Source: Gammaproteobacteria bacterium
GTDB lineage: Bacteria; Pseudomonadota; Gammaproteobacteria; DSM-19610
DNA: 64,000 bases
Assembly (NCBI GenBank): GCA_015494295.1
Contig: WGBO01000011.1
Location: 19,036 to 83,035 of the forward strand
Direction: 5' to 3'
This document shows, one piece after another, positions 1 through 64,000 of the stretch (position 1 is its first letter; every line of letters starts with the position of its first letter). The translations under genes were made by a program, and so were the position numbers. The notes beneath the pieces are model-generated. The model saw only the letters and a program-made list of their open reading frames with translations. It was not told the DNA's origin and made no database searches.

Positions 1-84
1 GGGCCGGAGGCCGTGCAGTGGCAGTCCATGCTGCTGCCCGAGGCGCCGCTGCGCGTCGGCGAGGCCATTGCCAGGGTGTGTTAA
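1..84 (+). CDS. 3' end of a gene running in from the left edge (possibly phosphatidylserine decarboxylase)
   Basis: Frame 1 reads GPEAVQWQSMLLPEAPLRVGEAIARVC* to TAA at 82-84; resembles the Psd C-terminal pattern, but only 27 residues are visible. Confidence 0.3.
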   Translation, partial: GPEAVQWQSMLLPEAPLRVGEAIARVC

Positions 85-106
85 CTTCCTGCCGCCAACC
101 GCGTTA
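81..106 (+). promoter_or_regulatory. Candidate ECF sigma promoter
   Basis: AAC (83-85) then 16 nt then CGT (102-104), the AAC-N16-CGT geometry typical of ECF promoters, 36 nt before ATG 141 and upstream of an ECF sigma gene. Confidence 0.4.
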
Positions 107-140
107 GTCCAGTGGTGAGATCAGCACAGAGGACGACACC

Positions 141-497
141 ATGAAACGCACCATTCCGGCCCTGATCCTGGGCTTGTGGGGCCTGGCCCTGAGTCCCGCC
201 AGCAGCGCGGACAGCAGCTTCAGCATCACGCTCTCCAGCGGCTACATCGCGCCCATCGTCACCCATATCCACGCCGACCGGGTGCGCGCCTGCCCACCCT
301 ACCGGCGTCCGCCCGTGCATGTCGACACCTACATCGAGAAACGGGTCTACAACTATCCGCGCCACGAGCGCGTCCACGAATACCGGGAATACCGCGAGTA
401 TGAGGAATACCACGAGTACCGCGACCGGCGGCACCACCGGCGCGACCGCCACCAGCGCCGCCATCACAGCGGCTATGCGCGCGCCGGGTATTACTGA
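141..497 (+). CDS. Hypothetical secreted protein, His/Arg/Tyr/Glu-rich C-terminus
   Basis: RBS GAGGA; signal-peptide-like MKRTIPALILGLWGLALSPASSA; low-complexity tail EYREYREYEEYHEYRDRRHHRRDRHQRRHH. Confidence 0.7.
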   Translation: MKRTIPALILGLWGLALSPASSADSSFSITLSSGYIAPIVTHIHADRVRACPPYRRPPVHVDTYIEKRVYNYPRHERVHEYREYREYEEYHEYRDRRHHRRDRHQRRHHSGYARAGYY

Positions 498-582
498 TCC
501 GGCAGCGTTGCTGTATGCTGGCCGGACAGGGGAGCAGGCGTTGTTGAACCCGACGGAGGCTGACGTTTCTGCGCACACCACC

Positions 583-1164
583 ATGTCCGGCCAGGCCCCG
601 CTGAACGCGTTTCTCGCCGGCGTCGAAAACCGTGCCTACCAGGTCGCGTACGGAGCCCTGTGGGAACGCGAGGCCGCGCTCGACGTGGTACAGGACGCCA
701 TGCTGCGTTTCGTCGAATACTATCGCGACAAGCCTGAAAAAGACTGGCCGGCGCTGTTCCGCACCGTGCTCAACAGCAAGATCAACGACCAGCGCCGCAA
801 GCGCCTGCTGAGCAACACCACGCGCAAGCTGTTGTCCCTGACCGGCTTCGGCCAGGCGCGGGAGACGGCACAGGACAGCATGGCGGAAAGCGAACTGCCG
901 CGCCCCGTCCACGAAGACGGTTTCAGCCAGCCCGAGGCCGGTGTCACCGACCAGCAACTGAAACGGCATATCGCCAGCGCGCTGGGCCGGCTGGCGGAAC
1001 GCCAGCGGCAGGTTTTCCTGCTGCGCGAACAACTGGGCCTGACGATCCGCGAGACGGCGGAAACGCTGGGCTGTTCGGAGAACAGCATCAAGCAACACCA
1101 TTTCCGCGCCCTGCGCGCCATGCGCAAGCAACTTGCAGAGGTATGGGAACATGAACACGCCTGA
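583..1164 (+). CDS. ECF-family RNA polymerase sigma factor
   Basis: Region 2 (ALDVVQDAMLRF...WPALFRTVLNSKINDQRRKR) and region 4 (LAERQRQVFLLREQLGLTIRETAETLGCSENSIKQHHFRA); start moved to ATG 583. Confidence 0.92.
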   Translation: MSGQAPLNAFLAGVENRAYQVAYGALWEREAALDVVQDAMLRFVEYYRDKPEKDWPALFRTVLNSKINDQRRKRLLSNTTRKLLSLTGFGQARETAQDSMAESELPRPVHEDGFSQPEAGVTDQQLKRHIASALGRLAERQRQVFLLREQLGLTIRETAETLGCSENSIKQHHFRALRAMRKQLAEVWEHEHA

Positions 1165-1585
1165 CAGCCACCCCGACAGCGAACAACTGGACCGGCTGCG
1201 CGCCGGCCTGCTGGACGACGACCCGGCGCTGAAAGCCGCACTCGAGGCACACCTGGCAAACTGCGAAAGGTGCTCCGAGCGCCACGACTGGCGCGGCGGG
1301 CTGACGCCTGGCGCGCTGCCCTTCAGCCCACCGCGGGAACGGCTGGAAAACATCCGCGCACAGGTGCTCGCCCATCCCGTGGAACGACGGCGCCTGGTGC
1401 CGCTGGCCGTGGCGGCGGCGCTGGCGCTGGTCGCCATGGTACTGGTGCGGCCGGCGCTGCAGGACGATCCCGGGCAGACCCGGGTGGCGGAAACTCGGAT
1501 GGATAGCACCCCGGTCCTGTACGAAGACCTGGACTTCTACCTGTGGCTGGCCGACCATAAGGACAACGAGGATTCCGCGACCTGA
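1151..1585 (+). CDS. Zinc-binding (ZAS) anti-sigma factor, single TM helix
   Basis: Overlaps sigma stop; HxxxCxxC motif (AHLANCERC), TM segment LVPLAVAAALALVAMVLV, C-terminal LYEDLDFYLWL. Confidence 0.8.
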   Translation: MNTPDSHPDSEQLDRLRAGLLDDDPALKAALEAHLANCERCSERHDWRGGLTPGALPFSPPRERLENIRAQVLAHPVERRRLVPLAVAAALALVAMVLVRPALQDDPGQTRVAETRMDSTPVLYEDLDFYLWLADHKDNEDSAT

Positions 1586-1593
1586 ACACCGCC

Positions 1594-1941
1594 ATGAACC
1601 GCATCCGCCACATATTGCCGGCCCTGCTTGTCGCCGCCCTGCTGCCGCTCGCCGGCGCCAGCGCCGACATCGACCCGCAACGCCTCTACCTGGCGGCGAA
1701 CGGGCAGATACCCTGGCAATCGCTGAGTCCGGAGGAACAGGACGCGCTGCGCGAGTACCGCCGCGAATGGGATCGCTACGAACCGGCACGCCAGCAGCGC
1801 ATTCGCGAGGGCGCGCGCCGCTTCCAGAGCCTGCCCCCGGAAAAGCGCCGCGAGATCCGGCGAAAACGCGAGGAATACGAACGACTTTCGCCCGAGGAAC
1901 GGCGTCGCCTGCGCGAGGAATACCGGCGCCGGCACAAATAG
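1594..1941 (+). CDS. DUF3106-like periplasmic helical-repeat protein
   Basis: Signal peptide then repeats WQSLSPEEQ / WDRYEPARQ / FQSLPPEKR / YERLSPEER; third gene of the ECF operon. Confidence 0.75.
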   Translation: MNRIRHILPALLVAALLPLAGASADIDPQRLYLAANGQIPWQSLSPEEQDALREYRREWDRYEPARQQRIREGARRFQSLPPEKRREIRRKREEYERLSPEERRRLREEYRRRHK

Positions 1942-1954
1942 ACCGCGGCGGCGA

Positions 1955-1983
1955 TTCACAGCCCCGGCGCAACCCGGTACAAT
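1955..1983 (+). promoter_or_regulatory. Candidate sigma70 promoter for suhB
   Basis: TTCACA (1955-1960), 17 nt spacer, TACAAT (1978-1983). Confidence 0.5.
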
Positions 1984-2019
1984 CGCCTGCCGTTTGACGC
2001 CCGAGAAAGCCGGAACCCT

Positions 2020-2820
2020 ATGCACCCCATGCTCAACATCGCGGTCAGCGCCGCACGCAACGCCGGCGACATCATCGTCCGCTACCTGAACCGCATCGAT
2101 CACCTGACCATTTCCAGCAAGGATCGCAACGATTTCGTGTCGGAAGTGGACCGGCAGGCCGAAGACGAAATCATCGCCACCCTCCGCAAGGCCTACCCCG
2201 ACCACGGCATTCTCGCCGAGGAAAGCGGAACGCACGGCAACGGCGACGAGTACCAGTGGATCATCGACCCGCTCGACGGCACCACCAATTTCCTGCACGG
2301 CTTCCCCCAGTTCGCCGTTTCCATTGCGCTACGGCACAAGGGCAAGCTGGAACAGGCGGTCATCTACGACCCCATGCGCCAGGAACTGTACACCGCCAGC
2401 CGCGGCGGCGGCGCTTTCCTGGACAACCGCCGCATTCGCGTCAGCAACCAGACCGGGCTGGAGGGCGCGCTGCTCGGCACCGGCTTCCCCTACAAGGACA
2501 TGCAGCACCTGGACGCCTACCTGGGCATGTTCCGCGCCTTCATTCCCAAGGTCGCGGGCATCCGCCGTCCCGGTTCGGCGGCGCTGGACCTGGCCTACGT
2601 GGCGGCCGGCCGTTACGACGGCTTCTGGGAGATCGACCTGAACGCCTGGGACATCGCCGCGGGTATCCTGCTGGTACGCGAGGCCGGCGGCCTGGTCGGC
2701 GACCTGAACGGCGGACACACCCACCTGGAAACCGGCAACATCGTTGCCGCGGCTCCCAAGCTTTTCCCGGCCATGCTGCGCGAAATCCGCCCCCACCTCA
2801 GCGATATTCTGAAACGCTGA
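2020..2820 (+). CDS. suhB: Inositol-1-monophosphatase / Nus factor SuhB
   Basis: MHPMLNIAVSAAR start, WIIDPLDGTTNF, GSAALDLAYVAAGRYDGFWE, WDIAAG motifs. Confidence 0.96.
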   Translation: MHPMLNIAVSAARNAGDIIVRYLNRIDHLTISSKDRNDFVSEVDRQAEDEIIATLRKAYPDHGILAEESGTHGNGDEYQWIIDPLDGTTNFLHGFPQFAVSIALRHKGKLEQAVIYDPMRQELYTASRGGGAFLDNRRIRVSNQTGLEGALLGTGFPYKDMQHLDAYLGMFRAFIPKVAGIRRPGSAALDLAYVAAGRYDGFWEIDLNAWDIAAGILLVREAGGLVGDLNGGHTHLETGNIVAAAPKLFPAMLREIRPHLSDILKR

Positions 2821-2963
2821 CCCTGTCACAAAACCGTGCCGGGACGCGCCGGCTCGGTTCAAGATCCCGCCCTCCCTTGCCGCTACGTTTTTCAACGGCG
2901 CGGGAAGATTGTGCGTCCGGACACATAACAAGATCACAAACACGACAGCCGAAAAAGCGCCGC

Positions 2964-3161
2964 ATGATGAAGTTCAGTGACAAGGCATTGAGACTGATTG
3001 GACAAAAACTCTTGCAGGGCATGGAAGCATCACGAACAACGGACGCAGGGCAAACGCCCGACATGGCGGTTGTTGACAACGAGCCACCGCGCACGCAACA
3101 GGACGGCAGCCGGCGCAAGGCCGCGATACTCCCGTTTCGCGGCAACGCAAGGGACGACTGA
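2964..3161 (+). CDS. Small hypothetical protein (65 aa)
   Basis: MMKFSDKALRLIGQKLLQGME...RRKAAILPFRGNARDD fills the suhB-to-next-gene gap; no strong RBS. Confidence 0.45.
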   Translation: MMKFSDKALRLIGQKLLQGMEASRTTDAGQTPDMAVVDNEPPRTQQDGSRRKAAILPFRGNARDD

Positions 3162-3256
3162 CATACCCCCTGCAAACGTAGGGGTGCCGCTTTACCCGTG
3201 ATCGGATTGTGTGATATACACGAAGTTACTGACTGAAGCCGTGACGGGATGACTGT

Positions 3257-3595
3257 ATGAAACGAGCTGTACTCACCCTGCTGATACCCCCGTTTGCCGC
3301 CTGCCGTTTCGGCTGCGCCGGGTGCTGCGCCGCGCCTATCGGCGTGTTCTGGCTGGCGAGTATCACCAGTATCGTCTACGGGCTCGTTGGCGGCCCGACC
3401 AACCTGATGGGGCCCAGCCTCAACACCATCCTGCTCGGCATCGCCATGTGGGGCGTGGCCTCGGTGTGGGCCGCCATCACCATACGCGGCGCCGACGATG
3501 ACAAGTGCCAGCGCCGCAGCAGCACCTTGTGCAACAAGATCATGCCCGGCACTGACGAAAGCGACCCCTTCGACGAGGTCCGCAAGGCGCGTTAG
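3257..3595 (+). CDS. Small Cys-rich membrane protein
   Basis: LLIPPFAACRFGCAGCCAAPIGVFW then two more hydrophobic segments; six Cys in total. Confidence 0.75.
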   Translation: MKRAVLTLLIPPFAACRFGCAGCCAAPIGVFWLASITSIVYGLVGGPTNLMGPSLNTILLGIAMWGVASVWAAITIRGADDDKCQRRSSTLCNKIMPGTDESDPFDEVRKAR

Positions 3596-3613
3596 GCAGC
3601 CCCGGGCGACCGT

Positions 3614-4549
3614 TCAGGGACGGTCGTCGATTTCCCCGCCTTCCTTCTGCACCGGCATCAGGTCAGCCTTGCTGATGCCCAGCGCCAGCGCTGTCGCGCC
3701 GGCGACGAATATCGACGAATAGGTACCAATAAACACACCCACGATCAGCGCCAGCGCAAAGGCGTGGATGATCTCGCCGCCCAGGAAGAACAGCGCGACC
3801 AGTACCAGCAGCGTGGTGATGGAGGTCATCAGGGTACGCGACAGGGTCTGGTTGATGGAAGCGTTCATGATTGCTTCCGGCGTGCCCTTGCGCATGCGCC
3901 GGAAGTTCTCGCGGATACGATCGAACACCACGATGGTATCGTTCAGCGAATACCCGATCACCGCCAGCAGAGCTGCCAGCACGGTAAGATCGAACTCCGT
4001 CTGCAACAACGAGAACACGCCCAGGGTGATAATGACGTCGTGCACCAGCGCCGCCACCGCCCCGAGCGAGAAACGGTACTCGAAGCGCAGGGTGACGTAG
4101 ATGAGAATGCCGATCAGCGCGTACAGCATCGCCAGACCGCCCTGCTCGGTGAGTTCCTCGCCCACCTGCGGGCCGACGAATTCCACGCGGCGCTTTTCCA
4201 CCGCCGGGTCGGCCGCCTGCAGGGCGGACAGGACTTCATCGCTCAGTTCGGCGCGGTCGCGGCCTTCCTGCGGGGCGATGCGGATCAGCACATCACGCGA
4301 CGTGCCAAAGTGCTGCACCTGCGCGTCCGGGTAACCGGCGTCGGCCAGCACCTGGCGCAACTCGCCGAGGTCCGCCGTATCCGGATAGGCCACCTCGATG
4401 ATGGTGCCACCGGTGAAGTCGATGCCGAAATTCAGGCCGCGCATGACCAGTGAGCCCAGGGACACCAGGATCAGCAACGCCGAGAACGCCATGGCGATCT
4501 TGCGCTTGCCCATGAAATCGATCTGTGTCGCCTTGCCGAGAATTCGCAT
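3614..4549 (-). CDS. secF: Protein translocase subunit SecF
   Basis: GLNFGIDFTGG, FVGPQVG, GYSLNDTIVVFDRIRE motifs. Confidence 0.97.
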   Translation of the reverse strand: MRILGKATQIDFMGKRKIAMAFSALLILVSLGSLVMRGLNFGIDFTGGTIIEVAYPDTADLGELRQVLADAGYPDAQVQHFGTSRDVLIRIAPQEGRDRAELSDEVLSALQAADPAVEKRRVEFVGPQVGEELTEQGGLAMLYALIGILIYVTLRFEYRFSLGAVAALVHDVIITLGVFSLLQTEFDLTVLAALLAVIGYSLNDTIVVFDRIRENFRRMRKGTPEAIMNASINQTLSRTLMTSITTLLVLVALFFLGGEIIHAFALALIVGVFIGTYSSIFVAGATALALGISKADLMPVQKEGGEIDDRP

Positions 4550-4567
4550 GATGTGTTTCCTTTGAGA

Positions 4568-6421
4568 TCAGATCGGCAGTCGCTTGAGGCGACGGCCGCC
4601 GTAAACCAGGTTGATTACCGCACGCGTACCCATGATGGCGGTGAACATGGACGTCAGGATACCGATGGACAGTGTCACGGCGAAGCCCTTGACCGGGCCG
4701 CTGCCGAAACTGAACAGCACCACGGCGGCGATCAGGGTGGTGACGTTGGCGTCGGCAATGGTGGAGAAGGCCTTGGCGTAGCCGGCGTGAATACTCGCCT
4801 GCGGCGTGTTGCCGTTGCGCAGTTCCTCGCGGATACGCTCGAAGATCAGCACGTTGGCGTCCACCGCCATGCCCACCGTGAGCACGATACCGGCAATACC
4901 CGGCATGGTCAGGGTCGCCTGCAGCATGGACAGTACCGCCACGATAAGCACCAGGTTCATGGCCAGCGCCAGGTCGGCAACCAGACCGAAAGCCTTGTAG
5001 TACGCCGCCATGAACACCAGCACCAGGATGAAGCCGATCACCACCGACTCGAAGCCCTGCTCGATGTTGTCGGCGCCCAGGCTCGGGCCAATGGTGCGCT
5101 CCTCGATAATGCGGATGGGCGCGGCCAGCGCGCCGGAACGCAGCAGCAGCGCCAGCTCGTGCGCTTCCTGCGGGCTGTCCAGACCGGTGGTCTGGAAACG
5201 TTTGCTGAACACGTCGCGGATGGTCGCGACGCTGATGATTTCCTCGACCTTGCGGTTCACCACCACCGGCTTTCCGTCGACCATTTTGGTGGTGGACTTG
5301 TTCTCGATGAACACCACCGCCATCGGCTTGCCGACGTTTTCCTTGGTGAACTCGAGCATCTTGCGGGCGCCCTTGCCGTCCAGGGTCACCGTCACCTGCG
5401 GCTGACCGCCCTGGCTGTCGAAACCGGAACGCGCGTTGATAATCTGGTCGCCGGTCACGATGACCCGGTTCTTGAGGAGGTAGTAACGGCCGTTGCGGTC
5501 CTTGTACAGGCGAGAACCCGCCGGCACCTTGCCGTCGATGGCGTCCTGCACATCGTGCTCGGTGTCGACCGCCCGGTACTCCAGGGTGGCAGTAGCGCCG
5601 ATGATGCGCTTGGCCGCCACCGTGTCCTGAACCCCCGGCAACTGCACCACCACGCGCCGGTCGCCCTGCTGCTGGATCACCGGCTCGGCAACGCCCAGTT
5701 CGTTGACGCGGTTACGCAGCGTGGTGATGTTCTGCTGCAGCGCCAGCTTGCGGATTTCGCGAATCTCGTTCTCGCCGAGCCGCACTTCCAGCCCGTAGCT
5801 CTTGCCGCTGTCGACGTCCTTGAGCAACAGCTCGCGGTACTCGTCGTGGATCAGTTCGCTGCCCTTTTCACGGTCCGCCTCGTTGCGGAACTTGACCAGC
5901 AGCTTGTCACTGTGGGCGCGGATGCTCAGGTAACGCACCTTGTTCTTGCGCAGAATAGCGCGCAGGTCGGAAGCGTAGCGTTCCAGCGCCTTCTTCTCTG
6001 CGGCATCCATGTCCACCTCCATCAGGAAGTGAACACCGCCGCGCAGGTCCAGGCCGAGGTACATCGGCTGTGCGTTGATGGCCTGCAGCCATGCCGGGGT
6101 GGAGGGCGCCAGGTTCAACGCCACCGCGTAGTCGGGTCCCAGTTCCTCCTTGATCAGGTCGGCGGCCGCGAGCTGGTCCTCGGTGTTTTCGAAACGCACC
6201 AGCAGGCGGTGCTTGTCGACCTCGAACGCCTTGACCGGGATCTTGCGTTCCGACAGACGGGCCTCGATGCGCCCCTTCAGCGTATCACCGATCTCGCCGC
6301 TGCGCGGCGCCGACACCTGCACCGCCGGGTCGGACTCGTAGAGGTTCGGCAGGGCGTACAACGCGCCGACGATCATCACGACGACGATCAGCAGGTATTT
6401 CCAGGCCGGGTATTGGTTCAT
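4568..6421 (-). CDS. secD: Protein translocase subunit SecD
   Basis: MNQYPAWKY start, LGLDLRGG, RVNELGVAEP, GMAVDANVLIFERIRE. Confidence 0.97.
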   Translation of the reverse strand: MNQYPAWKYLLIVVVMIVGALYALPNLYESDPAVQVSAPRSGEIGDTLKGRIEARLSERKIPVKAFEVDKHRLLVRFENTEDQLAAADLIKEELGPDYAVALNLAPSTPAWLQAINAQPMYLGLDLRGGVHFLMEVDMDAAEKKALERYASDLRAILRKNKVRYLSIRAHSDKLLVKFRNEADREKGSELIHDEYRELLLKDVDSGKSYGLEVRLGENEIREIRKLALQQNITTLRNRVNELGVAEPVIQQQGDRRVVVQLPGVQDTVAAKRIIGATATLEYRAVDTEHDVQDAIDGKVPAGSRLYKDRNGRYYLLKNRVIVTGDQIINARSGFDSQGGQPQVTVTLDGKGARKMLEFTKENVGKPMAVVFIENKSTTKMVDGKPVVVNRKVEEIISVATIRDVFSKRFQTTGLDSPQEAHELALLLRSGALAAPIRIIEERTIGPSLGADNIEQGFESVVIGFILVLVFMAAYYKAFGLVADLALAMNLVLIVAVLSMLQATLTMPGIAGIVLTVGMAVDANVLIFERIREELRNGNTPQASIHAGYAKAFSTIADANVTTLIAAVVLFSFGSGPVKGFAVTLSIGILTSMFTAIMGTRAVINLVYGGRRLKRLPI

Positions 6422-6460
6422 GATGGAGACGAGCCTTGTTCGTTAAGGGTGTAAGTGGTT

Positions 6461-6787
6461 TCAGGATGCCTTGGTGGTGCCCTTGGGCATGAGGGTGGCG
6501 ATGGCCTGGCGCTGCACCTTCACCTCCACGTTGTCGGCGATCTTCAGGGTGACGAAGTTGTCGTCCACCTGGGTGATACGTCCCAGCAGGCCGCCGTTGG
6601 TCACCACCTCGTCGCCCCTGGACAGGGCCTCCACCATGGCCTTGTGCTCCTTGGCGCGCTTGGTCTGCGGACGGATCAGCAGGAAATAGAACACCACGAA
6701 GATCAGCAGCAGGGGCAGGAAGCTCATGATGGGGTCGGGCTGCTGGGCCGGGGCCGCAGCCAGTGCGTCGCTGATGAAGAAACTCAT
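6461..6787 (-). CDS. yajC: Preprotein translocase subunit YajC
   Basis: FYFLLIRPQTKR, GDEVVTNGGLLGRI; position between tgt and secD. Confidence 0.95.
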   Translation of the reverse strand: MSFFISDALAAAPAQQPDPIMSFLPLLLIFVVFYFLLIRPQTKRAKEHKAMVEALSRGDEVVTNGGLLGRITQVDDNFVTLKIADNVEVKVQRQAIATLMPKGTTKAS

Positions 6788-6885
6788 ATTGAATACCTGT
6801 CCTTTTATCCTTTAGTCTCAATTGCGGGCCGCGCGCGGCGCAATGCCGGCGGGACCGCGCCAGGGCGGCGAATTCGAGCGCGCTA

Positions 6886-8010
<1,125 letters not shown>

Positions 8011-9057
8011 TTATCGCGGCGCGTCGCCGCCGCGGCTGTGTTGCAGAAACATGGCATCGCCATAGCTGAAAAATCGGTAACGCTGTTCGACCGCGTGCCG
8101 GTAGGCCGCCATCACCGGCTCGAAACCGGCAAAGGCGCACACCAGCATCAGCAGGGTCGACTCCGGCAGGTGGAAATTGGTCAGCATCGCGTCCACCACC
8201 CGGAAGCGGTAACCCGGTGTGATGAACAGCCGCGTGTCGCCCTGGAACGGTTGCAGATCACCCTCGCGCGCGGCGCTCTCCAGGCTGCGCACCACCGTGG
8301 TGCCCACAGCCACTACCCGTCCGCCGCGCGCGCGTGTCTCCGCAATGGCCTCGCACACCGCCGCGTCCACCGTCACGCGCTCGGCGTGCATCACGTGTTC
8401 GTCGAGCCGCTCCACGCGCACCGGCTGAAAGGTGCCCGCGCCCACGTGCAGGGTCACGAAGGCGCTGCGGATGCCGCGCGCCGCCAGCGCGTCGAGCAGG
8501 GTACGGTCGAAGTGCAGGCCGGCGGTGGGCGCGGCCACCGCACCGGGGTGGCGCGCATACAGCGTCTGGTAGTCCTCGCGGTCGGCCTGTTCGTCGTCGC
8601 GGGCGATATAGGGCGGCAGGGGTACGTGTCCCCAGCGCTCCAGCAGTTCCAGCACCGGCGCCCCGCCCTCGAAACGCACCGCGAACAGCTCGCCCTCGCG
8701 CCCGGTGACCTCGGCCTCCAGCGCGCCATCGGCCAGCGTCAGCCGGGTACCAGGGCGCGGCGACTTGCTGGCGCGCAGGTGGGCCAGCACCCGCTGGTCG
8801 TCCAGCACCCGCTCCACCAGCAACTCGACCCGCCCGCCACTCGCCTTGCGCCCGAACAGGCGCGCCGGGATGACGCGGGTGTCGTTGAACACCAGCAGGT
8901 CCTCGTCGCGCAGCAGTGCGGGGAACTCAAGCATGGTACGATCATGCACACCGCCGTCGGCCGCCAGCTCCAGCAGACGGCTGCTGTGGCGCGGCCGCGC
9001 CGGGTGGCTGGCGATCAGTTCCTGCGGCAGGTGGTAGCTGAAGTCTCGGGTCTGCAT
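8011..9057 (-). CDS. queA: S-adenosylmethionine:tRNA ribosyltransferase-isomerase
   Basis: [50 protein letters not shown]; start set at ATG 9057. Confidence 0.97.
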
Positions 9058-9084
9058 GGCGCGGCATGGTACCACAGGGCTTGC

Positions 9085-9120
9085 TTGCGGCAGGCTCAGG
9101 AATCCTTATACTGGCGCGCC
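9085..9120 (+). promoter_or_regulatory. Stable-RNA-type sigma70 promoter for the tRNA
   Basis: TTGCGG (9085-9090), 16 nt spacer, TATACT (9107-9112), followed by GC-rich discriminator GGCGCGCC. Confidence 0.6.
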
Positions 9121-9123
9121 TGT

Positions 9124-9210
9124 GCCGGGGTGGCGGAACTGGTAGACGCGCCGGATTCAAAATCCGGTTCCTTCACGGGAGTGTGGGTTCGATTCCCACC
9201 CTCGGCACCA
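9124..9210 (+). tRNA. tRNA-Leu, anticodon CAA
   Basis: GCCGGGG acceptor paired with CCTCGGC plus ACCA; D-loop TGGTAGAC; anticodon arm CCGGA-TTCAAAA-TCCGG; long variable arm; T-loop GGTTCGATTCC. Confidence 0.95.
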
Positions 9211-9278
9211 TCATTCCATGCTGCGGACACGCGGCATTCCCGCGCCAGCCGCCTTTACACAACGTGATGGGAGACATC

Positions 9279-11837
9279 ATGCCCGGAACCCGATTCAGCC
9301 TCGAAGTCCAGCCCGAGATCCCGGAAAAACTGGAACGCCTCAAGGAGCTGGCCGACGACCTGCTGTACAGTTGGGAGCGCAGCGTCCGCTCGCTGTTCTT
9401 CCGCCTCGACCCGGTATTGTGGGAAAGCTGCGGGCACAACCCCAAGGTATTCCTGCGCCGCGTGTCCCAGCAGCGGCTCAACGAAGCCGCCGAGGACCGC
9501 ATCTATCTGGAAGCCTACAACCGGGTGCTGTCGACCTACGACACCTACCTGGGCGAGCGCCAGCGCAAGAGCATCGATCCCTACCTGAACCCGAAGAAGG
9601 ACCTGGTCGCCTATTTCTGCGCCGAGTTCGGGCTGCACGAGAGCCTGCCCATCTACTCCGGCGGCCTCGGCATTCTCGCCGGCGACCACTGCAAGGCGGC
9701 CAGCGACCTGGCCATTCCCTTCGTGGCGGTGGGCCTGCTGTACCGGCAGGGCTACTTCATCCAGACCATCGACGAACACGGCAACCAGGTCGCCCACTAC
9801 AACACCACCGACTTCGACCAGCTACCGCTCACCCCGGCCTGCAACGACCAGGGCGAGGAACTGCACGTGGTGATTGATTTCCCGGGGCGGCCGGTGCAGG
9901 TCAAGATCTGGCAGGCGCGCGCCGGCCACATCAAGCTGTACCTGCTCGACACCGACCTGCCGTCCAACAGCGAGGCCGACCGCGCCATCACCTACCAACT
10001 CTATGGCGGCGATATCAATACCCGTATCCAGCAGGAGATCGTGCTCGGCATCGGCGGCGTGCGCGCCCTGCGCGCGCTGGGACTGGAACCGACCGCCTGG
10101 CACATCAACGAGGGCCACGCGGCCTTCCAGATCCTGGAACGCTGCCGCGAGCTGGTGGCCTCCGGGCTGGATTTCGCGGCCGCCATCGAACAGGTCGCGG
10201 CGGCCACGGTGTTCACCACCCACACCCCGGTGCCGGCCGGCCACGACATCTTCGACCACGCGCTGATCTCCAGCTACTTCGGCGAATACGCCGAGCAGCT
10301 CGGGCTGAGCATGGACGAGTTCCTGGGCCTGGGCAGCAGTCCGGCCAACCAGGGGGGCTTCAACCAGACCGTGCTGGCCCTGCGCGGGTCGCGCTTCCAC
10401 AACGGCGTCAGCCGCATCCACGGCGAAGTCGCGTCGCGTATGGAAGGCTACGTGTGGCCGCAGATCCCGCCGCACGAAAACCCCATGCGCCACGTGACCA
10501 ACGGCGTGCACGTGCAGACATTCCTGGCCTACGAGTGGAGCAACCTGTACGACATGCGTTTCGGCATGGAGTGGCGCAACGAACTGCTCAACGAGGAGTA
10601 CTGGGAGCGCATCGAGGAAATCCCGCACCACAGTTTCTGGAGCCTGCGCCAGTCGCTGAAGTCCGAACTGCTCAACCAGGTGCGCCGCCGCGTGGTGCTG
10701 CAGTGCCGGCGCAACCGCTGCGGCGAGGCGCACATCGACCGCGTCACGCGCCTGCTCAGCCCGCACGAATCGGACATTCTCACGATCGGCTTCGCGCGCC
10801 GTTTCGCCACCTACAAGCGCGCCACCCTGCTGTTCTCCGACCCGGAGCGGCTGGCGCGGCTGCTCAACGATCCGCAGCGCCCGGTACTGCTGATCTTCGC
10901 CGGCAAGGCGCACCCCAGCGACCTGCCCGGCCAGCAACTCATCCAGGTCATCCATGACTTCTCGCGCCGGCCCGAGTTCGTCGGCAAGATCCTGTTGCTG
11001 GAAGGCTACGACCTGTCGCTGGCGCGGCGCCTGGTGTCGGGCGTGGACGTGTGGCTGAACACGCCCGAATACCCGATGGAAGCCAGCGGCACCTCGGGGC
11101 AGAAAGCGGGACTCAACGGCGTTATCAACCTGAGCGTGCTGGACGGCTGGTGGGGCGAGGGCTACAACGGGGAGAACGGCTGGGCCATCACCCCGCACGA
11201 CGAACACTACGACACCGCCTTCCGCAACCAGGAGGAAGCCAACGAGTTGCTCGACATCCTTGAGCACCAGGTGATCCCGCTCTATTACGACCGCAACGGC
11301 CATGGCTTCTCGGACGGCTGGGTGCGCATGTCCAAGCACGCCATGAAATCCATCCTGCCGCAGTTCAACTCGCAGCGCATGGTCATGGACTACATCAGGG
11401 GCTTCTACGGGCCGGCCGCCGAGCAGGGCCGCAAACTGGCCAGGAACCGCTCCCGGGGCGCGCGGGAACTGGCGGCCTGGAAGGAAAAAATCCGCCGCCT
11501 GTGGCCCTCGGTGTCACTGCGGCGCATCGACCACTCTCCGGAAGCCGTCAGGGCGGGGGAACGCTTCCGCATCGAAGTGGCAGCGCAACTGGGCGAACTG
11601 ACGCCGGAGGACGTGCGTCTGGAGTGCCTGATCGGCCGCGAGGACGAACACCAGGAGTTCGTGACCAGCGAGTATTTCGGCTTCACCGCCGAGGGGCGGC
11701 TGGACACCGGCGAAACCCGTTTTGTGCTGGATCTGGATCCCCCGCTACCGGGACTGCAACACTTCCAGATCCGGATCTATCCCTGCCACCCCCTGCTCAG
11801 CCACCGTTTCGAGACCGGCTGCATGGTCTGGCTCTAG
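9279..11837 (+). CDS. glgP: Alpha-glucan (glycogen) phosphorylase
   Basis: AYFCAEFGLHESLPIYSGGLGILAGDH, HINEGHAA, FARRFATYKRA, FAGKAHP, EASGTSGQK (PLP lysine); RBS GGGAG; start ATG 9279. Confidence 0.96.
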   Translation: MPGTRFSLEVQPEIPEKLERLKELADDLLYSWERSVRSLFFRLDPVLWESCGHNPKVFLRRVSQQRLNEAAEDRIYLEAYNRVLSTYDTYLGERQRKSIDPYLNPKKDLVAYFCAEFGLHESLPIYSGGLGILAGDHCKAASDLAIPFVAVGLLYRQGYFIQTIDEHGNQVAHYNTTDFDQLPLTPACNDQGEELHVVIDFPGRPVQVKIWQARAGHIKLYLLDTDLPSNSEADRAITYQLYGGDINTRIQQEIVLGIGGVRALRALGLEPTAWHINEGHAAFQILERCRELVASGLDFAAAIEQVAAATVFTTHTPVPAGHDIFDHALISSYFGEYAEQLGLSMDEFLGLGSSPANQGGFNQTVLALRGSRFHNGVSRIHGEVASRMEGYVWPQIPPHENPMRHVTNGVHVQTFLAYEWSNLYDMRFGMEWRNELLNEEYWERIEEIPHHSFWSLRQSLKSELLNQVRRRVVLQCRRNRCGEAHIDRVTRLLSPHESDILTIGFARRFATYKRATLLFSDPERLARLLNDPQRPVLLIFAGKAHPSDLPGQQLIQVIHDFSRRPEFVGKILLLEGYDLSLARRLVSGVDVWLNTPEYPMEASGTSGQKAGLNGVINLSVLDGWWGEGYNGENGWAITPHDEHYDTAFRNQEEANELLDILEHQVIPLYYDRNGHGFSDGWVRMSKHAMKSILPQFNSQRMVMDYIRGFYGPAAEQGRKLARNRSRGARELAAWKEKIRRLWPSVSLRRIDHSPEAVRAGERFRIEVAAQLGELTPEDVRLECLIGREDEHQEFVTSEYFGFTAEGRLDTGETRFVLDLDPPLPGLQHFQIRIYPCHPLLSHRFETGCMVWL
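11566..11837 (+). repeat. Left copy of 272-bp direct repeat (current glgP 3' end)
   Basis: Aligns to 12689-12960 with 6 substitutions. Confidence 0.95.
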
Positions 11838-11904
11838 TTATCTGGCTGTTGACCGGCTTGGTGATGAACCGTTCAAGAAGGTCGCTGCATTGATGCATCG
11901 CTGA

Positions 11905-12198
11905 TCATCGCTCGACCAACTCCGGCTGAAAATCCCGCCGCTTATGTATCGCGGCCAGCACGACGACATCGGGCTCCCTGATCTCATAGACAATGCGGTA
12001 GGAGTACAGCGACAGCTCACGGATGTCGTCGTTGCCGAGTTCCGGCACCATCTTGCCCATGCGCGGCAATTCATTGAGGGCATCGGTCTTGGCCACGATA
12101 TCCTGGGCAACCTTCCTGGCGTAATGCATGGAGTCGTGGGCAATAAAATCGTAGATGGAGCGCAGGTCGGCCCTGGCCGGGTCCGACCAGATCACCAT
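11905..12198 (-). CDS. Type II toxin, RelE/ParE superfamily
   Basis: VIWSDPARADLRSIYDFIA...P.MGK.VPE...IREL...SYRIVY...VLAAIH; 97 aa. Confidence 0.88.
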   Translation of the reverse strand: MVIWSDPARADLRSIYDFIAHDSMHYARKVAQDIVAKTDALNELPRMGKMVPELGNDDIRELSLYSYRIVYEIREPDVVVLAAIHKRRDFQPELVER

Positions 12199-12371
12199 GC
12201 ATCGATCTCGCGCTTGAGTTCTTCACTGGTGATGGTTTTTCCTTGATCGGCGGCCTCCTGGCCCTTGCGGATTTTATCCAGCACATAGAGCCGATACATG
12301 ATCTCGTCCATATCGGCGTCATCGGGCAGCTTGCCGATGGTTTCCAGGGCTTCCTGTTTGGCAGGTTGCAT
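12192..12371 (-). CDS. Putative antitoxin (59 aa)
   Basis: RBS GGAGG before ATG 12371; MQPAKQEALETIGKLPDDADMDEIMYRLYVLDKIRKG...; overlaps toxin start. Confidence 0.8.
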   Translation of the reverse strand: MQPAKQEALETIGKLPDDADMDEIMYRLYVLDKIRKGQEAADQGKTITSEELKREIDAW

Positions 12372-12399
12372 GGTATTTCCTCCTTCCGGCTCTCCAGGC

Positions 12400-12537
12400 T
12401 GGACTTCCACCTGTCTGGTAGACACCTCCAGCGTATAATCCGAGCATAGGAGGTAGCCCGATGAGTAGTCAACGTTATTCACCAGAGTTTAAAGACGGGG
12501 CCGTTCGTCAGATCGTCGAACGGAGTTATTCGGTGGC
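12400..12537 (+). mobile_element. IS3-family remnant A: left end plus first 26 codons of orfA
   Basis: Starts TG (TGGACTTCCACCTG), TATAAT at 12434, RBS GGAGG, then MSSQRYSPEFKDGAVRQIVERSYSVA, an IS3 orfA-type N-terminus. Confidence 0.75.
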
Positions 12538-12663
12538 TGAACCGCCCCGGGTATTCCGGAGACCGTTTTGTTTGAGTCAGGCCACCATGGCTGCCCCTTC
12601 CAGTTGGCGATAATACGCCGCTTCCAACTCCGCCGGTGGCACGTTGCCAATCGGCTCCAGCAC
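12538..12663 (-). mobile_element. IS3-family (IS51/IS629-like) remnant B: right end plus orfB C-terminus
   Basis: Terminal TGAACCGCCCCGGG as in IS629/IS3411 inverted repeats; minus strand encodes LEPIGNVPPAELEAAYYRQLEGAAMVA*. Confidence 0.82.
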
Positions 12664-12688
12664 CAGATCCGTCCGCAGGGAACGCGAG

Positions 12689-12960
12689 TCCGCATCGAAG
12701 TGGCGGCGCAACTGGGCGAACTGACGCCGGAGGACGTGCGCCTGGACTGCCTGATCGGCCGCGAGGACGAACACCAGGAGTTCGTGACCAGCGAGTATTT
12801 CGGCTTCACCGCCGAGGGGCGGCTGGACACCGGCGAAACCCGTTTCGTGCTGGATCTGGATCCCCCGCTACCGGGGCTGCAACACTTCCAGATCCGGATC
12901 TATCCCTGCCATCCCCTGCTCAGCCACCGTTTCGAGACCGGCTGCATGGTCTGGCTCTAG
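12689..12960 (+). pseudogene. Duplicated 3' fragment of glgP (right copy of the direct repeat)
   Basis: Encodes RIEVAAQLGEL...ETGCMVWL*, identical to the GlgP C-terminus except one E/D change; no 5' part. Confidence 0.92.
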
Positions 12961-13340
12961 TCGCCGGCCGCCTGGCGCGATGCCGCGCCAAGGCGCTTGC
13001 GCGCCTCGCGCAGCGAGGCCTCGTTGGGGCAGAAACCGATGTCCTCCCCGGCGTCATCGTCGGGCAGGCTGTCGCACTCATCGGTACGGGTGCAGGCGGT
13101 ACAGCGTTCCATCTGCTCGCGAATTTTCACCACCGGCTGTTCGTGCAGGTAGGTGCCGCGGTCGATGCCGAGGATGGCGAGCATGCGGTTGAGCCGCAAG
13201 GCCGACAACTGCCTGGCGAGGCTTTCGCGGAAACGGATGCCGGTACGCAGGTTCTGCACGATGGCCACCACCAGCAATACCAGGAAAACGGCGGACAACA
13301 CCCCGAACAGGGTGGCAATGGCAAGGGAGACCTGGTTCAT
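12957..13340 (-). CDS. Small membrane-anchored Cys-rich protein (DUF6455-like)
   Basis: N-terminal TM helix, then CTACTRTDEC...FCPN; RBS GCTGGC weak, but preceded by a well-formed promoter. Confidence 0.75.
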   Translation of the reverse strand: MNQVSLAIATLFGVLSAVFLVLLVVAIVQNLRTGIRFRESLARQLSALRLNRMLAILGIDRGTYLHEQPVVKIREQMERCTACTRTDECDSLPDDDAGEDIGFCPNEASLREARKRLGAASRQAAGD

Positions 13341-13373
13341 TCGATCAGCCAGCGGGTCGATACGGACAGCCGG

Positions 13374-13415
13374 ATTACAACAGCTTTTTTCTCCGCTTTA
13401 TATGATCTCCGTCAA
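13374..13415 (-). promoter_or_regulatory. FNR/Anr/Dnr-type class II promoter
   Basis: Minus strand TTGAC-GGAG-ATCAT (13415-13402) versus TTGAT-N4-ATCAA; -10 TGTAAT (13379-13374); box centre falls at -41.5 from the implied start 13367. Confidence 0.7.
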
Positions 13416-13483
13416 CACCCCTTACAAAAACCGGGAAAGACCGGCGCGGCCCATCAGCGGGCCGTGCCAGACCCGGCGGACCC

Positions 13484-14131
13484 TCAGGGGGTTTCGGGCC
13501 GAACCTTTTTCTTCCCGGTAATCATGGCCTTGACGAGGTTCTCGTCGTGCAGGCGGCCGGAGATGATGACCCCGGCGATATGCAGGAGCACCAGGAACAA
13601 CATGAAATTCGCGGAGGCCTCGTGGATTTCCTCCCAGAACTCCTCGCCTTCGGCCTCGTTTTCCCCAAACTCACCATATTCCTCATCGTCATCGTCGTCT
13701 GCCCGCGCGGCACTGATCAGGGTAACCGTCACGGGGGGACCGGCGAAGGGTCCCAGGCCATCCTCGACCGCGTATAACTTTAGACCGCTCAGGGTGACCA
13801 CGAACAGGGTGACCAGCATCAGCACCACCATCCAGCCACCGGCCGGGTTGTGGCCGATGTAGTGACGCGGGCGGTTCTCGGCCAGCCGCTTGAGGTAGTC
13901 AATCACCACGGTCGGAGCGCGCACGAAATCGCTGAAACGCGCGTAGCGGGTACCGATGAAGCCCCAAACCACGCGGAAGGAAATCAGCCCCAGCACCACA
14001 TAACCCGACCAGATGTGTAAACTTCCTTCTTCCTCGCCGGTCAGATAGGCGATGAAGAACGCGATCACCAGACTCCAGTGGAAGATCCTGACCAATGGGT
14101 CCCAGACCCGGATTTCTTCGTTCATCGTCAT
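13484..14131 (-). CDS. Cytochrome b/b6-domain membrane protein
   Basis: VWDPLVRIFHW, HIWSGY, TRYARFSDF, GHNPAGG, EEIHE, LHIAG, ENLVKAMITG; acidic periplasmic loop. Confidence 0.88.
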   Translation of the reverse strand: MTMNEEIRVWDPLVRIFHWSLVIAFFIAYLTGEEEGSLHIWSGYVVLGLISFRVVWGFIGTRYARFSDFVRAPTVVIDYLKRLAENRPRHYIGHNPAGGWMVVLMLVTLFVVTLSGLKLYAVEDGLGPFAGPPVTVTLISAARADDDDDEEYGEFGENEAEGEEFWEEIHEASANFMLFLVLLHIAGVIISGRLHDENLVKAMITGKKKVRPETP

Positions 14132-14216
14132 GCCCTCGTGGCTGTGGAATCAGTCTCCAGTATGGGGGCGGGGCGGGAAAAATCATCGGGCCAATGCGAT
14201 ACCGGGCCCGGTGTGG

Positions 14217-14226
14217 GACATATGTC
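14217..14226. promoter_or_regulatory. Palindrome GACATATGTC in the divergent cytochrome b / LuxR intergenic region
   Basis: Perfect 10-bp palindrome in an AT-rich patch; function inferred only. Confidence 0.3.
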
Positions 14227-14265
14227 GTATATACAAGTAACTGAATCATATAGAGGTAACACATC

Positions 14266-14772
14266 GTGGACAGCGCTGACAGCAAGGAAACCGTGCTGAT
14301 GATCTCCGTGTTCGCTATCGTGGTGGCCGCCAGTGGCGCCGACCTGGTGGCCGATCTCGCGCACGGAGCGGGCATCGATCACATCGTGAAGGAAAGCGCG
14401 GTGGTGGTGATTTCGGCGCTGGCCATCGCGCGCCTGCTGTGGGGCCTGCGCCGCCAGCGGCAGGAGATCGAGGCCCTGCAACAGGAACTGGTCGCAGCCA
14501 ACGATGCCAGCAACCAGCCGCGCAAGTACGTCCTGGAGGCGCGCAAGAAACTCGGCAACGTGGTCAGCCAGCAGTTCTCGGAATGGGGGCTGACCGACAG
14601 CGAGAAGGAAATCGGCTGGCTGCTGCTGAAGGGCCTGAGCCTGAAGGAAATCGCGCTACTGCGCGACACCCAGGAAAAGACCGTGCGCCAGCAGGCCTCG
14701 GCGGTCTACCGCAAGGCCGGCGTCGCCGGCCGGCACGCATTCTCCGCCTGGTTCATCGAGGACATCCTCTGA
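14266..14772 (+). CDS. Membrane-anchored LuxR-type HTH regulator
   Basis: RBS GAGGT, GTG start; two TM helices, coiled coil, then WGLTDSEKEIGWLLLKGLSLKEIALLRDTQEKTVRQQASAVYRKAGV. Confidence 0.85.
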   Translation: MDSADSKETVLMISVFAIVVAASGADLVADLAHGAGIDHIVKESAVVVISALAIARLLWGLRRQRQEIEALQQELVAANDASNQPRKYVLEARKKLGNVVSQQFSEWGLTDSEKEIGWLLLKGLSLKEIALLRDTQEKTVRQQASAVYRKAGVAGRHAFSAWFIEDIL

Positions 14773-14802
14773 ACCCGCTGGCGGCGCGCCGGCCTGCCCG
14801 CC

Positions 14803-15270
14803 CTACTGCCAGCAGTCGGGCGGATTCTGCGCGCCGGTCGCGTCCAGCGTGAGCACCGTGCAACCCGTGTCGGCGGTCTGGCCCTTGGTCGCCGTCGCCT
14901 GGACGACATAGCTGGTCGCGGTCGGCGCCGGCGTGATGGTGATGTTGTAGATGCCGGCGCCAGCCGCGACGATCTTTCCGTTGTCCGCCACGCCAATGGT
15001 GTCGGCCGCGAACCCGAGGTTGCTCAGGGTGCCGTAGGTCCGGTTGTCGATATAGTAACGCTCCTGCATCTGCGCGATGTTGACCATCTGGGTCTTGCCC
15101 GTCGCCCGCTTCGACTTGGTGACGAAGCCGACGTAGGACGGATAGGCGATGCTCGCCAGGATGGCGACGATCGCCAGAACGATCATCACCTCTATCAGGG
15201 TAAACCCCCTGCCCTTCCCGTTTGCCGACGTGGCCGGCCGTGCGCTTGCATTAGGTGCCATCTCAAACAT
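14803..15270 (-). CDS. pilE: Type IV minor pilin PilE
   Basis: GRG/FTLIEVMIVLAIVAILASIAYPSY prepilin motif, QMQERYYIDNRTY, C-terminal Cys pair. Confidence 0.88.
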   Translation of the reverse strand: MFEMAPNASARPATSANGKGRGFTLIEVMIVLAIVAILASIAYPSYVGFVTKSKRATGKTQMVNIAQMQERYYIDNRTYGTLSNLGFAADTIGVADNGKIVAAGAGIYNITITPAPTATSYVVQATATKGQTADTGCTVLTLDATGAQNPPDCWQ

Positions 15271-15286
15271 CTCCCCTTCCGTCACA

Positions 15287-25741: not shown

Positions 25742-27940
25742 ATGACACAACGCGCCGCCCCCTCCGACACCTCACAGCCCGCCCTGCCGGAACCGCTGCA
25801 ACGTCTCATCGACGCCCGGCACCACAACCCCTTCGAGGTGCTGGGACGGCACGAGGCGCAGGGAAGCACGCTGGTGCGCGCGTTCATACCCTGGTGCCGC
25901 GAGGTGCGGCTGGCCGACATCGACGCCCCGCTGCAACGTGTCGAGGGCACGGACCTGTTCGAATGGCGCGGCGACGGTGGCAGCCTGCCGGAACGCTACC
26001 GGCTGGCCTGGACCGACGACGACGGCGTGGAATGGCTGGAGTACGACCCCTACTGTTTCCCGCCGCTGCTCGGCGACCTCGACCTGCACTGGTTCGGCGA
26101 AGGCCGCCACCTGCACGCCTACCGCTTCCTCGGCGCGCACTTTCGCGAGGTGGACGGCGTGAACGGCGTGCAGTTCGCGGTATGGGCGCCGAATGCCGAG
26201 CGCGTCAGCGTGGTGGGTGACTGGAACCGCTGGGACGGGCGCCGGCACCCGATGCGGGTGCGCGGCGGCAGCGGCGTGTGGGAGCTGTTCATTCCCGGCG
26301 TTGCGGCCCACAGCTACTACAAGTTCGAAATCCGCAACCGCGAGCACGGCAGCATCCATGTCAAGGCCGACCCTTACGGCCAGGCTTTTGAGTTGCGGCC
26401 GGGCAACGCCTCCCTGGCCGTGCGCCCCGGGGAGCACCAGTGGCAGGACGACACCTGGATGGAAGCGCGCCGCGAACGCGACTGGCTGCACGCTCCCATG
26501 TCCATCTACGAAGTCCACCTGGGTTCCTGGCAACGCGACGAACAGGGTCAGTTTCTCAACTACCGCGAACTGGCCGAACGCCTGGTCGCCTGGGTCAGCG
26601 AAACCGGTTTCACCCATATCGAGCTGCTGCCGGTCACCGAGCATCCCCTCGACGCATCCTGGGGCTACCAGACCACGGGCTATTTCGCGCCCACCAGCCG
26701 CTTTGGCAACGCCGACGACTTCCGCTGGTTCGTCGAACACTGTCACCTGCACGGTATCGGCGTGCTGCTCGACTGGGCGCCCGGCCATTTCCCGCGCGAC
26801 GACTGGGCGCTGGCGCGCTTCGACGGCAGCCCCCTCTACGAACACGCCGACCCGCGGCGGGGCGAACACCGCGACTGGGGCACGCTGATCTTCAACTACG
26901 GCCGCAACGAGGTGCGCAACTTCCTGCTCTCCAGCGCTATCTTCTGGCTGGAGGAGATGCACATCGACGGCCTGCGCGTCGACGCCGTGGCCTCCATGCT
27001 CTACCTCGACTACTCGCGCGACCCGGGCGACTGGCTACCCAACGAGTATGGCGGTCGCGAGAACCTGGAAGCCATTCACTTCCTGCGCCACCTCAACGAG
27101 ACCACCCACCGGGAACAGCCTGGCAGCGTGATCATCGCCGAGGAATCCACCGCCTGGCCGCAGGTCACGCGGCCGGTGGACGCCGGCGGCCTGGGTTTCA
27201 GCATGAAGTGGAACATGGGCTGGATGCACGACACCCTGCAGTACATGAGCAAGGAACCGGTACACCGCAAGTTCCACCACGACCAGCTCACCTTCGGCCT
27301 GCTGTACGCCTTCAACGAGAACTTCGTGTTGCCCTTCTCACACGACGAGGTGGTGCACGGCAAGGGTTCGATGCTGGACAAAATGCCCGGCGACACCTGG
27401 CAGCGGTTCGCCAACCTGCGCCTGCTGTACACCTACATGTTCACCTACCCCGGCAAGAAACTGCTGTTCATGGGCAACGAGTTCGGCCAGTACGCGGAGT
27501 GGAACGCCGACAAGGCGCTGGACTGGCACCTGCTGGAGGATGGCCGCCACGCCGGTCTCAAACAGCTTGTCGGCGACCTCAACCGCCTGCACCGCTACGA
27601 ACCGGCGCTTCACCGTCACGATTTCGAGTCCGAGGGCTTCCGCTGGATCGAATGCAACGACGCCGCCAACTCGACCCTGAGCTATGCGCGTCGCGGCGCC
27701 GGCCAGACGATAGTGGTACTGCTCAACTTCACGCCGGTGCCACGCCCCGGCTATCGCCTCGGGGTACCCGAACAGGGCAACTACCACCTCGCCCTCAATT
27801 CCGACGCGGGCTTCTACGCCGGCAGCGACATGCCGGTGCGCAGCGACTACCCGAGTGAATCCGTACCCTGGATGAACCAGCCGGCATCCATCGTCGTCGA
27901 CCTTCCGCCGCTGGCGGGACTGGTGCTGGTCCGAACCTGA
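25742..27940 (+). CDS. glgB: 1,4-alpha-glucan branching enzyme (GH13)
   Basis: [49 protein letters not shown]; start ATG 25742 or 25721. Confidence 0.96.
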
Positions 27941-28037
27941 CCGGACTCCGGCGGCGTCAACAGGCCTTGAATTCCACCCGTCATGGACGTATGTATAAGT
28001 CTGTTGGCGGACAGGGACTCACGAGGGGGTGTTACGA

Positions 28038-28826
28038 GTGGCACAGGTACGCGAACCCGCCGTGGCGGGCATGTTCTACCCTGACGACCCGGTGCTGCTC
28101 CAGCAGCAACTCGAAGGTTTTCTTTCGCGTGAACCGCCGGCGAACTACCGGCCCAAGGCGCTGGTCGTGCCGCACGCGGGCTACATCTATTCCGGACCGG
28201 TCGCCGCCAGCGCCTATGCCATGTTGCCCCCGTACCGGGACAGCATCCGGCGCGTGGTCCTGCTCGGACCGGCGCACCGCGTGCCCTTCGCCGGCATCGC
28301 CGCCAGCAGCGCGCAGTATTTCGCCACCCCGCTGGGCATGATGCGCGTCGACCAGGACGCCATGGATCGTATCCTCACCCGGCCCGGCGTGCGGGTGCTG
28401 GACGAGGCGCACCGCGACGAACACAGCCTGGAAGTACAACTCCCCTTCCTGCAGACCGTGTTGAACGAGGACGTCGGACTGGTGCCGCTGGTGGTCGGGG
28501 ACGCTCACCCGCAGGATGTCGCCGACATACTGGAAATCCTGTGGGATGGGGAGGAAACCCTGATCGTCATCAGTTCCGACCTCAGCCACTATCACGACTA
28601 CCGGACCGCGCAACACCTCGACCAGGCGACCTCGATGGCCATCGAACAACTGAACCCCGAAGCCATCGACTACCCGCAGGCGTGCGGGCGCACGCCGCTC
28701 AACGGCCTGTTGTACGCGGCACGGCGCCATCATCTGCGCGCCCGCACACTGGACCTGCGCAATTCCGGCGACACCGCCGGCAGCCGTGACCGCGTGGTCG
28801 GCTACGGGGCCTACGCCTTTGCCTGA
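28038..28826 (+). CDS. amrB: AmmeMemoRadiSam system protein B (MEMO1 family)
   Basis: REPAVAGMFYP, PHAGYIYSG, LGPAH, EHSLEVQLPFLQ, SSDLSHY, ACGRTP, VVGYGAY. Confidence 0.93.
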   Translation: MAQVREPAVAGMFYPDDPVLLQQQLEGFLSREPPANYRPKALVVPHAGYIYSGPVAASAYAMLPPYRDSIRRVVLLGPAHRVPFAGIAASSAQYFATPLGMMRVDQDAMDRILTRPGVRVLDEAHRDEHSLEVQLPFLQTVLNEDVGLVPLVVGDAHPQDVADILEILWDGEETLIVISSDLSHYHDYRTAQHLDQATSMAIEQLNPEAIDYPQACGRTPLNGLLYAARRHHLRARTLDLRNSGDTAGSRDRVVGYGAYAFA

Positions 28827-28838
28827 GGACACACCGCC

Positions 28839-29402
28839 ATGTTGTCGAAACAACAGCGCAAACAATTGCTCGACGTGGCCTGGCAATCGCTGCGCCACGG
28901 GCTGGCGCGCGGGCGGCCCACGACCCTGGACCCCGCCGCTTTCGATGACAGGCTTTCCTCACCCGGCGCCAGCTTCGTCACCCTGCGCCGCCATGGCCAA
29001 CTGCGGGGTTGCATCGGCAGCCTGGAGGCGCACCGCCCGCTGGTGGTCGACGTGGCGGAAAATGCGTTTGCCGCCGCCTTCCGGGACCCCCGTTTTCCAC
29101 CCCTGACCGAGGCGGAACTGGAGGGACTGACACTGGAAATCTCGGTGCTGGGACACCCGGAGGCCATGCACTTCACATCCGAGCAGGATCTGCTGCGCCA
29201 GTTGCGCCCGGGAATCGACGGCCTGATTCTCGAGGACCGCGGCCGCCGCGGCACCTTCCTGCCATCGGTGTGGGAGTCGCTGCCGCGGCCCGGTGACTTC
29301 CTGCGTCACCTGAAGCTCAAGGCCGGGCTGCCCGAAAACCACTGGTCGGACAGCCTGCGGGTATGGCGTTACAGCACCGAAAGCTTCGGTGACGAGGACT
29401 GA
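28839..29402 (+). CDS. amrA: AmmeMemoRadiSam system protein A (AMMECR1 family)
   Basis: ASFVTL...LRGCIGS, AAFRDPRFPPL, EISVLG, GTFLPSVW, LKLKAG. Confidence 0.93.
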   Translation: MLSKQQRKQLLDVAWQSLRHGLARGRPTTLDPAAFDDRLSSPGASFVTLRRHGQLRGCIGSLEAHRPLVVDVAENAFAAAFRDPRFPPLTEAELEGLTLEISVLGHPEAMHFTSEQDLLRQLRPGIDGLILEDRGRRGTFLPSVWESLPRPGDFLRHLKLKAGLPENHWSDSLRVWRYSTESFGDED

Positions 29403-29409
29403 AGTCCTT

Positions 29410-30330
29410 CTATTCCTTCACGTACAGGCATTCGCCAGTGGAACCCGGCAGGCAGATCTTTTCGTTCACCCAGATGGCGTTGTCGAGTATCGCGCCACGC
29501 AGGTCCACGCCACGGATATCGGCGCCGCTGAGATTGGCATAGGAAAGATTGCTCTCGAACAGGCGCGCGCCACGCAGCTGGGCGCCGCGCAGGGTAGCGC
29601 CGACCAGGTTGGTGTGGGAAAGATCGCTGCGACTCAGGTCGGCCAGATCCAGGTTGGCGTATTCGAGCGCCGCGCCCCGCAGTTGCGCCCCGGACAAGCG
29701 CGCGAATTCCAGGCGTGCATTGCCAAGGCGGGCACCAATCAGACGGCTGTTCTCCAGCTTCACGCCGGACAGGTTGCAATGCCGCCAGTCGACACCGGGG
29801 CGCGGCGCGGCACTGCAATCCGGCGGCACCGATTCAGGTTCCACCTGTTCCAGCAGGAAGCTGAGCGCAAACCCCAGCACCACCGCCGCGGCAAAGGCCA
29901 GCGGGTAGCGGTACAGCCTGCCGTTGCGCGGCACCGCGTGCGCGACCTGGTGTTTCAGCGCACGGTGGCGCAGGAAATCACCGGGTTCGGCGCGCCGACG
30001 CTCGCGGCCGCTGCGCCGTTCCTTGACGGCGGCCGGCACATCGGGATTACGGTCACGGCGATCACCCGGCGCGCGCTCGTCCTCGCGCATGCGCGCCATC
30101 AGCAGCCGCTGCCGGTTTTCCTCGGTGGGCGGCAGTTTCATGACTTCGGGTATCAGGTCCGGGTAATCCCCGAACGGCGCCCAGCGTCCCCCGTCGGGAC
30201 GCAGTTCGTCCGCGCCGCGGATACGCCCAAGCAGAATGTAGCGGCTGATCTGCCGTTCCGGGTAGGGTCCGCGCACCACGCCCTCGCGGCGTGTATACCA
30301 GAGAACCCGCCTGTTTTTGTTTGCAACCAT
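29410..30330 (-). CDS. Membrane-anchored pentapeptide-repeat protein with N-terminal GYF_2-like domain
   Basis: WYTRREGVVRGPY N-domain, Arg-rich linker, TM helix, about 21 A-x-L-x-x repeats flanked by Cys. Confidence 0.85.
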   Translation of the reverse strand: MVANKNRRVLWYTRREGVVRGPYPERQISRYILLGRIRGADELRPDGGRWAPFGDYPDLIPEVMKLPPTEENRQRLLMARMREDERAPGDRRDRNPDVPAAVKERRSGRERRRAEPGDFLRHRALKHQVAHAVPRNGRLYRYPLAFAAAVVLGFALSFLLEQVEPESVPPDCSAAPRPGVDWRHCNLSGVKLENSRLIGARLGNARLEFARLSGAQLRGAALEYANLDLADLSRSDLSHTNLVGATLRGAQLRGARLFESNLSYANLSGADIRGVDLRGAILDNAIWVNEKICLPGSTGECLYVKE

Positions 30331-30380
30331 CCTGTTTCCCGAACACCTCAGGCGACGCATTCACATCGCGCGCTGAATCA

Positions 30381-30396
30381 TGCAGTATAGGTGCCA
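30381..30396 (-). promoter_or_regulatory. sigma54-type promoter for the pentapeptide gene
   Basis: Minus strand TGGCAC-CTATA-CTGCA; GG-N10-GC conserved. Confidence 0.6.
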
Positions 30397-30420
30397 GTTT
30401 TACGCCACAGGCCTCTCCAC

Positions 30421-31953
30421 ATGGAAACTCCCGGCCCGACATCCGGCCGTCCAGCTCTCCCGGCCACCTCCTCCGCCGCCACAGCGCGCTGGCAGGTCGG
30501 GCAGTTGTTGCAGGCAACCGTGACCGCCAGCGAGGCCGGCAGGGTACTGCTCTCCATCGGTAATCGGCAGGTCAGCAGCGAGACTTCACTGCCGTTGGAA
30601 AAGGGACAACAACTGACCCTGCTGGTACGCAGCCTGGGACCCGTTCCGGAACTGCGCATTACCTCACTGCCCGGCTCCGCCTCCGGCAACGAACTCATCC
30701 GTACCCTGCTGCCGCGCCAGGACAGCCTGGCGCCCCTGCTGGCCAGCCTGGCGCAACTGGCCCGCACCCCGGCGGCTCCGGTTCCGCCGCTGGTGCGGGA
30801 ACTGGTGCGCATGCTGATCCAGGGCCTGCCCGATACCCGCGCCGTCAGTCAGCCGCAGGGCCTGCGCCAGGCCATACAGCAATCCGGGCTGTTCCTGGAA
30901 CGTCACCTGCTGGACCAGGCGGGCGGCAAACCGCAACCGGGGACAGCCCCCACACCGGTCGAAGCGGACTTCAAGGCCCGCCTGCTGCAACTGATACAGC
31001 GTTTGCGCAACTGGCCGGGGCAGCCCGACACCGGACCGGAAAACCGCGGCACGCGCCCCCCGCCGCGCGCGCCCGCGCCACCGGCCGGCGCGACGCCGAC
31101 ACCAGCACCGGCAACGACGGCAACGGCAACCCGGTCCGGCGCACCGGAAAGGGCGGCCAACGCGGCGCCTCCCGACGCCACACCCGTCCGTAACGCCGCT
31201 CCCGGCCGCGAACCGGCCCGGGCGGCCGGAAACGAGATTCTGCAACGGGCCACGCGCGCCCTGGCAGCCCCGCCGCCGGGTGGCGGTGGCAATACCCCCG
31301 GACCGGCAACGTCCGCGCCACCGGGTGCCACGGCTGTGCAAACGAGCGGTTCCACGGGTGTGGCCTCCGGTGCGTCGGCCACCGCAAGACCGGCGGCGAC
31401 CGCGGCGCCCCCGCTGCCTGGCGCCACGCCAACCCCGCAGGCCGCCGCCGAAGCCACCCTGGACGTGCTCAACCGGCTGGGCAGGCTGCACCCGGACCTG
31501 CTACGGCAAGCCGAGGCGGCGCTGGCGCGTATCCAGTTGCACCAGCTCGCCAGCCAGCCCCGGGACGGCGACCGCGGCCTGCTGGAATGGCTGTTCGAAC
31601 TGCCGGTACGCCGTGGCGACGAACTCGACCTGTGGTCGCTCCGCATCGCGCGTGAAGCGCCGGGGAAACGCGACACCGCACAACGCCAGGCGCCTCGATG
31701 GAGTGTGCAACTGGCCTTCGACCTGCCCGGACTGGGACCGGTGCAGGCGCAGGTCACCCTGCAGGGCGAACGGGTGTCGACCCGCTTCTGGCCCGGCAAC
31801 GCGTCCGTGCTGCCGCTGTTCCGGGAACACCTCCAGGAACTGCAGGGCATGCTGAGCGCCGCGGGACTGGACGTCGGCGAACTGGACTGCCGGCCCGGGC
31901 CGATGCCGGCCGGCGCGAGACCACACCAGGCGCTGATCAGGGACAAGGCATGA
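30421..31953 (+). CDS. Second FliK-like hook-length control domain protein
   Basis: Pro/Ala/Thr-rich centre; C-terminal WSVQLAFDLPGLGPVQAQVTL...L...L...GL Flg_hook-like domain. Confidence 0.75.
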   Translation: METPGPTSGRPALPATSSAATARWQVGQLLQATVTASEAGRVLLSIGNRQVSSETSLPLEKGQQLTLLVRSLGPVPELRITSLPGSASGNELIRTLLPRQDSLAPLLASLAQLARTPAAPVPPLVRELVRMLIQGLPDTRAVSQPQGLRQAIQQSGLFLERHLLDQAGGKPQPGTAPTPVEADFKARLLQLIQRLRNWPGQPDTGPENRGTRPPPRAPAPPAGATPTPAPATTATATRSGAPERAANAAPPDATPVRNAAPGREPARAAGNEILQRATRALAAPPPGGGGNTPGPATSAPPGATAVQTSGSTGVASGASATARPAATAAPPLPGATPTPQAAAEATLDVLNRLGRLHPDLLRQAEAALARIQLHQLASQPRDGDRGLLEWLFELPVRRGDELDLWSLRIAREAPGKRDTAQRQAPRWSVQLAFDLPGLGPVQAQVTLQGERVSTRFWPGNASVLPLFREHLQELQGMLSAAGLDVGELDCRPGPMPAGARPHQALIRDKA

Positions 31954-32237
31954 ACAAGGACCACACGTCACCGTTGCCGCTGGCCGTGGCCCTGCAATAC
32001 GACGGGGAAAGCGCGCCGCGCGTCACCGCCAAGGGGCGCGACGCGGTAGCGGAGAGAATCGTTCAACTCGCCCGCCAGCACGGCATCCCTATACAGGAGA
32101 ACCAGCCGCTGGCATCGCTGCTGGCCCACGTCGAGACTGGCGAGGAAATTCCCGAAGCACTGTACCTGGCGGTTGCCCAGGTCATTGCGTTTGCCTACTA
32201 CCTGTCAGGAAAGGCCCCGGAGGGCGCGGAAGAATAA
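31950..32237 (+). CDS. FlhB C-terminal-like (EscU/YscU/HrcU) small protein
   Basis: LAVALQYDGESAPRVTAKG...EIPEALYLAVAQVIAF; ATGA overlap with upstream gene. Confidence 0.9.
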   Translation: MNKDHTSPLPLAVALQYDGESAPRVTAKGRDAVAERIVQLARQHGIPIQENQPLASLLAHVETGEEIPEALYLAVAQVIAFAYYLSGKAPEGAEE

Positions 32238-32252
32238 AGCAGAATAAAGCGC

Positions 32253-32648
32253 TCAGGCCGCCCCGCGCTGCATCATGATAAGCAGCTCGGCCTCGCCGCG
32301 GGTCAACCCGCAACTCTCGACCAGTTCTTCGACGCCGGCCCCGCGAGTAACGAGTTGAGTGGCCTGACTGTAGGGCCGGTCGCCTGCCGAACGCATCTCC
32401 AGTCCGTTCTGGCGCTCGATGAGGCGCTGCATCTGCTGTTCCATGCGCAACAGGTGTTCACCGGCGCCGACCGAAGCATTGCACAGGGCGGACAGTTCCT
32501 GTTCCAGCCGCTGGATTCGTTCCACGGCCTGGTCGTGACGCTCCTGCAGACGTTCGTGGCGACGCCGTGCGCGACGTGAGGCCAGCAACTGCCAGCACAG
32601 CATCACCAACAGGGTGGCGGACAGAACGGAACTCAGTGCGACAGACAT
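32253..32648 (-). CDS. DUF2802-domain protein
   Basis: TM helix, coiled coil, PYSQATQLVTRGAGVEELVESCGLTRGEAELL; RBS GAGGTG. Confidence 0.85.
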   Translation of the reverse strand: MSVALSSVLSATLLVMLCWQLLASRRARRRHERLQERHDQAVERIQRLEQELSALCNASVGAGEHLLRMEQQMQRLIERQNGLEMRSAGDRPYSQATQLVTRGAGVEELVESCGLTRGEAELLIMMQRGAA

Positions 32649-32657
32649 GGCGTCACC

Positions 32658-32834
32658 TCAGGCATATTCGTCGATGTGGGGCTTGTCGTCGCGGCCGGGG
32701 GGACGCTTCTTCGGCTGCGGATCGCGATCACTGCCGGGCTTGCGCCGCGGTGCCCGGTTGCCCTGGCCGGGGCGTGCGCCCGGCTGCCCCGGAAGAATCC
32801 GGTAGGCCGGCGGCAGGCTCCCGATATCGCCCAT
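32658..32834 (-). CDS. Unlisted 58-aa Pro/Arg-rich protein ending HIDEYA
   Basis: Manual translation MGDIGSLPPAYRILPGQPGARPGQGNRAPRRKPGSDRDPQPKKRPPGRDDKPHIDEYA*; fills the cheW-DUF2802 gap; stop abuts the next RBS. Confidence 0.7.
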   Translation of the reverse strand: MGDIGSLPPAYRILPGQPGARPGQGNRAPRRKPGSDRDPQPKKRPPGRDDKPHIDEYA

Positions 32835-32870
32835 GACCGCATGTCCGTGAAGCGCACCGGCACCGCCCCG

Positions 32871-33353
32871 TCAGAGGCTGGCCAGCTCGTCCCACTCCTC
32901 GTCCGTGAGCAGCTTGTTGAGATCGACCAGAATCAGCAGTTCGTTGTCGCGGCTGGCCACGCCCTGGATGTAGTTTGCGCTTTCGTCACTGCCGACATTG
33001 GGCGCCGACTCGACTTCGGACGCCGCGACGTCGACGACTTCGGCGACGCAGTCGACCAGCATGCCGACCACGTGGCGCTGGGTTTCGATGATCACCACGC
33101 GGGTGGAATCGGTCACCTCCGCCGTCGGCAGCCCCAGGCGGATGCGGGTGTCGATCACCGTCACCACATTGCCGCGCAGGTTGATGATACCGAGGACATA
33201 GTGCGGGGCACCGGGAACCGGGGCGATCTCCGTCACGCGCAGAACCTCCTGCACCTGCATGACGTTGATGCCGTATACCTCATCCGCCAGGCGGAAGGTA
33301 ACCCATTGAATGACTTCGTCGTTTGAATTTGCCTTGGCAACCACGTTGGACAT
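32871..33353 (-). CDS. cheW: Chemotaxis adaptor CheW
   Basis: QWVTFRL...YGINVMQVQEVLR...PVPGAPHYVLGIINLRGNVVTVID. Confidence 0.95.
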   Translation of the reverse strand: MSNVVAKANSNDEVIQWVTFRLADEVYGINVMQVQEVLRVTEIAPVPGAPHYVLGIINLRGNVVTVIDTRIRLGLPTAEVTDSTRVVIIETQRHVVGMLVDCVAEVVDVAASEVESAPNVGSDESANYIQGVASRDNELLILVDLNKLLTDEEWDELASL

Positions 33354-33441
33354 GTCCGAACCTCGTTCCTGTTTGCTCGTAACCGCGACGGCACGTCAAA
33401 AAACAGACGCCATCACCCTTACCCTGCATAAAAAGCAGGAT

Positions 33442-34083
33442 TCATGCCATACCATCGGCCAACTGGCACACAAGTTCATCGATATCGAGCAATGCGCACA
33501 TATGCTCGATGACGGTGCCCGCCAGCCAGCGGCGCTTGCCTGCGGCGCCGCGCCACTTGACCTGGTCGGCTTCCAGCTCGATCACGTCGCCGATCCGGGA
33601 GCAGGCCAGCGCCCAGCGTCCCTCGTCGATCATCACCAGGTGGGCGGAACGCTCGCGCGCATCGTCGCCGAGGGCCGCGGCGCGGTCCTGCGGCAACACG
33701 AAGCGCGCGGTATCCACCACCCGGGACTGCACGCCTTGGTAGAGCGTAATTCCCAGTTCCAGCGACGGACGGCCCGGCACGTCGACCAGCTCGTCGACGC
33801 GCGGGACCACGCCCTTGAGCCGCGCCAGCGGCACCGCCAGGGTCAGTCCCGCCACTTCGAACAACAGTGCCTGGAAACGGGTCCGCGCCCATTCCGGCGG
33901 CGAATCCGCGGGCGGCGGCGCCGGTTCCGGCGTTGTTTGCGGCGCCTGCGCCGGCGTTGGCTCAGGCTCCGCGATGAACGATTCGGCCGGCGCGACGCAT
34001 TCGTCCGCAAGCAAGGCATCCAGGTAAGCGCCCAGCGCGAGCTGCTGTTCCAGCAAGGGGTCTGTGTCGGTACGCGTTTTCAT
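33442..34083 (-). CDS. CheW-domain protein (ParP-like)
   Basis: LGAYLDALL N-motif, Pro-rich linker, PEWARTRFQALLFEVAGL, WRGAAGKRRWLAG..IEHMCALLD. Confidence 0.75.
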   Translation of the reverse strand: MKTRTDTDPLLEQQLALGAYLDALLADECVAPAESFIAEPEPTPAQAPQTTPEPAPPPADSPPEWARTRFQALLFEVAGLTLAVPLARLKGVVPRVDELVDVPGRPSLELGITLYQGVQSRVVDTARFVLPQDRAAALGDDARERSAHLVMIDEGRWALACSRIGDVIELEADQVKWRGAAGKRRWLAGTVIEHMCALLDIDELVCQLADGMA

Positions 34084-34880
34084 CTTGCAACCACCTCCGG
34101 GAGCGCCGGCGACGACGCCAGCAACCAGCGCACCAGCGAAGCGTATGCCTCGGTGCCGCGCGCCGACGGGTTATACACGCTGATCGGAACGCCGGCGCGA
34201 CTGGCCTCCCGGAACTGGGTGTCGACGGGAATGACACGCGACCACAACCGCTCACCGTGCTGGTCGCGCATGGCGCGCAGCGCATCGGTGGAAGCGCGGG
34301 TGCGGCGGTCGAAGAACGTCGGGATAATGGTGTAGTCCAGCGTGCGGCCACGCGAACGTCCGATCATTTGCAAGGTATGCAGCATGCGTTCAAGCCCCTT
34401 CAGGGCAAGAAACTCGGTCTGTACGGGAATCAGCAACTGCTGGCAGGCGGCGAGCGCGTTCACCATGAGGATGCCCAGCATCGGCGGGCAATCCATCAGC
34501 ACATAGTCATAACGATCGGACAGCCGGTTCAGCGCCTCGGCGATCACCAGTCCCATGCCACCGCGCGCGCCAAGCTGCCGGTCGAGGGTTGCCATGGCGG
34601 TGGAAGCCGGCATCAGGCTCAGACCGTCCACGCCGGTGGGCTGCAGCAGCGGGTCGAGCGCGGCCAGCGACTGGCCGGCGGCCCTGGCGCTGAACAGCTT
34701 GTACACGCTGTACTCGATGCCGTCCGGGTCGAGACGGAAATACGATGTCATCGACCCCTGGGGGTCGAGGTCCAGCAACAGCACCCGCTGGCCCTGCTGC
34801 GCGAGAATCGCGCCGACGCTGACCACCGTGGTGGTCTTGCCGACACCACCCTTCTGGTTGGAAACGGTCCAGACCTTCAT
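34080..34880 (-). CDS. ParA-family ATPase (ParC-like)
   Basis: NQKGGVGKTTT deviant Walker A, DLDPQGS, DCPP. Confidence 0.92.
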   Translation of the reverse strand: MKVWTVSNQKGGVGKTTTVVSVGAILAQQGQRVLLLDLDPQGSMTSYFRLDPDGIEYSVYKLFSARAAGQSLAALDPLLQPTGVDGLSLMPASTAMATLDRQLGARGGMGLVIAEALNRLSDRYDYVLMDCPPMLGILMVNALAACQQLLIPVQTEFLALKGLERMLHTLQMIGRSRGRTLDYTIIPTFFDRRTRASTDALRAMRDQHGERLWSRVIPVDTQFREASRAGVPISVYNPSARGTEAYASLVRWLLASSPALPEVVAR

Positions 34881-35806
34881 CGTGGCGCGCCCCCGCCGAC
34901 GACCACGCGCTCCGCGTCACGCTCGGCCTGTATCTGGCCCGGCGACTGCTGAACCCGCTTGTCCGCTCCGGACATGATCACCAGCACCACGCGGCGGTTG
35001 CGGGCGCGGCCCTCCGGCGTATCGTTGCTGGCGACCGGCCGGTACTCGCCGTAACCAATGGCCGCCATGCGCTCCGGCCTGACACCCAGATCGGTAAACA
35101 GGCGCACCACGCTGGCGGCGCGGGCCGCCGACAGTTCCCAGTTGGAACGGAACTCGAAATTGTCGATGGGCACGTTGTCGGTAAAGCCCTCGACATGAAT
35201 GGTATTGTTCAGCGGCGCCAGCTTTTCGGCCAGCTTGCGCAACACCGGCCTGGAGCCGGGCGACAATTCGGCGCTGCCGGAAGGAAACAGGATGCTGGAT
35301 TTTATCTCCACCTCGATCCAGCGCTTGTCGCGACGCACGTCAATCAGTCCAGCGTCCACCAGGTCGGCCATGGAGCTCTCGATGGCATCCGCGAGCGCCA
35401 GCGAGGCCTCGTCGATGCGCCCCTCCTCGGCCCTGCGCCGCGCTTCCGCTTCGCGCGCGGCTTTCTCCTGCGCCTCCTTGAGCTTGCGTTCAAGCTGTTC
35501 GCGGATATCGCGCTCCGGCAATGGAACGTGAAACAACTCGATCACCGGCTTGGCGCGATCCATGGGGGTTTCGGACTGCAATGGCGAACGCAGCAACTTG
35601 CCAACCTGGATCGGGTCCAGGCTGCGCGCCGGATCCGCGAAGGCCGCCACCATCGAATCGGACAGCACCCGGTACTTGCCTTCGTTGACGGAGGAAATGG
35701 AATACATGACGACGAAAAACGCAAACAGCAGGGTAATGAAGTCCGCATAGGACACCAGCCACCTTTCGTGGTTCTCGTGTTCCTCTACGCGTTTCTTCCT
35801 GGCCAT
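34877..35806 (-). CDS. motD: Flagellar stator protein MotD (MotB family)
   Basis: HERWLVSYADFITLLFAFF with the conserved Asp; OmpA domain EGFTDNVPI, SNWELSAARA, NRRV. Confidence 0.9.
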   Translation of the reverse strand: MARKKRVEEHENHERWLVSYADFITLLFAFFVVMYSISSVNEGKYRVLSDSMVAAFADPARSLDPIQVGKLLRSPLQSETPMDRAKPVIELFHVPLPERDIREQLERKLKEAQEKAAREAEARRRAEEGRIDEASLALADAIESSMADLVDAGLIDVRRDKRWIEVEIKSSILFPSGSAELSPGSRPVLRKLAEKLAPLNNTIHVEGFTDNVPIDNFEFRSNWELSAARAASVVRLFTDLGVRPERMAAIGYGEYRPVASNDTPEGRARNRRVVLVIMSGADKRVQQSPGQIQAERDAERVVVGGGAPR

Positions 35807-35866
35807 GCGTCGTGTCTCTCGATACTCGTAGCCGGAACCGGGGTGCATGCCTGCTCTCCCGGACCG

Positions 35867-36607
35867 CTACTGGTAATAGCCCTGCAGCTTGGTTTCGATA
35901 TTGCGCGGGTTCTCGCCTTCGGCGATGGAAATCACGCCCTCCACGATCATCTCCCGGAACTGGCTCTGCGCGTGTACCTGACTCTTGAGCTTGTTGGCCA
36001 TCGGCAGAAACAGCAGGTTGGCGAAACCCACGCCGTAGATGGTGGCCACGAAAGCCGTCGCGATGCCGCCGCCCAGCTTGGACGGATCGGCGAGGTTGTT
36101 CATCACGTGTATCAGTCCCATTACCGCGCCGATGATGCCGATGGTTGGACTGTAGCCACCCATGCCGTCGAACACCTTGGCGGCCTGGGTGTCCTGGTGT
36201 TCCTTGTTGTCGATCTCGACCTCGAGTATGGCGCGAATGACTTCCGGCTCACTGCCGTCCACCAGAAGCTGCAGACCCTTGCGCGCGAACGGATCGGTTT
36301 CTTCCTCGGCGATGGCCTCCAGCCCCAGTAGGCCCTCGCGGCGTGCGATATTGCTCCAGTTGACGATCTTCTCGGCCGCCTCCTCGGGCTGGAGCTTGAC
36401 CGGAAACAACACCCACACGGAAATGCGCAGTGCGCGCGCGAAGGTGCGGATGGGTGTCTGCACCATGACCGCGCCCAGCGTGCCGCCGGCGACGATCACG
36501 AAGGCGGTCAACTGCATCAGGGACGACATGTGGCCGCCTTCCAGAACGTTGCCGCCCAGAATGGCGATCAGCGCCAGCAGGATGCCGATGACTGTCAGGA
36601 AGTCCAT
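35867..36607 (-). CDS. motC: Flagellar stator protein MotC (MotA family)
   Basis: IARREGLLGLE, PTIGIIGAVMGLI, AFVATIYGV; upstream of motD. Confidence 0.9.
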   Translation of the reverse strand: MDFLTVIGILLALIAILGGNVLEGGHMSSLMQLTAFVIVAGGTLGAVMVQTPIRTFARALRISVWVLFPVKLQPEEAAEKIVNWSNIARREGLLGLEAIAEEETDPFARKGLQLLVDGSEPEVIRAILEVEIDNKEHQDTQAAKVFDGMGGYSPTIGIIGAVMGLIHVMNNLADPSKLGGGIATAFVATIYGVGFANLLFLPMANKLKSQVHAQSQFREMIVEGVISIAEGENPRNIETKLQGYYQ

Positions 36608-36610
36608 GGC

Positions 36611-37669
36611 CTAGTGTCCGGACACCTGGGCAATGGCGGGTCCGATATCGCGCAATGGCAGAACCTCGTCACTGAGCCCCGCCTCGGCGACGGCCATGGG
36701 CATGCCGTAGATCACGCTGCTGGCCTCGTCCTGCGTCCACACCGTGGCGCCGCGTGACTTCAGCGTGCGCGCACCCTCGCGGCCGTCGGCGCCCATGCCG
36801 GTCAGCACCACCGCCAGCGACTTGCCGGCATAGACATCCGCCACCGATTCGAAGGTAACATCGGCGCAAGGCCGGTAATGCAGTTTCGGATCCCCGTCCT
36901 CGATGACGACCCGGGTTTCGCCGCGCTGCTGTTGCAGCGTCATCTGCCGCCCGCCCGGTGCGATCAACACCCGTCCGGGTGCGAGAAGGTCACCGTCCTC
37001 TGCTTCCTTGACGCTCACCGCACACTGCTGGTCGAGGCGCTGGGCAAACGCCGGCGTGAAACTCGCCGGCATGTGCTGGACCACCAGCACCGGCAGACGG
37101 AAATCGCGTGGCAGACGCGTCAACACCTGCGCCAGCGCGACCGGCCCGCCGGTGGAACTGGCAATTGCCACCACCCCGTGCTGACCCGGCCGCACACGCC
37201 GCGCGGCCGGTGCGGCCGACGTGCGTGCCGCCGCGGCGCCCCCACCGGGCGTTGCGCGCGGGGCGCGTGGTCGCTGGCGGGCCACGGCGTGAATACGCCG
37301 CCGCAGCACCATCTTGGCCTGCTCCCGGTCCTTGGCGATATCCTCGAAACGCTTGGGGAGAAAATCGACGGCGCCGGCTTCCAGCGCGTCGAGCGTCGCC
37401 TGGGCGCCATCGTGAGTCAGGGAGGAGAACATCAGGATCGGCAGCGGACTGCGCCGCATGATATGCCGCACCGCGGTGATACCGTCCATGACCGGCATCT
37501 CGATATCCATGGTCACCACGTCGGGTTTCAGCGCCGCGACCTGCTCTATGGCCTGGCGGCCGTCAGCCGCGGTGCCAACCACTTCGATGCGGGCATCCGC
37601 CTCCAGTATTTCGACGATGCGCCGCCGGAAGAAACCGGAGTCATCGACTACCAGTACACGCGTTACCAT
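36611..37669 (-). CDS. cheB: Chemotaxis methylesterase CheB
   Basis: Receiver domain plus SSTGGP, VQHMP, GMGADG. Confidence 0.96.
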   Translation of the reverse strand: MVTRVLVVDDSGFFRRRIVEILEADARIEVVGTAADGRQAIEQVAALKPDVVTMDIEMPVMDGITAVRHIMRRSPLPILMFSSLTHDGAQATLDALEAGAVDFLPKRFEDIAKDREQAKMVLRRRIHAVARQRPRAPRATPGGGAAAARTSAAPAARRVRPGQHGVVAIASSTGGPVALAQVLTRLPRDFRLPVLVVQHMPASFTPAFAQRLDQQCAVSVKEAEDGDLLAPGRVLIAPGGRQMTLQQQRGETRVVIEDGDPKLHYRPCADVTFESVADVYAGKSLAVVLTGMGADGREGARTLKSRGATVWTQDEASSVIYGMPMAVAEAGLSDEVLPLRDIGPAIAQVSGH

Positions 37670-37781
37670 GGACCCTTATCCCTGAATCCCGCGCTCCGGG
37701 GCGCGCTGTTGTTGACACGAATTCCCTGTGACGGCACTGTATTTTCTTCCTGGCAAAAACGGGCCACCCGGCCTCCCCTGA

Positions 37782-39839
37782 CTACATGTGCCGCGCGTAG
37801 GCTTTCATCAGGCTGGGTACGTCCAGGATCAGTGCAATCCGCCCGTCGCCGGTGATCGTGGCGCCGGCGAAACCGGCCAGGCCTTGCAGAAAAGCGCCCA
37901 GCGGCTTGATCACGACCTCTTCCTGGCCGACCAGTTGCTCGACCACGAAACCGACGCGCTGGCTGCCAACGTGCACCACCACAACGTGGTTCACCATGTC
38001 CTCGCGTGGTTCGCCACCACCGTTAACCAGCCACTCGCGCAGGTAGAAAAGCGGCAGGGCCTTGTCGCGAACCATGATCACCAGTTGCCCGTCGACAATA
38101 CTGGTACGGCCGGCGTCGAAATCGAAGATCTCGCTGACACTGCCCAGCGGCAGGGCAAACGGCTGGTCGCCCAGCTTGACCATCAGCGTCGGCATGATGG
38201 CGAGCGTCAAGGGCACGCGAATGGTCAGGCGGCTGCCCTTGCCCGGCTCGGAATCGATTTCCACACTGCCGTTGAGCTGCCCGATGCGGGTCTTGACCAC
38301 GTCCATGCCGACACCGCGTCCGGACACGTCCGAAATCTCCTCCCTGGTGGAGAAGCCGGCCGCGAATATCAGGTTGAAACATTCCTTGTCGTCCAGGCGC
38401 GCCGCCGAATCGGCGTCCATGAGTCCCTTCTCGACCGCCTTTGCGCGCAACACCTCAGCATCCATGCCCTTGCCGTCGTCCTCGATGGACAGCAGGATGT
38501 GGTCACCCTCCTGTTCCGCGGCCAGCACCACCGTACCCTGGCGCGGCTTGCCGGCGGCTTCGCGTTCCTCCGGGCTCTCGATGCCGTGGTCCACGGCGTT
38601 GCGGACCAGGTGCACCAGCGGGTCGGCCAGCGCCTCCACCAGGTTCTTGTCGAGGTCGGTGTCCTCGCCCTGCATCTCCAGGTTCACTTCCTTGTTGAGG
38701 CTGCGGGCCAGATCACGCACCACGCGTGGGAAGCGTCCGAAGACCTTCTTGATCGGCTGCATGCGCGTCTTCATGACGGCGTTCTGCAGGTCCGCGGTCA
38801 CCACGTCCAGGTTGGCGATGGCCTTGGAAACGTCTTCGTTGGCCAGCGACTCCTTCAGGTTGGACAGGCGATTGCGCGCCAGCACCAGCTCGCCAACCAT
38901 GTTCATGATTTCGTCGAGGCGGCTGGTGTCGACCCGCACCGAGGTCTCGGACTTGCTGGCGGGCGGTGAAGCCGGTCGAGAGGCCGGCTTGCTGGCGGCC
39001 GGCTTCGGTGCGGGTTCCGGCTCGGCCGGGGTTTTCGAGGCGGGCGCGCTGTCCTGTTCCGGAGGCGCGGCGGGCGCGGAAGACGCGGCTGTGCCGGGCC
39101 CCTTGCCTTGACCGTGCAGCTCGTCCAGCAGAGCGTCGAATTCCTCTTCCGTGATCTCGTCACCGCCGGCGGCGGGCGCATCCGCCCCGTCTGATCCGGC
39201 GGCCGTTGCGGCTGGCGCGTTCGCCGCCGGCCCCTTGCCTTCGCCGTGCAACTGGTCGAGCAAGGCCTCGAATTCTTCCTCGGTGATATCGTCACCACCC
39301 ACCGTCGTCTCGCCGTCGGCGGATTCAGCGCCGCCGGCCTGTTCCAGCATGGCCTCGAACTCGGCATCGGCATCGTCCCCGGCCGAGGCACCGGAAGGCT
39401 CTTCCCCGGCGGCGGGGGCTTCAGCAGTCGGGGCCGGAGCGGCTTCGCCCGCGGGCACGGCGAGTGCCTCCAGGGCAGTCAGCAACCCTCCATCGGCGGG
39501 CGTTGGCATCTCGCCGGACTGAACCTCGGCGAACATGCTGTTCACCACGTCCAGCACCTGCAACACGGTATCCATCAGTTCGCTGTCGACGGAGCGTTCC
39601 CCGTTGCGCAGCACGTTGAACACATCTTCGGCGCGGTGACAGACGTCCACCAGTCCATCCAGGCCAAGGAAGCTGGCGCCGCCCTTGATGGTATGAAAAC
39701 TCCGGAATACGCCGTTGAGCATGTCCTTGTCGTCAGGACTCTGCTCCAGTTCGACCAGTTCCTCGTTCAGCCGCTCGAGTATCTCGCCGGCCTCGACCAG
39801 GAAGTCCTGGAGAATCTCGTCGTCGGTATCAAGACTCAT
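37782..39839 (-). CDS. cheA: Chemotaxis histidine kinase CheA
   Basis: Hpt FRSFHTIKG, LVHLVRNAVDHGIE, DDGKG, SGRGVGMDVV, C-terminal CheW-like P5. Confidence 0.97.
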   Translation of the reverse strand: MSLDTDDEILQDFLVEAGEILERLNEELVELEQSPDDKDMLNGVFRSFHTIKGGASFLGLDGLVDVCHRAEDVFNVLRNGERSVDSELMDTVLQVLDVVNSMFAEVQSGEMPTPADGGLLTALEALAVPAGEAAPAPTAEAPAAGEEPSGASAGDDADAEFEAMLEQAGGAESADGETTVGGDDITEEEFEALLDQLHGEGKGPAANAPAATAAGSDGADAPAAGGDEITEEEFDALLDELHGQGKGPGTAASSAPAAPPEQDSAPASKTPAEPEPAPKPAASKPASRPASPPASKSETSVRVDTSRLDEIMNMVGELVLARNRLSNLKESLANEDVSKAIANLDVVTADLQNAVMKTRMQPIKKVFGRFPRVVRDLARSLNKEVNLEMQGEDTDLDKNLVEALADPLVHLVRNAVDHGIESPEEREAAGKPRQGTVVLAAEQEGDHILLSIEDDGKGMDAEVLRAKAVEKGLMDADSAARLDDKECFNLIFAAGFSTREEISDVSGRGVGMDVVKTRIGQLNGSVEIDSEPGKGSRLTIRVPLTLAIMPTLMVKLGDQPFALPLGSVSEIFDFDAGRTSIVDGQLVIMVRDKALPLFYLREWLVNGGGEPREDMVNHVVVVHVGSQRVGFVVEQLVGQEEVVIKPLGAFLQGLAGFAGATITGDGRIALILDVPSLMKAYARHM

Positions 39840-39851
39840 AGTGCAATTCCC

Positions 39852-40613
39852 TCAAAATCCCAGACTGGACAGCAGATCGTCCACCTCGTCCTGGCCGTTC
39901 ACCGATTCCCCGGCTGCGGCCACCCCGGGCACGGCCGGACCCACGCCCTGCATCATGTCGTCAGCGGATTTTGCTTCCTTGCGCGGCGCCCCGGCGTCGG
40001 GCTCGACACCACCGGACAGGCGCACCAGTTCTACCAGGTTGTCCTCGACCTCCTGCACCAGCGTGATCACGCGGCGCAGGATCTGTCCGGTCAGGTCCTG
40101 GAAATCCTGGGCCATCATGATGTCGGAGAGATCACTGTGGATATGTTCCGTGCTCTCCTTCGTGACGCCGAGAAATTCGTCGATCTGCTGACTGACCGCG
40201 CGAAATTCCTCGACATTCATTTCCTTGTTGCGGAAACGGTTCCATTTCTCGTGCAAACTGTCGGCACGGGCCTTGAGATCCTCGGAAATCGGCAGCGCAT
40301 GTTCAATGGCGTTCAGTGTGCGGTTGGCCGAATCCTCGGTCATCTCGATCACGTGGTTCAGCCTGGCCTTGGCGTCGGGAATGTCCGACTCGGCGAGCGA
40401 CTGCATGCGTTCGTCGAGCACGAAGCTGTTGATTGCGTCGTGCAACTGCCGCGTCATCTTGCCGAGTTCCTGGAACAGTGTCTGTTCGCGCATGCGACCG
40501 AGCTGTTCGATCAGGTGTTCCGCCTGCTCGGAATTGCCGGACTCCAGCTCGGCGACGAGCGCACGGGCATTTTCCAGCAGGCTGTTGTTTTCCAGTTTGC
40601 TCGCTGCTTCCAT
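39852..40613 (-). CDS. cheZ: CheY-P phosphatase CheZ
   Basis: IMMAQDFQDLTGQ, C-terminal QDEVDDLLSSLGF. Confidence 0.95.
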   Translation of the reverse strand: MEAASKLENNSLLENARALVAELESGNSEQAEHLIEQLGRMREQTLFQELGKMTRQLHDAINSFVLDERMQSLAESDIPDAKARLNHVIEMTEDSANRTLNAIEHALPISEDLKARADSLHEKWNRFRNKEMNVEEFRAVSQQIDEFLGVTKESTEHIHSDLSDIMMAQDFQDLTGQILRRVITLVQEVEDNLVELVRLSGGVEPDAGAPRKEAKSADDMMQGVGPAVPGVAAAGESVNGQDEVDDLLSSLGF

Positions 40614-40617
40614 GCCC

Positions 40618-41013
40618 TTACCCCGCCGTGGCTTCGATACGTTCGAAAATCTTGTCGATCTTCTCCTTCAGGGTCACGGCGGTAAACGGCTTGACGATGT
40701 ACCCGTTTACACCCGCCTGGGCCGCCTCGATGATCTGTTCGCGCTTGGACTCGGCCGTAACCATCAACACCGGCAGGGACGCCAGTTTCTCGTCCTGGCG
40801 CACCGCCTTGAGGAGGTCGATGCCGGTCATGCCTGGCATGTTCCAGTCGGTCACCAGGAAATCGAAATTGCCTCCCTGCAACATCGGCAAGGCCGTATTG
40901 CCGTCGTCGGCTTCCTGCGTGTTATTGAATCCCAGGTCACGCAACAGATTCTTGATGATGCGCCGCATCGTGGAAAAATCGTCCACGATGAGTATTTTCA
41001 TATCAGTGTCCAA
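40618..41013 (-). CDS. cheY: Chemotaxis response regulator CheY
   Basis: [28 protein letters not shown] start. Confidence 0.97.
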
Positions 41014-41079
41014 GGGTTCTCTCCCGTCTCACGCTGTTGACCATTTCCTGTTTCGGCAGCCAGTGGCGATTTCTGTACC

Positions 41080-41811
41080 CTACTTTCCGGTCCACTCGCC
41101 CATGCGGGCGCGCAGCCGGATCAGGGCCTGGCCGTGGATCTGGCAGACCCGCGACTCGCTGACGCCCAGAACCTCGCCGATCTCGCGCAGGTTCATTTCC
41201 TCGTCGTAGTACATGGCCATCACCAGGCGCTCGCGCTCCGGCAGGCCGGATATCGCCTGCGCCAGCGCGGCCTTGAAATCCGACTTGTGGAGGCTGTCCA
41301 GCGGTTCGTTGCGCGGCTCGCCGGAAACCGGTAGTGGCGCTTCCTCGCCGTTGACGCCGGCGTCGTCGATGCTGAACACGCGGCAGCCGGTGGCGTCCTG
41401 CAGAATGCGGTGGTACTCGTTGAGGTCGATACCGAGTTTTTCGGCCACTTCCACGTCGCGCGCGTCGCGCCCCTCGGTATTCTCGATCTCGCGCACCGCC
41501 TCGGCGACCTGGCGCGCCTTGCGGTGCACCGAGCGCGGCGTCCAGTCGGTGCGACGGATCTCGTCGAGCATGGCGCCGCGGATACGAATGCCGGCGTAGG
41601 TCTCGAAACTGGCGCCCTGGGTGGCGTCGTAGTTGCGCGAGGCCTCCAGCAGGCCGATCATGCCGGCCTGGATCAGGTCGTCGGCCTGCACGCTCGGCGG
41701 AAGGCGGCTCATCAGGTGATAGGCAATGCGCTTGACCAGGGCAGCGTGCTTGCTGACCAGATCGTCACTGTCGGAATCGGGGGTGGCGACGTACATAGCA
41801 GCTCCATTCAT
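41080..41811 (-). CDS. fliA: Flagellar sigma factor FliA (sigma28)
   Basis: DDLIQAGMIGL, RIRGAMLDEIR, WTPRSV, ESRVCQIH. Confidence 0.96.
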   Translation of the reverse strand: MNGAAMYVATPDSDSDDLVSKHAALVKRIAYHLMSRLPPSVQADDLIQAGMIGLLEASRNYDATQGASFETYAGIRIRGAMLDEIRRTDWTPRSVHRKARQVAEAVREIENTEGRDARDVEVAEKLGIDLNEYHRILQDATGCRVFSIDDAGVNGEEAPLPVSGEPRNEPLDSLHKSDFKAALAQAISGLPERERLVMAMYYDEEMNLREIGEVLGVSESRVCQIHGQALIRLRARMGEWTGK

Positions 41812-42689
41812 ACCGGCATCTCCATGTGACCGTTGTGCGACTGGATCAGACGCTCGACAAAAAACTCAAGGTGTCCCCCAGCGGCACTCGGCACAGGCCA
41901 TTTCTCGGTTTTCTGTGCAAGGTTCTTGAAAGCCATCGAAGCACGGCTGCGCGGGTAGGCCTGCACCACGGCACGCTGTTTCCTGACAGCCTTTTTCAGA
42001 TACTCGTCGTGGGGAATCGCCCCCATGAACTCCAGCGTTACGTCGAGGTAACGGTCGGTAACCCGTGATATCTTGTTGAACAATTCCCTTCCCTCCTGGG
42101 CACTGTGTGCCTGATTCGCGAGCACCCGGAAGCGCTGTATGCCGTACTCGACATTCAGCACCTTGATGAGCGCGTAGGCATCCGTTATTGATGCGGGTTC
42201 GTCGCACACCACCACGACCACTTCCTGGGCGGCGCGGCTGAAACTGGTGACACTTTCATTGATACCGGCGGCGGTATCGATGATCAGCGTATCGACTTCG
42301 TGGTTGAGTTCGCTGAAGGCCCGGATAAGGCCGGCGTTCTCCATGGTGGACAGTTCGGCAAGGCGCTTCACGCCAGAGGAGGCCGGCACCACCATGATCC
42401 CGGAAGGACCGGGGATGATGATCTCCTCCAGGGTGCGCTCGCCGTCGATGACGTGAGACAGATTCTTTTCCGGGTGCAGTCCCAGCAACACGTCGATGTT
42501 GGCAAGACTCAGGTCGGCGTCGAGCAACATGACCTGCCGCCCGGCATCGGACATGGCCACGGCAAGATTGACCGACACGTTGGTCTTTCCAACACCGCCC
42601 TTGCCACTGGTGACCGCGATAACTCTTACTGGATTCGGTTGCGCCATACGTCGTAGCCCGGCTGCCTGATCGACCCGCATTTCAGACAT
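41808..42689 (-). CDS. flhG: Flagellar number regulator FlhG/FleN
   Basis: DQAAGLRR, SGKGGVGKT, DEPASITDAYALIK; downstream of flhF. Confidence 0.93.
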   Translation of the reverse strand: MSEMRVDQAAGLRRMAQPNPVRVIAVTSGKGGVGKTNVSVNLAVAMSDAGRQVMLLDADLSLANIDVLLGLHPEKNLSHVIDGERTLEEIIIPGPSGIMVVPASSGVKRLAELSTMENAGLIRAFSELNHEVDTLIIDTAAGINESVTSFSRAAQEVVVVVCDEPASITDAYALIKVLNVEYGIQRFRVLANQAHSAQEGRELFNKISRVTDRYLDVTLEFMGAIPHDEYLKKAVRKQRAVVQAYPRSRASMAFKNLAQKTEKWPVPSAAGGHLEFFVERLIQSHNGHMEMPV

Positions 42690-43965
42690 GAACATTAGCC
42701 CGGAACCCTCCAAATGTTTCAGCCATGACGGATTCCGCCGGCAGTTCGTGATCCTGCGCGAGACGCGCGGCCTGCTGTATCAGTTCGTCGGCGCGCGCCA
42801 CCTGCAGGTCTTCCGGCACGCGTTGTCCATTGGTGACAAAGCGCAGCGGCAGGCGCTGCTCGATGACCGCCGACAACACCCCGCCGAGGCTGGCGGCCTC
42901 GTCCAGCTTGGTCAGAATAGCGCCCTCCAGCGGCACGCCGGAGAAGGCGCGCACGGTTTCGGCCAGCACCGAGGTGTGCACCGTGGCCGACAACACCAAG
43001 AGAGTACGGATCGGAATGCCGGTGTCGGCGAGGGTCTCGAACTGCTCGGTAAGCCGCACGTCGCGCTGGCTCATGCCGGCGGTGTCGATCAGCACCAGTC
43101 GCTTGTCCGCCAGGCTGTTGAGGGTGGAACGCAGTTCGTTGTGATCGGACGCCACCTGCACCGGTATGCCGAGCAGACGGCCGTAGGTCATCAATTGCTC
43201 GTGGGCGCCGATGCGGTAGCTGTCGGTGGTGACCAGGGCGACATGACGCTGGCCATGGCGCAGCACGTAGCGCGCCGCCAGCTTCGCCACGCTGGTGGTC
43301 TTGCCCACCCCCGTGGAACCCACCAGCGCCACGATACCGCCCTCATCGAGAAAATCATGGTCGGCGACCGGCAGACTGGCGGCCAGCTCGGCCATCGCCA
43401 GTTGCCAGGCATGATCCTCGTCGCGGGCGTGCACGGTGGGTGCGGACACCCGCTCGACCAGCCCGTTGCTCAGTTCCATCGCGCCCAGACGACGCATCAC
43501 CTCGGCGTGCAGGGGTTCGCGGCGTTTCATGTCGCCCCAGGCAAGATGGGCGAGCTGGTTCTCCAGCAGGCCGCGCAGTTGCCGGATCTCGTCGCGCATG
43601 GCGACAATCGACGGGTCCTGTGACCAGTCGACGCTCGGCGTGGCGGACTTGCGCGGCGCGGGCTCGTCCTGTTTCTGTTCGGTCACGCCGGCGTTGGCGG
43701 CATAGCTGGCCGCGCCGCGTGGCGCGGGCTCGGCGGTTTCAGGTGTTTCCGAGGCCGCTTCGGCCGCAGCGGCGGCCTCCGCAGGGGCCGGAGCCGCCGT
43801 GGCATTGGCGTCCAGCAGCGTGGCGTCGTAATCGACGGCGGCGATGATCTCGATGCCACCGTCCACCTTGCGATTGGACAGAATGACCGCGTCGGGTCCC
43901 TGCGCCTCGCGCACCAGGCGGATGGCCTGGCGCATGTCCGGTGCGAAAAACCGTTTCACCTTCAT
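42682..43965 (-). CDS. flhF: SRP-family GTPase FlhF
   Basis: MKVKRFFAPDMRQA, GSTGVGKTT, DSYRIGA, DTAG, TKLDE. Confidence 0.95.
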   Translation of the reverse strand: MKVKRFFAPDMRQAIRLVREAQGPDAVILSNRKVDGGIEIIAAVDYDATLLDANATAAPAPAEAAAAAEAASETPETAEPAPRGAASYAANAGVTEQKQDEPAPRKSATPSVDWSQDPSIVAMRDEIRQLRGLLENQLAHLAWGDMKRREPLHAEVMRRLGAMELSNGLVERVSAPTVHARDEDHAWQLAMAELAASLPVADHDFLDEGGIVALVGSTGVGKTTSVAKLAARYVLRHGQRHVALVTTDSYRIGAHEQLMTYGRLLGIPVQVASDHNELRSTLNSLADKRLVLIDTAGMSQRDVRLTEQFETLADTGIPIRTLLVLSATVHTSVLAETVRAFSGVPLEGAILTKLDEAASLGGVLSAVIEQRLPLRFVTNGQRVPEDLQVARADELIQQAARLAQDHELPAESVMAETFGGFRANVHV

Positions 43966-44026
43966 CCCTGCACCTCGCTATGGGGTCTCACCGTCGCTGT
44001 TGTCGTCAACTGCCTGGTATCCTCTG

Positions 44027-46159
44027 TCATGTCGCCGCACCACCTTGCTGAACGCCCAGTTCCGGCGTGTCGGTTCCGATGTTGGCAACAACCTTTATCT
44101 GCTTGTTGTCCGGTATCTCGTTGTAGGCCAGCACGTGCAGCATCGGAATGCTGTGCCGGACCAGTCTCGCCAGCCAGGCCCGGATCGCCGGTGTCACCAG
44201 CAGTACCGCCGGCTGGCCGGCCGCTTCCTGCCGCCTGGCGCTTTCCAGCAGCGACTGGTGCATTCGCTCGGCCAGGCCCGGCTCGATGCCGGCGCCGCCC
44301 TCCGCGAGGCCTTGAATCGAGGTTTGCAATATCTGTTCCAGTGTCGGATCAAGGGTGATGACCTGAAGCTCAGGCCCCATCCCATTGATATGCTGGACAA
44401 TTGAGCGTCCGAGCGCGACGCGCACCGCCGCCGTCAAAGCGCCGGGATCTTGACTCCTTGCGCCGGCCTCGGCGAGCGCCTCGGCGATGGTGCGCATATC
44501 CTTGACGGGGATACGTTCCTCCAGCAGGTTCTGGAGCACCTTCAGGACCACGCCGATGGACAAGGTCTGCGGCACCAGGTCCTCGACCAGCTTGGGCGCG
44601 GATTTCGCCAGCACATCAAGCAGTTGCTGAACTTCTTCGTGACCGATCAACTCGTGCGCGTGGCTCTGCAGCAATTCGCTGAGATGGGTGGCGACCACGG
44701 TACTGGCGTCGACCACGGTGTAGCCGAGCGTCTGCGCGTTGTCGCGCTCCGAGGGTGCAATCCATACCGCTTCCAGTCCGAACGCCGGGTCGCGCGTCTC
44801 GATACCCTGCAGGGTGCCGAACACCCGTCCCGGATTGATGGCCAGTTCACGATCCGGGTAGATCTCGGCCTCACCGACCGGCACGCCCATCAACAGGATG
44901 CGATAGGCATTGGGATTCAGTTCCAGGTTGTCACGGATATGGACCGGCTGGATCAGGAAACCGAGTTCCTGGGACAGCTTCTTGCGCACGCCCTTGATGC
45001 GATCCATCATCTGACCACCCTGGGAACGGTCCACCAGCGGGATCAAGCGGTACCCCACTTCCAGGCCGATGATGTCCACCGGACCCACGTCTTCCCAACT
45101 GAGGTCACGCGCTTCCGGCGGCGTTTCCGATTCCACCGGCTCCGGCTCGGCCGGCATCAACTGCTGTTGTTGCTGCTTCCAGGAATAGTAGGCCCCGGCG
45201 CCGGCCGCCGCGCCCAGGCTCAGGAAAGCCACGTTGGGCATGCCGGGGATCAGGCCCATGAAGCCCATGATGCCGCCGACCACCGCCAGTACCATGGGGT
45301 TTCCGAACAACTGGCTCATTACCTGGTCCGACATCTCGTTCTCACCGGACACGCGGGTCACGATGATGGCCGTCGCGGAGGACAGCACCAGCGAAGGGAT
45401 CTGCGCAACCAGTCCGTCGCCGATGGTCAGCAGGGTGTAGTTGCGCAGCGCGTCGGCAACCGGCAGGTCGAACTGCAGTGTACCGATGGCCAGGCCACCG
45501 ACGATATTGATGAACAGGATCAGGATGCCGGCAATGGCATCGCCGCGCACGAACTTGGACGCACCGTCCATGGCGCCGTAGAAATCCGCCTCGCGGCTGA
45601 TATCCTCGCGGCGGGCACGCGCCTCTTCCTGGGTGATCAGTCCGGCGTTGAGGTCGGCGTCGATGGCCATCTGCTTGCCCGGCATGGCATCAAGCGTGAA
45701 GCGCGCGCTGACCTCCGACACACGCCCCGCGCCCTTCGTGACCACCACGAAATTGATGATAACCAGTATCGAAAACACCACCAGACCCACGGCGTAGTTG
45801 CCGCCGACAACGAAATCACCGAAGGACTCGATCACCTTGCCGGCCGCGCCGGTGCCGGTGTGGCCGTTGAGCAGCACCACGCGGGTCGACGCCACGTTGA
45901 GCGCCAGCCTGAGCAGGGTGCTGACCAGCAGCACCGTGGGGAACACACCGAAGTCCAGCGGCCGCAGCGCGTACACGGTGACCATGAGGATGGCCAGCGA
46001 CAGGGTGATATTGAAAGTAAAGAATATGTCGAGCGCGAACGGCGGCAGTGGCACGATCACCATGGCCAGCATCATGACCAGCAGGATGGGAGCGCCAAGC
46101 CCGCTGCGCGCGACGTCCCGCAGGGAAAGAGTTGCTGCTGCCTGAGTCGCCATCGTCAT
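44027..46159 (-). CDS. flhA: Flagellar export gate FlhA
   Basis: RVSEVSARFTLDAMPGKQMAIDADL, FYGAMDGASKFVRGD, GFLIQPVHIRDN. Confidence 0.97.
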   Translation of the reverse strand: MTMATQAAATLSLRDVARSGLGAPILLVMMLAMVIVPLPPFALDIFFTFNITLSLAILMVTVYALRPLDFGVFPTVLLVSTLLRLALNVASTRVVLLNGHTGTGAAGKVIESFGDFVVGGNYAVGLVVFSILVIINFVVVTKGAGRVSEVSARFTLDAMPGKQMAIDADLNAGLITQEEARARREDISREADFYGAMDGASKFVRGDAIAGILILFINIVGGLAIGTLQFDLPVADALRNYTLLTIGDGLVAQIPSLVLSSATAIIVTRVSGENEMSDQVMSQLFGNPMVLAVVGGIMGFMGLIPGMPNVAFLSLGAAAGAGAYYSWKQQQQQLMPAEPEPVESETPPEARDLSWEDVGPVDIIGLEVGYRLIPLVDRSQGGQMMDRIKGVRKKLSQELGFLIQPVHIRDNLELNPNAYRILLMGVPVGEAEIYPDRELAINPGRVFGTLQGIETRDPAFGLEAVWIAPSERDNAQTLGYTVVDASTVVATHLSELLQSHAHELIGHEEVQQLLDVLAKSAPKLVEDLVPQTLSIGVVLKVLQNLLEERIPVKDMRTIAEALAEAGARSQDPGALTAAVRVALGRSIVQHINGMGPELQVITLDPTLEQILQTSIQGLAEGGAGIEPGLAERMHQSLLESARRQEAAGQPAVLLVTPAIRAWLARLVRHSIPMLHVLAYNEIPDNKQIKVVANIGTDTPELGVQQGGAAT

Positions 46160-47346
46160 TCACCTTCTCTAGTTGGGTCGGGCGTCTGCCCGCCGTCATG
46201 GTTCGTGTCCCGGTCCGGTCCCTGGAAGAACTCTTCCGGCACCGGAATATCGTCCGGCTTCTGCGGCACCGGCCCTCCGTGCACGCTGGCCTTGAGCTGC
46301 ATCACATAGGCCAGTATCTGCGCGACGGCGAGGTACAGGCCGCCGGGGACTTCCTGGTCGATCTCGGTGCTGTAATAGATGGCGCGCGCCAGCGGCGGCG
46401 CCTCGAACAGCGGCACCTTGTTGGCCACCGCCACGGTACGTATCTGGCTCGCGATCAGTTCGACACCCTTGGCCACCACGCGTGGCGCGGCCATCTTGTC
46501 GGGGTCGTAGCGCAAGGCCACCGCGTAGTGCGTCGGGTTGGTGATAATGACGTCGGCGTTCGGCACTTCGGCCATCATGCGGCGCTGCGCCACTTCGCGT
46601 TGCAGGGTGCGGATACGCGACTTCACCTCGGGCTTGCCTTCGGTGTTCTTGCTCTCGTCGCGCGTCTCCTGGCGCGTCATCTTGAGGTTCTTGGCGTGCT
46701 CCCAGAGCTGGAACGGCACATCGATGGCCGCGATCAGGGCCAGCGAGGCGCTGAGAATGATGAAGGAATGGGACAGGATGCGTCCGGTATGTACCAGACC
46801 GTTGCTCACCGATTCACGTCCCAGGCCCATCAGTTCCGGCAGGTAAGCGATCAGCAGCCAGGCGCCGACCCCGCCGATCAGCAGAAACTTCGCCAGCGCC
46901 TTGACCAGCTCCACCAGGCTGCGCACCGAAAACATGCGCTTGATACCGGAGACAGGGTTGAGTTTTTCGGGCTTGAAGGCCAGCGACTCGGCGCTGAAGT
47001 TCCAGCCGCCCAGCGCCGCCGGCGCGGCGACCGCGGTGACGATCATGATCAGCATGAACGGCAACAGCAGCCAGATACCATCATGAATGGACTTTTCCAG
47101 CAGGTCGATCATCTTCCAGTGATCGAAGGCCTGGTTGCGACTCAGCGACAGCCCCTGGGTCATGACCTCGCCCAGTTCAGCGATCATGGTGCCGCCCATC
47201 GATGCCAGCGCAAAGGACCCCATCAACAGCATGGCCATGGTGGTCAGTTCCCGCGAGCGTGGAATCTGGCCCTTGGTGCGCGCGTCCTCCTTTCGTTTGG
47301 GGGTCGCTTCTTCTGTTTTTTCCTGACCGTCTTCGTTCTCGGCCAT
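46156..47346 (-). CDS. flhB: Flagellar export switch FlhB
   Basis: EKTEEAT, EGKPEVKSRIR, NPTH autocleavage motif. Confidence 0.96.
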   Translation of the reverse strand: MAENEDGQEKTEEATPKRKEDARTKGQIPRSRELTTMAMLLMGSFALASMGGTMIAELGEVMTQGLSLSRNQAFDHWKMIDLLEKSIHDGIWLLLPFMLIMIVTAVAAPAALGGWNFSAESLAFKPEKLNPVSGIKRMFSVRSLVELVKALAKFLLIGGVGAWLLIAYLPELMGLGRESVSNGLVHTGRILSHSFIILSASLALIAAIDVPFQLWEHAKNLKMTRQETRDESKNTEGKPEVKSRIRTLQREVAQRRMMAEVPNADVIITNPTHYAVALRYDPDKMAAPRVVAKGVELIASQIRTVAVANKVPLFEAPPLARAIYYSTEIDQEVPGGLYLAVAQILAYVMQLKASVHGGPVPQKPDDIPVPEEFFQGPDRDTNHDGGQTPDPTREGE

Positions 47347-47347
47347 G

Positions 47348-48127
47348 CTAGCGTCCTCCGCCGCCGAAAACGCTGACCGCGCCGAAGGCGCTGTCCAGCA
47401 GGTGTTGCATCTGAGGCAACAGGTTGGATATGGCGTACACCAGAACCACGAAACCGAGTGTCAGGGTGACCGGAAAACCGACGCCAAACACGTTCAGTTG
47501 CGGCGCCGAGCGGCTGACTACGCCAAAGGCGAGGTTGACCAGCAGAATGGACGCCACCGCCGGCAGGGCCACCATGATGGCGCCGGCGAACATGCGCGAT
47601 CCCCACTCCGCGACGCTGCGGATTTCCTCCCGGGTGAGACTGTCGATGCCGATGGGCAGCGACTGGAAACTGTCGACCAGTACCCGGATCAGGGCCAGGT
47701 GCCCGTTCAGCGCCAGGAACAACAGCGTGGCCACCACCACGTAGTACTGGCCGATGACCGGAACATTGACGCCATTCTGCGGGTCGACCATCTGCGCGAA
47801 GCCCAGCCCCATGCCCATGGCGATGGTCTGTCCGGCGATGATCAGGGTGGCAAAGACCAGTTGCAGGCTGAAGCCGATGGCGAGGCCTATGATCATCTGG
47901 TGCACGGTCACCAGCACGCTGGCCGGCGACAGGGGATCGAGCGCCGGCACCTGGGGCAGGGTCGGGATCACCACCCAGGTCAGCAACAGGGCCAGCACCA
48001 GGCGCGACTTCACCGGCACCATGCGCGCGCCGAAGATCGGTGCGATGGCCAGCATCGCCGCGATGCGCACGAACGGCCAGACCAGGGTGGCGATCCAGGT
48101 GGAAATGTCGGCACTGGTGAACAGCAT
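47348..48127 (-). CDS. fliR: FliR
   Basis: WPFVRIAAM, GLGFAQMVDP, PQLNVFGVGFP. Confidence 0.95.
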   Translation of the reverse strand: MLFTSADISTWIATLVWPFVRIAAMLAIAPIFGARMVPVKSRLVLALLLTWVVIPTLPQVPALDPLSPASVLVTVHQMIIGLAIGFSLQLVFATLIIAGQTIAMGMGLGFAQMVDPQNGVNVPVIGQYYVVVATLLFLALNGHLALIRVLVDSFQSLPIGIDSLTREEIRSVAEWGSRMFAGAIMVALPAVASILLVNLAFGVVSRSAPQLNVFGVGFPVTLTLGFVVLVYAISNLLPQMQHLLDSAFGAVSVFGGGGR

Positions 48128-48140
48128 CGTGTCAGCGGTC

Positions 48141-48410
48141 TCAGCCGATCCGGTCGGGAATGCTGCTGATCATTTCGGTAGCGAAATCGATCAGGGCGTG
48201 CAGCAAGGAGGGGCCCGCGACCAGCAGGACGACAACCACCATGGCAAGCTTGGGCACGAAGGTGAGCGTCATTTCGTTGATCTGGGTGGCGGCCTGGATC
48301 ATGCCGACCAGCAGGCCGACGACCAGCGCGGACAACAGCAGCGGCGCCGCCAGGGTCGCTGTTATCACCATGGTCCGGGTGCCGATTTCAATCACGGTTT
48401 CGGGTGTCAT
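48141..48410 (-). CDS. fliQ: FliQ
   Basis: QAATQINEMTLTFVPK. Confidence 0.96.
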   Translation of the reverse strand: MTPETVIEIGTRTMVITATLAAPLLLSALVVGLLVGMIQAATQINEMTLTFVPKLAMVVVVLLVAGPSLLHALIDFATEMISSIPDRIG

Positions 48411-48426
48411 GTTTCTCTGCTCCGAA

Positions 48427-49170
48427 TCAGACGACGAAACTCGCCGCCAGCGTGCCCATAATCAGCGACCAGCCGTCGATCAGCACGAACAGCATGATCT
48501 TGAACGGCAGGGAAATGATCATCGGCGACAACATCATCATGCCCATCGACATCAACAGGGTCGCGACCACCAGGTCGATGACCAGGAAGGGGATCAGCAC
48601 CATGAAGCCGATCTGGAAGGCGGTCTTCAGTTCGCTGGTCACGAACGCCGGCATCAACAGGGTGAAGGGCACGTCGTCGGGGGTTTCGAATTCACCGGCG
48701 CGGGCGATGTCGGAAAACATCATCAGGTCCTCGTCGCGGGTCTGCGCCAGCATGAAACCCCGCAGCGGCGCGGCCGCCTTCTCCAGCGCCACCTGCGCCG
48801 GGATCTCCTCATCGAGGTAGGGCGACAAGGCATCGTCGTAGACCTGGTCGAGTACCGGCATCATGATGAACAGGCTCAGAAACAGGGCCAGCCCGATCAG
48901 CACCTGGTTGGACGGCGAGGCCTGGGTGCCCAGCGCCTGGCGCAGGATGCCGAGCACGATGAGAATGCGCACGAAGGATGTCATCATGAGCAGCGCCGCC
49001 GGCAACAGGCTCAGCGCGGTCATGAAAGCCAGCACCTGCAGGGTAACCGAGTAGGTCTCGCCTCCGTTGGCGGCCGGTTCCACCGTCAACGCGGCAAACC
49101 CGGGCGCGGCCGTGGCCAGCGAAGGCAGGCCGGCACACAACAGCAGTGCCAGTAACAGCCGAAACGTCAC
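48427..49170 (-). CDS. fliP: FliP
   Basis: [37 protein letters not shown]. Confidence 0.96.
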
Positions 49171-49601
49171 GGCTCACCTCCCTTTCCCATCATGCGGCCA
49201 AGCTGTTCGGCGAACTTGCCGCCGCCCGGCCGGGCCGCCGCTTCCAGAGGCTGGTCGAGAACGTGCAGGGTCTGGACCCGCCCCGGCGCCACGCCGACCA
49301 GCAGCTGGGTCTCGCCGACCTGCAACAGGACCACTCGCTCCCGGGAACCCATGGAAAGTCCGCCCAGCACTTTAAGGCCACCACCGGCAGCCATCTGGAA
49401 CTTGCCGGTGCGCTTGAGCAGCCAGGCCAGGCCAAGCATGACCGCCAGCACCGCCAGCATGCCGAATGTCAGTTGCCACAGGTTGCTGACCGCCATCGGG
49501 TCGGTCACGGTGATCGCGGTCTCGCCCTCCTCCGCGCGAACGGAGTACTGGACCAGCAGGCCGGCGAGTGCCACGGCGCCCTGTTGTACGGGTCTGTGCA
49601 T
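49167..49601 (-). CDS. fliO: FliO
   Basis: TM helix, [21 protein letters not shown]; between fliN and fliP. Confidence 0.88.
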
Positions 49602-49610
49602 CGGCGCGTC

Positions 49611-50033
49611 CTACTTGAGTTTCTTGACCCGCTCGGCGGGACTGATCACGTCGGTGAGACGAATGCCGAATTTTTCGTTCACCACGACCACCTCGCCGTG
49701 CGCAACCAGGGTGCCGTTCACCAGTACATCCATGGGTTCGCCAGCCAGGCGGTCGAGTTCCACCACCGAGCCCTGATTCAGCTGCAGCAGGTTGCGGATA
49801 CTGATGTGGGTACGGCCGATCTCCATGGAAATGGTGACCGGGATATCGAGGATGACATCGAGGTTGGCCTCGTCGCCCGCCGGTCCGCCCGACGTATCCT
49901 CCAGGCTGTCGAAAGCCGCGGCTTCGGAGGCCTCGGCCTCTCCGCCGCCGGCCTCGGCCACCGCCTGCTCGGCCATGGCCTCGGCCCAGTCGTCGGTGGC
50001 GCCGGATTCCTGGTTTTCAGTTTCTTCACTCAT
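49611..50033 (-). CDS. fliN: FliN
   Basis: LDVILDIPV...GSVVELDRLAGEP...GEVVVVNEKFGIR. Confidence 0.96.
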   Translation of the reverse strand: MSEETENQESGATDDWAEAMAEQAVAEAGGGEAEASEAAAFDSLEDTSGGPAGDEANLDVILDIPVTISMEIGRTHISIRNLLQLNQGSVVELDRLAGEPMDVLVNGTLVAHGEVVVVNEKFGIRLTDVISPAERVKKLK

Positions 50034-50054
50034 CGGATTCTCCTGCTTGCACGG

Positions 50055-51038
50055 TCACTGATCGATCCGATCAGGAATGATTTTCTTGACGATCTTGATG
50101 GCGCGGCTGCCGTTGTGAACGCCGAAACGGCCGCGGAAAATCGGGGTCTGCTCCGCCTCCAGTGTCACCAGTTCCGGCAGGTCGACGGGAATGACATCGC
50201 CGGCCTGAAGCTCGTTCAGCTCGCGCAGGGACAGAGTCGTTTCCAGCAGCGTGGACGTCAATTCGACCTTTGCTTCCTTCATCTCTTCGCGGATGGCGCG
50301 CGTCCAGCGTTCGTCGCAGTCGGAACGGTCACTCTGCACGCCGGCGTCCAACAGGTCGCGGATCGGTTCTACCATCGAGTAGGGCATGGTCACGTGCATG
50401 TCACCGCCACCACCGTCCAGCTCGACACGGAAGGTATTCACCACCACCACCTCGGTGGGACTGACGATATTGGCGAAGTGCGGATTGACCTCCGAGCCCT
50501 GGTACTCGAAAGCCACTTCCAGCACCGGTTTCCAGGCCTGCATCAGATCCTCGAAGGCGATTTCCAGCACCATGTTGATGACCCGCAGTTCCGTGGGGGT
50601 GAACTCGCGGCCCTCGATCTTGGTGTGGAAACGGCCGCCGCCGCCAAAGAAGTTGTCCACCAGCGCGAACACCAGCTTGGGTTCGAGCACGAACAGGGCC
50701 GTGCCACGCAAGGGCTTCACCCGGACCAGGTTGAGGCTGGTCGGCACGAACAGGCTGTGCACATACTCGGCGAACTTGAGCATCTGCACACCCGATACCG
50801 AAATCTCGCCGGCGCGGCGCAACATGTTGAACAGACTGATACGGAAATAACGCGCGAAACGCTCGTTGATCATCTCCAGCGTCGGCATGCGACCGCGAAC
50901 GATGCGATCCTGGCTGGCGAAGTCGTAACCGCGGATCTCGCCTTCCGGAACCTCGTCGTCGGTCTCGGTCTCGACATCGCCGCCGGATACACCGTGCAGC
51001 AGCGCGTCGATTTCGTCCTGTGAGAGAAGATCGTTCAC
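50055..51038 (-). CDS. fliM: FliM
   Basis: LLSQDEIDALL, RMPTLEMINERFAR. Confidence 0.96.
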   Translation of the reverse strand: MNDLLSQDEIDALLHGVSGGDVETETDDEVPEGEIRGYDFASQDRIVRGRMPTLEMINERFARYFRISLFNMLRRAGEISVSGVQMLKFAEYVHSLFVPTSLNLVRVKPLRGTALFVLEPKLVFALVDNFFGGGGRFHTKIEGREFTPTELRVINMVLEIAFEDLMQAWKPVLEVAFEYQGSEVNPHFANIVSPTEVVVVNTFRVELDGGGGDMHVTMPYSMVEPIRDLLDAGVQSDRSDCDERWTRAIREEMKEAKVELTSTLLETTLSLRELNELQAGDVIPVDLPELVTLEAEQTPIFRGRFGVHNGSRAIKIVKKIIPDRIDQ

Positions 51039-51048
51039 CGAAGCACCC

Positions 51049-51606
51049 TTACTGCATCACGAAGCTGGTGAAATACACGGCCTCGACACCGGGGTCGCCG
51101 GTTTCCGCCTTCAACACTTCCTGCACCGCGGCCAGGGTATCCTGGCGCAGTTTTTCCATGCCTTCGCGGGTATCGAGCTGAACCGGGTCCTGCGCTTTCA
51201 GCAGGAACACCAGGTTGTTGCGGATGGCCGGACGATGCTCCTTGATCTGCTCGACCATGGCCGGGTCGCGGGTTCCGACTTCCACGGTCACCTGCAGGAA
51301 TCGCACGTCGGTATCGCCACTGAAGTTGACCACGAAAGGCGGATCCAGCGGCACGTAGGCCAGCGGTGCCTTCGGTTCCTTGGCCTTCTTGCCCTTCTTC
51401 GCCTTCTTGTCGGCCTTGCCGGCGGTTTCCTCCGCCACCACCTCGTCATCACCGCCGATCACGCCGGTCAGCACCAGTGTCGCGGCCGCCGATACGCCCA
51501 GCAGCAACACCACTGCCACGATGATAATGATCATTTTCTTGGAGCCCGATTTTGCTGCGGCCCCGCCGCCTTCTACATCGAGATCCAGATCGTCTTCCTT
51601 TGCCAT
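51049..51606 (-). CDS. fliL: FliL
   Basis: TM helix, YVPLDPPFVVNF, VYFTSFVMQ. Confidence 0.93.
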   Translation of the reverse strand: MAKEDDLDLDVEGGGAAAKSGSKKMIIIIVAVVLLLGVSAAATLVLTGVIGGDDEVVAEETAGKADKKAKKGKKAKEPKAPLAYVPLDPPFVVNFSGDTDVRFLQVTVEVGTRDPAMVEQIKEHRPAIRNNLVFLLKAQDPVQLDTREGMEKLRQDTLAAVQEVLKAETGDPGVEAVYFTSFVMQ

Positions 51607-51640
51607 GTGTGCATCCCCTTGATACGTTCAAGCAGAGGGG

Positions 51641-51657
51641 TAGCAAGACATATGCCA
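51641..51657 (-). promoter_or_regulatory. sigma54 promoter for fliL operon
   Basis: Minus strand TGGCAT-ATGTC-TTGCTA. Confidence 0.85.
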
Positions 51658-51671
51658 CGGTCTGGAAGAAA

Positions 51672-51698
51672 AATAAAAGCTTTTATTACAGCGAGTTA
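51672..51698. promoter_or_regulatory. AT-rich palindrome and IHF-like site upstream of the fliL sigma54 promoter
   Basis: AATAAAAGCTTTTATT perfect palindrome (51672-51687); TTACAG-CGAG-TTA (51686-51698) fits relaxed WWWCAR-N4-TTR. Confidence 0.5.
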
Positions 51699-51717
51699 GA
51701 GAATCTGTTTTCAGGTG

Positions 51718-51732
51718 CGCCGAAGTTTTGAC
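51718..51732. promoter_or_regulatory. Candidate FleQ-type upstream activator site
   Basis: CGCCG-AAGTT-TTGAC; same CGCCG-N5-TTGAC pattern recurs at 63412-63426. Confidence 0.5.
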
Positions 51733-51784
51733 TCAATCCCGGCGATATGGCCGCCGAAACCTTGGCTGGAGGACGGAAAAGGGA

Positions 51785-54049
51785 TCAGTGCGCGGAACTC
51801 AGCAACCACTCGCGGAAACCGGCGTCCGGCAGCGGTTTGCTGATGTGGAAACCCTGCACCAGGTCGCAGCCCAGTTGCCGGAGCTGCTCGCGCACGCCCT
51901 GTGCCTCGACACCCTCGGCGATCACCTTGCAGTCGAGGTTGTGACCCAGCTCGATGATGGAACGCACGATGGCCGCGTCGCGCGGGTCGTTGGCCATGTC
52001 CTGCAGGAAGGACTGGTCGATTTTCAGCGTGTTGATGGGCAGACGCTTGAGATAGGACAGCGAGGAGTAACCGGTGCCGAAATCGTCGATGGCGATGGAC
52101 ACCCCGAGCTCGCTCAACTCGTCGAGAATTCGGGCGCCCAGTTCGAGGTCGGACATCAGGGTATCCTCGGTAATTTCCACCTCCAGCAGCGACCCCTCGA
52201 CGCCAGCCTTGTCCAGAGCCTGACGGATACGGGAGATGAGGCCCGGCGACTGGAAGGAGCGCGCCGAGACATTGACCGAGATCGCCACCGGCCGTCCGTC
52301 GACCTTCCAGTGACGGCTGTGTTCCAGGGCGGTATCCAGCACCCAGTCGGTAATCGGCGAAATCATGCCGAGCTGTTCGGCCACGGCAATGAATCGTTTC
52401 GGCAACACCAGCCCCTGCTGTGGATGCTGCCAGCGCAACAAGGCCTCGGCGCCGCAGATACGGCCGCTGCTGAGGTCGATCTTGGGCTGGTAGTGCAGCT
52501 CGAATTCCTCGCGCTCCAGGGCGCCGTGGAGCTGCCCGGAGAACTGAAGATGTTCGCTCGCCGACACCTCGGTCTCGGTCTCGAAGAACAGGAACGGGGC
52601 GGAATTCCACTTGGCCCGGTACATGGCGCTGTCCGCGTGACTGGCCAGGGTATGTGAATCCTCTCCGTGCTGCGGGAACACCGCGATACCGATGGCGCTG
52701 CTCAGGCACAGTTCGCGCCCCTTGAAGGTGAACGGCGCGCTCAGCGAGTTCATCACCTCGCGCGCGACGCGCTCCGCGGCCTTCTCCGCGTCCTGCACCA
52801 TCGGCAACACGATGCCGAACTCGTCACCGCCAAGCCGCGCCAGGGTGTCGGTGTCGCGCAGCACCTTCTGCACCCGCCCGGCGATCATCCTCAGCAACTG
52901 GTCCCCGGCTTCGTGGCCCAGGGTGTCGTTGTACATCTTGAACTGGTTGATATCCAGCACCATGACCGCCACCGAGGCGCCCGGGTTGCGGCGCGCCACC
53001 GCCAGCGCCGAGGCCAGCCGGTCGTACCACAGGGTGCGGTTGGCGAGGCCGGTCACTTCGTCCTGGGTGGAAAGCTGCTCCAGGCGTTCGCGGTCGGAGT
53101 GCAACTCGGTCACGTCCTCCATGAGGCAGTGCACGCGCAACACGCGGCCGCGCCGGTTGGCCGTGGGATAGAAGGCGAGCCGGTACCACCGGGCGCTGTC
53201 GTCCTCGCCACTGACCGGGATCTCCAGTTGCACCGCCGCGCCGTCGATAACCTGCTGCCAGGCCGTCAGCACGCGCTCGCGCTCGGAACCGGGAATGCGG
53301 TAGAAACAGGGAATAGGGGCTTCGAGGGTGTCCCCACAGAAGGCCTGGGTGCCGGGGCTGGCATAGGCGATGCGGTTGGCCTCGATATCCACCGTCCACA
53401 GGAGTTGTGGAATGCTGCCCAGCAGTTCTCCGGCCAGGTCCTGCTCGTGGCCGAGTTCGTCGCGCTGGTCGGTGAGCTGCTCCACCGCGGCACGCCAGTA
53501 ACCCTCGCTGGTAATCGCCATGTCGCGGAATACGACCTTGATGAGGGCGCGTTCCAGCGCATCACGATCGTGGTGATCGATATCCGCCTCGCCGGCGATC
53601 AGTTCCTTGATATGGTCCACGAACAAGCGGTAGGCGCCCAGCGACCAGACCGGCTTGATGCCCCAGCGGTAATGCTCGCGCCCGACCTGCTCGCTGGCCG
53701 CTGCCGCCTTCTCGTCGATGTCGCCGTTCAGGAGTCCGAGCTGGTGTTCGAGTTGCGAGCGCACCAGCTCGCCGATATTGCCGCCCTGGCGCTCGTAGGC
53801 GTACAGAACATCGGCGATGTCCGGGTTGTCGAACATGTAGTTGTAGATCTTTTCGGCGAAACCCGCCGCGCCCTGCGCGAGGATGTCCTGGTACCGTTTG
53901 AGCACCAGCGCGTCTTCCTCGCTGAGATGGAGGACGTAATTGAATTCCTTTCCGAGAATCGGGTGGGAGGATTTCCTGCGTATCCCTCCCCGTGTCTCCT
54001 TCGGTTTTTTGCGCTTGTTCGTGGGCGTTGGCATTGCCAATTCCAGCAT
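51785..54049 (-). CDS. Globin-coupled sensor with PAS-like, GGDEF and EAL domains
   Basis: Sensor globin (IY B10 Tyr, GREHYRWG proximal His); GGDEF with RxxD I-site (RDTDTLARLGGDEF); EAL, EITE, DDFGTGYSSL, KID, EGVE, QG motifs. Confidence 0.9.
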   Translation of the reverse strand: MLELAMPTPTNKRKKPKETRGGIRRKSSHPILGKEFNYVLHLSEEDALVLKRYQDILAQGAAGFAEKIYNYMFDNPDIADVLYAYERQGGNIGELVRSQLEHQLGLLNGDIDEKAAAASEQVGREHYRWGIKPVWSLGAYRLFVDHIKELIAGEADIDHHDRDALERALIKVVFRDMAITSEGYWRAAVEQLTDQRDELGHEQDLAGELLGSIPQLLWTVDIEANRIAYASPGTQAFCGDTLEAPIPCFYRIPGSERERVLTAWQQVIDGAAVQLEIPVSGEDDSARWYRLAFYPTANRRGRVLRVHCLMEDVTELHSDRERLEQLSTQDEVTGLANRTLWYDRLASALAVARRNPGASVAVMVLDINQFKMYNDTLGHEAGDQLLRMIAGRVQKVLRDTDTLARLGGDEFGIVLPMVQDAEKAAERVAREVMNSLSAPFTFKGRELCLSSAIGIAVFPQHGEDSHTLASHADSAMYRAKWNSAPFLFFETETEVSASEHLQFSGQLHGALEREEFELHYQPKIDLSSGRICGAEALLRWQHPQQGLVLPKRFIAVAEQLGMISPITDWVLDTALEHSRHWKVDGRPVAISVNVSARSFQSPGLISRIRQALDKAGVEGSLLEVEITEDTLMSDLELGARILDELSELGVSIAIDDFGTGYSSLSYLKRLPINTLKIDQSFLQDMANDPRDAAIVRSIIELGHNLDCKVIAEGVEAQGVREQLRQLGCDLVQGFHISKPLPDAGFREWLLSSAH

Positions 54050-54056
54050 TGTTATA

Positions 54057-54069
54057 GTTGTACTACAAC
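54057..54069. promoter_or_regulatory. Palindrome GTTGTA-C-TACAAC just upstream of the globin sensor
   Basis: Perfect 6-1-6 inverted repeat 7 nt from the first ATG. Confidence 0.35.
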
Positions 54070-54156
54070 GCTATCACAGCCAAAGGGCAAGTACAATCAG
54101 CCTGTTAGGAAAAGAACCGGGATTTGTGGAGGAAATTTTCCGTTACCGGCCGCCGT

Positions 54157-64000: not shown

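Follow-up and report, generated by a model that had tools for sequence, protein, structure and literature searches.

Results and discussion

Between fliK and fliL in the window, i.e. the 64,000-nucleotide stretch of gammaproteobacterial DNA analysed here, we found a gene whose product joins a sensor globin, a PAS domain, a GGDEF domain and an EAL domain in one predicted cytoplasmic chain. Our comparative analysis indicates that this sensor gene belongs to an old, vertically inherited family. Judged from its domains and neighbours, the most likely role of its product would be that of an O2- or gas-responsive c-di-GMP phosphodiesterase/cyclase whose signal reaches FleQ and a YcgR-like brake. The parts and the logic are already known from DcpG, DosC/DosP and PdeH; the novelty lies in an architecture that includes a PAS domain and in the conserved flagellar position. 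Beyond model organisms, little is understood of how flagellated bacteria at oxic-sulfidic interfaces couple oxygen to the choice between swimming and settling. As a sensor-enzyme bound to the flagellar cluster both by its position and by its evolution, the protein would provide a concrete node for this coupling, leading from a globin via c-di-GMP to FleQ/YcgR.

Gene model and domain architecture

The open reading frame present at 51785..54049 (-) encodes 754 aa. Since orthologues begin at a Met (MP...) that corresponds to residue 6 of this frame, the gene most likely spans 51785..54034 and encodes 749 aa. The gene, its domains and its direct neighbours are located as follows.

51785..54034 (-), Protoglobin-PAS-GGDEF-EAL gene, 749 aa; reading frame open to 54049, conserved ATG at 54034
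53963..54034 (-), N-terminal basic tail, residues 1-24, MPTPTNKRKKPKETRGGIRRKSSH; of the first 30 residues, 10 are K or R
53489..53935 (-), sensor-globin (Protoglobin) domain, residues 34-182 (Pfam, HemAT alignment, AF2 and Foldseek)
53843-53845 (-), Tyr64 (B10) (HemAT alignment)
53672-53674 (-), His121 (F8) (HemAT alignment)
53099..53416 (-), PAS domain, residues 207-312 (Pfam PAS_4; AF2 model)
52607..53068 (-), GGDEF domain, residues 323-476 (Pfam)
52847-52858 (-), RxxD I-site RDTD (motif)
52817-52831 (-), GGDEF motif (motif)
51833..52534 (-), EAL domain, residues 501-734 (Pfam), with EALLR, N588, EVEITE, DDFGTGYSS, KID, EGVE and QG
54157..55425 (-), fliK (hook-length control), directly upstream of the sensor gene (Pfam Flg_hook)
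51049..51606 (-), fliL, directly downstream of the sensor gene (Pfam search)

After fliL, the cluster continues in the order fliMNOPQR-flhBA-flhF-fleN-fliA-cheYZAB-motAB. The initial annotation had read the chain as globin-PAS-GGDEF-EAL with the key globin, GGDEF, RxxD and EAL residues in place, and this reading holds: Pfam recovers the four domains and the motifs are intact. Protoglobin (PF11563) matched with 68 bits (cut-off 25), PAS_4 with 31 bits (cut-off 23.1), GGDEF (PF00990) with 154 bits and EAL (PF00563) with 260 bits. Among 25 aligned orthologues, all matched Protoglobin and 21 matched PAS_4. No hydrophobic segment was found in the protein (maximum Kyte-Doolittle 19-residue mean 1.2), which is thus predicted to be cytoplasmic. 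Disorder is predicted for the basic tail, and the tail is kept in most orthologues.

Sensor half

HMMER places the Tyr in EKIYNY opposite Tyr70 (B10) of HemAT-Bs (1OR4) and the His in GREHYRWG opposite His123 (F8); the latter residue of our protein, His121, also coincides in alignment with the His of a second globin-GGDEF protein encoded in the genome. The AF2 model of the globin domain has a pLDDT of 86, and its best Foldseek matches are HemAT, AfGcHK, GsGCS, BpeGReg and DosC, with TM values relative to the target of 0.75-0.89. Tyr B10 and His F8 are both kept in this protein and in all 12 same-genus loci examined. A haem gas sensor, as initially proposed, is plausible for the protein of the window, where Tyr64 and His121 are conserved, but the proposal may not carry over to the whole family. 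Tyr B10 is present in 137 of 138 orthologues and the proximal His F8 in only 110 (80%), the remaining 28 having L, R, N, Y or M instead. Approximately 17 of these also lack a His one position on. As close relatives at 74-77% identity belong to the His-less set, and as three His-less proteins (P0034, with GRAYFELG, P0072 and P0079) are still encoded between fliK and fliL, we conclude from the 28 exceptions that haem ligation is not needed for the persistence of the family.

Could the globin then have kept its fold for a purpose other than haem-based gas sensing, i.e. for another ligand, partner binding or dimerisation, with the phosphodiesterase answering to a different cue, possibly via the PAS domain? 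The loss of F8 His in 20% of orthologues, close relatives and fliK-fliL loci included, points in this direction. So does the retention of Tyr B10 and of the rest of the domain in His-less proteins, as if something besides iron ligation constrained it, and some orthologues give weak Pfam matches to RsbRD_N, a non-haem globin. However, many His-less variants carry a His one residue later, and both haem-pocket residues are intact in the protein of the window and in the 12 same-genus loci examined. Moreover, the top 30 structural neighbours of the globin are all haem-binding sensor globins or protoglobins, and no RsbR-type non-haem globin occurs among the best 50 Foldseek matches. We therefore regard a non-haem globin as unlikely here and retain the haem-based sensor as the preferred reading.

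A long helix (residues 154-206) connects the globin to the PAS domain. The latter is modelled by AF2 as two strands followed by helices and three further strands; it conserves IPQxLW, PIPC and W259, and no cofactor ligand is evident in it.

Enzymatic half

The sequence RDTD-TLARL-GGDEF occupies residues 393-406, placing the RxxD motif five residues upstream of an intact GGDEF, and the EAL catalytic and metal-binding set listed above is complete, including loop 6 (DDFGTGYSS). With GGDEF and RxxD intact beside this EAL set, the enzyme of the window is probably bifunctional. That it 'sets' c-di-GMP in both directions, as had been suggested, fits this protein with its two intact sites, but not the family as a whole, in which EAL is invariant and GGDEF is not. 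EALxR is found in 138 of 138 orthologues and EGVE in 137, whereas GGDEF is canonical in 88 (64%) and degenerate in 50 (36%). This difference suggests that c-di-GMP hydrolysis is the conserved core output. Read from these sites, cyclase activity and haem ligation vary by lineage, and the sites for both are intact in the protein of the window.

The RxxD motif is present in 137 of 138 orthologues, including those with a degenerate GGDEF. Together with the conserved, disordered basic tail, this near-invariance would also be expected of a protein without catalytic activity that serves as receptor or scaffold in the manner of FimX, LapD or TipF, binding c-di-GMP at the I-site or the EAL site and recruiting flagellar or polar proteins, perhaps via the tail. 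FimX and LapD do turn up, as distant matches, in the PDB and NCBIfam searches. Receptors of the FimX/LapD type have, however, lost the EAL catalytic and metal-binding motifs, and here all of them, with the DFGTGYSS loop 6, are kept in essentially all orthologues. In the PDB, the protein matches best to 5m3c and MorA (4rnh), the closest solved GGDEF-EAL tandems with E-values of 1e-110 to 1e-117, as well as to DosP, and these three are active enzymes. A silent receptor is hence very improbable, and we continue with the protein as an enzyme. None of the named NCBIfam c-di-GMP enzymes (DibA, PRK10060, DosP, HmsP and others) matched above its equivalog cut-off; the best, DibA, scored 432 bits and stayed below its cut-off of 980, and all NCBIfam matches were confined to the GGDEF-EAL part.

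Distribution, synteny and age

Full-length orthologues were detected in 21 of 24 genomes of the same genus, with contig-end fragments in two more. Orthologues occupy the same slot in at least five families of one class, taken as Gammaproteobacteria from the names under which homologues are recorded (f1, f188, f200, f176 and f118; these, like f212 below, are family labels of the genome collection), and the placement recurs on metagenome contigs. In family f212 and in L015, the gene is located beside regulators in the order fleQ-gene-fleN-fliA. That this arrangement always marks loss of the flagellum turned out to be only partly true: G390 is without flhA, but G235 has flhA on another contig. 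The initial annotation had taken adjacency of fliK and fliL as the baseline, and the fliK C-terminus does lie directly upstream of fliL in at least seven of 14 flagellated members of the class without the gene.

The gene tree agrees with the FliM+FliI+FliG tree at every supported node. Within the genus, identity is 75-92% for the sensor protein, 39-49% for FliK and 60-81% for FliL, and this excess over both neighbours indicates that the sensor gene is under purifying selection. The idea of a recent or local insertion has to be abandoned, as the orthologues appear old and vertically inherited and share the slot across families. Occupation of one slot in at least five families instead suggests an old link between gas sensing and swimming. 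The flagellar connection itself comes out stronger than first proposed, given this shared slot, the congruent trees and the fleQ, fleN and fliA neighbours in other lineages.

When genome contigs were searched with the family alignment, the patterns chosen fell in the GGDEF and EAL cores, and the search returned almost exclusively generic GGDEF-EAL genes, with a globin only in L066 (a Spongiibacteraceae MAG) and L090 (Gallionella).

Promoters and spacers

The following elements were located around the gene.

55469..55484 (-), sigma54 -24/-12 motif TGGCACGACCATTGCT, 59 nt ahead of the fliK start
51642..51657 (-), sigma54 -24/-12 motif TGGCATATGTCTTGCT, 51 nt ahead of the fliL start
54051..54107 (-), conserved upstream block between fliK and the sensor gene (15 same-genus loci aligned)
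54092-54107 (-), upstream block element TAACAGGCTGATTGTA
54070-54079 (-), upstream block element CTGTGATAGC
54051-54061 (-), upstream block element ACAACTATAAC, containing TATAAC, a -10-like hexamer

The sensor gene accordingly sits between fliK and the sigma54 promoter of fliL, just as first described. The sigma54 promoters of fliK and fliL are both conserved, the motif before fliL being kept throughout the genus and by three further families, whereas none of 16 loci has a sigma54 motif upstream of the sensor gene. What is conserved in the fliK-gene spacer of the 15 same-genus loci is confined to the upstream block, which has a partial counterpart in other families and is a candidate promoter or operator. 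Neither an Rfam match (51400-55600 searched) nor a stable fold of the fliK-gene spacer (z = -1.0) was obtained, and the block is thus not a known or stable RNA element. By eye, no sigma28 motif was evident in the fliK-gene spacer of the window and no convincing sigma28, FNR, CRP or FleQ box in the block. A sigma70 and terminator scan of 50900-56100 gave nothing useful, and no terminator-like site on the strand of the gene was found in that interval, fliK-gene spacer included. The sensor gene may be transcribed together with fliK from the sigma54 promoter of the latter, as initially suggested, or from its own upstream block, and it would count as a putative member of the flagellar regulon.

Is the flagellar position, then, a historical accident? 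A general O2-responsive c-di-GMP enzyme without a dedicated flagellar role might have been inherited in a tolerated insertion site. GGDEF/EAL loci number more than 25 in the genome, and ahead of the gene a conserved element of its own stands in place of a sigma54 motif. Insertions and rearrangements were seen always on the gene-fliL side and never on the fliK-gene side (G019, G023 and G008); the open reading frames inserted between gene and fliL in G019 and G023, as well as the one adjoining the gene in the split cluster of G008, match no Pfam family and are mutually unrelated. In seven of 20 sampled genomes and MAGs (six genomes and the Spongiibacteraceae MAG), the orthologue lies far from flagellar genes, among housekeeping genes; flhA was found elsewhere in all six of these genomes tested. 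An accident would, however, have to account for co-phylogeny and for a slot shared by at least five families, for a second, independent arrangement with the regulators fleQ, fleN and fliA, and for a protein conserved above FliK and FliL. The unbroken fliK-gene junction in all rearrangements likewise favours the flagellar tie. We consider it improbable and prefer a functional tie to the flagellum.

Proposed mechanism

Domains, motifs, fold, synteny, co-phylogeny and effector presence are results of the computation; that haem is bound, which ligand it takes up, in which direction it regulates, that both enzymes are active and that FleQ and YcgR respond is what we infer. We hold with moderate confidence that the protein is a cytoplasmic globin-coupled sensor with EAL-type c-di-GMP hydrolysis as conserved output, probably bifunctional in this organism, gas-responsive and acting via FleQ and a YcgR-like protein. 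A diatomic gas, most likely O2, would bind to haem iron held by His121 and be stabilised by Tyr64. The signal would travel along the long helix and via the PAS domain into the GGDEF-EAL tandem and shift the balance between synthesis and breakdown of c-di-GMP; by analogy with DcpG and DosP, O2 may favour the phosphodiesterase. The resulting c-di-GMP level could act on FleQ, encoded at the head of the cluster, and on the YcgR-like brake, i.e. the single PilZN-PilZ (YcgR/FlgZ-type) protein of the genome, in which one such gene was found. FleQ of the same cluster carries the LFRS, RN and ExxxR motifs for c-di-GMP binding, as defined previously (PMC9303241, PMC10333796). In this relative of Thiogranum, oxygen would thereby influence both flagellar gene expression and motor output.

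A wider version can only be put forward tentatively: the family may be a dedicated polar-flagellum accessory that has co-evolved since before several families split and makes FleQ-controlled expression as well as braking of the motor depend on oxygen or redox state, with the His-less lineages and those with only the fleQ/fleN/fliA arrangement revealing a second role of the globin. If true, the globin would, besides sensing gas, serve e.g. to bind a flagellar regulator, and such a role would keep the gene linked to flagellar regulators. Members of Thiogranum are sulfur oxidisers living at oxic-sulfidic interfaces.

Comparison with known systems

The best functional analogy is DcpG, which likewise has a sensor globin followed by GGDEF and EAL in one chain. 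DcpG of Paenibacillus dendritiformis is both a cyclase and a phosphodiesterase, with O2 favouring the phosphodiesterase and NO/CO the cyclase, and is described as globin, GGDEF and EAL, with a PAS domain unmentioned (PMC10882959, PMC10118264). By that description only, the protein of the window differs in its extra PAS domain between globin and GGDEF; DcpG, moreover, stems from a Firmicute. The identical order of four domains that the initial annotation gave for DcpG goes beyond these descriptions. We know of no location of DcpG in a flagellar cluster.

DosC and DosP (DgcO/PdeO) of E. coli also place synthesis and breakdown of c-di-GMP under haem-based O2 control. The globin of DosC is a structural neighbour of ours, and the GGDEF-EAL region of DosP matches residues 315-751 of the 754-aa frame with 216 bits. 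DosP, however, senses via a haem-PAS domain instead of a globin, and the pair consists of two proteins from one operon unrelated to flagella. The genome also encodes a globin-GGEEF cyclase as a separate protein, with which the sensor protein might make up a pair of the DosC/DosP kind.

HemAT-Bs, AfGcHK, GsGCS and BpeGReg share the sensor-globin fold, and Tyr B10 and His F8 of HemAT-Bs align with ours, but these proteins signal through an MCP module, a histidine kinase or a lone cyclase and in no case through PAS-GGDEF-EAL. HemAT mediates aerotaxis, which is also a motility output. MorA, the Pseudomonas 'motility regulator' that resembles our protein, like 5m3c, in its GGDEF-EAL tandem, influences flagellar development; it is membrane-anchored, has PAS sensors and no globin, and is not known to be encoded within a flagellar cluster. 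PdeH (YhjH) of E. coli and Salmonella is a c-di-GMP phosphodiesterase of the flagellar regulon that keeps the YcgR brake off, the same logic as proposed for the enzyme of the window, but it is a stand-alone EAL protein without a sensor, depends on FliA and is not encoded between fliK and fliL.

Variant cyclase sites among the orthologues read GGDQF, GSDEF and DGDEF. Along with the His-less globins, these natural variants would help to work out how one globin governs two activities that oppose each other.

Gene model and domain architecture

We found that the globin gene resides in a polar flagellar cluster of the Pseudomonas/Vibrio type with the order fleQ (3' end at the window edge), fleS, fleR, fliEFGHIJK, globin gene, fliLMNOPQR, flhBA, flhF, fleN, fliA, cheYZAB and motAB, followed by a parA-like gene, two cheW genes and DUF2802. 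The open reading frame 51785..54049 (minus strand, 754 aa) was confirmed. Since database orthologues are mostly 749 aa long and a conserved 'MP(T/G/A)...' methionine opens the reading frame in every related locus, translation most likely begins at residue 6 of this ORF, the ATG at 54034; residue numbers below refer to the 749-aa protein unless the 754-aa ORF is stated. The Pfam scan suggested in the initial annotation recovered the expected domains in the expected order, and all of its sequence observations on the protein (domains, globin residues, GGDEF/RxxD, EAL motifs) proved correct.

Pfam domains of the globin protein (754-aa numbering)
Residues 39-187: Protoglobin, 68 bits
Residues 212-317: PAS_4, 31 bits
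Residues 328-481: GGDEF, 154 bits
Residues 506-739: EAL, 260 bits

The protein sequence contains no hydrophobic segment and is therefore predicted to be cytoplasmic. An NCBIfam search yielded no equivalog at its cut-off, and matches to named c-di-GMP enzymes were confined to the GGDEF-EAL half; by sequence, the protein falls into three superfamilies, globin-coupled sensors, GGDEF and EAL, and into no named equivalog.

Two details of the cluster concern other genes. The longest fliH ORF (57357-58118, minus strand) overlaps the 3' end of fliG (57979-58989, minus strand) by ~140 nt, hence the real fliH start is probably located further downstream. In two related assemblies fliI appears split into two frames (L151:570-1417; L052:13205-14528), through a frameshift or through misassembly.

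Key residues, predicted fold and conservation

HMMER alignment of the N-terminus with the HemAT sensor domain (1OR4) pairs the EKIYNY Tyr with Tyr70 (B10) and the GREHYRWG His with His123 (F8); this GREHYRWG His also aligns with that of a second globin protein of the same genome. For residues 1-205, AlphaFold2 with 17 orthologues as input gave a model with a mean pLDDT of 86 and a disordered Lys/Arg-rich tail at residues 1-24. Its closest solved structures are HemAT, AfGcHK, Geobacter GCS, BpeGReg and DosC, all haem-binding sensor globins (TM-scores relative to target 0.75-0.89). In the full-length model (pLDDT 85), a long helix (residues 154-206) runs into a PAS fold (residues 211-307) with two strands, helices and three strands in the usual order, and a second helix connects PAS to GGDEF. 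The cyclase site reads RDTD-TLARL-GGDEF with the I-site at canonical spacing, the EAL domain carries EALLR, N588, EVEITE, DDFGTGYSS, KID, EGVE and QG, and the best solved matches of the tandem are 5m3c, MorA (4rnh) and DosP. Taken together, sequence and models show His F8 and Tyr B10 set in a sensor-globin fold, followed by PAS and then by GGDEF (with I-site) and EAL domains that both look competent.

Conservation among 138 orthologues
EALxR: 138/138
EGVE: 137/138
RxxD: 137/138
Tyr B10: 137/138
F8 His: 110/138 (substitutes: L 9, R 7, N 6, Y 5, M 1)
Canonical GGDEF: 88/138 (remainder: GGDQF 19, GSDEF 16, DGD[DE]F 9, rarer forms)

His, Tyr, RxxD and EAL are kept in all 12 same-genus loci examined, as is canonical GGDEF except in L012 (GSDEF). 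The function conserved throughout the family is predicted to be hydrolysis of c-di-GMP, together with a nucleotide-binding I-site that is likewise conserved; cyclase activity appears optional, as does classical haem ligation, and the predicted residues for both are present in the window's genome. Given the invariant EALxR, we regard a catalytically silent receptor or scaffold as very improbable. About 17 of the 138 orthologues lack a His at both F8 and the next position, and three intact His-less proteins, P0034 (GRAYFELG), P0072 and P0079, are still encoded between fliK and fliL. Such proteins would suit a non-haem globin answering another cue, which, with His F8 and Tyr B10 in place here, we consider unlikely.

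Distribution and age of the insertion

Among named homologues, the one from Thiogranum longum is nearest (86% identity). Of 24 same-genus genomes, 21 encode a full-length orthologue (74-92% identity), and two more hold fragments truncated by contig ends. The order fliK, globin gene, fliL is preserved in all 11 fetched same-genus loci as far as their flanks extend; within the genus, the globin protein shares 75-92% identity versus 39-49% for FliK and 60-81% for FliL. A class-wide search of 401 genomes with only the globin+PAS part as query (class named Gammaproteobacteria after the source names of homologues) revealed orthologues of roughly 725-768 aa in ~19 genomes from ~12 families. The family is small: at E <= 1e-30, the globin+PAS module has only 32 matches among 1.84 billion cluster representatives (50% identity). 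We mapped the window's flagellar proteins onto ~8 kb on either side of each orthologue.

Arrangements around orthologues (f, family; L, locus)
fliJ-fliK-gene-fliL-fliM: f1 (second genus), f188, f200, f176, f118 and metagenome contigs L013, L014, L149-L151
fleQ-gene-fleN-fliA: f212 and L015
Gene adjoining fleQ-like and fliG-like genes: f139
Gene amid unrelated housekeeping genes: six genomes (f32, f44, f169, f214) and a Spongiibacteraceae MAG

All six genomes with the gene amid housekeeping genes encode flhA elsewhere. Orthologues so placed would fit a general c-di-GMP enzyme whose flagellar position is a historical accident; considering the flagellar arrangements in the other families and the evidence on inheritance below, this appears improbable to us.

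Is the gene then an insertion? As the initial annotation held for Pseudomonas-type clusters, fliK and fliL can be direct neighbours: in at least 7 of 14 flagellated class members without the globin gene, the fliK C-terminus lies directly upstream of fliL, and none has an EAL gene at this junction. The maximum-likelihood tree of the globin protein agrees with a FliM+FliI+FliG tree of the same loci at every supported node, with branches about three times longer. Thus, the gene was inserted into the ancestral fliK-fliL junction long ago and has been inherited vertically together with the flagellar cluster. All rearrangements seen lie between the globin gene and fliL, and none between fliK and the globin gene among the loci compared, which favours, without proving, a link with fliK in function or transcription.

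Rearrangements between globin gene and fliL
G019: 2.7-kb insertion
G023: 1.2-kb insertion
L149: 660-nt gap
G008: cluster split, fliL...flhA ~0.7 Mb away

Changes are concentrated in the spacer that separates the globin gene from fliL (related genomes G019, G023, G008). The G019 insert (L063:7152-9859) encodes a 470-aa signal-peptide protein without Pfam family, the G023 insert (L065:4361-5470) an unrelated 253-aa secreted protein, and in G008 (L064), where the cluster is split, a PAS-GGDEF gene follows at a distance of 1.5 kb.

Promoters and conserved upstream block

Sigma54 -24/-12 motifs
55469-55484: 59 nt upstream of fliK
51642-51657: 51 nt upstream of fliL

Both motifs are kept in every related locus examined, and none was found upstream of the globin gene in 16 of 16 loci. 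The scanned region, including the 122-nt spacer between fliK and the globin gene, contains no terminator-like site on the gene's strand. Across 15 same-genus loci, a block at 54051-54107 (minus strand), TAACAGAYTGATTGTA ... CTGTGNTAAC ... ACAAYTATAAC, is strongly conserved, and the spacer outside it is variable (equivalent spacers in L002-L012 and L063-L065). In more distant families the block is matched in part by GGTAACGTACC ... ACAACAATAAGAA, an A/C-rich, ARN-like stretch ahead of the start codon. The block matched no known RNA family and gave no stable fold; we read it as a candidate promoter or operator.

Proposed function and candidate partners

The linkage of the gene to the flagellar cluster is ancient, and likely c-di-GMP effectors are present in the genome. 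We consider it rather probable that the globin domain binds haem and senses O2 (or NO/CO), that O2 binding would shift the enzyme towards c-di-GMP hydrolysis, by analogy with DcpG and DosP, and that c-di-GMP inhibition of FleQ and of a YcgR-type brake would thereby be relieved. The closest functional analogue is DcpG, in which O2 favours phosphodiesterase and NO/CO favour cyclase activity (PMC10882959, PMC10118264). In these sources DcpG is described as a globin-GGDEF-EAL protein without PAS, so the shared four-domain order stated in the initial annotation is putative. By analogy, the globin protein of the flagellar cluster may work like regulators of the DosP or PdeH type. Full-text literature searches on globin-coupled or EAL enzymes within flagellar clusters, or encoded between fliK and fliL, turned up no account of this family.

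FleQ of this cluster (L146:449-1981, minus strand, just past the window's right edge) contains DLFRS, KEVVARN and EHEKR, counterparts of all three c-di-GMP-binding motifs of Pseudomonas FleQ, LFR144S, R185/N186 and ExxxR334 (PMC9303241, PMC10333796). Twelve PilZ matches were found in the genome, none on the window's contig; exactly one gene is of the PilZN-PilZ (YcgR/FlgZ) type (G000:C44:10694-11338, plus strand, L148), located outside the flagellar cluster, and its product is a candidate motor brake. A second Protoglobin gene on contig C15 (L147:1438-2505, plus strand) encodes a 355-aa globin-GGEEF cyclase that also has Tyr B10 and His F8; together with the globin protein of the flagellar cluster, this cyclase could make up a pair of the DosC/DosP kind.
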